Shown piece by piece: positions 1-64,000 of a DNA stretch of 64,000 nucleotides. Numbering within the stretch: position 1 is the first letter of the stretch; each line of letters begins with the position of its first letter. Location: NCBI GenBank assembly GCA_963717145.1, contig OY970325.1, positions 3,808,001 to 3,872,000 on the forward strand, read 5' to 3'. This stretch comes from an uncultured Armatimonadetes bacterium. GTDB lineage: Bacteria; Armatimonadota; UBA5829; DTJY01. The position numbers were made by a program, and so were the translations under genes. Below the pieces are notes generated by a model. That model was not told the DNA's origin. It saw only the letters and a program-made list of their open reading frames with translations, and did no database searches.

Positions 1-18
1 ACTTACTTCTTCTTCCAA
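1..18 (-). CDS. Probable 5' end of the next atp gene (likely F0 subunit a), truncated by the window edge
   Basis: TTG at 18 with GGGAG upstream, reads MEEEVS; identity inferred only from gene order after atpI. Confidence 0.3.
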
Positions 19-31
19 CTTCCCAATCTCC

Positions 32-424
32 CTAAGTCTTGCTCGCGTTCAGCCGCTCGACGAGCCCGATCCCCATCATTTTGGCTATAATTGCGAAATG
101 CACGAGCGCCATTCCCCCGCAGAACGCCAGGAGATTCACCTTGTCCCAGCGCACCAGCCAGTAGAGCCCCCCGCAGATCAGCGGATACTTCAACAGGCTG
201 AACTTCAAGAGCGCTCGCCCCGCCGATCTAGCATCCGGCACGAACGCCCGATGGACTATCCAGTCGAAACCTGCCAGGACCGCCGTACTGAGAGCCATGC
301 CGAGCGTGATGCTCAGGGCAATCCACGGCCTTCCGAGTCCCAGCGCCCATATCATCGCCGTCGCCCACGTAATCGCGACGGATCTATATACCTTATGTAT
401 GCTGTCCAGGCTTCCGATCATCAT
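32..424 (-). CDS. atpI: ATP synthase accessory subunit I
   Basis: 130 aa, about 4 TM helices, 'LLKYPL...LYWLV' pattern; downstream of an AtpZ-like gene. Confidence 0.75.
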   Translation of the reverse strand: MMIGSLDSIHKVYRSVAITWATAMIWALGLGRPWIALSITLGMALSTAVLAGFDWIVHRAFVPDARSAGRALLKFSLLKYPLICGGLYWLVRWDKVNLLAFCGGMALVHFAIIAKMMGIGLVERLNASKT

Positions 425-638
425 CGTTTGAGAGCGAGAGCGCTGTTCGGATCATCTCCACGAAGCCGGCGACGATGCCGAGCAGCAGGCAGACGAACAC
501 AATCCAGTCGCCGGCGTGGAATATGCGCTGGAGCAGGAGTCCGAGCCCATATCCGATAACGGTCGAGACGACCAGCATGAGGCCGATCGAACTCGCGATA
601 CCCGCCTTCGTCCACCGGTTGCCGTTGTTTTGCAGCAT
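393..638 (-). CDS. atpZ: AtpZ/AtpI-family small membrane protein (first gene of the atp operon)
   Basis: 'IGLMLVVSTVIGYGLGLLL...LLLGIVAGF' two-TM signature; ATG at 638 with GGTGAGG RBS. Confidence 0.8.
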   Translation of the reverse strand: MLQNNGNRWTKAGIASSIGLMLVVSTVIGYGLGLLLQRIFHAGDWIVFVCLLLGIVAGFVEMIRTALSLSNDDDRKPGQHT

Positions 639-876
639 GAAGGCCTCACCGCACCATGTCCCCTGACAGTCGGCGCTCCGTTCAAAACAACAGCGCCCAT
701 GCCCATGAGCGCCCTCGTCATTCACGGTGCGACCGGCCGGAATGTCAGCGATTCACAACTTATTTCCGGCAGGATGCGCGTTCTGGCCTATGTTATACCC
801 TCATTCATGGAAATCCTTTTTTTGGAGCGCGAGTCCTATTTGTTACATTTTTCACCAAATCAGACTCGGACGCGGA

Positions 877-906
877 ACTATATCATACCGACGCGTATTC
901 CGTCAA
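877..906 (-). promoter_or_regulatory. Putative sigma70 promoter of the atp operon
   Basis: TTGACG-N18-TATAGT with TGn extension on the minus strand. Confidence 0.5.
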
Positions 907-1019
907 CCTGCGGCTAGAACCGGTACTCTGCACAGCTTTCGTCGGGGCAGGCCGTCCCGATAATATGAATAGAGGCGACTCGAAGGCGGTGATCCCCTGC
1001 CCTTCCGCCTCGGAAACCA

Positions 1020-1048
1020 TTGACAAACGGCGGGTGAACTGGTACATT
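1020..1048 (+). promoter_or_regulatory. Putative sigma70 promoter upstream of flgM
   Basis: TTGACA-N17-TACATT. Confidence 0.55.
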
Positions 1049-1091
1049 AGAGTCGCCGAGAAAATTCCTGAAAGTTTTTTTCGTCCGACCC

Positions 1092-1118
1092 TAAAGATCG
1101 GTGGAACCGCGCCGATAA
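1092..1118 (+). promoter_or_regulatory. sigma28 (FliA) promoter of flgM
   Basis: Exact TAAA-N15-GCCGATAA consensus upstream of an FlgM-like gene. Confidence 0.85.
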
Positions 1119-1143
1119 TAGTGAAAACAGCATCATCAGCACG

Positions 1144-1246
1144 AAAAAGGCAAACTCTTCGAAAGAAGGGGACGCAAAGCCGAGGGTCTAAGCCCTTCTC
1201 CCACGCGACTCTGTCGCCTGAGAGGGTATGACAGCCTGGCTGCCGT
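1144..1246 (+). ncRNA. c-di-GMP-I (GEMM-I) riboswitch
   Basis: GGCAAAC..GAAA..GGGACGCAAAGCC..GGGTCTAAG....GTATGACAGCC.GGCTGCCG conserved blocks; U-tract near 1270. Confidence 0.9.
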
Positions 1247-1310
1247 CTTCAAGCTTGGGAGAGCATGTCTTTTTTTGCTTCCGCCCTCCCGAGCAGAGAG
1301 GGGCGGTACA

Positions 1311-1613
1311 ATGCAGATATCAGCAACCGAAGTAGAGAAACTGCTTGCGAAGCAGATCCGGACCCGCAGGCTCGGCGAGACCGAGATGGAGTTCAAGGAG
1401 ATCGCGCTCGAAGCACTCCCCGAGAGCAAAGTCTCTGAGCCGTCAGCATCCGAAGTCGCCCGCGTCGCCGAGATAGTCAAAGCCGCGCCCGATGTCCGCG
1501 AGGATGTCGTCATGAGGCTCAAGGAGCGCGTTGAGAGCGGCGAATACAAGGTCAGCGGCGAAGAGATCGCGGACATGATGGTTCGCAGGATGAAAGCCGA
1601 CCAGATCAAGTAG
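1311..1613 (+). CDS. flgM: Anti-sigma28 factor FlgM
   Basis: C-terminal 'PDVREDVVMRLKERVESGEYKVSGEEIADMM' FlgM motif; sigma28 promoter; GAGAGG RBS. Confidence 0.85.
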   Translation: MQISATEVEKLLAKQIRTRRLGETEMEFKEIALEALPESKVSEPSASEVARVAEIVKAAPDVREDVVMRLKERVESGEYKVSGEEIADMMVRRMKADQIK

Positions 1614-1737
1614 TATGGCCAACCCGTCATTCCACTTTGCGAGGCCGTTCCGTTCATCGGGACGGCCTCACTGCTAGGTCTCATTTGTCAGTTCTACTCA
1701 GTCCCCCACCCTCCCGCTCGCCTTCTCCCGTTGACAC

Positions 1738-1827
1738 GTAGTGGCCGCGCCTCCGTGCCGGCCATGCTTTGTCGGACGGGTTGCAAATGTCGGACCGAGA
1801 TGGCCGGCACGGAGGCGCGGCCACTAC
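1738..1827. repeat. GTAG-type REP-like palindrome, family A copy 1
   Basis: GTAGTGGCCGYGCCTCNGTGCCGGCC...inverted copy. Confidence 0.85.
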
Positions 1828-1914
1828 ATGCAGGGAGGAGATGCCTTACCGCATGACGAATCTGCTACAGAGACTGCGCTTGTGTCAATGGCATCATAGA
1901 CACCCGAGGGAAAT

Positions 1915-2778
1915 ATGGACATGGAAGTTGCACGAGATGACTATGACGTGGAGACGCCGCAACCGGTGGAGATCCTCTCCGTCATCGACATCGACCTTGA
2001 CAGGATCCGCCTCAATCCGAACCAGCCGCGGAAGTTCTTCGACGACGAGAAGCTCGACGAGCTTGCGGAGTCGATCCGGCGGAATGGGATCATCCAGCCC
2101 GTCGTCGTGCGGCCGGTCGATGGCGACTCCTTCGAGCTGGTCGCCGGCGAGCGCAGGTTTCGTGCGGCGGTCCAGGCGGGACTCAGGACTATCCCGGCGC
2201 TCCCTCGTGTCCTGAACGACCTGGAGACGCTCGAGATCGGCCTGATAGAGAACATCCAGCGCGAGGATATCAAGCCTCTTGAGTGCGCTGACGCATACCG
2301 CAGACTGATCGACCGATTCGGGCTCACGCAAGAGCAGGTCGCGGACCGAGTCGGCAAGAGCCGTTCTGCGGTGGCGAATACCCTCCGGCTGCTGAACCTC
2401 CCCCTGCCGATCATCGAGAGCCTCGACCGCGACGAGATCACCGAGGGACACGCTCGGGCGCTCCTCTCGATCGCGGATCCCGAGTGGCAGATCGAGGCAT
2501 GGCGCACGATCGTGAGGCAGGGGCTGAATGTCCGTGAGGCCGAGCGTCTTTCCAGAGTGTCAGGCGCTTCAAAGACGTCCAAGACAGCGGATGTTTCACG
2601 TGCAACACGTCATAGACGTCCCGACCCCAACCTCGCGGACGTCGAGGACAAGCTGCGGCGGTACCTGGGGACAAAGGTTGTCATATCCCGCCAGGGTGAG
2701 AAGGGAAGCATCGACATACAGTTTTACAACGACGAAGACCTGATGCGCATCATCGATCTGCTCGCATCAGGTGTTTGA
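1915..2778 (+). CDS. parB: ParB/Spo0J chromosome partitioning protein
   Basis: 'PNQPRK', 'LVAGERRFRA', 'ENIQREDI', HTH 'TQEQVADRVGKSRSAVANTLRLL'. Confidence 0.95.
   Translation: MDMEVARDDYDVETPQPVEILSVIDIDLDRIRLNPNQPRKFFDDEKLDELAESIRRNGIIQPVVVRPVDGDSFELVAGERRFRAAVQAGLRTIPALPRVLNDLETLEIGLIENIQREDIKPLECADAYRRLIDRFGLTQEQVADRVGKSRSAVANTLRLLNLPLPIIESLDRDEITEGHARALLSIADPEWQIEAWRTIVRQGLNVREAERLSRVSGASKTSKTADVSRATRHRRPDPNLADVEDKLRRYLGTKVVISRQGEKGSIDIQFYNDEDLMRIIDLLASGV
2592..2607. promoter_or_regulatory. parS site inside parB
   Basis: TGTTTCACGTGCAACA, 1 mismatch to TGTTTCACGTGAAACA. Confidence 0.75.
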
Positions 2779-2793
2779 CTTGTACTCGTAGCG

Positions 2794-2978
2794 ATGTCAT
2801 TCTGAGCAAGTCACTGCGTCGCAGGCGCAGTTATTTCGGACGAAAAGCACACCGCGAGTCCTGAGTGCGCCTCTGGGCGTGTATCGAAGGACGGCCTTGT
2901 GCCATGAGCCGTCCTTCGATACACGCCCAGAGGCGCACTCAGGACTGACGGCAGGGGACTCTTAGCTCAGAATGACAT
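2794..2978. repeat. Nested palindromic repeat, family B copy 1
   Basis: Outer ATGTCATTCTGAGC/GCTCAGAATGACAT; inner 39 bp perfect IR at 2857-2946. Confidence 0.85.
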
Positions 2979-3009
2979 CTGCCGTGAGCCGTTTCATCAC
3001 TATGACAAG

Positions 3010-3552
3010 GTGGACAGAGCCATGAATGACGTTGTCTATGATTTGCCGATCAAGGAAGTGGCGGAGATACTCGATAAGAGCGACCGCCAGGTGCGCCGGT
3101 ATGTCAAGGAGAGGAAGTTGAAGGCCCGGGCCGTCAGAGTCGATGGACATCCTCGATTGATGTTCAACACTGATGAGGTGCAGGCATTCAGGGAGCGCTT
3201 CAGCGACGAGGGGATCCTGACGGCGGAGTTCGAATCTGAGGGCCAGATCATCGTCGAGGGCTCGGACGACGGCCAGGAGATGGACGGTGACAGCGTCACG
3301 GATACACCGGACATCGGCGGCGGCGACGGTGCGGTCAAGTATGTCATAGACGCCCTCAGAGCAGAACTCAAGGATGCTCGGGACGAGAACCGCGATCTTC
3401 ACTACCAGCTCGAGCAGCGGTCCGGCCAGGTCGGATTCCTGCAGGGCAGGGTGGAGTCGCTCCAGGATGAGCTGAAGATGCTCATGCCCGCGCAGAAGCC
3501 CGAGGACGACGCAAAGCGGCCCTGGTACCGCCGGGTATTCCGCCGCGGATAG
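3010..3552 (+). CDS. HTH + coiled-coil protein with basic amphipathic C-terminus (RacA/pSK1-Par-like architecture)
   Basis: N-terminal 'IKEVAEILDKSDRQVRRYVKERKL' HTH, acidic linker, coiled coil, C-terminal 'KRPWYRRVFRRG'; alternative start at 3022. Confidence 0.8.
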   Translation: MDRAMNDVVYDLPIKEVAEILDKSDRQVRRYVKERKLKARAVRVDGHPRLMFNTDEVQAFRERFSDEGILTAEFESEGQIIVEGSDDGQEMDGDSVTDTPDIGGGDGAVKYVIDALRAELKDARDENRDLHYQLEQRSGQVGFLQGRVESLQDELKMLMPAQKPEDDAKRPWYRRVFRRG

Positions 3553-3593
3553 GTCCGTCCGACACCATGCTCGTCATAATGTGAGGCCACCGG

Positions 3594-3749
3594 ATGTCAC
3601 TCTGAGCCTGTTACTGTGCTCGCGCAGTTGTTTCCGACAGAAAGGAACCGTGAGTCCTGAGTGCGCCTCTGGGCGTGTATCGAAGGACGGCCTCGGTGCA
3701 GCTAGCCGTCCTTCGATACACGCCCAGAGGCGCACTCAGGACTCACGGT
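3594..3749. repeat. Palindromic repeat, family B copy 2
   Basis: Same inner arm (AGTCCTGAGTGCGCCTCTGGGCGTGTATCGAAGGACGGC) as 2857-2946. Confidence 0.85.
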
Positions 3750-3799
3750 AGGGGCTTTGGGGCATACAAGACCGTGAAATGATATCGTGGAGGTTTCTC

Positions 3800-6700
3800 T
3801 TGCGCAGATTACCGAGCCTTCCTTATAGTGGTTCTCCTCGGCGCGTCCATCGGCGCGCTGAATGCACAAGCGGCCGGCGCCGATCTGCTGGCGAGGCTCA
3901 GACAGATCGGCGGCGCGTCATCCCTCGGCGAATGGAAGTACATCCCGGCCGATATCCCCGGCGCGGAGCAGGTTTCCCTCGATGATTCCTCGTGGAAGTC
4001 CGGCAGTCCCGAATTCGAGTGGGGTGGGGAGCGAATCGCCTGGCTGCGCAAAACGATTGACATCCCTGACACGGTCAGCGGTGTCAAGGTCGCCGGGTCG
4101 AGGGTCACCTTCTGTGCGGGGATCGACGACGACGGCGAGTGCTACGTCGACGGCAAGCTCAGGCAGCAGTTCCACTGGGATCAGTGCCGAGTCGTCCTCA
4201 CCGAGAGCGCCAAGCCAGGCGACAAGTTCTCGGTCGTGCTCAAGGGGATCAACGTCGGAGGTCCAGGACGCCTGCTCTTCGCCCGCCTGGAGTTCAATGC
4301 GGTCGAGGAGATGCGCTTGAACGCCTCGGCCTTTGCCCAGGATGTCGAGATGTCAAGGCGACTGATCGACCTCGAGCAAGATGCCCTCAAGAAGGATACC
4401 TACCGCAAATGTGTCGATGAGGCGCTGTCGCTGGTTGACATGGACGTCCTGGACAAAGGTGACGGCAAGGCGTTCCTCGATTCGCTAGTCAATGCCCGGA
4501 ACGCGCTCGATCCGCTCGGAAACGCGATGAAGGCATACACCGTCGATCTCATCGGACATGCGCACATCGACATGAACTGGCTATGGCTCTGGCCCGAGAC
4601 CGTAGACGTCTGCAAGAACACGTTCTCCACCGCGCTGACCCTTATGGGCGAATACCCCGGTTTCAAGCTCTCTCAGAGCCAGGCGTCAGTCTACATCGCG
4701 ATGGAGGAGGAGTACCCTGATCTCTTCGCTGAGATGCAGAGAGCCGTGAAGCGTGGCCAATGGGAGATCACCGGCGGGACATGGACCGAGGGTGACATGA
4801 ACATGGCGTCCGGCGAGTCGATCGTCCGCCAGATCCTCTACGCGCGTCAGTATTTCCTGCGGAAGTTCGGCGTCTGGACGGAAACCTGCTGGGAGCCTGA
4901 CACATTCGGACATGCGTGGACAATACCCCAAATACTTGCCAAGAGCGGACTCAAGTACTACTACTTCTGCCGGTGCGCGAAGGACCAGCGAGTCTTCTGG
5001 TGGGAAGGCCCCGACGGATCGAGGGTGCTCGCCTACAATCGCGGTTGGTACAGCGAGAAGGTCACCGATTCCGTGATGGACGCCGCGTTCGACATCGACA
5101 AGCAGTATGGTGTCAAGGAGGGGATCATCGTCTATGGAGTGGGCGACCACGGGGGCGGGCCGACTCGGAGCGACCTTGACAAGGCGGTCGAGTTGCAGAA
5201 GAGGGCGGTCTACCCGAGCGTCGAGTTCAGCACGACCAAAGACGCCTGGCGTTCCCTGGCGGCGCAGAAGAAAGACTGGCCGGTCATCCGCGACGAGTTG
5301 AACACTGTCTTCGAGGGCTGCTACACGACGCACTCGGACATCAAGAGGATGAACCGTGTGATGGAAAACCTGCTTCCGACCGCTGAGGCGTTCTCGGCGC
5401 TGGCGATCCCATACGGCTACAAGTATCCGACCGAAGGCTTCACGACCGCCTGGCGAAACACCTGCTTCAATCAGTTCCACGACATCTTCGACGGCTCGGC
5501 GATCCATGGGTCGTACGAATATTCGAAGGGGCTCTTCGACAAGGCGTACGACATCGGCGACTCAGCGCTCACGAATGCGATGCTCAGGCTTGCGAAGAAC
5601 ATCGACACGAGCGGCAGGGGCATCCCGGTCCTCGTGTTCAACCCGCTCTCCTGGAAGCGCTCGGAGGTCGTCCGCACGCTCGTGCCGGCGGACCTTCGGG
5701 ACAAGGAGATCGAGGTTGCGGATTCTCGTGGACGCGCTGTTCCCGCAAAGGTCGATGGTGACCAGATCGTGTTCCTGGCGAAAGGTGTCCCGTCGCTCGG
5801 ATACCAGGTTTTCCACCTCAGGGAAGGGCAGGGGACTGACGCGCAGACGGTTTTCGCCACCTCGAACTCGCTGGAGAACCAGTTCTTCCGAGTGCGGATC
5901 GACCCCGCGTCCGGAACGCTGGTGGACATCTATGACAAGGTCGCCCAGCGCCAGGTACTCATCCCCGGTCAGAAGGGCGATCTGCTCCAGCTCCTCTTCG
6001 AAGACCCGCACGGCATGTCGGCGTGGAACATTGGCCAGATCACCAAGACGGTGAACCTCGACTCCGGCGCGTCCGTGGAGGTCGTCTCACCGGGCGGTCC
6101 GGCGGCGACGATTCGCATTCGACACGCCTACAACAAGTCAGTCTTTGTCCAGGATGTCACACTCTATGACGGAGTCCCCCGGATCGATTTCAAGCTCGCC
6201 GCCGACTGGTACGAGCAGGGAACCGCCAATGAGAGCGGCCCCATGCTCAAGGTCGCATTCCCGATAAATGTCAAGGATGTCAATGATGTCGCGGCTGTCA
6301 AGGCGACCTTCGAGATTCCATTTGGAAGCATCGAGCGACCGGCGAAGGGCAACGACGTCCCCGCACAGAAATGGATCGACGTATCCGGGTCGGACTACGG
6401 TGTCAGCCTGCTGAACGACTGCAAGTATGGCCACGATGTCAGCGGCAGCACGATGCGCCTCACGCTCCTGCGCTCCTCGTACGATCCCGACCCAACGCCC
6501 GATCAGGGACATCATGAGATCACTTACTCGCTCTATCCGCATCAGGGCGACTGGAAGCAGGCCGACTCGGTCCGCAGGGGATATGAGTTGAACAATCCGC
6601 TGATCCCCATGACGACCGAAAGCCATCGAGGGAAGCTCCCACCTGGGCACTCGTTCCTTGACATCGAGCCGTCGAATGTCATAGTCACGGCGCTCAAGAA

Positions 6701-6914
6701 GGCCGAGGAGTCGGACGACCTGATCCTGCGGTTCTACGAGTGCGAGGGCAGGGGAGGCAGGGCGTCGATCGACTTCGGATTCGACGCGGAGTCGGTTCGG
6801 GAGACGGACCTGATGGAGCAGCCGGTGAAGGGGCTCGATATCGCGGTCCGGAACGGGCGAGTGAGCATCCCGTTCGGCAAGTGGGAGATCAAGACACTGC
6901 GGATCTCGAAGTAG
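3800..6914 (+). CDS. Alpha-mannosidase (GH38) with N-terminal sugar-binding domain; apparent +1 frameshift at ~3815 in the signal peptide
   Basis: 'GHAHIDMNWLW', 'WEPDTFGH', 'GVGDHGGGP', 'NQFHDI'; GGAGG+TTG at 3800 gives MRRLPAFLIVVLL.. if A3815 is removed; open frame from 3828. Confidence 0.9.
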
Positions 6915-6919
6915 ATCAT

Positions 6920-6987
6920 GTAGTGGCCGTGCCTCTGTGCCGGCCATACTACTACGTCGCAGGCCGGCACAGAGGCACGGCCACTAC
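6920..6987. repeat. REP-like palindrome, family A copy 2
   Basis: GTAGTGGCCGTGCCTCTGTGCCGGCC + inverted copy. Confidence 0.85.
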
Positions 6988-7085
6988 ATGCGCCGAAAGG
7001 GTGGGGACGTCCGCACGCAGAGACCCCCTCGGCCCAGAGGCCTGTCCCCCTTTATCAAGGGGGACAGAAGTGTGAGGGTAATGAG

Positions 7086-8330
7086 ATGAGGCTGGATGAG
7101 AGCATAATCCGCCGGATGGTGAAGGATGCCGTCGCCGAGGCGAAGGTCACCGACCTGCACACGCATCTTTACGCGCCTGAGTTCGGGCCGCTGATGCTGT
7201 GGGGCATCGACGAGACGCTCACATATCATTACCTGATCGCGGAGGTATTCCGCCGGCTTGACATGCCGTATGACGCGTTCTGGGCGCTCACGAAGCAGGC
7301 GCAGGCCGATCTCATCTGGCGCGTCCTGTTCTTGGAGCATTCACCGATCAGCGAGGCGTGCCGGGGCGTGCTCACCATGCTCCAGGGGCTCGGGCTCGAC
7401 GCATCTGAGCGGGACTTGAGTGTCCATCGGGAGTTCTTCCGACGCCAGGACCCTGTCAAGCATGTCAATCATGTCTTAGCCATCGCGGGGGTCGAGTCGG
7501 TCGTGATGACGAATGATCCGTTCGATGACACCGAGCGGCCCGTCTGGGCGGGCGGATTCAGTACCGATCCACATTTCCGCGCGGCGCTCCGGGTCGATGT
7601 CCTACTCAACCTCTGGGAGACCGCCTGCCCGAAGCTCATGGGGTGGGGGTATGACGTCCAAGCCGATCTCAGCGGCAACACGGTCACCGAAGTCCGCCGA
7701 TTCCTCGCCGAATGGATCGATCGGATGGACGCCCTCTACATGGCGGTCTCACTCCCACCGGATTTCGAGTACCCACAGGAGACCGTCCGAGGCCGCTTGA
7801 TCGATGAGTGCGTCATCCCGGTCGCGCGAGAGAAGGGCATTCCATTCGCGCTCATGATCGGCGTCCGGCGGCGGATCAACCCCAACCTCCGCATGGCGGG
7901 CGACGGAATGAGCCTTGCCGGCGTGGAGGCGGTCGAGCGGCTCTGCGATGCCAACCAGGACGTGAAATTCATGGTCACGATGCTTGCACGTGAGAACCAG
8001 CACGCATTGTGCGTCGCGGCGCGGAAGCTCCGGAACCTGCTGATCTTCGGATGCTGGTGGTTTCTGAACATCCCCAGCCTGATCGATGAGATTACGCGCA
8101 TGAGGATCGAGCTGCTCGGCCTGAGCTTCATCCCACAGCACTCGGACGCGCGGATCCTCGAGCAGTTGATCTACAAATGGGCACACTCTCGGCAGGTCAT
8201 CGGCGACGTGCTCGCGGAGAAGTACGTCGATCTGGCCGCGAAGGGGTGGGGCGTCACTGAGGACGAGATCCGACGCGACGTGGGCGATCTCTTCGGCGGA
8301 AACTTCTGGAGATTCATCGGGAGACGCTAA
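7086..8330 (+). CDS. uxaC: Uronate (glucuronate) isomerase, Bacillus halodurans BH0493-like type
   Basis: 'DLHTHLY' metal motif, 'MTNDPFD', 'GCWWF', 'QHSDARILEQLIYKW'. Confidence 0.85.
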   Translation: MRLDESIIRRMVKDAVAEAKVTDLHTHLYAPEFGPLMLWGIDETLTYHYLIAEVFRRLDMPYDAFWALTKQAQADLIWRVLFLEHSPISEACRGVLTMLQGLGLDASERDLSVHREFFRRQDPVKHVNHVLAIAGVESVVMTNDPFDDTERPVWAGGFSTDPHFRAALRVDVLLNLWETACPKLMGWGYDVQADLSGNTVTEVRRFLAEWIDRMDALYMAVSLPPDFEYPQETVRGRLIDECVIPVAREKGIPFALMIGVRRRINPNLRMAGDGMSLAGVEAVERLCDANQDVKFMVTMLARENQHALCVAARKLRNLLIFGCWWFLNIPSLIDEITRMRIELLGLSFIPQHSDARILEQLIYKWAHSRQVIGDVLAEKYVDLAAKGWGVTEDEIRRDVGDLFGGNFWRFIGRR

Positions 8331-8373
8331 CCGCCAAGCCGCCGGGATTCGGGAAGGGAAGAGGGAGACAACA

Positions 8374-9618
8374 ATGCTCAAGTTACTTATGATCGCGACG
8401 GTGCTATCGTGCATACTCGGCACGACGCTCGCCGGCGAGACTGTCAAGAAGACCGTGCCGACGAAGGTCACCATCGACAAGCACAACCGGCTGCTGCTCA
8501 ATGGGAAGCTCTGGTTTCCGCTCTGTATCTCGGCCGGCCCGCCGCCGCTCGGCGCTAAGTCGCCTGATGGACGAGATGCGCTGGCCGTGCTCGCCGAACA
8601 TGGCATCGACTCGTTCCGCGTGAGCGTCGAAGATGAAGGAAACCTCACAAAGGAGTTGCCCCCATATCTCGATTGGGCCGCCAAGCACGGGATGTACTGC
8701 TTCCCGAACCTCAATGACCTCACCGTTTTCGATCCCAAACAACCCAAGCGTCCCGAAGAGCTTCGCGCGATGATCGAGCGGTTCATGTACCATCCGGCGC
8801 TCGCGATATGGAAGTGCAAGGACGAGCCCGCGTGGGGTGGGGCGTCGATCCCGGGTCTCAAGCAGGCATACGATTTCATCAAGAAGATCGACCCCGATCA
8901 CCCCGTCTGGATGACTCACGCGCCAAGGAACACGCTCGAGCTGCTTCGGGAGTACTCTGTCGCGTGCGACATCATCGCGCTCGACATCTACCCGATCTCA
9001 GTGCCGCCGGGGAAGCACTCGCACCTGCCAAACAAGCAGCTCAGCGTCGTGGGCGATTATACACAGTGGATCCGTAAGGCGGTCTATGACAAGAAGCCTG
9101 TGTGGATGGTCCTGCAGGTCTGTTGGAGCGGGGTGATCCCGCCGAAAAACGTCCTGATGTACCCGACGCTCCACCAGGAGCGGTTCATGGTCTACCAGGC
9201 GATCATCAACGGCGCGCGCGGCCTGCTTTTCTTCGGCCCGACGGTGGCGCTGGAGGGTAAGAACGCCGAACTCGGGTACAACTGGACCTTCCAGGATGAG
9301 GTCCTCAATCCACTTCTGGATGAGATCGGCCCGAAGAGCGAGCTTCACGGGGCGCTCGTCGCACCTGACTCGAAGGTTCGGCTGAAGGCGTCCGGCGCGG
9401 ATGACATCGAGTTCCTGACGCGCGAGGCCGGCGATCATCTCTACCTCATGGCCTGCAAGCGCGAGGGTCCGAAGGCCGAGATCAAGTTCACCGGGAACCC
9501 GCTCGCCGGAGATATCGAGGTACTGTACGAGAACCGGACGCTCGAGGCGAAGGACGGCGTGTTAACGGACTCCTTCGGCCCGAACGACGTGCACGTATAC
9601 AAGGTACGACTGAGATAG
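8374..9618 (+). CDS. Secreted hypothetical protein, glycoside-hydrolase-like TIM barrel
   Basis: Signal peptide; 'HPALAIW..DEP', 'IKKIDPDHPV', 'DIYP', 'KPVWMVLQ', 'AIINGARG'. Confidence 0.7.
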   Translation: MLKLLMIATVLSCILGTTLAGETVKKTVPTKVTIDKHNRLLLNGKLWFPLCISAGPPPLGAKSPDGRDALAVLAEHGIDSFRVSVEDEGNLTKELPPYLDWAAKHGMYCFPNLNDLTVFDPKQPKRPEELRAMIERFMYHPALAIWKCKDEPAWGGASIPGLKQAYDFIKKIDPDHPVWMTHAPRNTLELLREYSVACDIIALDIYPISVPPGKHSHLPNKQLSVVGDYTQWIRKAVYDKKPVWMVLQVCWSGVIPPKNVLMYPTLHQERFMVYQAIINGARGLLFFGPTVALEGKNAELGYNWTFQDEVLNPLLDEIGPKSELHGALVAPDSKVRLKASGADDIEFLTREAGDHLYLMACKREGPKAEIKFTGNPLAGDIEVLYENRTLEAKDGVLTDSFGPNDVHVYKVRLR

Positions 9619-9619
9619 G

Positions 9620-9809
<190 letters not shown>

Positions 9810-9874
9810 CTTCCCTCTGAACATCGCCGGGTTTTCGGCGTCTTAAGCACTAATATGCGGAACAGGAGTAGGTA

Positions 9875-11269
9875 ATGTCACCAGAAGCGATCACTAGACG
9901 CGATTTTCTCAGATACGCCGGCGCCGGACTCGCTACCATTGCGATCCCCGGCGCGCTGTCGTCGGCATTGGCGGCGGACAAGCGGCCGAACATCATCCTC
10001 ATCGTCGCCGATGATCTCGGATACGGCGAACTCGGCTGCCAGGGAGGCAAGGACATCCCGACGCCGAACATCGATTCCATCTCAAAACACGGGATCCGTT
10101 TCACCAATGGATACGTCTCCTGCCCGGTATGCAGCCCGACTCGCGCCGGCCTGAACACCGGCCGATACCAGCAGCGGTTCGGCCACGAGCTGAACCCGGG
10201 GCCTCCGGGACAGGCGCAGGACAACTTCGGCCTGCCGTTGACGGAAACCTTCTTCGCGGCCAGGCTCAAGGCGGCGGGATACGTGACCGGTATGTTCGGC
10301 AAGTGGCACCTCGGCTACAGGAAGGGCTACATGCCGCTCGACCGTGGCTTCGATGAGTTCTTCGGCTTCCCCGGCGGCGCACATGCCTACATGAACGCCC
10401 AGATCGACGGCGACAACCCGATCATGCGGGGCAACAAGCCGGTTGATGAGAAGGAATACCTGACCGACGCCTTCGGGCGCGAGGCCGTGTCGTTCATCGA
10501 GAAACACAAGGCCGAGCCATTCTACCTCTACCTGCCGTTCAACGCCGTCCATTCACCGCTCGAAGCACCTGAGAAGTACATGAGCCGCTTCACGAGCATC
10601 GCGGACAAGAAGCGCCAGACGTTTGCGGCAATGCAGTCGGCGATGGACGACAACGTCGGCAAGGTGCTCGATGCCGTCCGCAAGAATGGGCTCGAGGAGA
10701 ACACGCTGATCATCTTCGTCAGCGACAACGGCGGACCCACGAAGGGTACCACCTCAGCCAACGGTCCGCTCCGCGCGTTCAAGGGCGACACCTACGAGGG
10801 GGGGATCCGCGTCCCATACATGCTGCAATGGAAGGGCAAGATCCCAGCGGGCAAGACTTACGATCAGCCCGTGATCGCGCTCGATATCGCACCGACCGTC
10901 TGCGCGCTTGCCGAAGCGAAGAGGGACGGCGCGAAGTTCGACGGCGTGGACCTGATGCCGTTCCTGACCGGCAAGTCGACCGACGCTCCTCACGAGGCTC
11001 TCTACTGGCGATATGGGAAGAAGTACGCGATCCGCGAGGGAGACTGGAAGCTCGTCGACAACGGCACCGGCAAGTGGGAGCTGTACGACCTCTCCAAGGA
11101 TATCGGTGAGTCGAAGGACTTGGCGGCTGACAAGCCTGCCAAGTTCAAGAAGCTGAAGGCCCGCTGGGACAAGTGGAACTCAGAACTCGTTCCGCCGCTC
11201 TGGCAGATGCAGCGCCAGCCGAAGAACAACAAGCCGGCGAAACCCGCCAAGCCGCCGAAAGCCAAGTAA
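9875..11269 (+). CDS. Tat-exported formylglycine-dependent sulfatase
   Basis: 'TRRDFL' Tat motif, 'VADDLG', 'CSPTR' (CxPxR), 'GKWHLG', 'SDNG'. Confidence 0.92.
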   Translation: MSPEAITRRDFLRYAGAGLATIAIPGALSSALAADKRPNIILIVADDLGYGELGCQGGKDIPTPNIDSISKHGIRFTNGYVSCPVCSPTRAGLNTGRYQQRFGHELNPGPPGQAQDNFGLPLTETFFAARLKAAGYVTGMFGKWHLGYRKGYMPLDRGFDEFFGFPGGAHAYMNAQIDGDNPIMRGNKPVDEKEYLTDAFGREAVSFIEKHKAEPFYLYLPFNAVHSPLEAPEKYMSRFTSIADKKRQTFAAMQSAMDDNVGKVLDAVRKNGLEENTLIIFVSDNGGPTKGTTSANGPLRAFKGDTYEGGIRVPYMLQWKGKIPAGKTYDQPVIALDIAPTVCALAEAKRDGAKFDGVDLMPFLTGKSTDAPHEALYWRYGKKYAIREGDWKLVDNGTGKWELYDLSKDIGESKDLAADKPAKFKKLKARWDKWNSELVPPLWQMQRQPKNNKPAKPAKPPKAK

Positions 11270-12540
11270 GGCAAGTGTGGGGGTGTGGGAGTATGGGAGT
11301 ATTCCGGACGCCCATACTCCCACACTCCCATACTACCATTCTCCGCTTCGATCCACCCGCGGTCGTTCATCGACTGGACGACCTCGTCGACCGCGAGTAT
11401 CTGCGCGGCCAGGCGGTGACTCACGTCACGGCTCTCGGCCAGTGCGCATACCTCGTCGAACGCGCGGGATATCTGCTTGTCGATGACGGCGTATGTCTCC
11501 TCTTTATCCGTCAGACTGCCGGATTTCGCCTGCCGCCACTCGATATATGATGCGATCACGCCGCCGGCGTTCGCCAGGATGTCCGGAATCGCGCTGATCC
11601 CGCGCTCGCGGAGGACATCATCGCCCTCCGGAGTCGTCGGATCGTTCGCCGCCTCGATGACGAGCTTCGCCTTCAGTCTCTTTGCGGTGTCGGCAGTAAT
11701 CACTCCGCCCTTCGCCGCCGGAATCAGCACGTCGACCGGGAGCAGCAGGAGTTCGTCCCTGTCCATCGCCGGGAGCGATTCGCCTGAAAGCGGCGTTGCT
11801 CCTTTGAGATCGCAGATCGGCAGGCCGCATTCCATATAGACCGCGCTCCCGACATCGGAGACCGCGACCACCTTTGCACCCCAATCGGCGAGGAAGCGTG
11901 CCGTCCAACTCCCCACATTGCCAAACCCCTGGACCGCGACGGTCAGTTCCTCGACGCTCTTCCCTAGTATCCGCTCGGCCGCCATCCGAGTCGTGCTCGC
12001 GGCCCCATAGCCGGTCGCCTCCTCACGGCCTGGGAGTCCGCCGATCCGGGGCGGCTTGCCGGTCACGCATTCGGGGATGTGGGTACAGCCATAGATCGTC
12101 GCCATGTCGGCGGCGTTGGTGCCCATGTCAGGCGCGGGGACGTATGCGCCTGAGTTGATATACGGGCCGAAGATATGCACGTACTCGGTGATCAGCGCGC
12201 GCCTGGCCTCCGGACCGAGTTTCTTCGGGTTGATGCAGATGCCGGATTTGCCGCCGCCGAACGGAATCTTCGCCAGCGCGCACTTGTAGGTCATCAGCTC
12301 GGCCAGCCTGCGGGTCTCCTCCAGGCCGACGTCCTCGGACATGCGAATTCCGCCCTTCGCCGGGCCGCGAACGGCACAGTGGAGGACGATGTACGCATCG
12401 GCCGAGATCAGACCGCCGCCCCACTTGAGGTTCAGGTTCGCGTAGGCTTCCTGGTTGCTCTTACAGAGAAGCTGACGTGCTTCGAGGCTGATCTCGATGT
12501 ACTTCGAAACGAGATCGAGGTCTACAACGCTCATTTTCAT
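11002..12540 (-). CDS. Glu/Leu/Phe/Val dehydrogenase (glutamate dehydrogenase-like); true end probably ~11350, stop apparently lost
   Basis: 'GPAKGGIR', 'PFGGGKSG', 'PAPDMGT', 'QGFGNVG'; ATG 12540 with AAGGAG; ORF runs through a repeat into the sulfatase. Confidence 0.85.
   Translation of the reverse strand: MKMSVVDLDLVSKYIEISLEARQLLCKSNQEAYANLNLKWGGGLISADAYIVLHCAVRGPAKGGIRMSEDVGLEETRRLAELMTYKCALAKIPFGGGKSGICINPKKLGPEARRALITEYVHIFGPYINSGAYVPAPDMGTNAADMATIYGCTHIPECVTGKPPRIGGLPGREEATGYGAASTTRMAAERILGKSVEELTVAVQGFGNVGSWTARFLADWGAKVVAVSDVGSAVYMECGLPICDLKGATPLSGESLPAMDRDELLLLPVDVLIPAAKGGVITADTAKRLKAKLVIEAANDPTTPEGDDVLRERGISAIPDILANAGGVIASYIEWRQAKSGSLTDKEETYAVIDKQISRAFDEVCALAESRDVSHRLAAQILAVDEVVQSMNDRGWIEAENGSMGVWEYGRPEYSHTPTPPHLPYLAFGGLAGFAGLLFFGWRCICQSGGTSSEFHLSQRAFSFLNLAGLSAAKSFDSPISLERSYSSHLPVPLSTSFQSPSRIAYFFPYRQ
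11276..11336. repeat. Octamer palindromic repeat (GGGAGTRT)n/(CCCAYACT)n, family D
   Basis: gtgtgggggtgtgggagtatgggagt...cccatactcccacactcccatact; also ~51030-51076 and ~28459-28505. Confidence 0.7.
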
Positions 12541-12720
12541 CTCCTTCGATGAGTCGACTTCGCCGTCGCCATTGACGGCGACCAAACACAGTGGTATCTT
12601 ACCCAGCCACCGATGAGATTATTGCAGGGAATCAGCCGCGTGTCAACCGAACCTCGGGAGGAGTAGAACAGCGACAGGAGTAAGAGTAAGTACACCGGCT
12701 GACGGATTAGGAGCAATCGA

Positions 12721-15357
12721 ATGAGAATACTGGCAATCTGCATCCTTGTATCGCTGATTCTGGCGTCACGGCTTCTCTCTGACAAGTCGGACGTCTTTGA
12801 CATGTCCGACGTGTCCGGATGGGAGGGCCTCTCGCCCGATCCGAGCATCACGTTCAACAGCATGCCCGCCCCGAAGTGGGATCACTCCAAGAGCCCCCGC
12901 ATCAGCACGGAGAGTATCCCGCACGATTGGGTCCGGTTCAACTGCATCGAATTCGCGCTCCACTGCAATAAGGCGACCGACGGGAAGATCATGCTCGTGC
13001 TCGCGTCCGATACGCCGAAATCCCCCGAAGCGGACTACTTCCTCAAGCCGATCACGCTCGATTGGACCGGCTGGAAGTCGTTCACCATCCCGTACACCGA
13101 CTTCTCGATCGCCCGCTGCCCGATCGGGTTCAGCGACATCCAGTCGATCATGTTCACGTCCGACGGGTGGGAGCTGACGCCGGATCCGGCGGTGGTGATG
13201 CACATCGCCGACCTCCATCTTGGCCAAGCGCCGAGTCCCGCGATATCCGATGCCGATCTGTTCGACATGCTCGATCTCGATCGGACTGGACTCGAAAAGG
13301 TCAAGGCGGCGACCGACCCTGGGGCGAAGAAGCACGAGTTCGCCGAGTACCTGCGCAATCGGGTGACGCCGGTCTGGAAGTGGGACTGGCGCAATGAGCC
13401 GAAGCGCGAGCCCGACCCGTCGAAGGTCGACACCAAGGCGGCGGAGAGGGTGATGGCACATGAACTCTGGAGTTGCAGCCACTACCAGAAGTATGAGGGC
13501 GAGATCGACTGGACGCTCAACCCGATCAACTACCGCGAATGGCCGTGGCAGCTCAATCGCCACAGGGACTGGATCACCCTCGGCGACGCATATCGGCGCA
13601 CGGGCGACGAAAAGTACGCGCGGGAGTTCGTCTTCCAGCTCAGAGACTGGCTTGCGAAGTGCCCCGTGCCGACGGACTGCAGCGGGAACCAGTCATACAC
13701 CTGGCGCACGATTGAGGCGGGCATCCGCGCGGGCCAGTCGTGGATGGACATCTATCACAAGTTCCTGACCTCGCCGTCGTTCACCGACGATGCGGTCGTC
13801 GGAATGGTGAAGTCATTCGCCGAGCACGCAAGGCATCTGATGCGCTACCCCACGACCGGCAACTGGCTTACGATGGAGATGAACGGCCTGATGCACATCG
13901 GCGTCATGTTCCCCGAGTTCAAGGAAGCTCAGGAGTGGCGCACGTTCGCATCGGGGAAGGTCTACGAGGAACTCGACCGCCAGGTCTACCCCGATGGCGC
14001 TCAGATCGAGCTTTCGACCGGCTACCACCAGGTGAGTCTCGGCAACCTCGTCTCGGCATGGCAGGTCGCTCATCTGAACAACGTGCCGATGCCTGAGGAC
14101 TACGTCGCGAAGATCCAGCGGATGTACGACTATAACCTGAATGCCTCAATGCCCGGCGGCACTCTCCCTGGGCTGAACGATTCAGGACGCACGGGGATCA
14201 CCGGATCGATGAAACAGGCGTTCGAGTTCTACCCCGCGCGGAAGGATTATGAGTGGGTCGCGACCGGCGGTAAGAGCGGAGTGAAGCCATCGGTCGGCTC
14301 GATCGCGCTCCCATTCGCCGGCCAACTCGTGATGCGCTCCGGATGGGATCCGAACGATCTCTATCTGCTCCTCGACGCCGGCCCGTTCGGCTACGGCCAT
14401 CAGCACGAGGACGCGCTCTCGTTCGTGATCTACTCGCACGGCAGGTATCACCTCGTCGACGCGGGGAATTACCCCTACGACAGCTCGCAGTGGCGGCAGT
14501 ACGTGCTCTCGACCCGGGCGCACAACACCATCATGGTCGACGGCGAGGACCAGCATCGTCGCGGCAAGTCGAACAGAAACGAGTACGTCATCTCGAAGCC
14601 ACTGCCGAATAGGTGGATCGCGGGTGAAGGCTTCGACTACGCGTCCGGCGTCTACGATGAAGGCTACGGCCCGAAAAACGACGTCAGGGTGACTCATGCG
14701 CGACACATCTTCTTCGTGAAGCCCGAGTACTGGATCGTCACCGACTTCCTGACCCCGAAGGACACTCAGCCTCACCACTATGACAGCATGTTCCACCTTG
14801 ACACCGAGAGCGTCAAGGTCAACGGGAAATCGGTCGTCACCGAGAACAAGGAGTCGAACCTGGCGATCATCCCGCCGGCGGACGATGGCCTGAGCCTGAA
14901 GGTGATCTCGGGGCAGGAGAAGCCGATCGTGCAGGGATGGATGCCCGCGGGCGGGTACAACGTGCGCCCGATACCGGTTGCGAACTACAGCCGGGAGCAG
15001 TCCGGGCAAACGAGTTTCGCCTGCGTGTTCTACCCGATCGGCGCCGGGAAAGAATGCCCGATCGCTTCGGTGGAGAAGCTGCGGGTCGAGGGCCGCTCTC
15101 AGGTCGTGGGCCTCACCATCCGCTTCGCAGACGGACGGACCGACCATTCCGTCCAGGCGCAGAAACCAGGTGACACGCTCCGATTCCTCGATTTCGAGAC
15201 CGACGCGGAGGCAGCACATATCCGAGTGAATGCGGATGGGACATTGAAGGCACTCCTCGCCGGCGGGACAAAGATCACTCGAGGGGGCAAGCCCGTGGAA
15301 GCAGAGATCAGACCTATCGAGGACCTCTCGAATACGGAAGTAAGGCACAAGTTCTAG
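12721..15357 (+). CDS. Heparinase II/III-family polysaccharide lyase with N-terminal CBM-like domain
   Basis: Signal peptide; 'WPWQLNRH', 'WRTIEAGIR', 'GNWL', 'ELSTGYH', 'GHQHED', 'AHNT'. Confidence 0.9.
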   Translation: MRILAICILVSLILASRLLSDKSDVFDMSDVSGWEGLSPDPSITFNSMPAPKWDHSKSPRISTESIPHDWVRFNCIEFALHCNKATDGKIMLVLASDTPKSPEADYFLKPITLDWTGWKSFTIPYTDFSIARCPIGFSDIQSIMFTSDGWELTPDPAVVMHIADLHLGQAPSPAISDADLFDMLDLDRTGLEKVKAATDPGAKKHEFAEYLRNRVTPVWKWDWRNEPKREPDPSKVDTKAAERVMAHELWSCSHYQKYEGEIDWTLNPINYREWPWQLNRHRDWITLGDAYRRTGDEKYAREFVFQLRDWLAKCPVPTDCSGNQSYTWRTIEAGIRAGQSWMDIYHKFLTSPSFTDDAVVGMVKSFAEHARHLMRYPTTGNWLTMEMNGLMHIGVMFPEFKEAQEWRTFASGKVYEELDRQVYPDGAQIELSTGYHQVSLGNLVSAWQVAHLNNVPMPEDYVAKIQRMYDYNLNASMPGGTLPGLNDSGRTGITGSMKQAFEFYPARKDYEWVATGGKSGVKPSVGSIALPFAGQLVMRSGWDPNDLYLLLDAGPFGYGHQHEDALSFVIYSHGRYHLVDAGNYPYDSSQWRQYVLSTRAHNTIMVDGEDQHRRGKSNRNEYVISKPLPNRWIAGEGFDYASGVYDEGYGPKNDVRVTHARHIFFVKPEYWIVTDFLTPKDTQPHHYDSMFHLDTESVKVNGKSVVTENKESNLAIIPPADDGLSLKVISGQEKPIVQGWMPAGGYNVRPIPVANYSREQSGQTSFACVFYPIGAGKECPIASVEKLRVEGRSQVVGLTIRFADGRTDHSVQAQKPGDTLRFLDFETDAEAAHIRVNADGTLKALLAGGTKITRGGKPVEAEIRPIEDLSNTEVRHKF

Positions 15358-15367
15358 GGGATCGGGA

Positions 15368-16000
15368 TCAGGGGGTGGGGGACTGCCGGATGAGGTAAGT
15401 GCAGCGGCGACTGCCGGTGGTCATGAGTTCGGTTCGCTGGACGTCTGCTCCAAGTACCTGCTGGAGCATCTCCATCTCCTCTGCGCAAGCCTGCGGGAAG
15501 AGGCTGACCACTCGGCTGAGCACACAATTGTAAATGTGTAGCTCGTAGCCGCCCTCGACCGGATACCACTCGGCCATCGCATCATCCTCGCTCAGGAGTT
15601 CAGTCAGCCGCGCGATCTTCTGCTCGAGTTCCATTCCCGCGAGCTTCGCCGCATACTCGACCGCGAGTGTCGTCGCCCGCGCGTGGAATATGCCATGGAT
15701 CTTCTCCTCGCCGTCCAACTCGGCAATGCGGCTCAGGATCGAGGTTGCGAGGTGCTCATACTGCTTGGGGAAGATCTCATCGGCCAGGGAAGAGAGGACG
15801 TAGACCGCGACCGGACGACCGACGGGCCTGCGAGTCACGTGCTGCTCCACGAGATCGGCTGCTTGTAGATGAGTTAGTTGATGGCGAACGGCAACCGATG
15901 TCATGCCGAGGCATTCGGCAAGCTCAGTAGCGGTAAGTTCTCCCCGCTTCTTCAGCGCGTGGAGAATCTCTCTCCGTGTTGATGTGAGGTGACGCGGCAT
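15368..16000 (-). CDS. SufR-like wHTH transcriptional regulator (putative Fe-S/metal-binding C-terminus)
   Basis: 'LGMTSVAVRHQL', 'GRP..VY.L', C-terminal 'NC..','AC..E','RC' cysteines. Confidence 0.8.
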   Translation of the reverse strand: MPRHLTSTRREILHALKKRGELTATELAECLGMTSVAVRHQLTHLQAADLVEQHVTRRPVGRPVAVYVLSSLADEIFPKQYEHLATSILSRIAELDGEEKIHGIFHARATTLAVEYAAKLAGMELEQKIARLTELLSEDDAMAEWYPVEGGYELHIYNCVLSRVVSLFPQACAEEMEMLQQVLGADVQRTELMTTGSRRCTYLIRQSPTP

Positions 16001-16149
16001 TATATGTACCCGGTTGGACGATCATACCACAGGTATATACCCCCACGTCAAGCGAACTGAAACCTGGAATCTGACCGTTTGTATCCTTTGCGCCCGCTTG
16101 CCTGCCCAGATGACATGCATTTCCCGTCCAATATGGGGTATACTGAGAT

Positions 16150-16233
16150 GTAGTGGCCGTGCCTCCGTGCCGGCCATTGGCCACCATAGCGCCATCTCTG
16201 ACGGCATGGCCGGCACGGAGGCACGGCCACTAC
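16150..16233. repeat. REP-like palindrome, family A copy 3
   Basis: GTAGTGGCCGTGCCTCCGTGCCGGCC + inverted copy. Confidence 0.85.
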
Positions 16234-16267
16234 ATCGCCGAAGAGACACGAACCGGAGGCACAGAGA

Positions 16268-17296
16268 ATGATCGACCTGATCAGTGATACCGTCACCCAG
16301 CCCTCTCCCGAGATGAGGAAGGCCATTGCAGAGGCGGAGGTCGGCGACTCCCAGCGCGCCGAGGATCCGACCGTCAATGCACTCCAATCCGAGGCCGCCG
16401 AACTCCTCGGCAAGGACGCGGCGCTCTTCGTGCCATCCGCCACGATGGCCAACCAGATCGCCTACAAGGTCCACACCCGGCCCGGCGACGAGATCATCAT
16501 GGACCGCTGGTCCCATCCGATCCACTTCGAGGGAGCTGGCCCCGCCGTCCTCTCCAGCGTGATGATCTACCCGCTCGACGGCGACCGGGGCGTCTTCGGC
16601 GAGGAAGACGTGCTCGCCGCGATCCGTCCGGACGATCCTCATTCGCCCCGCACGCGGCTTGTGTCGATCGAGCACACCCACAACCTCGGCGGCGGCAAGA
16701 TCTGGCCGATGGACACACTCGCGGCGGTATCGAGCGTCGCCCGCCTTCACGGATTGGCCCTTCACATGGACGGCTCGCGTCTGATGAACGCCGTCGTCGC
16801 GACCGGCATCAGCGCCCGGGATTACTGCGCCAACGTCGATTCCGTGACGCTCTGCTTCACGAAGGGCCTCGGCGCTCCCGTCGGGGCCGTGCTGGCCGGC
16901 GACAAAGATTTCATCAAGCAGGCGCGGAGATACCAGCAGACGTTCGGAGGCGCGATGCGTCAAGGCGGGATCATCGCTGCGGGCGCGCTCTATGGCCTCA
17001 GGCACAACGTCGATCGCCTGGCCGAGGACCACGCCAACGCGCGGCTGCTGGCCGAACGTCTGGCCGCTGAGGACGGCATCGACATCCGGCCCGCTGATGT
17101 GGAGACGAACATCGTCTTCTTCGGCGTGAGCGGCACGAGAATGAGCGCTCAGGATTTCGCGGGAAAGCTGAGGGATCGCGGCGTCAGAGTGGGAGCATAC
17201 AAGGGCGAGAGGATGAGAGCCGTCGTCCACCTCGGCATCACCCGCCAGGACATCATCACGGCGGCAGATGCCATTCACCAGGTACTCGCAGGATAG
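16268..17296 (+). CDS. ltaE: Low-specificity L-threonine aldolase (PLP)
   Basis: 'DLISDTVT.P', 'SATMANQ', 'HMDGSR', '[11 protein letters not shown]'. Confidence 0.9.
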
Positions 17297-17415
17297 GAAC
17301 TCGGGCGTTCTTGGCGCTCTTGTCCCCTTGGCGTTCTTGGCGTCTTGGCGGTTCATGCAGGTCAAGTCATCCCCGGCGGGGAACAGAATATACAGTCACA
17401 AGACGGAGGCAAAAC

Positions 17416-17736
17416 GTGCAAATACAATTTCAGAGGATCGCTCGAGGTCCGGCGTGGGAGCGCTGGATCATCGAGGAAGGGCAGCATGGGGACGCCGCCT
17501 ACGCGGGCCATGTCGTCATCACCTACTCGGATACGACGACCGACTCAGTCTTCGAGGCCGATGTGGTATTTCTGCGCCCGCTCAGCGAGGACGAGATGGG
17601 CGACCTGCTGGACGAGCTCTCCCGAATTCTGTGCAATGAGGGCGGCGCCTCGATCTTCATCGGCGATGAAGTCGTCCGCAAGTGCTTCTGCCCGGAGGAC
17701 GACGACGACTTCGACGATGACGAGACGCTGAACTGA
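17416..17736 (+). CDS. Small acidic hypothetical protein
   Basis: GGAGG RBS + GTG at 17416; codon usage typical of the genome; acidic tail. Confidence 0.6.
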   Translation: MQIQFQRIARGPAWERWIIEEGQHGDAAYAGHVVITYSDTTTDSVFEADVVFLRPLSEDEMGDLLDELSRILCNEGGASIFIGDEVVRKCFCPEDDDDFDDDETLN

Positions 17737-17807
17737 AAACGTGGGCCATCTCGCCTGCGCCCCTCCTTACGAAGGAGGGGCCGGCCGGCAGGCCGGGGGA
17801 GGTTTGG

Positions 17808-17944
17808 CTTGGCGTCCTTGGCGTCTTGGCGGTTCCCTCTCGTGTGCCCGCATGAAGAAACCCCCTCGGCCCAGAGGCGTCGAGAGACGCCGGAGGCCGT
17901 CCCCAGAGGGACGCAGAGGCCGGTCCCCCTTCGTAAGGGGGACA
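17808..17944. repeat. Composite repeat: (CTTGGCGTC)n and CCCCTCGGCCCAGAGGC..CCCCCTTCGTAAGGGGGACA elements (families G/H)
   Basis: Related copies at ~7023-7066, ~17317-17352 and ~29640-29783 (inverted). Confidence 0.7.
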
Positions 17945-17954
17945 TCTCCGTGGG

Positions 17955-20048
17955 CTACAGGTTGATCCGCCTGAGCAACTGCGCGTTGGCGGCCACGATC
18001 ACCGTGCTGACCGACATGAAGAGCGCCCCGACGGCCGGTGGGAGGATTATCCCGTACCCGGCAAGCACTCCGGCAGCGAGCGGGATGGCGACCACGTTGT
18101 ACCCCGTTGCCCATAGAAGGTTCTGCACCATCTTCCGGTAGCTGGACTTCGAGAGCCGCACGATCCGGACCACATCCCTCGGATCGTTTCTGACCAACAC
18201 GATCCCTCCCGCCTCTACCGCGACATCGGTTCCCGCGCCGATCGCGATCCCGACATCCGCCGCCACGAGCGCGGGTGCGTCGTTCACCCCATCGCCGACC
18301 ATCGCTACACGCTTGCCCTGCCGACGAAGCTCCTCGACCTTCTTCGCCTTGTCCTCCGGCAACACGCCGGCGTAGTACTCGTCGATCCCCAGTTCGCCGG
18401 CGACCCAGCGCGCGACATCCTCACTGTCGCCGGTCATCATGGCGACTCCGATGCCCTCCTCCCGGAGGCCCTGAACCGCCTCCCGGGACTCGGGCCGGAT
18501 GACATCCGCCAGGGCAAATGCCGCCTTCACGTGGTCCTCATCGACCAGGTAGACCACCGTCTGCCCGGCCTGACGCGCCTCCTCGATCGAGCCGAAGAGG
18601 GCGGGCCGGGAGGGCGAGGCTTCGTCCGAGCCGGATGCTTCGGCAGCAGAACCGAGTGGCGCTACGGAAGCATCCGGCTCGGACGGAGCCTCGCCCTCCC
18701 GCGTGTCCTCCTTGGATGATAGCATCCCAGGCCCGCCGACCATGATCGTCCGCCCATCGATCCGCGCCTCGACCCCACGACCTGGGAGCGCCCGGAAGCC
18801 TTCCACCTGAGGTAGCTCCAGATGCCTATCCTCTGCCGCACGGACGATCGCGCGGGCAATAATGTGCTCCGAATCCTTCTCCACCGAAGCGGCGAGGGCG
18901 AGAGCCCGGTTCTCATCCATGTCGCCGACCGTATAGACTCCGACGACGCCCTGCTCGCCCTTGGTGAGAGTGCCTGTCTTGTCGAAAACGACCACATCCA
19001 GGTTCCGCGCCAGTTCGAGCGCCAGCCGGTCGCGCACCAGGAGTCCGTTCCGGGCGGCAAGAGTCGTCGAGATCGCCACGACCAGTGGAATCGCCAGCCC
19101 GAGCGCGTGCGGGCAGGCGATCACCATCACCGTGACGGTCCGCTCGAGCGCAAATGCCCCGGGACGGCCGCTGAAGAACTCCCAGGCGATGAATGTGATC
19201 GCCGCGACCGAGAGCGCGATGATCGTGAGCCAATATGCGGCCCGGTCTGCCAGATTCTGAGCCATCGAGCGGGACGCCTGCGCCTGCTCGACGAGCTTCA
19301 TGATCCCCGCGAGCGCGGTCTCCTCCCCGACCTTCGTCACCCGCACCCGGAGCGATCCGTCGCCGTTCACGGTTCCGCCGATCACCTCCGAGCCGGGCGA
19401 CTTCGGGACCGGCATCGACTCGCCCGTGATCATCGCCTCGTTGACATCGGATTCGCCCTCGACGACCTCGCCGTCCGCCGGGACCTTCGCGCCCGGTCGG
19501 ATCAGGACCAGGTCGCCCTTCCGAAGCTCAGAGACCGGTATGACCTCCATCTGCCCACCGGTGATCCGCTCGGCCTCGTCCGGCATCCATCTCGCCAGTT
19601 CCCGAAGCGCTCCACGAGCGGCTCCAATCGCCCGCATCTCCATCCAGTGCCCGAAGAGCATCACGGTCACCAGCGTCGAAAGCTCCCAGTAGAGCGGTTC
19701 GCCCCTGAGTCCGAAGGTCACCGCGACCGAGTATACGTATGCGACGGTGATCGCCAGCGCGATGAGCGTCATCATCCCCAGGGCGCGCGCCTGAATCTCC
19801 GTGATCGCTCCCCGAAGGAAGAAGAGCCCGCCGTAGAAGAAGATGATCGTGCTCAGGACAGGTGGGACGTACGCCGAGCCGGGGAATGCCGGAGGGGTGA
19901 AGTGCAATAGCCGTTGGATGCCGGTCGAGTATATGACCACCGGGATCGTCAGGACCAGGACGACCCGGAACTTCCGCCACAGGATGCCGATGTCGTGGCC
20001 GGCATGGCGTTCGTGGGTCGTGTGGGTTGTGTGCTCGCCGTGTTCCAT
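17955..20048 (-). CDS. copB: Copper-translocating P1B-type ATPase (CopB-like, CPH motif)
   Basis: His-rich N-terminus, 'TGES', 'CPHALG', 'DKTGT', 'SEH', 'GDGVND', 'YN', 'MSVST'. Confidence 0.9.
18607..18701. repeat. REP-like palindrome inserted in frame within copB
   Basis: 35 bp arms, 1 mismatch; 26 nt of the arm recur intergenically at 52529-52554. Confidence 0.85.
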
Positions 20049-20135
20049 CACGATCACTTACCCGCTGGAGGACCGAGCAAAACGGACGATCGAGTGTCGT
20101 TTGATGCGTCCGCCCACCGGGTATTCTTATATGAA

Positions 20136-20165
20136 AGAAACAGGATAATGCCATCGCACGTCTAA
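20136..20165 (+). promoter_or_regulatory. Putative ECF-sigma promoter
   Basis: AGAAAC-N17-CGTCTAA. Confidence 0.55.
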
Positions 20166-20205
20166 TGCATTAAGTGAGTGACCTCAACGGGCAGGAGGAT
20201 CGATC

Positions 20206-22608
20206 ATGAATCGGCGTGTGCTTCTCTGGGCAGTACTCGTTCTTGCGTTCTCGGCAGTCTCCATGGCCGCCAACGCTCCGTCCGTTACGATCCGCTGGGA
20301 CACCATCGGCATCGCGCGCGAGGGCAGCCAGGCGGTCCCACAAGTATACACGCTTGGAACGCCCCTCAGTTTCCCGATGGAGATCGGCGTCGATGAATCC
20401 GGCCGGCTCTATATCTACGATGAGTTGCGTCAATGCATCAGCAGGTTCGCACCCACCGGCGAACTCGACAAGTCCTGGCTGGAGGACACCGGGCCGGGGC
20501 GGCTGGACGGCTTCCACGAGCTATCCATCCTGTCTGATGAGAGAGTGCTCATGTGCTCGGGTTTCTGGCCCGGGTACATGCTCAAGTTCGGCCCCGATCC
20601 TGAGAAAGTCGACCGATTGCCCGGCGTGCAGACGGCCAGAGGATTTGCCGCGTGGGACGACGGCTCCTATCTGATATGCGAGTCCATCCAGGACGGCAAG
20701 TCCTACCGCGCGCATGTCTACTCGGCGACGGGCGAGTTGCAGACGAGCTGGGATACGCCAAAGCCCGAGTCGGTCGCAATCGGCCCGGACAACCTGATCT
20801 ACGTTGTCACGAGTATCCAATCGGAGATCCGGGTCTGCGACCGGAAGGGCAAACACACCAAGACGATCGACGTCAAGCCCGCGTTCACCGATCTGGGGGC
20901 GGCCTATACGACTACAGCCAGCATGGCTATCGATCGCAACGGCGACATCTACCTGTCGGATCGCATGTACATCGTGCGGCTGGACAGGAATGGCAGACCG
21001 CTCGCTCGCTGGCAACCCGCATCGACCTCGTCTCGGCCGGTCGGTGCCACAGAGGTGGGCCGGATAGCCGTCCGAAACGGTCTCGTGTATGCGCTGATCA
21101 GCCGGTTCTCCAGCGATACCGAGGTCCAGGCGTACACCGCGGACGGTCAGTGCATCGCACGGTATCAGCCGGCGAAACTACCACTCGACCTACCTGCGAA
21201 GATCGAAATGGGCGCTGATGGCAGCTACATCGTAGGTCAAAACAGCGTCGTATCCGACCGACGCTCACTAGTCTTCGATTCTGCCGACAAGCCGATCCCT
21301 GATGTGGATACGGACAGCTTCCATGGCCTCGCGCCTTGCCCGACAGGCGGCTACTATACCCATGATTATACAGGCATGCTATGGGTCAGCGCCGATCGCA
21401 AGAGTTCCAGAGTGGTGTTCGATTTCAACAAGGATGCGGAACGTATGTATCAGACATGCACGGACGAGGCGACCGGCCGAACCTGGGTTCTGTGCTTCGA
21501 TTTGGAGCTGATCTGCATCGACCCCGATGGACAGGTGGCCAACCGTGTCCAGTTGCCGAAGGACATGGGCATAAAGGCCTACGGCTACATGGCGGTCGAC
21601 CCCGGAGGATTCCTCTACATCTGCAGTACCGAAGACCACCAGATACGCAAGTTCAAGCTGGACGGCACGTACGTCGGCGCGCTCGGGAAGATGGGCGCCG
21701 GAATCGGCGAACTCCGCAGACCTAGAGGGATCGACGTCGATTCTGAGGGGCGACTGTTGGTGTGCGACGCCCGGAACAACCGCATCCAAGTCTTCTCGCG
21801 CGAGGGAGAGCCACTCGGGGTCTGGGGGACGTATGGCAGAGGTGACGGTGAACTCGATCGGCCAAACGACCTGGCGATCGGCCCGAACAAGGTGCTCTTC
21901 ATCGCGGACACGCACAACGATCGGATCGTGAAGGTCCCGCTGGCCGATTTCTGGAAGCAATTGACCAAAGAGATCAAGGCCCCGCCCGCATACGTCGCCG
22001 CCGAGAAGGTCCCGATGCCGATCCCCGGCGAGGTCACCGTCGAGGGGATCGTCGTCGCAGGCACGGACGACTTCACCGATTGCGTCTACATCCAAGCCGC
22101 CGACAGGTCCTGGGGCACTCGGGTCACGATGCCCGCGAACGTTCCGGCAAATCGCGGGGATCGCATCAAGGTCACTGGGACGCTCGAACTGAAGGAGCAC
22201 TCCGCGAGATACCTGCAGGCCTCGAAGTCGGAGTATGTCCTATCGGCCCAGAGCATGCCCGGCCCACTCGGGATGGCGAACCTCTACGTCGGCGACGGCT
22301 ACCGGATGGGCGACAAGCGCTCCGACCTGAGCAACCTCGGCCTACTCGTGAAGTCGTGGGGCAGGGTGCTGATGGTCGATCCGCTGAACAAGCGGTTCGT
22401 GATCTCCGATGGCAGCCGGCTCGGGAACGCGCCCGGCCTCGAGGTCTACGGCGGGCAACTCAAGTCGCCGCTCACCCAGTGGCCGAAGTTCGGGCGGTAC
22501 GTGATGGTGACCGGCATCAGCGCGGTCCGGCCGGCCGGCAACGGCACATTCCAGCCCGCCATCCGCCTCCGCGCCCAGGAAGACCTGCAGGTGCTGGAGA
22601 ATGGTTGA
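20206..22608 (+). CDS. Secreted NHL-repeat beta-propeller protein with conserved C-terminal module
   Basis: Signal peptide; NHL repeats 'GELRRPRGIDVD..', 'GELDRPNDLAI..IADTHNDRI'; C-terminal module shared with 29851-31887. Confidence 0.85.
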   Translation: MNRRVLLWAVLVLAFSAVSMAANAPSVTIRWDTIGIAREGSQAVPQVYTLGTPLSFPMEIGVDESGRLYIYDELRQCISRFAPTGELDKSWLEDTGPGRLDGFHELSILSDERVLMCSGFWPGYMLKFGPDPEKVDRLPGVQTARGFAAWDDGSYLICESIQDGKSYRAHVYSATGELQTSWDTPKPESVAIGPDNLIYVVTSIQSEIRVCDRKGKHTKTIDVKPAFTDLGAAYTTTASMAIDRNGDIYLSDRMYIVRLDRNGRPLARWQPASTSSRPVGATEVGRIAVRNGLVYALISRFSSDTEVQAYTADGQCIARYQPAKLPLDLPAKIEMGADGSYIVGQNSVVSDRRSLVFDSADKPIPDVDTDSFHGLAPCPTGGYYTHDYTGMLWVSADRKSSRVVFDFNKDAERMYQTCTDEATGRTWVLCFDLELICIDPDGQVANRVQLPKDMGIKAYGYMAVDPGGFLYICSTEDHQIRKFKLDGTYVGALGKMGAGIGELRRPRGIDVDSEGRLLVCDARNNRIQVFSREGEPLGVWGTYGRGDGELDRPNDLAIGPNKVLFIADTHNDRIVKVPLADFWKQLTKEIKAPPAYVAAEKVPMPIPGEVTVEGIVVAGTDDFTDCVYIQAADRSWGTRVTMPANVPANRGDRIKVTGTLELKEHSARYLQASKSEYVLSAQSMPGPLGMANLYVGDGYRMGDKRSDLSNLGLLVKSWGRVLMVDPLNKRFVISDGSRLGNAPGLEVYGGQLKSPLTQWPKFGRYVMVTGISAVRPAGNGTFQPAIRLRAQEDLQVLENG

Positions 22609-22730
22609 TGGTTGACGAGGGAGGGGGCCGGCTCCCATTCCCCCATCAACCATCAGCCATGAACCATTGACCATGCTGTAGACTGGTGATGCCATGCTCC
22701 CATTAACCATAAACCATCGACCATCAACCA
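22601..22730. repeat. Heptamer palindromic repeat (ATGGTTG)n/(CCATCAA)n, family C
   Basis: Also at ~38476-38540, ~52491-52522 and ~58950-59012. Confidence 0.7.
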
Positions 22731-25444
22731 TTCTCCCTTTGGTCTCCCTGCTCGCGGTCCTGATGCTCGCGTCCCTCTCCCAGGCGCAGGGCCTCATGCT
22801 CGACAAGTGCCTCGACGACCTGGCGGAGAAGGGGTCGCTCGGCCCGGTGGTCGCGGTCATGCACGCGCCGGTCGCCGGGACCGCCGATCTGTCGTCGCTG
22901 GAGGGACTCGCCAAGACCTTCGGCCTCAAGCTCTTCGAGCAGGACGGCATCCACGTCCTCGGCCCGGCGGAGTGCCTGCATCTGTATGACTTGTCACCAT
23001 ACTTCCCCAAAGAGCCCCTCAAGGAGTCGCTCAGCCCGGAAGACGAACTGATCTCCAGCTTCACCCCCGAGCAACTCAAGGCGATCGGCACGCACGACGG
23101 CCTGCATTTCGCCGACCTGTCGGGTAAGCAGCAGGCCATCCTGCGGCGCATGTTCACCGGCAAGATCACCCTGCTCAAGCGGACCGACGAGCCGCCGAAG
23201 ACAAGCGACCTCATGACGCCCTCGCCGCCGACACTCGGGAGTGAGACGGAGGCTCCTCCACTTCCAAATCGATCGGAGGTCCTGCGCGAATCCCTGCGCA
23301 ATGCCGAGAGGATCGCCGTGAGCAATGTGCCGGTCGATGATCTCACTCTCACCGGTTCGCTGATATACGGCACCGCGATCACTGAGGTCGGCAGTGATGA
23401 CGAGTTCGGCTGCCAGCTCGAGGGACCGGATATTCCCCTCTGGGACACGACAGAGCATAACATCATCGTTCGTTCAGACCGCGAGACGCCGCCGAAGGCA
23501 CCCCCGCCATTCGGTCCGAACATGCTGAAGCCGTCCCATCTCGACTACGAACGCCCCGAACTGCAGAAGCAGACTGAGTTCGCCACCCGGACCAGCCTCG
23601 GCGAAGTGATCGCTCTTGCAGCGACGGAGAGCGGTCTGCCGCTCTCCGTCGGTCCCGGCTCGGAGCAAGTGCTGTTGTACGTGAGAGCGAGCACTGAGTC
23701 CATTGGACAGGTGCTGAAAGCAGTTTCGTTGGCGACCGGGGGCACGTGGCGCGAGATCAGCGATCTGTTCGTCTTCACGCTCGATCTCACGGGCCTGGGG
23801 GCGTTCGGCAAGCGGGCTGCCGATCTGGATGCCCTCTCCCAGACAGCCGGGGAGTACGCCGAGATGTCCTTCGATGCGCCGCTGGCGCGCGAGGCCATGC
23901 TGAACCTTCCGCCGATGCCAGGCGCGAAGTTCTCCCTGACGCCTCAGCAGATCACGGACCTTACCGACTGCTGGATGAGCGATCCAACGCCGGCCGCCTG
24001 CAGGATTTCATGGCAAGCCCTGACCCCGGAACAGCAGGCTCTGCTAGTTGGCGAGTGCCCTGAGATGAAGGATGCGCAGCCCGATCGGCTGCGAGTCGAA
24101 ATGTGGGTTGGCGCGGAGTTCATCATTCATTTCCCAGCCGTTGGGAATGCCGTCGCCGGCTTCTATCCGGCCAGGAGTACCTTCTTGTATGATGCGATGA
24201 CCCCTGAACAGCCTTGGTACTCCTCGGAGTTCGAGCCTCGTGTCTGGCCGAAGGGATCGAAGATTCCAATGCCTGCGGGAACTCGGGGGCTGCTCTACAG
24301 AGTATCGAAGTCCGATACGCCCGCGTCCATCGTAACAGGCATCGAGAGGTATGGTTTCAACACACTGCTTGTCCGTGTCTTCTCCGATGGCTATACCGTC
24401 TGTCCGAGTCAGCAGTTTCCGCAGCTTCCCGGTCTGAAAGCGGACGACTTCCTGCGCAACCTGATCGCCGTCGCCCATGCCCGGGATATCAGGGTAGTTG
24501 GCGTGATAGATGCCCTGCGCTGGTCGGATGGCGACCCGAAACACTGGCTCTACAAGCAGTGGGAACTGACAGATGTGGACATCACCGGCCGTATGAGCAC
24601 GGAATGGATGGCCCAGCGGACGACGGACTTCGAGGAGGGAGCCTTCTACGAGCGCATGGGCCACGGCGATGCCTTCGACGGCGATTTCGTGACCCCATTC
24701 CACCCGTCTGTCCGGCAGAAGCTCTCGGCGCTTGTCGATGAACTCAAGACCTACGATCTTGACGGCATCGCTTTCGACCACACATCAATCGTTCACCAGG
24801 CGTCCTCGTGGGATTCCGACGGATCTGCCAGCGACGGGCAGATCGGGTTCCACGAGCTTGCCCGATCAGCCTTCACAAGAGCCACAGGGGTGGATCCGGT
24901 GGACATCGCCCCACCCGATGCTCTCGGGGAATTACCACCGACGCCGTGCGCTCCGGTTGTGGCCGGTACTGCCTCACAGGCGGCAAAATGGGATGTGTTC
25001 TACCGGGGCGCTTGTGATGCGCTCTTGGACGTGCTGGTCGAGGACTGTCGCAAGTCCGTGCCGGGCCGCCCGATCTGGGTCGTAGACACATACCGGGACA
25101 TCAGATATCTGGAGCCTGTGGCCACGCATGACTGGGGTGAGTTCCAGGGCAGAATCAGCAGGGTGGTCGGCTGCAGCCAGGCCGAGGAGCCTGAGCATAC
25201 AGGCGAAGACATCCAGGGTATCCAACTGGTCCGCATCATCGACGAACTCGACCTGCTATACATCGCCAGCGAGATTGCCCGCATGCAAGAGAGGACCTTC
25301 CCCGGTATGCTCGGAGAGGAAGACCTCGGGTCGCCGCCGGAGACCCCGATCAAGGACATCATCCTCGATTTCCCGTGCAGCGAAAAACGAAGAACCGAGT
25401 TCCTCAAGCTCCTCGAAACCGCCCGCCCCGAGAAAACCCGGTAA
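22694..25444 (+). CDS. Large secreted protein with duplicated N-terminal module and C-terminal GHL10/DUF187-like barrel
   Basis: Signal-like hydrophobic stretch; 'GFNTLLVRVFSDG', 'LIAVAHARDIRV', 'P.VRQKL..LVDEL..YDLDGIAFD'; start uncertain. Confidence 0.7.
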   Translation: MLPLTINHRPSTILPLVSLLAVLMLASLSQAQGLMLDKCLDDLAEKGSLGPVVAVMHAPVAGTADLSSLEGLAKTFGLKLFEQDGIHVLGPAECLHLYDLSPYFPKEPLKESLSPEDELISSFTPEQLKAIGTHDGLHFADLSGKQQAILRRMFTGKITLLKRTDEPPKTSDLMTPSPPTLGSETEAPPLPNRSEVLRESLRNAERIAVSNVPVDDLTLTGSLIYGTAITEVGSDDEFGCQLEGPDIPLWDTTEHNIIVRSDRETPPKAPPPFGPNMLKPSHLDYERPELQKQTEFATRTSLGEVIALAATESGLPLSVGPGSEQVLLYVRASTESIGQVLKAVSLATGGTWREISDLFVFTLDLTGLGAFGKRAADLDALSQTAGEYAEMSFDAPLAREAMLNLPPMPGAKFSLTPQQITDLTDCWMSDPTPAACRISWQALTPEQQALLVGECPEMKDAQPDRLRVEMWVGAEFIIHFPAVGNAVAGFYPARSTFLYDAMTPEQPWYSSEFEPRVWPKGSKIPMPAGTRGLLYRVSKSDTPASIVTGIERYGFNTLLVRVFSDGYTVCPSQQFPQLPGLKADDFLRNLIAVAHARDIRVVGVIDALRWSDGDPKHWLYKQWELTDVDITGRMSTEWMAQRTTDFEEGAFYERMGHGDAFDGDFVTPFHPSVRQKLSALVDELKTYDLDGIAFDHTSIVHQASSWDSDGSASDGQIGFHELARSAFTRATGVDPVDIAPPDALGELPPTPCAPVVAGTASQAAKWDVFYRGACDALLDVLVEDCRKSVPGRPIWVVDTYRDIRYLEPVATHDWGEFQGRISRVVGCSQAEEPEHTGEDIQGIQLVRIIDELDLLYIASEIARMQERTFPGMLGEEDLGSPPETPIKDIILDFPCSEKRRTEFLKLLETARPEKTR

Positions 25445-25511
25445 TTGTACCTGTTTCCCCTGCTGTATCATCTGCCGATAATTTGATTAGGAAGTACATG
25501 ACCAGCGACCG

Positions 25512-25636
25512 ATAAAGGCAAACCCGTCGAAAGGCGGGGACGCAAAGCCAGGATCTAAACCCCGATCCCCGCGTATTGTGCGCGTCCAGCACAATACGGC
25601 GTTCAAAGCTCGGGACATGACGGCCAGGTTGCCGAA
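25512..25636 (+). ncRNA. c-di-GMP-I (GEMM-I) riboswitch with extended P2 insert
   Basis: GGCAAACCCGTCGAAAGGCGGGGACGCAAAGCC..GATCTAA...CATGACGGCCAGGTTGCCG. Confidence 0.88.
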
Positions 25637-25733
25637 GTCCGCTGCATGGGAAGTCAACGATGACCTCCCGAGTGCAGGCCTTCAGCGCGCCTGGTCTTTT
25701 GTCGTCTCCAGGGAAGGATCGTGGGCTGATATC

Positions 25734-25967
25734 ATGGCCCTCGCGGAAGCGGAACTGGCACAACCGGCACACAACCGGCTCGATCTGACTGTGATCGGCG
25801 GGGATGCGATATTCCTCGTGGATCGGCGCGCCGGCCACAAGTTGTACATGGGCCACGAGACGCGTCTCAGCCCGATGGAACGGCGACGCTTCTTCGCGTC
25901 ACTCCAACACGACATCCGCACCCTCTCCCTCGGCGAGTTCTTCGAGAAGCACGGACTCAAGGGCTAA
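25734..25967 (+). CDS. Small hypothetical protein (77 aa) downstream of the riboswitch
   Basis: ATG 25734 in frame with the listed ORF, downstream of the riboswitch; typical codon usage. Confidence 0.6.
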   Translation: MALAEAELAQPAHNRLDLTVIGGDAIFLVDRRAGHKLYMGHETRLSPMERRRFFASLQHDIRTLSLGEFFEKHGLKG

Positions 25968-26113
25968 ATTCGAAATTCGAAGCGCGAAATTCGAAACAAA
26001 TCCGAATGATCGAAATCTCAAGAGGCAAACGGTCTGCTTCCTTGGCAGTTTGGGAGTTTGGCCTTTTCCCCATTTGCTCTGTTGTTTCGAATTTCGAGCT
26101 TCGAATTTCGTGC
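25966..26113. repeat. Family E heptamer palindrome, copy 2
   Basis: aaattcgaaattcgaagcgcgaaattcgaaac ... gtttcgaatttcgagcttcgaatttcg. Confidence 0.7.
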
Positions 26114-26171
26114 TTCCCAGGGCTGATCCTTCCCAAGCGACCCCCTCATGGCTTATAATGGTATCAAAGCC

Positions 26172-28373
26172 ATGACAAACATTCTCGACGAACTGAATCC
26201 CGCCCAACGACAGGCGGTCGAGCATACCGAAGGCCCCCTACTCATCTTCGCAGGCGCAGGAAGCGGCAAGACCCGCGCGCTCACACATCGGATCGCCTAC
26301 CTGATCGGCGAGCACGGCGTCCATCCGCGCAACATCCTCGCGGTCACCTTCACGAACAAGGCCGCTCGCGAGATGAAGGAGCGCATTGGGGGACTCATCG
26401 GCGCTGAGGCCCTCAGCGAGATGTGGGTCGGCACGTTCCACGCCATGTCCGCGCGCCTGCTCCGGATCAGCGGCGAGCACATCGGCCTCGACAGCAATTT
26501 CATCATCTACGACGAGAGCGACCAGGCGGCCGTCATCCGCGAGTGCTTCGAAGAGCTGAACATCGACGAGAAGCAGTTTCCGCCGAAGACCATCCTCCAC
26601 AAGATCAGCGCCGCCAAGGAGCAACTCGTCCTGCCCGACGACTACGCGACGGTCTTCGCCCACAAGTACGATCCGATCGTCGCGCGAGTCTATCCGCTCT
26701 ACCAGAAGAGGCTGAATCAGTACAATGCGCTCGACTTCGATGATCTGATCCTCTATGCCGTCCGCCTCCTCGAGTGCCCGGAGGTCCGGGAGCAGTACCA
26801 GCGCAAGTTTCAGTACGTCCTGGTCGATGAGTACCAGGACATCAATCAGTCGCAGTTCCAACTCGTCCGCGTCCTGGCAGACGGTTCGCGCAACATATGC
26901 GTCGTAGGCGACGACGACCAGTCGATCTATTCCTGGCGCGGCGCGGATGTGGAGCTGATTCTCCAGTTCAAGAAGCACTACAAGGACGCCAAGATCGTGA
27001 AGCTCGAGCAAAACTACCGCTCGACCCGCAACATCCTCGACGCCGCATACCACGTGATCTCGCAGAACGAGAACCGCGCCGACAAACAGCTCTGGACCGA
27101 CCGCGATCCCGGCGCGCTCCTGACCCGCATCGAGGCCGTGGACGAGCACGACGAGGCCGCGAAGGTCGTCGCGCGCATGCGTGACAGGGTCCAAAGCGGC
27201 GAGTTCGGCTTCGGCGACTTCGTGGTCCTCTACCGCATGAACGCCCAATCGCGACTCTTTGAAGAGGCCCTGATGAACTACCGGGTGCCGTATCGGATCG
27301 TCGGCGGCGTCCGGTTCTACGAGCGCAAAGAGATCAAGGACCTGATGGCGTACCTGCGCCTGGCCCACAACCCGATGGACAACGTCAGCCTCAAGCGGAT
27401 CATCAACGTCCCGATCCGCTCGATCGGCCCGACGACTCTCGGCCGGGTCGAGACGTTCGCCCGGGAGCACGAAATCCCTCTATTCGAGGCGCTCCGCCGG
27501 GTCGAGGAGATCGAGATACAGCCGAAACCTAAGCGGGCGATCGAGCAGTTCTCCGTGCTGCTCGACTTCCTGCATGAGAAGCGCGAGGAGTATTCGGTCG
27601 GCAAGTTGCTCACGGAGATCGTCGAGAACACCGGATTCCTGGCCGACTTGCAGCGGGCACAGACTCGCGAGGCGGATTCACGGGTGGAGAACGTCAAGGA
27701 GTTCTTCTCCGTCATCGAGGAGTTCGAGAACACGAGCGAGGACTCATCGCTACGGGCGTTCCTGGAGCAGGTCGCGCTCGTGACCGACATCGACAATCTG
27801 GAGGAGGGCGAGGAGGCGGTCACCCTGATGACACTCCACGCGGCAAAGGGCCTCGAGTTCCCGGTGGTCTTCATGGTCGGCCTGGAGGAGGGTCTATTCC
27901 CGCACAGCCGCTCGATCCAGGACCGCGACGGCCTTGAGGAAGAGCGCCGGCTCTGCTACGTCGGGATGACCCGCGCGGAGGACGAGCTGTTCCTCTGCCA
28001 CGCGTACCAGCGGACTCTGTTCGGCATGAGGGAGCGGGCGATGGCCTCCCGATTCCTGCGCGACATCCCGGTCGAGCTGTTTGGGCGCAAGGAGATCGCG
28101 GTGGAGCCGCCGGGCAGACCCGCGATGAAACCGGGCGTCTCACGCGGCGCGTCCCTCTGGAAGGAGTCGCCGGAGCAGGCGATCGGGCCGCAGAAGCCCG
28201 CAAAGTCGCCGTTCAAGGCGGGCGATCGGGTGAAGCACAACGTCTTCGGCCTCGGGATCGTCGTCACTGCGGAGCCCTCGGGCGCGGATACCCAGGTCAC
28301 GGTCGCATTCGAGGAGGTCGGCATCAAGAAGCTGATGCTCTCCTTCGCCCCGCTCGAGAAGGTAGACCTTTAG
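26172..28373 (+). CDS. pcrA: ATP-dependent DNA helicase PcrA/UvrD
   Basis: 'AGAGSGKT', 'TFTNKAA', 'VDEYQD', 'GDDDQSIY', 'EERRLCYVGMTRA', C-terminal Tudor-like domain. Confidence 0.95.
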   Translation: MTNILDELNPAQRQAVEHTEGPLLIFAGAGSGKTRALTHRIAYLIGEHGVHPRNILAVTFTNKAAREMKERIGGLIGAEALSEMWVGTFHAMSARLLRISGEHIGLDSNFIIYDESDQAAVIRECFEELNIDEKQFPPKTILHKISAAKEQLVLPDDYATVFAHKYDPIVARVYPLYQKRLNQYNALDFDDLILYAVRLLECPEVREQYQRKFQYVLVDEYQDINQSQFQLVRVLADGSRNICVVGDDDQSIYSWRGADVELILQFKKHYKDAKIVKLEQNYRSTRNILDAAYHVISQNENRADKQLWTDRDPGALLTRIEAVDEHDEAAKVVARMRDRVQSGEFGFGDFVVLYRMNAQSRLFEEALMNYRVPYRIVGGVRFYERKEIKDLMAYLRLAHNPMDNVSLKRIINVPIRSIGPTTLGRVETFAREHEIPLFEALRRVEEIEIQPKPKRAIEQFSVLLDFLHEKREEYSVGKLLTEIVENTGFLADLQRAQTREADSRVENVKEFFSVIEEFENTSEDSSLRAFLEQVALVTDIDNLEEGEEAVTLMTLHAAKGLEFPVVFMVGLEEGLFPHSRSIQDRDGLEEERRLCYVGMTRAEDELFLCHAYQRTLFGMRERAMASRFLRDIPVELFGRKEIAVEPPGRPAMKPGVSRGASLWKESPEQAIGPQKPAKSPFKAGDRVKHNVFGLGIVVTAEPSGADTQVTVAFEEVGIKKLMLSFAPLEKVDL

Positions 28374-28376
28374 AAC

Positions 28377-28589
28377 ACAGATTACACAGATGGCGGAGGA
28401 TGGGACGGAAAGGGATTCTTAGCAGGAAACCAGGAATCTAGGAAGCCAGGAAAGGGATTATGGGTTTGGGAATAGGGCCGTAATCCCAACACCCACACCC
28501 TCACCCGTATTCCTCCTGGTTTCCTAGTTTCCTGGCTTCCTGATAAAGAATCATCCGTTCCATCTGCTTTTGATCTGTGTCATCTGTGT
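28377..28589. repeat. Composite nested low-complexity palindromes (ACAGATT.., AGGAAACC.., octamer family D)
   Basis: cacagattacacagat/atctgtgtcatctgtg and aggaaaccaggaa/ttcctggcttcct arms. Confidence 0.65.
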
Positions 28590-28613
28590 TCCAACGGGTT
28601 TGAGGAGGCTGTC

Positions 28614-29630
28614 ATGGAAAAGCTCGGTTTCGGAGTGATCGGTCTTGGGACGTGGGGCGAACTGCACGCGAGGGTCTACTCGGAGGACGAGCGGATCACC
28701 CTCGCGGGCGTGGCTGATATGAACCACGAGCGCGCGGAATCGATCGGACAGAAGTACGAGTCCGCGCATTTTACCGATTACGACACCCTACTGGCCGATG
28801 TGTCGATCAAGGCGGTCTCCATCGTCACCCCTGACTTCGCCCACGCCGAGATCGCCATCGATGCCGCCGAGTCCGGGAAGCACATACTCGTCGAGAAGCC
28901 GCTCGCCACGACCGTCGACGACTGCCAAAAGATCATCGACGCCGCGAAGGCGTCCGGCGTCAAGCTGATGGTCGATTTCCACAACCGCTGGAGTCCGCCG
29001 TTCTACAAGGCGTGGGAATCGATCCGCAACGGAGAGATCGGCGAGCCGCAGCACGTCTATTACCGGCTGAGCGACCGGATCTTCGTCCCGACCGAGATGC
29101 TCCCCTGGGCGGGGAAGTCGACGGTGGAATGGTTCATCGGCACGCACTCGATCGACACCGTCCGCTGGCTGCTGGGCGAAGAGGTAACGCGGGTCTATGC
29201 CGTCGCACGGTCGCGCGTGCTGAAGTCCATGGGCATCGACACTCCGGATTTCTACCAGATCACGCTCGAATTCGCGTCCGGCACGACCGCCGTGATCGAG
29301 AACTCCTGGATCCTGCCGAACACGATGCCGAACATCATCGACCTCAAGTGCCAGATCGTCGGGAGCAAGGGCATGCTGAACCTCGACACGAGCCACAACC
29401 GCACGGTCGAGAAATACACGCAGACGGTAGCGGAGTACCCCGACTTCCTGGTCCTGCCGACGATCTACGGGGAGCAGAAGGGCTTCGCGGCGGACAGCAT
29501 CCGGCACTTCGTGGACTGCGTGCTCACCGACACCGAGCCCCGAGTCACCGGCGAGGACGGCCTCATCGTCACCCGCGTCATCCAGGCGATCGAGGAGTCG
29601 GTCCGGACGCGATTGCCGGTGGAAGTGTAG
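28614..29630 (+). CDS. Gfo/Idh/MocA oxidoreductase
   Basis: 'GVIGLGTWG', 'GKHILVEKP', 'GTHSID'; GAGGAGG RBS. Confidence 0.92.
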   Translation: MEKLGFGVIGLGTWGELHARVYSEDERITLAGVADMNHERAESIGQKYESAHFTDYDTLLADVSIKAVSIVTPDFAHAEIAIDAAESGKHILVEKPLATTVDDCQKIIDAAKASGVKLMVDFHNRWSPPFYKAWESIRNGEIGEPQHVYYRLSDRIFVPTEMLPWAGKSTVEWFIGTHSIDTVRWLLGEEVTRVYAVARSRVLKSMGIDTPDFYQITLEFASGTTAVIENSWILPNTMPNIIDLKCQIVGSKGMLNLDTSHNRTVEKYTQTVAEYPDFLVLPTIYGEQKGFAADSIRHFVDCVLTDTEPRVTGEDGLIVTRVIQAIEESVRTRLPVEV

Positions 29631-29850
29631 AGTCCTGAGATGTCCCCCTTGCGAAGGTGAGCGCTCAATGATGCCCCCTACGAAGGAGAGCGATGATGTC
29701 CCCCTTACGAAGGGGGACCGGCCTCTGGGCCGAGGGGGTTTCCGCGGGCGGACGCACGGAGTCGGAACCGCCAAGACGCCAAGCGGACCCAGGATTGCAG
29801 TCTGCAGTCCAAGGTCTAGAGTCTGAGGTCTAAAGTCTAAGGTCTGCGGT

Positions 29851-31887
29851 CTAGAGCGGCTTGATCTCCGTCACCCGGATGGTCGGATGCAGGCCGTCCG
29901 CATCCCGGTAGCACGAACTGATGCCGGTGATCCGCACGTAGGTCTCCCCACCGAGGCTCATCCCCTCCGCGAGGATCTTCGCGGTCTTGTCGAGTGCATA
30001 CCCGCCGCCGAGGTAGTTCAGCTTGCCCCAGGTCGTCACTAGCAGTCCGATGTTGTTCAGTCCGAGGCCGTCCACGACTCCGCACTGTCCCGCGCCGGTT
30101 GATGGATTGTAGAACCAACCACTTCCACCAATCGCCCGGCTGTTGATGAACACCGGCCGGATGCTCCCGGTCCCGGTCACCTCGACCGACGACGCCTCGA
30201 TGTACCGCTCGCCATCGGCGTTGGTCTTGAGGATGCCGGTCACGTTCACCTTGTCGCCCGCCTCGACTCCATGAGCCGCCTTCTCGACACGTACCCCGCA
30301 CGACCGGTCCTCCGCCTCGATGTAGAAGCACCCGTCGAATGCAGCGGTGACGATCATATCGGCAAGTTGAACAGGAATGCTGTTCGCCACCATCTTGGCT
30401 TCCTTGAGTACGCCAGCCACCCCCGAACACTCGTCCGCCCCGATATCGACCGTGCCATAGAGGATGCGGCTCTCGCCATCGATATCCTTGTCGGCCGGGT
30501 ACACTGCTTCATTCCGCCCGGCGTTGACGCATGGCGATGTTAGCTTGATGTGGTAGTCGCCGGCGGTTCGATCGCTGAAAAGGGGATCGACGGAGATGTC
30601 CCCGGCCCCGGCCGAGGCTAGGTAGTCATAACTCGCGTTACCGTACACACAGTTGTTGCGGAGTTCGGTTGGGCCGGCGTATACCCCTGAGGAGTTGAAA
30701 GCCACGATATTGTTCCACACCGACGAACCGCCCGTGGTGCGTATCCCGCCTCCGGTGGTTGAAGCATCGTTCTCGGCGATCGTGTTGTTGAAGATCCTTG
30801 CGGAGTGGTAAGCGCTGCAACATATACCGCCGCCATCATGTGCACTATTCCCGGAAATCCTATTATTGGCAATCAGAGAGGATCCAACAGAATACACGCC
30901 TCCACCGGAGTTCGCGCTGTTCTCAGTGATGACATTGCCAGTTACGGTGTCCACTCCGCAGTAAACTCCGCCACCCAGCGGGGCATTGTTCTGCGTGATG
31001 GTATTATCAGCAATGGTCGTGTGGGTCAGGTCGCCGGAATACACTCCACCCCCGGCACTCGCTGCGCTGTTCTCGGCAATGAGGTTATTCGTAATGGTGG
31101 CAGCGGACGCATAGCAGAATATCCCACCTCCGCGGGCCTGGGGGATCTCGAGAGAGGGCGCGGTGTTCCCCGTGATCGTGTTGCGCCTGATAGTAGGTGA
31201 CGAGCCCCTTCCGCAAAACACTCCACCACCGCTGCCTGTTGGCGTGCTGTTTTCTGTGATCACATTATCAGAAATGTCTGGCGAGCCACCCTCAGCGCAG
31301 TAGATCCCGCCGCCGTAGAGGGACGCGCTGTTCAAAGCAATCGTGTTGTTGGCGATAGTTGATGATGACGAGATCATGCAGGCGATGCCGCCGCCGTAGC
31401 CTGCCAAGTTCTCCGAGATCAAGTTGTTGATGATGGTCGGCGAGGAGCCGATGCAGAGGATGCCTCCACCGATCCCTGCTTTCCCGTTTCTGATTGTGAA
31501 CCCATCAATCCGCGTGGCGCTCGTCGCCCACCTGGGAGAGATTACCACCGAACCAGCTTGGTTGCCGTCCAGGATGGCAACGTTTGCGCTCCAGTCCCTC
31601 TCATCCTTTGCCATCTCCGTACCTACGAAGCCGCCGTACAGGCCGACGCCGAGTTTGAGGGTGATGTTCTCCACGTAAGTTCCTCGGGCAACCCAGACCT
31701 CGTCGCCCTCGGAAGCGGCGTCCAACCCGGCCTGGACGGTGTGGAACGCCCTGTCCCAGGACGCGCCGTCGAAGGTCGGGCCGGGGGAATCCCACTTGAC
31801 GTAGACGGTCTTCGCGGAACAGGGCAGGGCGGACGTGATGAGGAGCAGGACCGCGAGTACTGCAAAGCCGAATGCCGGGTGTTTCAT
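29851..31887 (-). CDS. Secreted right-handed beta-helix (Pmp-like GGGI repeats) protein with conserved C-terminal module
   Basis: Signal peptide; 'DGASWDRAF', repeated 'NSA..GGG(I/V)YC', 'YHIKLTSPCVNAG..VDIGADE'; ATG 31887 with GGAGGA. Confidence 0.85.
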   Translation of the reverse strand: MKHPAFGFAVLAVLLLITSALPCSAKTVYVKWDSPGPTFDGASWDRAFHTVQAGLDAASEGDEVWVARGTYVENITLKLGVGLYGGFVGTEMAKDERDWSANVAILDGNQAGSVVISPRWATSATRIDGFTIRNGKAGIGGGILCIGSSPTIINNLISENLAGYGGGIACMISSSSTIANNTIALNSASLYGGGIYCAEGGSPDISDNVITENSTPTGSGGGVFCGRGSSPTIRRNTITGNTAPSLEIPQARGGGIFCYASAATITNNLIAENSAASAGGGVYSGDLTHTTIADNTITQNNAPLGGGVYCGVDTVTGNVITENSANSGGGVYSVGSSLIANNRISGNSAHDGGGICCSAYHSARIFNNTIAENDASTTGGGIRTTGGSSVWNNIVAFNSSGVYAGPTELRNNCVYGNASYDYLASAGAGDISVDPLFSDRTAGDYHIKLTSPCVNAGRNEAVYPADKDIDGESRILYGTVDIGADECSGVAGVLKEAKMVANSIPVQLADMIVTAAFDGCFYIEAEDRSCGVRVEKAAHGVEAGDKVNVTGILKTNADGERYIEASSVEVTGTGSIRPVFINSRAIGGSGWFYNPSTGAGQCGVVDGLGLNNIGLLVTTWGKLNYLGGGYALDKTAKILAEGMSLGGETYVRITGISSCYRDADGLHPTIRVTEIKPL

Positions 31888-32123
31888 CTTCGATCCTCCC
31901 GATGGTGGCGCGCGTTCGGGGTTACGGGGCACAAACCATGCCCGAAAACCCCTCCTACAGACCGGGTACTGCGGGTCGGTAAGCTGACGTAAGCTAATCC
32001 ATTTTAGTCGAACCTTTGATGAGAGTCAATCAAAATGGGCGAAAACTGGTAGAAATACCAGGGGGCAGGAGTCGAGGGGCAAGAGGCGCGGAATGAGTGT
32101 GCTGCTGAAAAGAGAATCGGAGA

Positions 32124-32364
32124 ACACAGAGATACAGAAGCTATGGAAACACGGAAATCTATCTGTCAGGAAGCCGGGAACGCAGGAAAACAAAGCACTT
32201 CTGCTCTCCTCCTGGATTCCTGACTTCCTGGTTTCCTGAAGAGACTCAGAGAAACACAGAAACAGAAACTATGGAAACACGGAACTCTATCCATCAGGAA
32301 GCCAGGAGGACAAAGCTCTTCCGCTCTTTTCCTGGATTCCTAACTTCCTAGTCTCCTGATGAGA
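32124..32364. repeat. Imperfect ~120 bp tandem duplication of a palindromic AGGAAGCC/TTCCTG element (family F)
   Basis: Units ~32124-32244 and ~32255-32364 share 'ctatggaaacacggaa..tcaggaagcc..caaagc..tcctggattcct'. Confidence 0.7.
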
Positions 32365-32394
32365 GCCTTTTCCGTGCTTCCGTGTTCCTGCCGA

Positions 32395-33288
32395 TCAGTC
32401 GAAGACTTCGATCTTGACCGTCTTCGAGACCGGCTTCTTGATGCCGAAGACATCCGAAACGGTAACCGTGACGGTGTGTACACCGGACTTCGGGTACTTG
32501 TGGTAGACGACCTCGCCGATCGCGTCCTCCTGGATGCCGTCGGTCGAATCGAAATCCCAGGCGTACCTCAGGGCCGCGGCGCCGCCGTCGCTGTGCGGTC
32601 GGAACATCACGTCATCGTTCGCAGCCACGAACTGATCGAGGCCCGGATCGATGATGATCGGCTTCGTGTCGGTGACGATATGGATCTGGCCAACGTAGAA
32701 CGGCTCCGAGCCGTCGCCGGAGATCACCAGCCGCTTGATCTTGTACTCGGCCCGCTCCTGCTTGCCCTTGAACGCCGCGAGCGGGAACGAGATGGCGGTC
32801 CATCCGTCATCGCCGACCTTGAGCCCGGTCACATCCACCTGACATTCGATCGCCGGTCCGCCGTCGAGTTTCATCACGAGCCTGACACGGCTTACCGGGG
32901 TGCCGGCCGGGGCGCTGGTCGCGCTCGGATCGTAGTAATCGGACAGGAGAGGATCGATCTCGTTGGCGTCATCCAACTGCATTTTGGCCATGAGCTGGAT
33001 ATAGGCGTTCGGATTCTTGAAGTGCTTCGTGAGGTCTACCGCCGAGGCGAAATCGAGCCTGCCGCCTTCGTAGAGGCTCCGCGCGATGATCTTCAGCGAG
33101 TGTGTTCCGCTGTAGCCGCTCTTCGCGACATCCTCGCACCGACCGCTGCCCCAGCTTCCTACGGCTATGCTCGATCCATCGATCGGCTGGCCCTTGTACA
33201 GGACCTGGTCCTGTGCCATTCCGGCTGCCGAGGCTGCGATAAGCAGGCATGCGGCGATCAACAATGCATGAGTGTACGTTGTCTTCAC
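32395..33288 (-). CDS. Secreted PKD-domain protein
   Basis: Signal peptide; C-terminal 'YAWDFD..G.VVYHKY.KSGVHTVTVTVSD'. Confidence 0.8.
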   Translation of the reverse strand: MKTTYTHALLIAACLLIAASAAGMAQDQVLYKGQPIDGSSIAVGSWGSGRCEDVAKSGYSGTHSLKIIARSLYEGGRLDFASAVDLTKHFKNPNAYIQLMAKMQLDDANEIDPLLSDYYDPSATSAPAGTPVSRVRLVMKLDGGPAIECQVDVTGLKVGDDGWTAISFPLAAFKGKQERAEYKIKRLVISGDGSEPFYVGQIHIVTDTKPIIIDPGLDQFVAANDDVMFRPHSDGGAAALRYAWDFDSTDGIQEDAIGEVVYHKYPKSGVHTVTVTVSDVFGIKKPVSKTVKIEVFD

Positions 33289-33301
33289 TTGCGCGTCTCC
33301 A

Positions 33302-34112
33302 TTAGTGCTGCAGGCCGACGTCGGTCGGCTGGTGATTCACCCGTAATCGGCGGATGCCCGAGGCTCGGCCGGTGGATGGATCGGCCTCCACCAGGACCGC
33401 ATCAAGTACGACCGGTCCATCGGCCACTTCGAATTTGCACGGCATCTGCGACAGGAATTTCTGGATTATCAGTTCCTTCTTTACGCCCAGGACCGAGTTT
33501 TCCGGCCCCGTCATGCCCGCATCGGTGATGCAGGCAGTGCCTCCGGGCAGGATCCTTTCATCGGCGGTCTGCACGTGAGTGTGAGTACCGATGACCGCGG
33601 TCACCCTTCCGTCGAGGTACCAGGCCATCGGCGCCCTTTTCGGAGGTCACCTCGCCATGGAAATCGACCAGGATCACCGAAGCCTGCTCGGAGAGTTCCT
33701 TCAGCACCCGGTCGGCCGTCCTGAACGGGTCATCGAGTTGTTCGTTCATAAACACGCGGCCGCAGAGATTGACGACGCCGACTCTGCGTCCGGCCGAGTC
33801 CTTATAGATCGCCCATCCGCGTCCAGGGCATCCCGGCGGATAGTTCGCCGGCCTGACGATCCGTGGCTCTTCGTCGAGGAACCCGTATACTTCCTTCTTG
33901 GCGAACACGTGATTGCCAAGAGTGATCGCATCTACCCCTGAATCGAACAGATCCGTCGCGGTGTCCTTCGTGACTCCCAGACCGCCGGCGGAGTTCTCTC
34001 CGTTGGCGATCGTTATGTCAGGCGACAGGTCCTTTTTCAGGCCGGGCAGCAACGCCCGCACGGCTTCCCTGCCCGGTTTGCCGACGACATCACCGATGAA
34101 CAATATTCTCAA
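33302..34112 (-). CDS. ymdB: YmdB-like (TIGR00282) metallophosphoesterase, +1 frameshift at ~33630
   Basis: 'GDVVGKPG', 'NGEN', 'TLGNH', 'DFHGEVTSEK' then 'GTHTHVQTAD','TDAGMTG' in the next frame. Confidence 0.88.
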
Positions 34113-34130
34113 GTAGCGGTCTCCGCTCTA

Positions 34131-34160
34131 TTAGACGGAATCGGAGGGCGTCAGGTTTCA
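34131..34160 (-). promoter_or_regulatory. Putative ECF-sigma promoter of ymdB
   Basis: TGAAAC-N17-CGTCTAA. Confidence 0.6.
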
Positions 34161-34165
34161 TCAGT

Positions 34166-34231
34166 GTAGTGGCCGTGCCTCAGTGCCGGCCTCTCCGAGG
34201 CTGCTGGCCGGCACTGAGGCACGGCCACTAC
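34166..34231. repeat. REP-like palindrome, family A copy 4
   Basis: GTAGTGGCCGTGCCTCAGTGCCGGCC + inverted copy. Confidence 0.85.
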
Positions 34232-34243
34232 ATGATGATGATT

Positions 34244-35780
34244 CTATTTCGCGTACTCCACGGCACGGGTCTCCCGGATGACGGTGACCTTGATCTGGCC
34301 GGGGTACTCCATCTCTTCCTGGATCTTCTTGGCCGTATCCCGGGCCAATTTCGCCGCGCCGTCGTCATTCAACTCGGTCGGCTTGACCATGACGCGGATC
34401 TCCCGACCGGCCTGGACTGCGAACGCCTTGTCGACGCCGGCGAACGAATCGGCGATCGTCTCCAGCCGCTGGAGGCGCTTGACGTATGTCTCGAGCGTCT
34501 CACGTCGCGCGCCGGGCCGCGATGCGGACACGGCATCGGCGACCGATACGAGGATCGCTTCGACGGTGCTCGGCTCCTCGTCATTGTGGTGAGCGCCCAC
34601 CGCATGGATCACTTCGGCGTGCTCGCGGAACTTCCGGCACAGGTCCGCGCTGATCACGGCATGCGGCCCTTCCACCTCGAAGTCGACAGCCTTCCCGAGG
34701 TCGTGCAGCAGACCGGCGCGCTTCGCCAATGCGACGTTCACGCCGAGTTCGGAGGCCATCACCCCCGCAAGGTGCGCTACCTCGATCGAGTGATCGAGCA
34801 CATTCTGGCCGTAGCTCGTCCGGAACCGAAGCTTGCCGAGCAGCTTGACCATTTCCGGATCGAGGGACGTGACCCCCGTCTCGAAGATCGCGCGCTCCCC
34901 GGACTCGCGGACCTTCACTTCGACCTCAGCGGTCGACTTGTTGATCATCTCCTCGATGCGTCCGGGATGGATCCGCCCGTCGGAGATGAGGTTGCTGAGG
35001 GCAATCCGGGCGATCTCGCGCCGGATCGGGTCGAAGGCCGAAAGCACGACGGCTTCCGGGGTGTCGTCGATGATCAGATCGACGCCGGTCAGAGTCTCGA
35101 AGGCACGGATATTCCGTCCCTCGCGACCGATGATCCGGCCCTTCATCTCGTCGTTGGGCAGAGGGACGACCGAGACCGTCGTCTCCGAAGTCTGGTCGAC
35201 GGCACAGCGTTGAACCGCCAGGGTCACGATGTCCCGGGCGCGCTTGTCTCGCCTCTTCCTTCGCCTGGGCCTCGATGTCGCGGATCAGTCTGGCGGCATC
35301 GTGCCTTGTCTCATCTTCGATAATCTTGAGGAGCAGGGTCTTGGCATCATCGGCGGTCAGGCCGGAGATGCGCTGCAGTTCCGTGCGCTGCTTTGCCACT
35401 ACCCCGTCAAGTTCTTCTCTCAGTTTGCTTGATTCGTACTCTTTGGTTGCGAGAGCCTTCTCTTTCTGGTCGAGACCATCGAGTCTCCGATCGAGTTGCT
35501 CTTCCTTCTGCGTCAGTCTTCGCTCTAACCTCTGAATGTCGGCTCTTTTTTCACGATTCTCGCCCTCGACTTCGGCCCTGAGTCTGTGGGCCTCGTCCTT
35601 GGCTTCTAAAAGAACCTCTCTACGTTTGGTTTCGATTTCTTTCTGTATGTCATCTCGAAGTCTGGCGGCAGCGTCCTGCATTTCGCCCGCTTTTCTTCTT
35701 GCGGGGAGGACGATGCCGATGAACCCGAGCACTACGATAGCGACGGATGCCGCTAGAATGACGATATCCAGTACTGACAT
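34244..35780 (-). CDS. rny: Ribonuclease Y, +1 frameshift at ~35249
   Basis: N-terminal TM + coiled coil; KH '[14 protein letters not shown]'; HD 'LLHDLGK'; removing one base restores '[13 protein letters not shown]'. Confidence 0.93.
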
Positions 35781-35942
35781 ATATTACCTCACCCCCTGGT
35801 TTAATGGGATTGAGGTCGAGCGAGATTGGGACGCTCGGCAGGGCTCCGACGCCATGCCGGGTCGTGCGTGTTGCTGTTGAGTCGTATCCTCTCGAAAAAC
35901 CACCTTGCACAATAAGCCGGTCAACACCCGACGCGAAGGTAT

Positions 35943-36602
35943 TCAGCCTTCGTCACTATTATCTGCTTCATTGGCCAGTTTCTCCATAGCCTCGGAGATC
36001 AACTGCCATTCGAAGCCCTGCCTCTGCAGGTAAGATGCCACTCTGCGCCGCTTTGATCGGAGATCGGGATCTTTGTCCTTCTCCCAGCGCCGTCTGGCAG
36101 CATCTGCCGCTAATATACGCTCTTCGTCGGGATCGACGGACGATAGAGCTTCCTCTATTACTTCGGATGCTACGCCTCGCTGCCGCAGTTCCCACCTGAC
36201 TCGCGCCTTCCCGAGTCCTTTTTCCGAGACCCTGGAGTTCACCCAACTCTGGGAGAACTGCGCGTCATCTATGAACCCGGCATTCTCGAGGCCCAACAGT
36301 GTTTCTTCGACTATATCCTCGTCATAACCCGCTCGTTTCAGCCGCCGCGACAGTTCCTCCCGGCTGCGCGATCGGTATGAGAGCAGGCCCAGCGCCCTCT
36401 CCTTTGCCTTTGCCAGGATCTCGGCGCGGACGACCGCGTTTAGTTCGTCTTCGCTGAACTGCTGGCCGATCTTCAGCCCCAGACCAACGACGACATCTTC
36501 ATTCACGCCGACGACGAACTTGCCGTCCACGAATATCGAACGGCGGTCCTGCCTGCGTTCCTGAACCTCTATTGCTGTTATTCGATGCTGATTGCCGATC
36601 AA
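35943..36602 (-). CDS. recX: Regulatory protein RecX
   Basis: 'LSYRSRSREEL', 'IDDAQF', 'YLQRQGF'; directly downstream of recA. Confidence 0.9.
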   Translation of the reverse strand: MIGNQHRITAIEVQERRQDRRSIFVDGKFVVGVNEDVVVGLGLKIGQQFSEDELNAVVRAEILAKAKERALGLLSYRSRSREELSRRLKRAGYDEDIVEETLLGLENAGFIDDAQFSQSWVNSRVSEKGLGKARVRWELRQRGVASEVIEEALSSVDPDEERILAADAARRRWEKDKDPDLRSKRRRVASYLQRQGFEWQLISEAMEKLANEADNSDEG

Positions 36603-36626
36603 CCTTCTACCGGTTTCCCGCGCAAC

Positions 36627-37661
36627 CTACTCCTCGGGCGCGCCAATGGGCGCCACGAGCGCGTCGACGTCATCCTTTGAGCGGACCTTGGCCTCGATCT
36701 CCTCCATCAACTCGGGATGCTCCTCGAGGTGCTGCTTGGCATTCTCACGTCCCTGACCGAGTCGGTTGTCCCCGTAGGTGAACCAGGTTCCGGTCTTCTC
36801 GACGAATCCGAGTTCGGTCGCGATGTCGAGTATCCCGCCGGACCGCGAGATGCCCTTGCCGAACATGATGTCGAATTCCGCCTGACGGAATGGCGGCGCG
36901 ACCTTGTTCTTCACGACCTTGACGCGCACGCGGTTGCCGACCATCTCGTTGCCCTGCTTGAGGGTCTCGATCCGCCGGATCTCGAGCCGGACGGACGCCC
37001 AGAACTTGAGCGCGCGCCCGCCGGGGGTCGTCTCGGGGTTGCCGAACATCACGCCGATCTTCTCGCGGATCTGGTTGATGAAGATCGCCGCCGTTCTCGA
37101 TTTGCTGGTCGAGCCGCCGATCTTTCTCATCGCCTGAGACATCAGACGCGCCTGCAGGCCCACGTGCGAATCGCCCATTTCGCCTTCGATCTCCGACTTC
37201 GGGACGAGCGCCGCGACCGAATCGAGCACCACGACATCGACCGCGCCGCTGCGGATGAGGGCATCGATGATCTCCAGCGCCTCCTCGCCGGTATCCGGCT
37301 GAGAGATGAGGAGCGAATCGACGTCGACGCCGAGGTTTCTCGCATACACGGCGTCCACGGCGTGCTCGGCGTCTATGAAGGCGGCGGTCCCGCCCTGCTT
37401 CTGCGCCTCGGCGATGATGTGATAGGCAAGAGTGGTCTTGCCGGAGGATTCCTGGCCGTATATCTCGGTGATCCTGCCCCTGGGCACGCCGCCGACGCCG
37501 AGCGCGATGTCGAGCGCCAGGGATCCCGTCGGGATTACATCGACGTTGAGCTTGGTAGCTTCTCCCAGGCGCATCACCGAGCCTTTGCCGAACTGCTTCT
37601 CTATGCGGCCGAGGGCGAGTTCCAGGGCCTGCTGTTTCTCCTTGCCGTTCCCTTTATCCAA
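36627..37661 (-). CDS. recA: Recombinase RecA
   Basis: 'IEKQFGKGS', 'GQESSGKTT', 'DSVAAL', 'GGRALKF', 'KNKVAPPF'; TTG start with AGAGGAG RBS. Confidence 0.97.
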
Positions 37662-37679
37662 CCCTTCTCTCCTCTCTAT

Positions 37680-37841
37680 GTTCAACGTTGAACGTTCGAT
37701 GTTCGATGTTCGATGTTTACCTGTTCGGGATGGAGTTGTACTCCTACGTGATGTTCGGGATGGAGTTGTACTCCATCCCGCCGAACTAATGGTGGAGTTC
37801 AACTCCACGAGCGTCCCCGGGTCGGGAGTACAACTCCCGAC
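37680..37841. repeat. (GTTCGAT)n heptamers plus GTTCGGGATGGAGTTGTACTCC repeat (family I)
   Basis: Two direct copies and an inverted copy; related copies at ~42073-42129 and ~43541-43570. Confidence 0.7.
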
Positions 37842-37897
37842 CCAACAAATGGATCCCCGATCCAACACATGGATCCCCGACCCAACAGGTTCGATGT

Positions 37898-38470
37898 TCA
37901 GCGTTCGATCCCAAATCCCAAATCCGCAATCGCCGAATACTCCGGCCCGCTGCGGAGGAGTTCGCTCTTCATGACCGAGACTCCGTCTATCTGAGCCGAG
38001 CCCGCCTGTTCGTCCCTCATGCTCTCGATGCAGTCTCGGAGCTTCTCAGTCCCGCGAGGATTCCTCACCCGCCCGAGCGTCACGTGCCCACTGAACGGCC
38101 GGTCCTCTTTCGAGAAACCGAGCACTTCCATCGCATCCTCGATCCGGCCCGCGAGCGACTTCATCTCGTCCGCCCCGGATGGGGTTCCGACCCAGACCAC
38201 CCTCGGGCTCGAGGGCCTCGGGAACGCCCCGACTCCCCCGAACGTGAGGTCGAAGGCTTTCACCCCGGCGACTGCGCACTCGACGGCCTCACACACGGGC
38301 GCTATCCGGTCCTGTTCCACCGGCCCCAGGAACTTGAGCGTGATGTGGAAGTTCTCTTCCGGCACCCACTTGACGTCCGCGCCGCACTGCATCAGGCGCG
38401 TCTCGATCAGCATCAGCCGCCGCCGGACTTCCGCGGGCAGCCTCACAGCGATGAATGTGCGAACCATCAT
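37898..38470 (-). CDS. thpR: RNA 2',3'-cyclic phosphodiesterase (2H family)
   Basis: 'RTFIAV', two HxT motifs 'HITLKFLG' and 'HVTLGR'. Confidence 0.92.
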
Positions 38471-38530
38471 AGCAGAATGGTTGATGGCTGATGGTTGATG
38501 GTTAATGGGCAGACCGGCCCCCATTAACCA

Positions 38531-39781
38531 TCAGCCATTCCCCATTAGCCATCTCCTTAGCATATTGAGCGCGGTCTGAGATGCGCGCATGCGAATATCT
38601 TCACGGCTTCCACCGTACATGTTCTTCGTAACCTGGATGCCCGACGGCGTCTTCAGGGCGATGTACACCAGGCCGATCGGTCTTTCGGCTGTCCCTCCGT
38701 CGGGACCCGCGATCCCCGTGATCCCGAGAGCGATGTCCGTGCCGATGTTCCGAGCCGCACCCTCGGCCATCGCCTCAGCCGTCTCTGGACTGACCGCTCC
38801 GTGCGCCCGGAGAGTCTCCTCCGGGACGCCAAGGAACTTCATCTTGGCGTCGTTCGAATACGCTACGATCCCGCCGACGAACGTCTCCGAGCTGCCCGGA
38901 ACGTTCGTGATCCGATTCGCCACGAGTCCGCCGGTACACGATTCGGCCAGTCCGAGCGTCAACTTCCGCTCGATGAGCATCCGGACGACGACGTATTCGA
39001 GCGTCTCGTCGTCCGCGCCGTAGACGAAATTCCCGAGGCGCTCGCGGACCTTCGATTCGAGCCCGGCGATCAGGTGCTCGGCTTCATCCGCATCAGATGC
39101 CTTGGCGGTCACCCGGAAGTGTACCTCGCCGCCCTTCGCATACGGCGCGAGGCTCGGATTCCCGCTCGCCAGGAGGTCCTTGACCCTCTGCTCGGCGGCC
39201 GATTCGCCGATTCCGCAGACGCGCAGGACCCTCGACTTGATGACCGATCGTCCGGAAATGGAAGCGGCTCGTTCGCTGAGGATCGGAGTGACGTACCGGT
39301 CGACCATCGGGATAAACTCTCCGGGCGGGCCGGGAAGCGCCATGACGACCTTCCCGTCCTTCTCGAAGAGCGCGCCCGGGGCGGTCCCAACGTCGTTCGG
39401 CAGAACCTCACCACGATTCGGCCTGAGCGCCTGCTTCAGGTTGCTCTCGGCGATCGGCAGGCCTCTTCGCTCGAAGAAGCCTCGGATCTTGGCCTCGGAC
39501 TCCGGGTCCATGACCATCTCGTCGCCGAGCGCATCCGCGATCGTTTCCTTGGTGAGATCGTCCTCAGTCGGACCGAGCCCGCCGATGGTGATCACGACAT
39601 CCGATCTGGACAGCGCGGTTCTCAGAGTATCTGCGAGCCGAGCGGCGTTGTCGCCCACGGTGGAGCGGTAGTATATGTCAATCCCGATGGAGGAGAGCAC
39701 CTGGCTCAGATATGCGGCGTTCGTATCCACGATCTGGCCCAGGAGAAGCTCTGTTCCCACGGAGATGATCTCAGCGCGCAC
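38531..39781 (-). CDS. cinA: Competence/damage-inducible protein A (MocF + PncC)
   Basis: 'GTELLLGQIVDTN', 'GGLGPTEDD', 'AESCTGG', 'TGIAGPDGG'; GTG 39781 with GGAGGA. Confidence 0.95.
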   Translation of the reverse strand: MRAEIISVGTELLLGQIVDTNAAYLSQVLSSIGIDIYYRSTVGDNAARLADTLRTALSRSDVVITIGGLGPTEDDLTKETIADALGDEMVMDPESEAKIRGFFERRGLPIAESNLKQALRPNRGEVLPNDVGTAPGALFEKDGKVVMALPGPPGEFIPMVDRYVTPILSERAASISGRSVIKSRVLRVCGIGESAAEQRVKDLLASGNPSLAPYAKGGEVHFRVTAKASDADEAEHLIAGLESKVRERLGNFVYGADDETLEYVVVRMLIERKLTLGLAESCTGGLVANRITNVPGSSETFVGGIVAYSNDAKMKFLGVPEETLRAHGAVSPETAEAMAEGAARNIGTDIALGITGIAGPDGGTAERPIGLVYIALKTPSGIQVTKNMYGGSREDIRMRASQTALNMLRRWLMGNG

Positions 39782-39808
39782 GCGTGTTCCTCCACGTTTC
39801 CTGCCGCC

Positions 39809-39837
39809 ATTATACTTTACGTGTGTCGTAAATTCAA
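39809..39837 (-). promoter_or_regulatory. sigma70 promoter of the cinA-recA operon containing a palindromic operator candidate
   Basis: TTGAAT-N17-TATAAT; TTTACG-N5-CGTAAA at 39816-39832. Confidence 0.65.
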
Positions 39838-40979
39838 GGGGCATTTTGAGCGGACGGCGCTTGGCCGCCTTATACCTTCCCGTCTTCCTCGCATTGGTAC
39901 TGGATCCGCATCAGAACTGGCTGCTCAACAGTCGATGCTGCAAGGACGCCACGATAACGGGTACACCCCTGTTTTCCACATTTCGGATAAGCAGAGCAAG
40001 CAGGGGTTCCTACTATCGATGTTCCTGCCGACAATCGTATTGATGATAAGGTTTAGTTGGCGGTGTGCTGGTTATAATGAACATGGTTGATACGAGATGG
40101 CTCTCACTATAGACCTATGAGAAGCATAATGCTTGCTCTACTAGCGATTGTGCGACGATTACCCCGGCGCTCATGGGAACAAAACCGTGGTGTGGAGTCA
40201 GTGGTCTGTGGTGCAGCCAGTGAACGCCAAAAACAGGTATGAATGCTCGGTTGATTCCTTACCTCATCATGGCACAAGCACGGTGTATAGGGAGGCCAGC
40301 ACAATTACCAGGCTTCCCAGAAAGGATGGCACAAAATGATTATTGTGCTTTGCTATGCTAGACGCCGAACAATCGGCCAATCAGAAGAGGAGAGGACATT
40401 GCAGAGACGCCTCGAAGAGGGAGGCGCTGTTGTGGTGACAACAGCGCCCGCTGGCCGGTTCACGCTGAGAAAGAGAACAGACAAGCTCGGTTATCAGCGT
40501 GGCCGGAACTGCAGTTATCCTTGTACGTATTGTCGGCACTTGCCGGCCGCCTCTGCAGCGCAATCCGCCTCTGGAAGACATTCGGTCACCGACATGGTGT
40601 GGAGTATCGTTCGGCTGGCAGCCAAGCCGCTCGCCGTGCTTCTCTCATCCGAGGAAGCCCGACATTGGATCAGTTCGCTGAAAGAACTGATCTTCTAGTC
40701 ACACCGAATATCGCGGGTGGGAGAGCAAATGAGAAACACTGTGCTCTCCCGCCCGCCCGGGCTTCCGCCTATCCGAGGCTCTCAGGCTGAAGTCCGGGAC
40801 AGATCGTGCCTCGTGTCGCCAGTTAATCGGTTATACCCGAATAATCTATCGGGTATACCCGATTAATTCCCCCGGAGACGTTCAGCCTGCGGTCCACAGT
40901 CTCGCGTCTCCCCTTCAGTCGTGAGGGAATCGCTCCGACAATGTAAGTACAAATACCATATCTCACGCAGGAGCACGGA

Positions 40980-42041
40980 ATGCCGCAACTCAGGAAAGAC
41001 CCCGTCACCCGCGAATGGGTGATCATCGCCACCGAACGAAGCAAGAGGCCGTCGGATTTCAACGTCCCGGAGGATTCCCTTACGAAGCCGGCATTCCTGG
41101 ATACGTGCGTCTTCTGCACCGGGAACGAGTCCAAGACACCGCCCGAGGTGCTCGCATTCCGGAGCGTCCCGAATACGCCGAACGCGCCCGGCTGGTGGGT
41201 CCGCGTCGTCTCGAACAAGTTCCCCGCGCTCCAGATCGAGGGCGACCTCGACCGGGGCGGCTACGGCATGTACGACTTCATGAACGGGGTCGGCGCGCAC
41301 GAGGTGATCATCGAGACTCCCGAGCACAACAAGTGCATGGCGTCGATCGGCCCGCGTCAGGCCGAGGAAGTCTGGTGGGCATGCCGCCAGCGGATGATCG
41401 ACCTCAGCCGAGACCCCAGGTTCAAGTACATCCTGGTCTTCCGCAATCACGGCAAGGTCGCCGGAGCATCGCTCGAGCACCCGCACTCCCAACTCATCGC
41501 GCTCCCGATGGTCCCGATGCAGGTCCAGCAGGAGATTGTTGGCGCTGATAAGTATTATGAAGCCCATGACCGCTGCATCTACTGCGACATGATCCGCCAG
41601 GAACTCAACTTCGGCCAGCGCGTCATCATGGAGACGAACGAGTTCATCGCGTTCTCGCCGTTCGCACCGAAGTACCCGTTCCAGACGTGCGTGATGCCGA
41701 AGAAGCACATGAAGTCGTTCGTCGAGTCCGAGGAGCAGATCCCGGAGTTCGTTCACGTCCTCCAGGGCGTGCTGAAGCGGATCGGGAAGACACTCAAGCA
41801 CCCGCCATACAACTACACGCTCCACACCGCGCCGTGCGACTCGGAGAAGGACCACGTCTTCCACTGGCATCTGGAGATCATGCCGCGCCTGACCATCGCG
41901 GCGGGCTTCGAGATGGGGACCGGCATCTACATCAACGTCACGTCCCCCGAGGACGCCGCGATGCACCTCCGCGACGCCGGCGAGGACCTCGCAGATGACG
42001 ACCCCGTCACCGAGGAGAAGCTCGAAGTCCCGAGCCGCTGA
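40980..42041 (+). CDS. galT: Galactose-1-phosphate uridylyltransferase family protein
   Basis: 'LRKDP', 'CVFC.GNE', 'NKFPAL', 'GASLEHPHSQ'. Confidence 0.93.
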   Translation: MPQLRKDPVTREWVIIATERSKRPSDFNVPEDSLTKPAFLDTCVFCTGNESKTPPEVLAFRSVPNTPNAPGWWVRVVSNKFPALQIEGDLDRGGYGMYDFMNGVGAHEVIIETPEHNKCMASIGPRQAEEVWWACRQRMIDLSRDPRFKYILVFRNHGKVAGASLEHPHSQLIALPMVPMQVQQEIVGADKYYEAHDRCIYCDMIRQELNFGQRVIMETNEFIAFSPFAPKYPFQTCVMPKKHMKSFVESEEQIPEFVHVLQGVLKRIGKTLKHPPYNYTLHTAPCDSEKDHVFHWHLEIMPRLTIAAGFEMGTGIYINVTSPEDAAMHLRDAGEDLADDDPVTEEKLEVPSR

Positions 42042-42204
42042 TCGCAGTCACCGGAAGCATCACCACAAACGACGTTCGGGCCGCAAACGACGGTTGGGCC
42101 GGAGTTGCACTCCGGCCACGCAACTCCCGGCCTCGCAGCTTCCCATATTCCCGCTTCATCACTATAATGGCGACAGGTCACCACACCGAGGCAGGTATCC
42201 AGTA

Positions 42205-43518
42205 ATGAAGAAGTTGGTAATACCCGGCATCATCATCTTGTGCCTGATCGTGCTTATCGCGGGAATCGCCGGTACAGTCAGGTTCGTGCTCACCGGCCGA
42301 TACGACGCGGAGATCGTTGCGATCAAAGCCAGGGGTGAACCGACCACACTCCAGGAATTGATCGGCGACCCGATACCGGACGATCAAAATGCCGCCGTTG
42401 CCTACATGAAGTTGCACGCCGAAATCGAGAGCGGGGCGTACGACAGGGCATTCAGCACCATCCTTGAGATCCAGCCCACTCCTGGGGGCCACCTGGACGC
42501 CAACACCTGGGCACAATGGGAGAAGGCAGTCGCTGAGACTCAGCCTCTGCGTCCACTGATAGATGAAGCGTCGTGCAGATCGGGTTACCGCCCCATAGGT
42601 AACAGGCCCGGTGACCTCGGATATGCATCATACCAGGGGGATTTCTGGCAGATCGGGGATCTGCTCAAACTCAGCGCCCTGGTCAATGCGAGGCGGGGTC
42701 GTATGGCGCAGGCGGCAGGAGATATCCTCACCCAGATCAGAGTCGCTCACTCCATCCGGGACGAACCGTTTCTCCATTATGCTAGGCTTGGCGCGCTCAG
42801 AAACGCAAGCGAGTCGATTCGTGCAGTGATGGAGTTCGGCCACTTGAGCGAGACCGACACTAGGATGATCTTCGATGCTCTCGACGAGATGGACTTCTCC
42901 TCCAGTTACAAGCGCTACTGGGAGGGCCTGAGAGTCCTATTCATGCAGTTCTCAGGGCCCGATTACCTCAAACAGATGGCCGCGTGGGAAGGCACGAAGC
43001 CGGAACACGCCGCAATCCCACTGGGGCATTCACTGTGGGGCCGTCCGTTCGTGCGCGGCGACTTGGCAGCCCTCCTGTCCTATGCGACAGGCCAGGTCAA
43101 CGGCGCAAGTCTCTCCTACGCCCAGGCCAAGGCGAAGGGCTTGCTCCAGTCCCCCATGCACATACCCGTGTATGCCTTCGCGGCAAAGGAACGGATCCCT
43201 GATTCATGGAGATCCGCGATGGGCCGCTACATGTGCGAGGAAAAGGTGGCGCTGGCTCAGGTCTTCCTCGCACTCCAAGCGCACAAGGCGCGGTTCGGCG
43301 GATACCCGGCGTCAATGCAGGAGCTGAAGATCCGGCTCGGATGGAACCTCCCGAAGGACCCGTTCAGCGAGAAGGACTTCATCTACAAGCGGCTGGCGAA
43401 GGGATTCATCCTCTATAGCGTCGGCCCCGACATGACAGACGACGGCGGCCGGGCGATTCCGAAGGGTTCGGTGGACTTAGACACGAAGGGCGACTTCGTC
43501 CTCGAATGGGAGAGGTGA
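42205..43518 (+). CDS. Membrane-anchored hypothetical protein with C-terminal GspG/pseudopilin-like motif
   Basis: N-terminal TM; 'GGYPASMQEL..LPKDPFS..FIYKR..FILYSVGPDMTDDGG'. Confidence 0.7.
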   Translation: MKKLVIPGIIILCLIVLIAGIAGTVRFVLTGRYDAEIVAIKARGEPTTLQELIGDPIPDDQNAAVAYMKLHAEIESGAYDRAFSTILEIQPTPGGHLDANTWAQWEKAVAETQPLRPLIDEASCRSGYRPIGNRPGDLGYASYQGDFWQIGDLLKLSALVNARRGRMAQAAGDILTQIRVAHSIRDEPFLHYARLGALRNASESIRAVMEFGHLSETDTRMIFDALDEMDFSSSYKRYWEGLRVLFMQFSGPDYLKQMAAWEGTKPEHAAIPLGHSLWGRPFVRGDLAALLSYATGQVNGASLSYAQAKAKGLLQSPMHIPVYAFAAKERIPDSWRSAMGRYMCEEKVALAQVFLALQAHKARFGGYPASMQELKIRLGWNLPKDPFSEKDFIYKRLAKGFILYSVGPDMTDDGGRAIPKGSVDLDTKGDFVLEWER

Positions 43519-43589
43519 CCGGCGCGCGGCACTCTCGGAAGTGTTCGGGCCGGAGTTGTACTCCGGCCCGCTTTCATGACACTTCGAGT

Positions 43590-43654
43590 GTAGTGGCCGT
43601 GCCTCAGTGCCGGCCTGCAACGTCGGAAGGCCGGCACTGAGGCACGGCCACTAC
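43590..43654. repeat. REP-like palindrome, family A copy 5
   Basis: GTAGTGGCCGTGCCTCAGTGCCGGCC + inverted copy between convergent genes. Confidence 0.85.
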
Positions 43655-43664
43655 GGGCGCAACC

Positions 43665-45953
43665 CTACGATCCCACGATCGCGCGGACCTCCGCGTCGGT
43701 GAGCGTATCCCTGCCCTCAGTCCCGATCTCGAGCGCCTGATTGTTCACCATCACCCGCATGTTCCCGAGCCCCTGGTACCGCACGAGTTCGGGGCTCGCC
43801 GCGAGCAGCTTGAAGTGCGCGTCGCTGAACTGCTTGATCTTGACGGTCTTCATGTCCGCGCTCTCCGCCAGGTTGTCGACCCACTGGCTGCCCCGCTGAT
43901 AGAAGGTCCGCGTCCCGATGTTCTGCACTCGGGACACGTTGACTGCCTGGCCCGATTCATCGAAGTACCCTCGGGAGTTCCCGAGCCTCGAACCACCGAT
44001 CTGTCCCTGGGAGTCCATGGGCACTGAGCCCGGCGATGCCTGCACCTGGTTCTGGTTCCTCAGCGCACCAGCGTTCAGGCTCTGCGAGACGCCCCACGAG
44101 CCGGACTCCTCCTCGCGCGCCTTGCCGACCGCCTCGTTACTCCTCCTGACCGCATCCTCGAACGTGACCTGGGGCTCGTCCACGAAATATGAGGTGAACT
44201 CCGTCGGGATGCCCCACTCCTTCGAGAGCCGGACGATCTCCTGGATCAGTTCGTCGTTCCGATGCAGGCGCACCTGGTCGAGCAGGTATCCGATCTTCCG
44301 TGCGGCCCATATCTGCGGGATGAAGTCGCGCTCCGTGTCGTGCGCCGGGAGGTTGACGGTCGTGGTCCACGTCTTGACGCCGTCGGCGGTCTTACCCTTG
44401 AGCGTGAACACCGCCTTGCCCTCCGGAGTACCCGTGATCGACTTGCCGGAGGTGGTGTATTGCCCCAGCACGATCAACTGAGAGCCGTTGAACAGCGCGG
44501 GTATCGGGTTCTGGGGGAGCATGTAGTAGATCTCGACCTCCCGCATCGTGGCGTTTGGTGCCGGTTTCGCCGTGATCTCGATATCGGTCAGCACCGGCGC
44601 GCTGATCCCCGCGAAGAAGGTGGAGACCGAAGCCTCGATGTTCTCGTTCGGCAGCACATAGGACGACGTTCCGCCGCTCTGCTCCCCGAGCAGGTCGAGC
44701 AGATGCGCGTTCACATCGTAGCCGACCCCGAAGCCGAATACCCTGGCCTTGGAGCCGTTGACCTCTTTCGCGTTACTGAGAATCTTCTCTATGTTCTGCT
44801 CGCCGACCGTCGGCAGGCCGTCGGTGAGAAACACGATGTAGTTCCGCGTCTGGCCATACTGACGGAACTGCGCAAGCGCCGCCTTGAGCGCGCTATTGAT
44901 GTTCGTGCCTCCGGTGGCATCGATCCGGTCGACCGCGGCCAATGCCTTCTTCAGGCGTTCCTTGGTCGGCTTCTCGAGTTCGGCGAAGAGCGTCTCCTGC
45001 GATTCATTGAACGTGATCAGGTTGAACTGGTCCTCGGGCTTGAGCGAGTTCAAGCAGTACTTGAGCGCCGCCTTGGCCTGCACGATCTTATCGCCGGCCA
45101 TGCTGCCGGTCCGATCGAGTACGAAGACTATGTTCTTCGGGATGATCTTGCTCTCGGCGATCTTCGGGCTGGCGAGGAGCATGAAGTAGCCCTTCCCGCC
45201 CTTCTCGCGGAATGTGAGCACGTCGAGCGCCATCTCGCCCGCGGCCTGGCTGTAGTAGAGCACGAGGTCCTGATCGGGCTTGATGTTCTTCGCGGTCCAG
45301 TTGACGACCGCCTCCCGCGAGTCCGACTGCTCGACCTTGACGATGTGCGACGGCGAGTAGATGTTGCTGATCGGCGTCGCTGACTTCAGGCGGATTGTGA
45401 CCCGCACGTCGTCGAGCGGCTTGGCGGAGAACTTCTCAGTGCTCAGAGGGTAGACGTACCGGCAGACGCTCCCCGTCTTCGGGATGACTTCGGTGTACTC
45501 GAGCCGGATTCGCGTGTCACCATTCGGCGGGATCGGGTAGACCCTCGCGCGGAAGGTGTTCCGGTCCATGTACTCGAGCAGCGCGGGGTCCTTCCTCTGC
45601 CGCACGATCGACTCGTAGAGCTTGCGCGCCTCGTCGCGGTCGAGGATCTTGCCCTCGTGCTCCTTCTCGCCGACGAACATCGAGAACTTGTGGATCGCCG
45701 CGCCTTTGGGGAGCGGGAAGATGTACGTCCCCTCCTCCTGGCGGCTCGTCTCGTTGTGGAAGATCTGGTCCACCTTGGTGGTCGCCGCCTGGCCGTCGAT
45801 GAAGACATCGACGTGGTGGTACTTCACGGAGAAGACATTCTGCTCCGGTTGGTGGACCGGCACCATGAACCCGTCCGCCTGCGCTGAGACAGCGATCGCG
45901 CAGAGTGCGGCGAGGATGACGCCCGTTCTGAAAAGCTGTGTTTGTCTATGCAT
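43665..45953 (-). CDS. Secreted VIT + vWA domain protein
   Basis: Signal peptide; VIT 'QIFHN..EGTYIFPLP'; MIDAS 'DRTGS', 'GGTNI', 'FLTDG'. Confidence 0.9.
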   Translation of the reverse strand: MHRQTQLFRTGVILAALCAIAVSAQADGFMVPVHQPEQNVFSVKYHHVDVFIDGQAATTKVDQIFHNETSRQEEGTYIFPLPKGAAIHKFSMFVGEKEHEGKILDRDEARKLYESIVRQRKDPALLEYMDRNTFRARVYPIPPNGDTRIRLEYTEVIPKTGSVCRYVYPLSTEKFSAKPLDDVRVTIRLKSATPISNIYSPSHIVKVEQSDSREAVVNWTAKNIKPDQDLVLYYSQAAGEMALDVLTFREKGGKGYFMLLASPKIAESKIIPKNIVFVLDRTGSMAGDKIVQAKAALKYCLNSLKPEDQFNLITFNESQETLFAELEKPTKERLKKALAAVDRIDATGGTNINSALKAALAQFRQYGQTRNYIVFLTDGLPTVGEQNIEKILSNAKEVNGSKARVFGFGVGYDVNAHLLDLLGEQSGGTSSYVLPNENIEASVSTFFAGISAPVLTDIEITAKPAPNATMREVEIYYMLPQNPIPALFNGSQLIVLGQYTTSGKSITGTPEGKAVFTLKGKTADGVKTWTTTVNLPAHDTERDFIPQIWAARKIGYLLDQVRLHRNDELIQEIVRLSKEWGIPTEFTSYFVDEPQVTFEDAVRRSNEAVGKAREEESGSWGVSQSLNAGALRNQNQVQASPGSVPMDSQGQIGGSRLGNSRGYFDESGQAVNVSRVQNIGTRTFYQRGSQWVDNLAESADMKTVKIKQFSDAHFKLLAASPELVRYQGLGNMRVMVNNQALEIGTEGRDTLTDAEVRAIVGS

Positions 45954-46011
45954 GGAAATCGCCTCCTGAGAGCCCGGCTTGGCTTTCTACCCTCTTTAGA
46001 CACGCCTTCGG

Positions 46012-46305
46012 CGCGGAACCTTCACAATCCAACTCAGCCCCGTAACACGTCACCCTGAACCGCACACGTCACCCTGAACCGCACACGTCACCCTGAACCG
46101 CACACGTCACCCTGAACTCGGTTCAGGGTCTACCGCCGAGGATGGATGCTGAACCAAGTTCAGCATGACGACCGCGCGACGCGGAACCTTCACAAAGGAC
46201 TACCGACAACGAATACCGAACGAATAGACGAATGCGCTGCCGGCGGCCGTCAATTCGTTTATTCGTTCGGTATTCGTTGTCGATGAGCGTGGGCTGAGCT
46301 GGATT
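46012..46305. repeat. Composite repeat block: 19 bp tandem array (x3.8), GTCA-type palindrome, 16 bp direct repeat, ACGAAT palindrome
   Basis: ACACGTCACCCTGAACCGC at 46045-46117; CGCGGAACCTTCACAA at 46012 and 46180; IR at 46204-46283. Confidence 0.75.
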
Positions 46306-46468
46306 CTACTGATGTCAAAACATCCGAAGCGGGGCAAATCGAGCCTGAAATCCCACGCGAGTCACCGGCGTCGGAGGCGTTCCGGCGGCGACCGGGGCTT
46401 CGGCGAGGCAATCGCGCGCGCCACCGGTGAATCAGGACACGTGAGGGGCTACTAGGAAGGTACCCGGA

Positions 46469-47821
46469 ATGCGAGCAGCGGAATCCGAGAACCTCGAATA
46501 CAAGACATCCCTGAGCGAAGAGAAGGACGCAGTCGTGTCGATCGCGGCGTTTGCGACCGCAGGCGGCGGCACGATCGTTTTCGGACTTGACCCGTCCGGC
46601 CAACCAGTCGGTGTGACCATCGGCGCAAACACGTTGGAGAACCTTGCCAACATCATCAAACGCAACACCGATCCCCCTCAGTTCCCCAGCATTTCGGAGC
46701 ATGTACAGGACGGCAAGACCATCATCCAGGTCGAAGTGTACAAGAGCCCCGAAGTCCCCGTGTTCGCCTATGGCCGTCCGTACAAGCGCGTCGGAAGGAC
46801 CAATCAGCGCTTGTCCAGCGTAGAGGTCAAGCGACTATCCGTGGAAAGCCAGGGCATGACTTGGGATATGCTGCCGTGCGCAGCCGCGACCGAAGCAGAT
46901 ATCGCCCCTGAACTGGTCAAGCAGTACGTGGACGACGTCGACCATGTGCGTGGACTTCGATTCCCAGAGACCCTATCCACACATGACGTACTCAGCAAGT
47001 TGCGCTTGCTCGAAGGTGACACCGTTACAAGGGCGGCAATCTTGCTGTTCGGCAAGGATCCCCAGGGGTTCCTACCCCAATCGGCGTTAAGGTGTGCTCG
47101 GTTTCGTGGAGTTGATAATCAAGATTTCCTGGACATGAAGGTCTTTGCGGGCAGCTTGTCCTCCCTTATCACGGAAGGAATGCTCTTTGTAGAGCGACAC
47201 ACTTCTACTGCAGTGGAGATCTCAGGCTGGAGACCGGATCGCGTAGAGAAGGGCGAGTATCCCGCAGAAGCCATACGTGAGGCACTGGTGAATGCGATCT
47301 GTCATCGTGATTACGCCGACACCGGGAACGTGCAGGTCCGCATCTTCGACGATCGGTTGGAAGTGTGGAATCCCGGCATTCTGCCTGAAGGATGGGATGT
47401 CGGCCTCTTGCGGCAGAGTCATCCCTCGAAGCCCAGGAACTTGAGGATTGCCGATTGCCTGTATCGTGTCGGCATCATTGAGCAGTGGGGCACCGGCACC
47501 CAGCGTATGATCAGAGAGTGCGTAGAGAACGGCTTGCCTGAGCCGGAGTTTGAAGAGAGTGGCGGTTTCTTCGTAGTGCGTTTCTCCAAGGCAGTTTCGC
47601 CTGTTCCGTCAGACACGTCTGGTATCAAAGAGCGTCAGGCACGGGCTCTGGCGTTGATGGCGAGGCAAGGTTCCATCTCGCGATCCGAGTACGCCGTGTT
47701 GAATGCGGTCACGGTAAGGACCGCCAGCAGCGATCTGAGGGATCTGGTCGACAGAGGGATGATCGCACCACTGGGTAAGGCAAGGGGACGATCCATGCGC
47801 TATAGCGCTGGGGATGGGTAG
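46469..47821 (+). CDS. Schlafen/AlbA_2 + HATPase_c_4 + wHTH protein
   Basis: 'ESENLEYK', 'AFATAGGGTIVFG', 'REALVNAICHRDY', 'NPG', 'GTG..RMI', C-terminal wHTH. Confidence 0.88.
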   Translation: MRAAESENLEYKTSLSEEKDAVVSIAAFATAGGGTIVFGLDPSGQPVGVTIGANTLENLANIIKRNTDPPQFPSISEHVQDGKTIIQVEVYKSPEVPVFAYGRPYKRVGRTNQRLSSVEVKRLSVESQGMTWDMLPCAAATEADIAPELVKQYVDDVDHVRGLRFPETLSTHDVLSKLRLLEGDTVTRAAILLFGKDPQGFLPQSALRCARFRGVDNQDFLDMKVFAGSLSSLITEGMLFVERHTSTAVEISGWRPDRVEKGEYPAEAIREALVNAICHRDYADTGNVQVRIFDDRLEVWNPGILPEGWDVGLLRQSHPSKPRNLRIADCLYRVGIIEQWGTGTQRMIRECVENGLPEPEFEESGGFFVVRFSKAVSPVPSDTSGIKERQARALALMARQGSISRSEYAVLNAVTVRTASSDLRDLVDRGMIAPLGKARGRSMRYSAGDG

Positions 47822-47838
47822 ACTTGCCATGTCTGTCC

Positions 47839-47980
47839 TTTCCTGATTGTTTCCTGATTGTTTCCCGATTATTTCCCGATTGTATCTCGTTTCCTCTGTT
47901 GTCGCCATCAGTAGTGCCCCCTGCTGGCATCAGCTCGATGTCCATATTGTGTCCCGTTATGTCCTGTTGGTGTCCCGTTT
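47839..47980. repeat. Two short ~11 bp tandem arrays
   Basis: TTTCCYGATTR x4 (47839-47882); TGTCCNRTTN(N) x4 (47939-47980). Confidence 0.6.
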
Positions 47981-48047
47981 ACTCCCTGCTCTCGCGCTCT
48001 TGCCCAATCCCCCTGCGCATGGTATCCTGAGAGCGGAGGAGCGCCAG

Positions 48048-48752
48048 ATGTCCAATCAGCCAGACTGGAAGTACAATGAGTTCAAGCAGATCGGCACTGA
48101 CTACGACTCCATCGCCGAAGTCGAGGCCTACGATCGGCGCATGCAGAGCCTGCGCGATGTGGCCCAGGAGACTGAGAGCATCCTAGCAGCCCTGGGCGTC
48201 AGGCCGGAGAGCACCATCCTGGAGATCGGATGCGGCACGGGTGAATTCGCCATCCGGGCGGCGGCCCGGTGCGCCAAGGTCTATGCCGTGGACATATCCG
48301 AGATGATGCTCGAATACGCTCGGCAGAAAGCAGATGCCAGAGGAGTGAGCAACATCGAATTCAGGAGGGCAGGATTCCTCACTTTCGAGTGCGAGCCGGT
48401 AGACGCCGTGGTGACCCAGCTCGCGTTGCACCACCTTCCGGACTACTGGAAGGCGGTCGCCCTCCGCAGGGTACACGATGCGCTGAAGGACGGCGGCAAG
48501 CTCTTCCTCAGGGATGTCGTCTTCCCGGGGGACGTTCGCAATCATGGTGACGTCTTCAGAGAGTGGATAGCCAGTGCCCAGGCGAAGGCCGGGGATACCA
48601 TTGGCCGTGAGATAGAGGCCCACATCCGGGATGAGTACTCGACCCTTGACTGGATCATGGAGGGCCTGCTGAAGACCTCGGGGTTTTCCATCATCAGCAT
48701 AGATGGTTCAAAGGGGCTCTTCACGACCTATGTCTGCGCGAAAAACGATTAG
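48048..48752 (+). CDS. Class I SAM-dependent methyltransferase
   Basis: 'LEIGCGTG', 'AVDISEMML', 'ALHHLPD'; GGAGGAG RBS before ATG 48048. Confidence 0.9.
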   Translation: MSNQPDWKYNEFKQIGTDYDSIAEVEAYDRRMQSLRDVAQETESILAALGVRPESTILEIGCGTGEFAIRAAARCAKVYAVDISEMMLEYARQKADARGVSNIEFRRAGFLTFECEPVDAVVTQLALHHLPDYWKAVALRRVHDALKDGGKLFLRDVVFPGDVRNHGDVFREWIASAQAKAGDTIGREIEAHIRDEYSTLDWIMEGLLKTSGFSIISIDGSKGLFTTYVCAKND

Positions 48753-48763
48753 GGAGGATACCT

Positions 48764-50012
48764 ATGTTCAAGATGATTGCCTTGCTTCTGCTGTTCGCAC
48801 TACCATTGACCGCCGCCGATGTGCCGAAGAGCGTCTCGGCGAAAGATTTCGGCGCGAAGGGCGATGGGGTCGCCGATGACACCGCCGCGATCCAGAAGGC
48901 GCTCGACTCGGTTGCGCCCGGTGGCGGAGTCGCGCATCTCGCGGCCGGATCATACCGGATCACGGATTCACTGAAGGTCCCACAGGGAGTCACGCTCCTC
49001 GGCGAGGGAGCGAGATGGGAAGGCGGCGCGACCCAGCTCGTCATCGAGAAGCCGGGGTTCGTGGGAGTGAAGCTCGGGCACGCGGCTCGGCGTCAAGGGC
49101 TTGGCGATCCTCTACCCGAACAACGCCGACAACGCCAATCCGACGCCCTATCCACCCGCGATCGAATGCGGCGGCATCAACCCCTCGGTCGAGAACATCG
49201 CCTTCGGCAACGCGTGGATCGGCGTCTCGACCCCTCCCGGCGGCGGGAACGCGGGCCAGGGGATGTTTCGCGACCTAACCGGCTTCGTGCATCACGTGGG
49301 TATCCACCTCTCCGGCTGCCGGGACGTCAACCGCATCCTGGACGTCCACTGGTTCGTCGGCGGCAAGGACACGCCCGGCACGCAGTCGTACTACCGCAAG
49401 AACCGCGTCGGCTTCGAGTTCGGCGATGTCGATGGCGTCCTGATGGACCGCTGCTTCATCATCGGCGGCAAGACGTTCCTCCACCAGTTGCCGCTGAAGG
49501 ACACGCCGGACGGATCGAAGGCGGGCGCGCACTCGCTCGGCTTCCAGATCGATGAGTGCTGGATCGAGGATGTCGACAACGGCTTCATCTTCGAGGGCGC
49601 ATGCGGATTCACGATCAACAGCTCGAACATCCTTGTCCGGGAGAACGGCTTCGGGGTGAAGGTAAATGCGAACAGCCTGTTCTACAACGCGGTTATCGAG
49701 GGAGTTCAGGTGCGAGGATTCGGGAAGCCGTTCACCGGCTTCGAGTTCAACTGCTCGAACCCGCATCCGCGCAACCGCCTCGTGATCGCCGACTCCCAGG
49801 TGACGGACGGCGCGCCATCGGTGCATCTCATGGCCGGCTCGCAGAGGGCGCAGCTCCACGACAACGACCTCACCGGCGTCGAAGGCCATCCCGCTGTTCT
49901 GATCGACAAGGGCGCGGACCTCTTCACGATCACGAACAACATCCTCAGCGGCAAGATCGAGGACAACTCGGAGACGACGAAGAAGACGATCAGCGGGAAC
50001 GTGGAGGAATAG
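48764..50012 (+). CDS. Secreted pectate-lyase-fold (beta-helix) protein, frameshift at ~49087
   Basis: Signal peptide; 'SAKDFGAKGDGVADDTAAIQKALD'; continues in the frame of 49101-50012. Confidence 0.8.
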
Positions 50013-50041
50013 GATGCCGTAAACAGTGTGGGAGGTGACCC

Positions 50042-50533
50042 ATGAGCAGCATCAAACGCTTCGCGAAGATAAGCTACCCATACGTGCTGCTTGCACTGGC
50101 AATGCACGTGGGAGCGATCATTCTCTGCTGCGTTAGGTTCGATAGCCTGGATCTGAGGACATTCCTACTATACGCTGGGACCTGGACGTTGGCGCTGATT
50201 GTTATTGCGATCCGGCGGTTCAAGCTATGGAAAGCGGTGATCTATCTTCTCCTGCTCGTCTCTGTCTACTTCGTCTGGACGGATCCTTACAACCCTCGCA
50301 GCCCGTTCCTAGCCGACCTGAACAGCATCAAGCCCGGCATGACTGTCGCTCAGGTGGAAGGCATGATGAAGTCCTACCGAGCATGGGGCGGCGAGTCGCG
50401 GGGGGCCACGCGGGTGATTGTCTATACCCACCGAAACCTGTCCGGATGGCGACAGAATTCGTACGGTGGCGATCTCGGTAGTGTGGTGTTCAAGAATGGC
50501 GAGGTCGCGAGAGTAGAATTCAGCCCCGACTAG
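50042..50533 (+). CDS. Hypothetical membrane protein with SmpA/OmlA-like C-terminus
   Basis: 3 TM segments; 'IKPGMTVAQV'; GGAGGT RBS. Confidence 0.65.
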   Translation: MSSIKRFAKISYPYVLLALAMHVGAIILCCVRFDSLDLRTFLLYAGTWTLALIVIAIRRFKLWKAVIYLLLLVSVYFVWTDPYNPRSPFLADLNSIKPGMTVAQVEGMMKSYRAWGGESRGATRVIVYTHRNLSGWRQNSYGGDLGSVVFKNGEVARVEFSPD

Positions 50534-51014
50534 TGTCCAGCTGGATACGCCTCAGTCGCTCCAGCAGTTCGGCCTTGCCGATCCGGTAGCGCCAGCCGCG
50601 CTCGGTCTCGCCGCAGACTGTGAACCCCATCTTGAGCACCAGCTCCGGGGAGAAGGGGTTGCGCTTGTTCGCGTAGGTCAGCACGGTGTCACATGGAATG
50701 CGCTCGATCTCGCTCAGGAATTTCGCCAACAGCCGGCGGAAGGTGACGCCGTTCCCTCGTGATTCCGCCTCAATCTGCATCTCGTCGATGCTGATCGTTC
50801 CCACACGTTCATCGACCGAGTAGAGCATGAACCCTCTCAGCCGATCACCCTCCTGAACGATCACGTGGCGGATGTCCTCATCCCGAATACGTCGCTTCCA
50901 CGCGCTCATCCACTCGTAGCACATATCGTCATATGCGCCCGGCAGAGGAACTATCTGCTGCATGTTGGCATGGAGCAGCACGTACATGCGGCTGAGGGTA
51001 TGTTCGTCGCGCAT
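50520..51014 (-). CDS. GNAT-fold hypothetical protein
   Basis: 'LRGFMLY', 'IDEMQIEAESRGNG', 'N..S..LVLKMGF'. Confidence 0.65.
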   Translation of the reverse strand: MRDEHTLSRMYVLLHANMQQIVPLPGAYDDMCYEWMSAWKRRIRDEDIRHVIVQEGDRLRGFMLYSVDERVGTISIDEMQIEAESRGNGVTFRRLLAKFLSEIERIPCDTVLTYANKRNPFSPELVLKMGFTVCGETERGWRYRIGKAELLERLRRIQLDTSRG

Positions 51015-51085
51015 GGAAAGCCTTCGAGAGGAGTATGGGGTTGGGAGACGCCCATACTCCCACACCCCCATACTCCCTTACTCTG

Positions 51086-52399
51086 CTAGAGCTTCCAGCC
51101 CTTGCGATACGGCATGTTGATGAACTCGTCTGCCTTCGGGCAGCCGATCGCCCGCATGGCCTTCGAATCCCAGTAGATCGGCTCGCCGACCAGGACCGCC
51201 AGGTTGCCGAGCAGCGCGAACTCCGTCAGCGCGGACGCGTAGTCGAAATTCGACATCGCCGGCTCTCCACCCCTGCACGCGCGCAGCCACTCCGTATAGT
51301 GACCCGGCGAGCGGGGGAGCGTCGGAACGGGCTTCTTGTAACCATCGTACTTCGCGGCCGGCAGCAGCTCGTAGCGGGATCCGTAGTCATCCGGCGTGTA
51401 CAGGTAGCCCTCGTCGCCGATGATCACACAGCCGCTTCCCGGCATATCGCGACCCGGAAGGACACGGGAGGGTGGCTTCATGCCGCCGTCATACCAGGTC
51501 AACCGGTATGGCTGGAGCGCATTCGCGTGTGGGAACGTGTAGCGCACGACCGACTTGTTTGGATAGGCTTCGGCCGTCTTCCCCTGAACTTCCGCCTCGA
51601 CAGAGATCGGGTTGCTGAGATCGAGGGCCATGAACGGCATATTCATCGTATGGCAGCCCATGTCCCCGATCGCGCCGCATCCAAAATCGACCCATCCACG
51701 CCAGTTGAACGGCAGGTACGTGGGATTGTACGGCCGCACGGGCGCCGGGCCGAGCCAGACGTCCCAATCGAGGTCCTTCGGGATCGGCGGGGTCTCGGTT
51801 GGGCGGTTCATCCCCTGAGGCCACACGGGCCGGTTCGACCAGATGTGTACCTCGCGGATGTTCCCGAGTGCGCCTGCCTTGATGACCTCGACCGCCTCCC
51901 GCAGACCGCTCTCGGCCGTGCCCTGGTTGCCCATCTGCGTGGCGACCTTGTATTTGCGCGCGGTGTCGCGCATCAGCCGCGCCTCATAGAGTGTGTGGGT
52001 GAGCGGCTTCTGGCAGAAGCAGTGCTTGCCCATGCGCATCGCGGTCACGGCGGCGATCGCATGGAAGTGGTCCGGCGTGCTGACGGTCACGGCGTCGATC
52101 TGGTCGCCCATCTCGTCGAACATCACGCGGAAATCGTGGTACCGCTTGGCATTCGGCCAGTCGCGAAACGCATCGCCGGCGCGCCCGAAATCGGCGTCGC
52201 ACAGCGCCACGATGTTCTCGCCGGCCTGGGCGCACGGGCCGATGTCACTGTGGCCCTTGCCACCGCAGCCGATCCCGGCGACGTTCAGCTTCTCGTTGGC
52301 CTCATAGGCGAAAGCCGTCCGGCTATTGGTCAGAAACAGAATGCCCAACCCGCCGGCCGCGGCGCCTTTCAGGAAATCCCTACGTGTAGTTCCAGACAT
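51086..52399 (-). CDS. Tat-exported Gfo/Idh/MocA oxidoreductase
   Basis: 'TRRDFLK', 'GIGCGGKG', 'STPDHFH', 'CQKPL', 'WDVWLGPAP'. Confidence 0.92.
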   Translation of the reverse strand: MSGTTRRDFLKGAAAGGLGILFLTNSRTAFAYEANEKLNVAGIGCGGKGHSDIGPCAQAGENIVALCDADFGRAGDAFRDWPNAKRYHDFRVMFDEMGDQIDAVTVSTPDHFHAIAAVTAMRMGKHCFCQKPLTHTLYEARLMRDTARKYKVATQMGNQGTAESGLREAVEVIKAGALGNIREVHIWSNRPVWPQGMNRPTETPPIPKDLDWDVWLGPAPVRPYNPTYLPFNWRGWVDFGCGAIGDMGCHTMNMPFMALDLSNPISVEAEVQGKTAEAYPNKSVVRYTFPHANALQPYRLTWYDGGMKPPSRVLPGRDMPGSGCVIIGDEGYLYTPDDYGSRYELLPAAKYDGYKKPVPTLPRSPGHYTEWLRACRGGEPAMSNFDYASALTEFALLGNLAVLVGEPIYWDSKAMRAIGCPKADEFINMPYRKGWKL

Positions 52400-52528
52400 G
52401 TCAACCCTCCGTAGTTACATCTCCGCACCCGGCGTCTCCACCGGCTCACAGGAGCATTCCATGCGAGGGCAGGGGACTCCTGCTTGGGAGAATGGTTGAT
52501 GGTTCATGGTTGATGGCTGATGGGGAAT

Positions 52529-52590
52529 GGGAGGGCGAGGCTCCGTCCGAGCCGCGGGCAGACCGTAGGGGCCGTGCCTCTGTGCCGGCC
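52529..52590. repeat. Half copies of the copB-type and family A palindromic elements
   Basis: GGGAGGGCGAGGCTCCGTCCGAGCCG (52529-52554), then GTAGGGGCCGTGCCTCTGTGCCGGCC (52565-52590). Confidence 0.75.
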
Positions 52591-52595
52591 CGATC

Positions 52596-52841
52596 TCACC
52601 GATCTCGGCCCTCACGGATATCCTCCAGCGAGTCCGGTCCGGACGAGGGTTCCAATGTTGCACGCCGTCGAGCCATGTTGTCCAGAGCTTGCAACCTCTG
52701 TTCCCGAAGCTCTTCATGCTTCAGCGCCTCCTCGATGAGCACAATCACCTGTGCGCTCAACGACCGGTGATTCGCCTTCGCGAGGTCGCGGAGCTTCTCG
52801 TAGAGATCGTCAGGGAAATTCCGAACATATAGCGTCGCCAT
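52596..52841 (-). CDS. Arc/FitA-like ribbon-helix-helix antitoxin-type protein
   Basis: 'MATLYVRNFPDDLYEKLRDLAKANHRSLSAQV', C-terminal 'DSLEDIREGRDR'; TTGCGT-N17-TATAAT at 52865-52893. Confidence 0.85.
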   Translation of the reverse strand: MATLYVRNFPDDLYEKLRDLAKANHRSLSAQVIVLIEEALKHEELREQRLQALDNMARRRATLEPSSGPDSLEDIREGRDR

Positions 52842-52898
52842 GGTGTTCATCGACTCCTGCGAGGATTATAGCCGTTCCGCTTGCATTACGCAAGCGCT

Positions 52899-54053
52899 CT
52901 ATCTCATCAGCGGGCTCAGGGAGCGGAGGCGGGCGACTATGGGCGGGAAGTGCTCGAGGACGAAATCGAGGTCTGCCTTGGTGGTGAAGCGGCCGAGGGA
53001 GAAGCGGATCGTGCCGTGCGCGATATCGAGTGGAAGCCCAATCGCCTTCAGGACGTGCGACGGTTCGAGCGACCCCGAGGTACACGCCGAGCCGCTCGAG
53101 GCCGCCACGCCGATCATGTCGAGGCTGAGGAGCATCGACTCGCCCTCGATGTACCGGACCGCGACGTTCACGTTGTTCGGGAGCCGCCTGGTGGGATGGC
53201 CGTTCAGCCGAATGCCCTCGATCCGCCCGACCAGCCCGCTGATGAGGTAGTCGCGCAAGTCGGAGATCGACCGCGCGCGCGCCTCGATATCCACCTGCGA
53301 GATCTCCAATGCCTTCGCCAGGCCGACGATCCCCGGGACGTTCTCCGTCCCTGCACGACGCTGGCGTTCCTGGGAGCCGCCGTGGATGATCGGGGCAATC
53401 CGCGTCCCCTTGCGGACGTAGAGCGCGCCGATCCCCTTCGGCCCGTAGAACTTGTGCGCCGTGAGGGTGAGCAGATCGACGCCGAGGTCGTCGACGTTCA
53501 CCGGGATCGCGCCGACCGCCTGCACCGCATCCGAGTGGAGCAGAATCCCTCGCTCGCGGGTCACCTTCGATATCTCATCGAGCGGCTCGATCGTCCCGAT
53601 CTCGTTGTTCGCGTGCATCACGGAGACCAGGATCGTCTTGTCCGTGATCGCCTTCTCGACATCGGCCGAATCGACGAGGCCGTGTTGATCGACCGGGAGG
53701 ACGGTGGTCTCGACGCCGGCGGCCTTGAGGTACTCGCAGGTCTCGAGGACGGCATGGTGCTCGATGGCCGTCGTGACGATGTGGTTGCCCTTCTTCGCGG
53801 CTTTCGCTATCCCGATCAGCGCGAGGTTGTCGGACTCCGTGCCGCCGCTCGTGAAGTAGACCTCCGAGGCATCCGCGCCGATGATGCGCGCGACCGCATC
53901 CCGGCTCTCATCGAGCGCGCGCTTCGCCTCCTGGCCGAAGGAGTGCACGCTCGACGGGTTGCCGAACATCTCGGTCATGTATGGCCGCATCGCATCGGCG
54001 ACCTCCGGCAGCACCGGCGTCGTCGCGGCGTAATCGAGGTATATTCGTCTCAT
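52899..54053 (-). CDS. iscS: Cysteine desulfurase IscS/NifS
   Basis: 'YLDYAATTP', 'TSGGTESDN', 'AHKFYGPKG', 'SSGSACTS'. Confidence 0.95.
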   Translation of the reverse strand: MRRIYLDYAATTPVLPEVADAMRPYMTEMFGNPSSVHSFGQEAKRALDESRDAVARIIGADASEVYFTSGGTESDNLALIGIAKAAKKGNHIVTTAIEHHAVLETCEYLKAAGVETTVLPVDQHGLVDSADVEKAITDKTILVSVMHANNEIGTIEPLDEISKVTRERGILLHSDAVQAVGAIPVNVDDLGVDLLTLTAHKFYGPKGIGALYVRKGTRIAPIIHGGSQERQRRAGTENVPGIVGLAKALEISQVDIEARARSISDLRDYLISGLVGRIEGIRLNGHPTRRLPNNVNVAVRYIEGESMLLSLDMIGVAASSGSACTSGSLEPSHVLKAIGLPLDIAHGTIRFSLGRFTTKADLDFVLEHFPPIVARLRSLSPLMR

Positions 54054-54059
54054 GCCCTG

Positions 54060-54088
54060 ATGTTAAAGCATCAGGCTGCGAATGTCAA
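54060..54088 (-). promoter_or_regulatory. sigma70 promoter giving a leaderless iscS transcript
   Basis: TTGACA-N17-TAACAT, ATG 6 nt downstream, no SD. Confidence 0.65.
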
Positions 54089-54132
54089 AGCATGCTGAAG
54101 CAAGCTGACACCTTGCTGGGTAAGAACAGGGT

Positions 54133-54666
54133 ATGCCAAAGACCATCTGGACCGTGGGACATTCGACCCGAACCATCGACGAGTTCATCGCCCTCTTGAA
54201 GGGCTTCGATATCGAAGTCGTGGCGCATGTCAGGACCATCCCGCGCTCCCGGAGAAACCCTCAGTTCAACCGGGACGAGCTGGAGCGGGTACTTCCCGAG
54301 GCCGGGATCGAGTATGCGTACCAGGACCACCTCGGCGGGCTGCGGCATCCCCGGAAGGACTCGACGAACACTGCCTGGCAAGACGAGGGCTTCCGAGGCT
54401 ACGCGGACTACATGCAGACGCCCGCGTTCGATGAGTCGCTGGAACGGCTGATCGAGCTTGCCGAGCGGAAGCGCACGGCGATCATGTGCGCGGAGGTCCT
54501 GCCGTGGAAGTGCCACCGGTCACTCATCGCCGATGCACTCGTCGTCCGTGGCTTCGACGTCATCGAAATCATCGGCGAGGGGGAATCCCGCCGGCACAAG
54601 ATGACCCCCTTCGCCCGGGTCGAGGGCGTGAAGGTCACATATCCTGACGTTGAAGCATCAGTCTAG
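54133..54666 (+). CDS. DUF488 family protein
   Basis: 'TIWTVGHSTR', 'VRTIPRSR.NPQF', 'LGGLR', 'MCAE..PWKCHR'. Confidence 0.9.
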   Translation: MPKTIWTVGHSTRTIDEFIALLKGFDIEVVAHVRTIPRSRRNPQFNRDELERVLPEAGIEYAYQDHLGGLRHPRKDSTNTAWQDEGFRGYADYMQTPAFDESLERLIELAERKRTAIMCAEVLPWKCHRSLIADALVVRGFDVIEIIGEGESRRHKMTPFARVEGVKVTYPDVEASV

Positions 54667-56254
54667 CAGCCTGTCCATGAAATAACCTCTGGCGCAAGGT
54701 GCCAGGTATGTAGTAAAATACGGGTATGAGCAAGCCATACCTTCCTTATCAACCTGACCAGATATTGCTGTTGCCGCCCTTGATGTCGGAGTGGCTGCCC
54801 GAGGGACATCTCGCATACTTTGTGAGCGATGTCGTAGACAGTCTCGACCTTTCCGCGATATACGCCTCATACGAGAAAGAGGCCCGAGGAGCGCCGCCGT
54901 TCCATCCGGCAATGCTTACAAAGATCATATTCTACGGTTTGTGCCGGGGAGTGTATTCATCTCGAAAGCTCTCCCTGGCCACGTATGAAGATGTAGCCTT
55001 CCGGGTGCTTGCGGCAGGAAATCATCCCGACTTCCGCACGATAAGCGAGTTCAGGAAGAGGCATCTCAAGTCCCTTGCGGACCTGTTTGTGCAAGTGCTC
55101 AGGCTATGCGCAAGCGCCGGGCTTGTGTCGATGAAACACATAGCCATAGACGGAACAAAGCTGCTTGCCAACGCAAGCAAGCACTCCGCCATGAGCTACT
55201 CTCGGATGGTCGAGAAAGAAAAAGAGCTTCAGGCTGAGATCGAGGCGCTCCTTGCGAAGGGTCTTTCTGTGGACGACCAGGAAGACGCGGAATATGGTCT
55301 TGACCGCCGAGGAGACGAACTCCCGGAGGAACTCGCAACCAGAGAGAAGCGGCTCGCCAAGATCAGGGAAGCAAAAGAAGCGCTGGAGCGCGAGGCCAAA
55401 GAGCGAGCATCAGCCGAAGAAGCGATGCGAGCCCAAGAGAAGGCGGAGCAGGAAGCATCCGGGAAGAAGCCTCGCGGCAGAGAGCCGGGGCCCGTAAAGA
55501 CAGAGCCGGAAGGGAAGGCACAGCGGAACTTCACAGACCCGGAAAGCCGGATAATGAAGGACGCAAAGAAAGCCTTCGTGCAGGCATACAACGGACAAGC
55601 TGCGGTAGACGCAGATCATCAGATTGTAGTGGCGTGTGATCTCACGAACCAGGCAGCGGACTCACCGCATCTTAGTGACATGATCGAGGCAATCAAGGAG
55701 AACACCGGAAAGAAACCGGAAGAACTATCCGCCGATGCCGGATACTTCAGCAGCGACAACATAGAGATGGTCGAGCAGCAAGGGATCGACGCTTATATAC
55801 CGCCTGACAGACAACGTCATGGCAAAGAGCCGACGGCGCCTTCCTGCCTTGATCCGGCAAAGCAATCCGCCGCAGATCGCCAGAGAGCAAAGCTCTTGAC
55901 TCCTCTTGGCCGAAAGATCTACGGGAGGCGGAAGGAGACGGTAGAGCCGGTGTTCGGCCAGATCAAGAGCGCACGGAACTTCCGAGGCTTCCTACTCCGA
56001 GGCCTTGCGAAAGCGAAGTCGGAGTGGACGCTTGCGTGTCTTGGGCACAACATGCTGAAGCTATACCGATACGGCGACCGGAAATCGATCTTCGATACGT
56101 AGATATATGACCTGGATCAGGCTGATTATCAAGGTACAAGGGGTCTTTACAGACCCTCGCCGGAAATCCGGCGAAAAACACTATCGAACAGCAGCCAGCG
56201 CGACCCCGCAGATGGGAAACTCACCCACATAGCGGGGAATTCTCAGACAGGCTG
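54667..56254 (+). mobile_element. IS1182-family insertion sequence
   Basis: Terminal IRs CAGCCTGTC../..GACAGGCTG; CTAG duplicated at 54663-54666 and 56255-56258; distinct codon usage. Confidence 0.9.
54726..56102 (+). CDS. IS1182-family transposase
   Basis: 'YSSRKL', 'PDFRTISEFR', 'IDGTK', 'FTDPESR', 'YNGQ', 'ADAGY', 'VEPVFGQIK'. Confidence 0.93.
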   Translation: MSKPYLPYQPDQILLLPPLMSEWLPEGHLAYFVSDVVDSLDLSAIYASYEKEARGAPPFHPAMLTKIIFYGLCRGVYSSRKLSLATYEDVAFRVLAAGNHPDFRTISEFRKRHLKSLADLFVQVLRLCASAGLVSMKHIAIDGTKLLANASKHSAMSYSRMVEKEKELQAEIEALLAKGLSVDDQEDAEYGLDRRGDELPEELATREKRLAKIREAKEALEREAKERASAEEAMRAQEKAEQEASGKKPRGREPGPVKTEPEGKAQRNFTDPESRIMKDAKKAFVQAYNGQAAVDADHQIVVACDLTNQAADSPHLSDMIEAIKENTGKKPEELSADAGYFSSDNIEMVEQQGIDAYIPPDRQRHGKEPTAPSCLDPAKQSAADRQRAKLLTPLGRKIYGRRKETVEPVFGQIKSARNFRGFLLRGLAKAKSEWTLACLGHNMLKLYRYGDRKSIFDT

Positions 56255-56264
56255 CTAGCAATCG

Positions 56265-57287
56265 TCACTCAGGAGTCACCCACCGCCGCCTGAACTCCCT
56301 CCACTCGGAGTCGGAGGTTGTCCACTCGGCATACACCGCGGCCCCCACCTTGCGCCGATCGTCTCCATTCAGCCTGGCAACCCCGGCCTGCAGTCCGCTG
56401 ATCGCAGTCCCGACGTTCTCAACCCGCCGTATGTGGGCCAAAGACCCCTTCTCGTAGGTCGGGATGCCGATCAGCAGGTCATCGACACCGTTTGCCACCG
56501 ACCATTCGACGATCCAGGCGATATCCCGGCCGTAGAGTCCGGGCAGCGGGATGCCGGAATCGTAGGCCATCACGGCCACCTGGTCCACCTGATGAGCCAC
56601 TTTGAGGAAATAGTCACGATTCCAATACCCAGGATTCGTTGCGACCCTTTCGGCAATCCACACCATGGCCGAAACCGGCGACGGCTTTGAGGCTGCAACG
56701 GACAGGACGGCGCCTCGCTTCCGTGTCACGAGGTGAGTTGTCTCTAGCAGCGCGATGAAATCTCGATCGCCGCTGTGGATCGGCTCGATGTCGTAGTGTA
56801 TGCCGTCGAACCCGAGGTCGAGCAGCCACTCCGCGGTGCGGATGATCGCGGACCGGGTCTTAGCTGAGGAGATATCAAGCGGCCCGCCTCCCCTGCGCTC
56901 GACCTGCCCGAGCCACGCCTGCAGTCGCACCTCCGGGGCAAGCTTCTTCATGCTGGCGACGAAGTCCCTGATAGCCCGCGCCTTGTTCCGATCAATGGTA
57001 CCGTCCGCCAGCAGAGGGCCTGTGTGGACGTAGGCATCGCTCATCTTCATCTCGGTGAGCAGGAGTGCAAGGTCCCGATACTGGGCTTCCGAACGCGGTT
57101 CGCCCACCCATGCGTGCCGGATCCAGAGTGCATTATGTCCCTCGGAGGTGACAGCGGGCACGCGGGACCTGAAGGTGAATTCCTCGGCGATGATGAGCAA
57201 GCCGATCACGAGCAGGAAACCGGCGATCGTGAGTAGCCGCTTCCGAGTGAGCCGGCCTTTCTTGCGAAGTCTCGGTAAGTTGGACAT
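56265..57287 (-). CDS. Membrane-anchored GH18-like TIM-barrel protein
   Basis: N-terminal TM; 'GFDGIHYDIEP', 'VAVMAYD'; ATG 57287. Confidence 0.7.
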   Translation of the reverse strand: MSNLPRLRKKGRLTRKRLLTIAGFLLVIGLLIIAEEFTFRSRVPAVTSEGHNALWIRHAWVGEPRSEAQYRDLALLLTEMKMSDAYVHTGPLLADGTIDRNKARAIRDFVASMKKLAPEVRLQAWLGQVERRGGGPLDISSAKTRSAIIRTAEWLLDLGFDGIHYDIEPIHSGDRDFIALLETTHLVTRKRGAVLSVAASKPSPVSAMVWIAERVATNPGYWNRDYFLKVAHQVDQVAVMAYDSGIPLPGLYGRDIAWIVEWSVANGVDDLLIGIPTYEKGSLAHIRRVENVGTAISGLQAGVARLNGDDRRKVGAAVYAEWTTSDSEWREFRRRWVTPE

Positions 57288-57292
57288 CTCTC

Positions 57293-58891
57293 TCAGTCCG
57301 GGCCTTCCGTGACGATTGAGCGCTTGCGTCGGAAGCGGCGGGCGATCTGGCCCCAGACCTCGGCGGCCTCCTGCACCTTCAGGAGCGCCACCAGTCCCGC
57401 ATAGACCAGTACCCCGAGTCCGCCGGCGACGAGCACGCCGATCGAGGCGCCGGACCGCAACGAGGTGTCGAAATGACCGCCGACCATCCGGAACGCGTAC
57501 CACGCCACTCCGCCCGCCGCCAGCGACGCGAGAGTCACCTTTGCGAACGAATGAATGATCAGCCCGCCGTTCAGCCCGCCGAGCCGACGACGGAGGAGTT
57601 CCATCATGATCGTGAGGTGGAGCGCCACCGCGATGGAGGTCGCAAGCGCGAGCCCGCCGTGTCCGAGCGGCTTCATCAGCAGCCAGTTCAGGGGAATAAA
57701 TATGAACGTCACGATCGTTCCGCTGATCACCGGCACCATCGACTCCTGCAGGGCATAGAACCCGCGGGAGGCAACCGCCTGCCCGGCCCACGCCGCGAGC
57801 CCGATCGAATAGAAGATCAGCGCGTAGGCCACATACGGCGCGTCCGACGGTACGAACTCCCCGTGCTGGAAGAGCATCCGAACGATCGGCGTTGCAAGCA
57901 CGATCATCAGCACCGACGACGGTACCGTCAGGAAGAACACGCCCCGGAGCCCGAAGTTCAATCCGTCGCGAAGCTCGCGCATCTCATTGCGGGCGGCCTG
58001 CGCGGCGAGGGTGGGGAACAGGGCCACCGCGGAGGCCTGCGCGAATACCCCCAAAGGCATCTGCATCAGCCGATTTGCGTAGTTCAATGCCGCGACCGCT
58101 CCCTCGCTCAGGGTCGACGCGAAGGCCCGGTTGATGATGACATCGACGTATGGAAGCGAGAGCCCGAGCATCACCGGGAGCGCGAGCTTCCCGACCTTCA
58201 CTACGCCGGGGTGACGCAGGTAGAGGCTCGGACGGAACTTTGCGCCGAACCTGCGCGCGACCAGGATCTGCAGCAGGAAGTTGCCGACGAACGAGCCGAC
58301 GAGCACGCCCCAGGTCAGTCCCACGATGCCGAGCTGGCCTGCCAGGAACAGCCCGCCGCATATGATGCCGACGTTGTAGATGATCGGACCGAGCGCGGGT
58401 GTGACGAAGTGCTGACGCGAGTACAGCGTCGCCATCACGAGCCCGCCGATAAGGAAGAACATCTGAGCCGGCAGGACCACTCGTGTTAGCAGGACGGAAA
58501 GATCGAAGAGTTCGCGGTTCTTCAACACGCCGGGCGCCACCAACGGCAGCAGATGAGGGGCCAGGAACTCGCAGACGACTATCAGCACGACCAGGACGCC
58601 GAAGATGAACGTGCCGACGATGCTGAATATCTTCCACGCCTCCTTCTCCTCGCCCTTGGTCAGGTATTCGGTGAACACCGGGATGAATGCGGCACTCAAT
58701 GCACCGCTCGAGAGCAGGAAGTAGAGGAGGTCCGGCAGTTGGAAGGCGATGCCATACGCATCCACCTCGAGGCCGACGCCGAACTTGCTGGCGATAACCA
58801 TCTCCCGGACGACGCCCAGGATGCGGCTCAGCAAAATGGCCACCATCATGATGCCGGCGGCCTTGGTTACGGTCTTGGTGGTGGTGGACAT
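57293..58891 (-). CDS. murJ: Lipid II flippase MurJ (MviN)
   Basis: 'LSRILGVVRE', 'GALSAAFIPVF', 'YANRLMQMPLG', multiple TMs; TTGACA-N17-TATACT at 58902-58930. Confidence 0.93.
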   Translation of the reverse strand: MSTTTKTVTKAAGIMMVAILLSRILGVVREMVIASKFGVGLEVDAYGIAFQLPDLLYFLLSSGALSAAFIPVFTEYLTKGEEKEAWKIFSIVGTFIFGVLVVLIVVCEFLAPHLLPLVAPGVLKNRELFDLSVLLTRVVLPAQMFFLIGGLVMATLYSRQHFVTPALGPIIYNVGIICGGLFLAGQLGIVGLTWGVLVGSFVGNFLLQILVARRFGAKFRPSLYLRHPGVVKVGKLALPVMLGLSLPYVDVIINRAFASTLSEGAVAALNYANRLMQMPLGVFAQASAVALFPTLAAQAARNEMRELRDGLNFGLRGVFFLTVPSSVLMIVLATPIVRMLFQHGEFVPSDAPYVAYALIFYSIGLAAWAGQAVASRGFYALQESMVPVISGTIVTFIFIPLNWLLMKPLGHGGLALATSIAVALHLTIMMELLRRRLGGLNGGLIIHSFAKVTLASLAAGGVAWYAFRMVGGHFDTSLRSGASIGVLVAGGLGVLVYAGLVALLKVQEAAEVWGQIARRFRRKRSIVTEGPD

Positions 58892-59018
58892 GACGGGACT
58901 AAGTATAGGTTTCCGGCCCAGTGGTGTCAATGTGGCGCAAAGGGATAGGGGTTGGTGGTTGATGGTCAATGGTGGTGGCCTCCAGATGCAGAAGTTCCAT
59001 TGGCCATCAACCACTAGA

Positions 59019-59047
59019 TTAGACGACTGGATTCAGGAAAAGTTTCA
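59019..59047 (-). promoter_or_regulatory. Putative ECF-sigma promoter upstream of murJ
   Basis: TGAAAC-N16-CGTCTAA. Confidence 0.6.
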
Positions 59048-59063
59048 TTGAAGGTGGCTGCCA

Positions 59064-59092
59064 TTGACAATCTCGACGCGAACCGTTACAGT
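59064..59092 (+). promoter_or_regulatory. sigma70 promoter for the riboswitch/antiporter
   Basis: TTGACA-N17-TACAGT. Confidence 0.65.
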
Positions 59093-59116
59093 AGACATCG
59101 TTCCGAGTGTCCCGCA

Positions 59117-59226
59117 CAAAGGGGAGTAGCACGCCGCCGACCGGCGGTGCGGATGGGGTCAACACCACGCCCACTGGGCTGGTCCCTCCTGCAACCTGCA
59201 AGATTGGCTGCAATGCAAGACCTTTG
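59117..59226 (+). ncRNA. yybP-ykoY (Mn2+) riboswitch
   Basis: CAAAGGGGAGTAGC ... GTCAACAC ... GCAAGACCTTTG; P1 CAAAGG/CCTTTG. Confidence 0.85.
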
Positions 59227-59268
59227 GCTCCGTCGGCCGTGCCGATGCGTTTGCCAAGGGTCTTTTTG
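59219..59268 (+). terminator. Riboswitch expression-platform terminator
   Basis: GACCTTTGGC...GCCAAGGGTC-TTTTT; 5' arm overlaps the P1 3' strand. Confidence 0.7.
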
Positions 59269-59292
59269 GTGAGATCAGGGAGTAATGATGCC

Positions 59293-60267
59293 ATGGTATT
59301 CTTGGAGTTCACCGGCCTGCTGTTACTGATTATGTTCGCCGCGTATCTGCTCAGTCACGGAGCAGAAGTCATGGCCGACAAGTGGGGCACAACCATCGCA
59401 GGGAGCCTCATCCTCGGCCTTCTGACGACACTCCCGGAGTACACGTTCGTGTACTGGGCCTCGGTGAAGGGCCGCTATGACATGGCTATCGGGTCGGCAA
59501 TCGGGGCCTGCACTCTGCTCGTCACGCTGGGATATGGGCTCGTGATTCTGGTCGCGACCACGAAGCTCAGCCGAAAGCCGGTCCCCAATATCAGACTGAC
59601 CAAAGCCACACGCGTTGACGCGGCGTTCCTGCTCATTACCGCGCTCGTAGCGTTGCTCTTCGTCTGGAACGACAGCGCGCTCAGCCTCTTGGAAGGCATC
59701 ATCCTTGCCGCGGTGTTCCTGACCTACGTGGTGTTGGTCGTCACGATGTGCGGCAAGCACGGGGAGGAACTGCTGCATGTTCCGCACCGAAAGCTCTTCA
59801 TCGCGCTCGGACAGATACTGATCGGTGGAGCGGTGATCTTCCTGGTATCGGAGCCGTTTGTTGATACCATGATCCTCCTGGCGCAGGCGTTCAACGTGAG
59901 CCCGGTGGTGATCGCGATAGTGCTCGGACCGATCGCCTCGGAGATGCCGGAGAAGATGACGGCATACATCACTGTGTGGAGGAACGGCAAGCTGGCGCAG
60001 CTCTCGATCTCCAATTTCATCGGGTCGAAGGTGAATCACAACAGCCTGCTGCTCGCCATCATCCCGTTTGTCGGGTACGCCAAGCAGCACGGGAAGATCC
60101 CCGGCCTGATGTCGCCCATGTTCCTCGTGATGACCATCATGACCGTGTTCGTCTCGGCGATGTTGGCAAGAGGGCGCATCGAGCGATGGAATGGAGCGGT
60201 CCTGGTCGCGTGCTACATTGCGATCATGATCCTGGCCGTGCAGACCACTGCGACCATTACGCACTAG
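59293..60267 (+). CDS. CaCA-family (Na+/Ca2+ exchanger-like) cation antiporter
   Basis: Two alpha repeats 'LLTTLPE..AIGSAIG' and 'IASEMPE..SNFIGS'; about 10 TMs. Confidence 0.85.
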   Translation: MVFLEFTGLLLLIMFAAYLLSHGAEVMADKWGTTIAGSLILGLLTTLPEYTFVYWASVKGRYDMAIGSAIGACTLLVTLGYGLVILVATTKLSRKPVPNIRLTKATRVDAAFLLITALVALLFVWNDSALSLLEGIILAAVFLTYVVLVVTMCGKHGEELLHVPHRKLFIALGQILIGGAVIFLVSEPFVDTMILLAQAFNVSPVVIAIVLGPIASEMPEKMTAYITVWRNGKLAQLSISNFIGSKVNHNSLLLAIIPFVGYAKQHGKIPGLMSPMFLVMTIMTVFVSAMLARGRIERWNGAVLVACYIAIMILAVQTTATITH

Positions 60268-61561
60268 TCCCGGCATTGCGCTCGTTGCCGTCGTCCAGGC
60301 AGACGGACTGCACGCCTATCCGGCGCTCGTCGCAATCCTTCACAAAGATCATCACCAGAATGAAGCAGACGGTGAGGGCGAGCGCGCTGACGGCGAACGG
60401 AGAGTAGTGAGAGTTCAGGTCCAGGCCGATGAAGCCGCCGATCCGCACCTTCTCGTAGAGATGAGACCCCAGCACCGTCCCGACGACCGCGCCGATCCCC
60501 TGAGCGGTACCGAGCGCCCCCACTACAGCGCCTCGTACCCGGGGCGACGACATGTCCGAGACCAGTGCGAGCCACGCCGGCATCGCGATCACGAACCCTA
60601 CTCCAAGCAGCATCCCGACCATGGCGAACTGCAGCGCTGAGTGGGACACCAGGACCGCCCACATTGCGACGGCGGCGAGTGCGATGCCGAGGCGCACGGA
60701 ACGAGCCTTCCCCCAGCGGTCGCCCAGGCGACCTGCCACCAGGCTCGCGACTGCCACTGCGATCGCGATCGGCAGCACCAGCACACCGAAGCCGGTCTCG
60801 TTGAGTCTCAACTCGTCCATAGCGAAGTACTTCACGATCGGGATGAGCAGGCCGACACCGAAGAACGCGATGAAGGCCGTGAGCATCATGTCCGGCACGG
60901 CCCTGATCCCGATTGAAAGCTGGGAGAGTCGGAAACCCTCTTCGTGAACGTCGTCGGATTCCATCTCCTCCCTGGACCTGTGCGGCGTCAGGAACCAGGC
61001 GACGAGCGCGGTGGCCAGGAAGAGCACGCTCACGAGATAGAACGAGGCGAGTTTGGATCCCGTGAGATCGTTGGCCAGCCCGCCGAGTAATGGGCCCAGC
61101 GCCACTCCGCTCATATAGGTCACGGTCATGGCGGACATCGCCATAGTGCGCTTCTCCTGGGGGACGCTCCCGCTGATGGCGGCGATCAAAGTCGGCCAGA
61201 TGGCGGCGGCAGCCACTCCGTCGAACGCCCTGAGCACCAGTAGATACGGTAGCTTGGTCGTGACGGTCATGATCAGCGCCGTGACGCACGAGATCAGCGC
61301 GCCGACCACGATCAGTGGCCGCCTGCCGAGCCGATCGCCCAGGGATCCCATCGGCGACTTGAACATCGCCTCGACGACGAGAAACGTCCCGATGACTATT
61401 CCCACCTGAGCTTTGAGGCCGATATGCTGCGCGTACGGCGGGATGGCGGACTGGTTCAGCACCGCATATGCCAGTTCCGCCACCGCCGATACTACGCCTA
61501 GATATATGAGCGTGTGATAGGTCTTGTAGAACGGACCATATCTCGCCAGGAGCTTTGACAA
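60257..61561 (-). CDS. MFS transporter
   Basis: Motif A 'GSLGDRLGRR' and 'GRLGDRWGK'; about 12 TMs. Confidence 0.9.
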   Translation of the reverse strand: MSKLLARYGPFYKTYHTLIYLGVVSAVAELAYAVLNQSAIPPYAQHIGLKAQVGIVIGTFLVVEAMFKSPMGSLGDRLGRRPLIVVGALISCVTALIMTVTTKLPYLLVLRAFDGVAAAAIWPTLIAAISGSVPQEKRTMAMSAMTVTYMSGVALGPLLGGLANDLTGSKLASFYLVSVLFLATALVAWFLTPHRSREEMESDDVHEEGFRLSQLSIGIRAVPDMMLTAFIAFFGVGLLIPIVKYFAMDELRLNETGFGVLVLPIAIAVAVASLVAGRLGDRWGKARSVRLGIALAAVAMWAVLVSHSALQFAMVGMLLGVGFVIAMPAWLALVSDMSSPRVRGAVVGALGTAQGIGAVVGTVLGSHLYEKVRIGGFIGLDLNSHYSPFAVSALALTVCFILVMIFVKDCDERRIGVQSVCLDDGNERNAGTSA

Positions 61562-61587
61562 TGTGCTCTCCGCAACAACTCGAATCC

Positions 61588-61775
61588 TGTCATCCTGGGC
61601 ACACCGTCAGTCCTGAGTGCGCCGGTGAATGACGGCGTGTATCGAAGGACGGCCTTGTTGCGCCGAGCCGTCCTTCGATACACGCCGTCATTCACCGGCG
61701 CACTCAGGACTGACGGTGTGCTTTTGTCGCCAATCGTCTGCGCTGCAGAACGCAATGGAGTTGCCTGGCATGACA
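61588..61775. repeat. Family B nested palindrome, copy 3
   Basis: Inner IR 61600-61720 with GTCCTGAGTGCGCC..GGCGTGTATCGAAGGACGGC. Confidence 0.8.
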
Positions 61776-61803
61776 GCAGCGTGATCATGCAGCGATCACT
61801 GCC

Positions 61804-62853
61804 CTACTTTATCTGGACTTCCTTGCCGACCTCGGACGACTTGTAGATCGCGTCGAGGATCTTCGCAACCATCAGGCCGTCCTCACCGGGCACGGGCGAC
61901 GGCTTCTTCGTCTGGATCGCGTCGATGAACGCGTAGATCTCGGCCTCGTGCGTGCCTACGTTCGGCAGGCTCACGGGCGTCGTGTCTATCAGCGTGCCGT
62001 TCTCCTCACGGAACATCTTGAGCGGGTCCAACTGCAGGCCGCCCTCCGTGCCGAGGATCGACGTGTTGAAGATGTCCTTCTCGATGTTCGCGCAGAAGCT
62101 CGACTCGAGCACGAGGGTCGCGTCATTCTCGAAACGGATCAGGCCGACTGCGAAGTCCTCGACCGTGTAGTTGTCGTAGTCCCACGGACCCCAGGTGTTG
62201 AAGGTGCCCTTCTTCTTGCCGAACTTGGTGTAGGTCTTGCCGGACGCCGCGACGGGCTTCGGATGGCCCATCAGATGCAGCGTGAGGTCGAGCGCGTGGC
62301 AGCCGATGTCGATGAGCGGTCCGCCGCCCTGCTTCTCCTTGTTGATGAAGACGCCCCAGCTCGGGACGCCTCGACGCCGGAGCGCCTGAACTCGCGCGTA
62401 GTACGGCTCGCCGAGCAGGCCCGCGTCCACGAACCGCTTGAGTGCCTGCGCGCCGGAGTTCCATCGCCAGCAGTAGGCGATCATCAGCTTCTTGCCGGAC
62501 GCCTTCGCGGCGTCGACCATCTTCTGGCCTTCTTTGGCATTGAGCGCGATCGGCTTCTCGCAGATGACATGCTTGCCGGCCTGGAGAGCCTTGATGGTCG
62601 GGTCCATATGCACGAAGTTCGGCGTGCAGACGTCGATCATCTCGATCTCTTTGAGCTTGAGCATGTCGTCGTACTTCTCGAACCTGAACTTCTCAGGAAT
62701 GTTCAGCCGATCGCCGACCTTCTTCAGGGTCTCGAGGTTGATGTCGCAGGTTGCGATTACCTCGGCATCCGGGTGCTTCTCGTACGCCGGAATATGAACG
62801 CTCTGGCTGATCGACCCTGTTCCGATCAGCCCCACTTTGACCTTTCTTGCCAC
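61804..62853 (-). CDS. Gfo/Idh/MocA oxidoreductase
   Basis: 'GLIGTGSI', 'GKHVICEKP', 'GGGPLIDIGCH', 'TVEDFA'. Confidence 0.92.
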   Translation of the reverse strand: MARKVKVGLIGTGSISQSVHIPAYEKHPDAEVIATCDINLETLKKVGDRLNIPEKFRFEKYDDMLKLKEIEMIDVCTPNFVHMDPTIKALQAGKHVICEKPIALNAKEGQKMVDAAKASGKKLMIAYCWRWNSGAQALKRFVDAGLLGEPYYARVQALRRRGVPSWGVFINKEKQGGGPLIDIGCHALDLTLHLMGHPKPVAASGKTYTKFGKKKGTFNTWGPWDYDNYTVEDFAVGLIRFENDATLVLESSFCANIEKDIFNTSILGTEGGLQLDPLKMFREENGTLIDTTPVSLPNVGTHEAEIYAFIDAIQTKKPSPVPGEDGLMVAKILDAIYKSSEVGKEVQIK

Positions 62854-63126
62854 TTCGTATCCCCTTTCGTTATCTCATCGAGCGGCGCTCAGCCGCCCAG
62901 TCGTAGCCAAGACTTGAGCTGTAGAGGAGGCCTTCAACGGCCTCCCGCGGGCGGGCGTAGAAGCGCCGCCCCTACGGCATCGTTTCGGATTGCTTACGTT
63001 TCCTGCGGAATAGTCTCAGCAGGAGCCGTGGTATCGCAAGCAGACCCTCCATGATCCCCACGAAGATCAGTGTGAGTATCTCCTCGAATAACGCTCCCAG
63101 ACAGCATCCCATGCTCGAATAACCCG

Positions 63127-63555
63127 TTATCCTGCATCCAGGTCAAACGTGATGTTGTTCAGTCCGTGATAGAAATTGCCTTGTCTGGCTGTGAAACGCA
63201 GTACGGAGTAATCCGGGTCTTCTACGCCCTGAGGGTAGTATATCTCGAAACCTTCATTCCACAGCATCTTCCGCGACTCGATATCCTGCAGGATCTCAAC
63301 AACGCCCACGAGCATCAGGCCTTTGAATTCGTTCTCGTCCACGAAGTATATGCATGCTCTGTTGTCTTGCCTCAGCTGCTGCACTCTCTTGGAGGAAGTG
63401 TTTGTGCTGAACCAGAATCTGCCAATCCCTTCGTATTTCAGGTTCAACATCGCCTTGATGTTCGGAAAGCCGCCTTCTCCATTCGTTCCGAGCATGGCGA
63501 TCTTCGACTTCTCGATCAGTTCCAATCCTTGGGTAATCGCTTCCTGTTCATCCAT
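63127..63555 (-). CDS. Pyridoxamine 5'-phosphate oxidase-like (FMN split-barrel) protein
   Basis: 'FWFSTNTSSKRV', 'YYPQGVEDPDY'. Confidence 0.85.
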   Translation of the reverse strand: MDEQEAITQGLELIEKSKIAMLGTNGEGGFPNIKAMLNLKYEGIGRFWFSTNTSSKRVQQLRQDNRACIYFVDENEFKGLMLVGVVEILQDIESRKMLWNEGFEIYYPQGVEDPDYSVLRFTARQGNFYHGLNNITFDLDAG

Positions 63556-63561
63556 TACAGT

Positions 63562-63999
63562 CTAGCCCTTGATCACTCCCATCGGCTTCATGCGGGCGAC
63601 CTTGCGGGAGATGCCCGTCTCCTGCGCTGTATCGACGACGAGCGAGACATCCTTGTACGCCCCGGGCGCTTCCTCGGCGAGAGTGCCCCGGCTCGCGGCC
63701 TTAACGATGATCCCCTTCTTCGCCAGTTCATCCTGGATGTCCGAGCCGCGCGCGCTCTTCGTCGCAGCCTTCCTGCTCATCAGGCGGCCCGCGCCGTGGC
63801 ACGTCGAGCCGAACGTCTCCGCCATCGCCTGCTCCGTGCCGACCAGCAGATATGAGTACCGCCCCATGTCGCCGGGAATGAGCACCGGCTGGCCGATCCC
63901 CCGATACTGCTCCGGCACGTCCGGATGGCCCGGCGGGAACGCGCGAGTCGCGCCCTTGCGGTGGACGACGACCTTCTTCCGGACGCCGTCGACCTCGTG
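63562..63999 (-). CDS. rtcB: RtcB RNA ligase, 3' part (truncated by the window edge)
   Basis: '[10 protein letters not shown]', 'PGDMG', 'STCHGAGR', '[10 protein letters not shown]', C-terminal 'VIKG'. Confidence 0.92.
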
Positions 64000-64000
64000 C

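Follow-up and report, generated by a model that had tools for sequence, protein, structure and literature searches.

Why do two exported proteins with unrelated bodies, encoded within the same 64,000-nt stretch of contig OY970325.1 (the window, to whose positions the coordinates in Table 1 refer), end in the same kind of tail, and what would such a tail do?

Two unrelated exoproteins share a C-terminal module

The preliminary description regarded the tail as a conserved module carried by two unrelated secreted proteins, and the alignments bear this out. Over ~180-187 aa, the tails of P0001 and P0002 are 29% identical (199 columns, E 1e-11, BLASTP), whereas the best BLASTP segment between the bodies outside the tail reaches only E 0.82. 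Every colinear motif listed in that description is seen in the tail alignment, as the pairs YIQA.DRS.G.RV / YIEA.DRS.G.RV, GDRIKVTG / GDKVNVTG, RYLQAS / RYIEAS, LSNLGLLVKSWG / LNNIGLLVTTWG, YVMVTGIS / YVRITGIS, and PAIRL / PTIRV, and the iterated HMM envelope of P0001 begins at 22027, the module start first proposed.

The body of P0001 matches NHL (1.9e-22) and SGL (2.3e-11) in Pfam, and its closest NCBIfam model, the PEP-CTERM protein ScyF, scores far under the cut-off (81.4 vs 350 bits). P0002 matches Beta_helix (3e-20) and NosD (1.9e-13), and its likelier start is the ATG at 31887, 15 codons 3' of the GTG. Read by eye, both N-termini are Sec-like, with a positive start, a hydrophobic run, and a small-residue site, in agreement with the signal peptides previously assigned to them. 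The choice-of-anchor Q-like segment of P0002 (E 0.00083, 19.6 bits, under the 25-bit cut-off) ends 16 residues N-terminal of the module, and the same NF041518 domain is above cut-off in seven paralogues.

Table 1. Features of the two module-bearing genes in the window
Feature	Position	Strand	Basis
NHL beta-propeller exoprotein P0001	20206..22608	+	ORF, 800 aa, predicted OB module at end
Probable Sec signal peptide, P0001 residues ~1-24	20206..20277	+	Translation read by eye, hydrophobic-stretch test
Predicted tandem OB-fold module, P0001 residues 608-794	22027..22587	+	Iterated HMM envelope
Predicted OB barrel 1 of P0001 (model residues 1-75)	22027..22251	+	VIA-align to OB structures
Predicted linker loop and OB barrel 2 of P0001 (model residues 78-187)	22258..22587	+	VIA-align, hhalign
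Right-handed beta-helix exoprotein P0002	29851..31932	-	ORF, 693 aa from GTG, predicted OB module at end
Probable Sec signal peptide of P0002, from internal ATG	31813..31887	-	Translation read by eye, hydrophobic run
Weak choice-of-anchor Q-like segment, P0002 residues 462-501	30430..30549	-	NCBIfam NF041518
Predicted tandem OB-fold module, P0002 residues 517-693	29854..30384	-	Iterated HMM envelope
Predicted OB barrel 1 of P0002	30163..30384	-	Barrel-1 alignment row
Predicted OB barrel 2 core of P0002	29854..30063	-	Barrel-2 alignment row

The tail is predicted to be a duplicated OB fold

In the AF2 model of the P0001 module (pLDDT 88.7, pTM 0.86), both halves are predicted to be small five-stranded closed beta-barrels of the OB-fold superfamily. 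VIA-align places model residues 1-75 on the RPA domain 3e0e_A (Z 10.8, rmsd 1.4 A, 69 residues) and on MCM 4me3_A (Z 10.4), and residues 78-187 on the AsnRS N-domain 8tc8_A (Z 10.1, rmsd 2.4 A, 90 residues) and on 5gro_B (Z 9.8). Nearly all of the best 50 structural rows are OB domains, and the neighbors include RMI, Stn1-Ten1, and RPA cores. The barrel 1 and barrel 2 profiles match each other (hhalign, 95.7% probability, E 9.8e-9, 59 columns), which shows that the two barrels arose by internal duplication; the tandem OB-like folds suspected from the internal repeat pattern thus reappear in both the model and the profile comparison. The barrel 2 half profile also matches RPA14 at E 0.01.

No named family had been recognized for the tail, and indeed no Pfam or NCBIfam model covers it in P0001, P0002, or 56 module copies. 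Searched against Pfam at E <= 0.1, the 56 copies gave RMI2 (4 copies), tRNA_anti-codon (4 copies), and single weak matches including CBM_4_9 at 0.076; the strongest match was LIF-R_Ig-like in one copy (E 5.2e-6), with all others at E 0.004 or weaker. At this threshold, model matches did not assign the 56 copies to SLH, dockerin, CBM, or PPC domains. Identity with BOF (PF04076), likewise an OB fold outside the diderm cytoplasm, was rejected, as none of the 56 copies matched that model at E <= 0.1; each BOF protein consists of one small, free-standing barrel, in contrast to the fused tandem pair here.

Among extracellular and cell-wall nucleases, OB domains also occur in the YhcR/ExeM/NucH type. 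Of the proteins with a solved structure, only the nuclease SpnA of S. pyogenes (PDB 9sf8/9sf9) matches the module in sequence: an N-terminal stretch of it (9sf8_A residues 20-121) aligns with module profile positions 4-87 (E 0.001, 22.2 bits), a weak match confined to barrel 1; the barrel 1 profile alone gives a weak E of 0.0056. Like the module, the SpnA domain is an OB barrel of an exported protein, and the aligned parts share a pattern of hydrophobic strands, acidic loops, and "G-I-R-V". According to the SpnA report (PMC13601614), the nuclease OB domains lie ahead of the EEP nuclease in the chain and function in DNA binding, for which OB2 and OB3 of SpnA are required. The module, in contrast, is a mostly C-terminal, fixed pair of barrels and is acidic (median pI 4.85 and net charge -5), and the association of nuclease OB domains with an EEP or other nuclease was not found in any of the 55 module proteins, of the 72 in the source genome, that were scanned with Pfam.

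Expansion within a single Armatimonadota class

Far from being limited to the two genes of the window, the module was found by the iterated HMM in 72 ORFs of the source genome and by a profile search in 6,036 cluster representatives, and three other genomes hold 45 to at least 143 matches each. It is present in 48 of 53 genomes of one Armatimonadota class, versus 18 of the 267 genomes sampled elsewhere in the phylum, with one match each, mostly weak. The module is expanded in, and restricted to, one class, which upholds the lineage specificity first suggested for it.

Module proteins are exported and diverse

Among the 55 scanned proteins, the bodies comprise Beta_helix (10), Peptidase_S8 (4), GHL10 (4), amidases (3), FGE-sulfatase (2), and PD40 (2), with one each of papain C1, GH3, FKBP, metallophosphatase, M6/FG-GAP, PQQ propeller, NHL, and BNR; in 10 the sole matches are to Ig, fn3, or other non-catalytic domains, and 12 match no family. 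An N-terminal hydrophobic stretch is present in 47/66 module ORFs compared with 27.7% of 3,445 background ORFs. Of the 19 remaining ORFs, 9 are preceded on the same strand by an ORF that does have the stretch and that overlaps them or ends within ~300 nt, so that the gene calls may be split. A lipobox-like motif was seen in 4/66 module ORFs and a hydrophobic C-terminus in 0/66; the module proteins are without a lipid or membrane anchor.

Choice-of-anchor domains precede alternative anchors. Nine of the 55 proteins have a choice-of-anchor Q domain, which in five of these nine stops 12-17 residues short of the module, and for several bodies the closest NCBIfam models are proteins with PEP-CTERM, LPXTG, T9SS, or S-layer attachment. 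The module occupies the anchor slot of exported proteins.

One reading of this cargo is that the module would act like a CBM or a nucleic-acid-binding domain, delivering enzymes to some insoluble material outside the cell, such as extracellular DNA, necromass, or polymers of plant or microbial origin, instead of keeping them on the cell's own surface. Many of the bodies are hydrolases, tandem copies in 27 of the best 150 relatives suggest avidity for a polymer, and the weak likeness of barrel 1 to an OB domain of the DNase SpnA points the same way. The bodies, however, range from enzymes with unrelated substrates to proteins without enzymatic function (FKBP isomerase, propellers, adhesin-like beta-helix proteins, and Ig-only proteins), the acidic charge argues against DNA and other polyanions, and no nuclease domain accompanies the module in the scanned proteins. 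Restriction to one class and a link to the cell's own exosortase (see below) would also be unexpected for a common environmental substrate, and we regard substrate targeting as improbable.

The position of the module argues for retention

The expectation that a profile search would return many C-terminal matches on signal-peptide proteins held in its main part, since matches are many, mostly C-terminal, and on signal-peptide-like proteins. In detail, 12 or fewer residues follow the module in 58 of the 72 ORFs of the source genome, and 13-545 residues follow it in the other 14. In the best 150 relatives, 110 end within 12 residues of the module and 27 hold two or three copies, and for 78 module ORFs of other genomes the residues after the module number 12 or fewer in 52, 13-60 in 10, and more than 60 in 15, with one running off the locus. 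FKBP, GH3, or FGE-sulfatase domains, a second tail domain, or another module copy can come after the module, which also occurs in N-terminal placements. Some small proteins are barely more than the module (L048, 288 aa; L053, 296 aa; L084, 298 aa). A short "PR + basic" C-terminal tip ends about one module copy in eight, and it is present in 19/20 and 9/10 copies with a 13-60-residue extension, compared with a background frequency of 5.8%.

These placements bear on the earlier analogy with sorting tags and on the dedicated secretion system that was thought to go with it. Under this reading, an undescribed outer-membrane export or attachment machine would recognize the module and then remove or covalently process it, as with the T9SS CTD of Bacteroidota, likewise a single C-terminal domain that, within a diderm lineage, is shared by tens to more than 100 otherwise unrelated exported proteins. 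The preference for the extreme C-terminus and the very large number of cargo proteins per genome would suit such a machine, the conserved PR tip could be its processing site, and BamA and LpxC indicate a cell with an outer membrane and LPS, so that large cargo needs a route across. The T9SS CTD, however, is a small beta-sandwich, expected as the last domain and in a single copy, whereas the module has two predicted barrels in ~190 residues, which far exceeds the size of known tags; in a substantial minority of proteins it lies internally or at the N-terminus, and it is repeatable. The T9SS CTD models (PF18962 / TIGR04183) matched none of the 56 copies or the two full proteins, and a genome-wide search of the source genome with PF18962 found none, the control genomes being equally silent and this part therefore carrying no information. 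No recurrent neighbor or machinery gene was found in 80 module loci, and secretins occur in 41/41 class genomes searched, four of which are module-less (the fifth module-less genome, G319, lay outside the sample), and therefore do not discriminate. Neither the tag analogy nor the dedicated system is supported by these results, the only system found to co-occur being the already known exosortase/PEP-CTERM system, and a sorting tag is in our judgment unlikely.

The C-terminal preference, the presence of the module on several secreted proteases, and the possibility that the PR tip marks a processing site could also suit a folding or secretion helper, that is, a C-terminal pro-domain that would aid folding, solubility, or type II passage and later be clipped, as bacterial pre-peptidase C-terminal (PPC) domains are said to be. 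P0001 and its closest relative, P0153, are ~95% identical over residues ~555-800 and 41% identical in the body, a contrast that suggests strong constraint on the tail but is partly a selection effect, because the search ranked relatives by tail similarity. Near-identical tails on bodies diverged to ~40% suggest a fixed external partner and not the variable body as the target of the module, and with N-terminal placements and proteins of little more than the module also at odds with it, a helper role seems very unlikely. Taken together, the internal placements, the domains after the module, the two or three copies, and the lack of conserved neighboring machinery in the 80 loci are more in keeping with a module that is retained for binding or anchoring than with a C-terminal tag that is cleaved.

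As a separate observation, the second tail domain is phylum-wide in Armatimonadota; a PDB fold search with it gave no match, and it is present in 3/3 sampled module-less genomes of the class.

The module co-occurs with exosortase and PEP-CTERM proteins

Exosortase and PEP-CTERM proteins occur in the 48 class genomes that have the module and are missing from the five that do not (53/53 agreement), although this agreement rests on two or three independent losses, the related genomes not being independent. The five module-less genomes represent three genera and still encode beta-helix proteins. Module and PEP-CTERM match counts per genome are correlated (Spearman 0.70) but may both simply scale with secretome size, and G230 has 22 PEP-CTERM matches versus only two OB modules. 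Outside the class, where the module is essentially missing, exosortase occurs in 188/267 genomes, and exosortase alone therefore cannot explain the distribution. In the source genome, the exosortase sits in an EPS locus.

Both PEP-CTERM tails and the module mark sets of exported proteins, but the module lacks the PEP motif, the transmembrane helix, and a comparable basic cluster. That the module is itself a PEP-CTERM tail was rejected, as no module ORF (0/66) has a hydrophobic C-terminal segment and none of the 34 PEP-CTERM ORFs of the source genome carries a module.

The co-occurrence would also be compatible with protein-protein docking, in which the module would play the part of a dockerin in a display system and bind exosortase-processed PEP-CTERM surface proteins or another scaffold instead of a polysaccharide. 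In addition to the exact agreement and the correlated counts, the two tail types are never on one protein here, and OB folds commonly bind peptides or proteins, as the RMI, Stn1-Ten1, and RPA neighbors illustrate. Against this, no protein with repeated receptor domains emerged as a candidate scaffold, the PEP-CTERM proteins of the source genome are diverse (one family of 18 and many singletons), and PEP-CTERM systems also occur widely across the phylum in genomes that lack the module, which makes a protein partner of this kind quite unlikely.

A retained docking module as the proposed explanation

The explanation that we tentatively favor is that the tail is a stable, non-catalytic docking or retention module, which would hold diverse exoproteins through a shared lineage-specific partner. 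After Sec export, the module would be kept on the mature protein and would bind one such partner without a covalent bond; the partner would most likely be an exosortase-linked EPS product, whether the polysaccharide or a component displayed alongside it. A docking module of this kind would resemble SLH, LysM, and cell-wall-binding repeats and dockerins in being retained, non-catalytic, repeatable, placed at either end, and able to tie exoproteins to an envelope polymer or scaffold; it differs from SLH, LysM, and dockerins in fold, and no Pfam match appeared at E <= 0.1 beyond sub-threshold OB-type and chance matches. One SLH match is present in the source genome. The acidic modules are awkward for docking to EPS if the EPS is acidic, unless cations bridge the two, and the strong C-terminal preference and the recurrent PR tip would also suit a signal read from the C-terminus.

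New in this work are the PR tip, the second tail domain without a PDB fold match, and the exact 53/53 co-occurrence of the module with exosortase and PEP-CTERM. If the docking explanation holds, diverse enzymes and adhesin-like proteins would thereby be held on the surface of these bacteria or in their extracellular matrix.

A shared two-barrel tail on unrelated exoproteins

Alignment of the NHL-propeller protein P0001 with the beta-helix protein P0002 reveals a common C-terminal domain of about 190 residues (the OB module), with 29% identity over 199 columns (E 1e-11), while the bodies are unrelated, no segment outside this tail being similar at better than E 0.82. Every motif that the preliminary description had listed for the two tails is present in this alignment, and the N-termini of both proteins, read by eye, look like Sec signal peptides. 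The two genes are separated by those for a 916-aa secreted protein, a UvrD/PcrA helicase and a Gfo/Idh/MocA oxidoreductase, which are unrelated to them, so that the two genes do not form an operon. The 916-aa protein has a signal-peptide-like N-terminus and only sub-threshold matches to GHL10 and GHL6 (24.3 and 23.2 bits), and a 297-aa protein of the window combines such an N-terminus with a C-terminal PKD domain; both are without the OB module.

Against Pfam and NCBIfam, the two tails gave nothing at E 1 or better except a tRNA_anti-codon OB match at 0.21. Across the 56 full-length copies from this genome (alignment A1), Pfam returned only sub-threshold OB-type matches (four to RMI2, four to tRNA_anti-codon) and scattered single matches, and the sole repeated NCBIfam match was to PRK06763 (four), a model labelled ATP synthase subunit alpha. 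No known family covers the tail, in agreement with the earlier impression that it belonged to no named family. The nearest ESM Atlas clusters were unnamed or carried tRNA_anti-codon (10% of members) or DUF5689 (22%), and an identity with DUF5689 was rejected because none of the 56 copies matched it in Pfam. In a literature survey judged by titles and abstract openings, no paper on the OB module was found.

The presumed tandem OB-like folds were borne out by an AlphaFold2 model of the P0001 tail (pLDDT 88.7, pTM 0.86), in which both halves are OB barrels: residues 1-75 best match an RPA domain (3e0e_A, Z 10.8, rmsd 1.4 A, 69 residues) and residues 78-187 an AsnRS N-domain (8tc8_A, Z 10.1, rmsd 2.4 A, 90 residues), and nearly all of the top 50 structural matches of the two barrels are OB domains. 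The two half-profiles match one another (95.7% probability, E 9.8e-9), so the module arose through duplication of a single barrel. Foldseek comparison with whole tandem-OB proteins (Cdc13, HIN domains) reached a TM of only 0.2-0.44, so the two-barrel arrangement is without a clear solved counterpart. Among PDB sequences, the profile matched barrel 1 to residues 20-121 of 9sf8_A, a segment near the N-terminus of SpnA, a surface nuclease of S. pyogenes (E 0.001), and barrel 2 to RPA14 (E 0.01-0.06); the N-terminal OB domains of SpnA are described as DNA-binding (PMC13601614). Binding of DNA or another polyanion by the OB module is disfavoured by its acidic charge (median pI 4.85, median net charge -5, with 5 of 56 copies above pI 8). 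Polar residues that are conserved in the module include the D-R-S loop, the E of G-E-R, the N-N of G-L-N-N and D-D-G-S. A two-copy complex prediction scored 0.00, giving no answer and weighing neither for nor against self-association.

Comparison of P0001 with P0153, its closest relative, shows about 95% identity in the tail (196 aligned residues) and about 41% in the body, a contrast that is partly selected since relatives were ranked by tail similarity. The drop is abrupt near residue 555: the conserved side comprises the final NHL blade together with the linker and the OB module, and the diverged side the first ~550 residues. Such a mosaic speaks for recombination, or else for a tail that stays constant while the body changes fast, as one would predict were the tail to contact a conserved partner. 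Three further NHL paralogues with the OB tail (P0156, P0157 and P0159) lie on one 13,477-base contig elsewhere.

Carriers of the OB module and their export

Far from being confined to two genes, the module was recovered by an iterated HMM search over all ORFs of the 5.37-Mb genome in 72 ORFs (73 matches), a few of which are fragments of split genes, and among 1.84 billion cluster representatives, searched with a profile, 6,036 proteins matched at E <= 0.001 and 2,188 at E <= 1e-30. Bodies were assigned with Pfam on 55 of the 72 ORFs and comprise beta-helix proteins (10), S8 subtilases (4), GHL10 proteins (4), peptidoglycan amidases (3), FGE-sulfatase-like proteins (2) and PD40 proteins (2), together with one each of a papain-type protease, GH3 glycosidase, FKBP isomerase, metallophosphatase, M6/FG-GAP giant, PQQ propeller, NHL and BNR protein; another 10 have only Ig, fn3 or other non-catalytic domains, and 12 are without any family.

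An N-terminal hydrophobic stretch was found in 47 of the 66 OB module ORFs of at least 280 aa, against 27.7% of 3,445 background ORFs. Nine of the 19 ORFs without it have an upstream same-strand ORF that carries one and overlaps or ends within about 300 nt, which points to frameshift-split gene calls in this single-contig assembly. Besides the display of these bodies by a retained domain, two other roles were considered across this range of exported carriers: targeting to an external substrate, to which we give a small probability, and assistance in folding or secretion, which seems very improbable. Split OB module genes are also seen as adjacent or overlapping ORFs, whose frameshifts would be either assembly errors or true pseudogenes. 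As further observations, a 1,102-aa protein of ~40-residue repeats appears to run on into the module ORF L053, and the giant 6,423-aa ORF L036 bears the module at its end.

The host is a diderm with LPS, both BamA and LpxC being present; its genome has one SLH match and 37 PEP-CTERM matches, and no sortase was found in it. Lipoprotein or transmembrane anchoring of the module proteins was rejected, with a lipobox-like pattern in 4 of 66 and a hydrophobic C-terminus in 0 of 66.

Features of the window and of its genome contig (G000:C1)
Feature	Location	Strand	Remark
P0001, NHL beta-propeller protein, 800 aa	window 20206-22608	+	Pfam NHL 1.9e-22
P0002, right-handed beta-helix protein, 693 aa from GTG	window 29851-31932	-	Beta_helix 3e-20; likelier ATG at 31887
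916-aa protein	window 22694-25444	+	
297-aa protein	window 32395-33288	-	
Split OB module genes (examples)	G000:C1 5280648-5281513, 1944071-1947705, 3948123-3951699, 2139451-2143288		
L036, giant ORF	G000:C1:937104-956375		
L037, OB module with PR tip	G000:C1:3035656-3039612		sole case in this genome
PR tip examples	L103, L106, L109, L119, L137		other genomes
Trp-rich tail (L057:3307-3858)	G000:C1 328535-329083		example
Trp-rich tail (L081:7-564)	G000:C1 322018-322572		example
Gene cluster with Trp-rich tails	G000:C1 311836-329095		
Tandem arrays of PEP-CTERM paralogues	G000:C1:1018318-1024796 and 4050251-4056588		
IS481-family transposase	G000:C1:4782194-4783216		

Position of the module and the PR tip

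The claim of a C-terminal tag stood in part. The module is mostly terminal, with at most 12 residues after it in 58 of 72 ORFs of this genome, but 13-545 residues follow in the other 14, and it lies upstream of FKBP (L041), GH3 (L075, module residues 63-247) and FGE-sulfatase (L052) domains. Among the best 150 relatives, 110 end within 12 residues of the module, 20 have 13-60 and 20 more than 60 trailing residues, and 27 carry two or three copies; the 78 module ORFs at 80 loci of other genomes are distributed similarly (52, 10 and 15, with one running off the locus). Non-terminal and repeated placement is unlike a C-terminally read, cleaved tag and is tolerated by retained binding modules, and a true sorting tag is in our judgement unlikely.

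What still speaks most strongly for some processing of these proteins at the C-terminus is a short extension, the PR tip, in which a linker of 24-34 residues leads to '[S/T/N/D/R]-P-R' and 2-12 mostly basic residues. It occurs in about one OB module copy in eight, and among copies with 13-60 trailing residues in 19 of 20 representatives (by eye) and 9 of 10 independent loci (by pattern), against a background of 5.8% for PR-type endings in this genome's ORFs of at least 250 aa. The tip could be a processing or latching motif.

Choice-of-anchor domains are named for preceding alternative C-terminal anchors. The NCBIfam choice-of-anchor Q domain was matched in 9 of 55 module proteins, 7 of them above the curated cut-off (the P0002 match is weak, at 19.6 bits), with five of the nine domains stopping 12-17 residues short of the OB module. 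The nearest NCBIfam models of other bodies are of PEP-CTERM, LPXTG-anchored, T9SS-dependent, autotransporter or S-layer proteins.

A second, Trp-rich tail domain

Outside the window, another C-terminal module, Trp-rich and ~185 aa long, is represented by 15 aligned copies (A5). It stands at the extreme end of ~15 proteins and directly after the OB module in 5; GHL10 paralogues carry the OB tail, both tails in succession or only the Trp-rich one. This second tail domain, also undescribed, falls under no Pfam or NCBIfam family. Its AlphaFold2 model (pLDDT 93.4, pTM 0.88) had no Foldseek match in the PDB that reached E 0.001 (highest TM 0.22), and the top Z in the VIA comparison with 48,161 chains was 3.2, making it a new-fold candidate. 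It is found phylum-wide, in 266 of 301 genomes. This distribution, and its presence in three sampled genomes that lack the OB module, led us to reject it as a class-specific partner; since its carriers have the same kinds of body, it looks like an alternative tail and not a receptor.

Lineage distribution and co-occurrence with exosortase

When one genome per species, 185,579 in all, was scanned for the motif with a 12-row alignment as query, 223 loci were confirmed, and the best 80 all come from MAGs titled Armatimonadota/Armatimonadetes, 'uncultured bacterium' or 'bacterium'. In a 300-genome sample of the phylum, the module was present in 30 of 33 genomes of the window's class, with many copies each, and in 18 of 267 outside it, where every genome had one match only and most of these were weak. 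Three other genomes reached via the scan loci hold 45, at least 135 and at least 143 matches.

Over the whole class, the module was detected at E 1e-10 or better in 48 of 53 genomes. PEP-CTERM was found in the same 48 and in none of the other five (G108, G305, G117, G162 and G319), and exosortase follows the identical split, with 48 genomes having both, five having neither and none discordant. This co-occurrence of the OB module with the exosortase/PEP-CTERM system is new here. The five genomes belong to three genera and are 84-99% complete; beta-helix proteins persist in all five (2-4 matches each), secretins in the four and the second tail in the three that were sampled for them, so their secretome was not simply lost. 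The pattern rests on only two or three independent losses, and related genomes are not independent. Match counts of module and PEP-CTERM also correlate (Spearman 0.70; 0.59 among the 48), and both may grow with the size of the secretome.

In this genome the exosortase gene lies in a typical EPS locus with a Wzc-like chain-length determinant, a priming glycosylphosphotransferase, EpsI, a Wzx flippase and GT4 transferases; an IS481-family transposase lies ~5 kb upstream of it. Two tandem arrays of PEP-CTERM paralogues of ~340-367 aa, which belong to an 18-member family, were also observed. None of 34 PEP-CTERM ORFs carries the OB module, and one genome (G230) has 22 PEP-CTERM matches against 2 of the module. 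Docking directly on PEP-CTERM proteins or on another scaffold is one way to account for the shared distribution, and we regard it as quite unlikely. Outside the class, exosortase is found in 188 of 267 phylum genomes, with the module all but absent there, so that exosortase is at most necessary and not sufficient.

Other candidate partners did not follow the module. Secretin was rejected as the discriminating machine, since all 41 class genomes searched have it, four of the five module-less ones among them. A 619-aa protein beside exosortase and EpsI does not track the module with the query used, as it was found in 21 of 301 genomes and in 10 of 34 sampled class genomes (this one included), with none in families f3 or f4. 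Clustering of 270 neighbouring ORFs from the 80 loci gave no clue to machinery or partner: the largest cluster (7 loci) consists of further beta-helix exoproteins, and none beyond it occurs in more than 4 loci.

A docking role and its implications

We tentatively favour, as plausible and short of probable, the reading that the OB module is a retained docking module tying many exoproteins to a lineage-specific extracellular partner. The module would stay on the exoprotein and dock many different bodies to one shared partner, which is probably produced by the exosortase-linked EPS system. A bolder extension, with a low though appreciable likelihood, is that the OB tail forms the docking half of an undescribed surface-display system on the exosortase pathway, in which up to well over 100 different exoenzymes and adhesins per cell would be held non-covalently on exosortase-processed PEP-CTERM proteins or a companion exopolysaccharide, as a cellulosome-like 'enzyme coat' in one Armatimonadota class; the PR tip would then be a processing or latching element and the Trp-rich tail an older, parallel address of new fold.

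The phylum is common in digesters, sediments and groundwater and barely cultivated, and the function of the PEP-CTERM/exosortase system has so far been poorly understood. The exact co-occurrence with exosortase offers a concrete, testable hypothesis, that the partner comes from the exosortase-linked EPS system, and the Trp-rich tail provides a separate new-fold candidate with a confident model and no PDB neighbour. The OB module, borne by ~70 proteins of this genome, has neither a family name nor a solved structure, and giving it a name would supply an annotation for thousands of the phylum's 'hypothetical' exoproteins. If it is an anchor, it would define the means by which proteases, glycosidases and cell-wall amidases are kept at or close to the cell in these bacteria, and would constitute a portable display tag.
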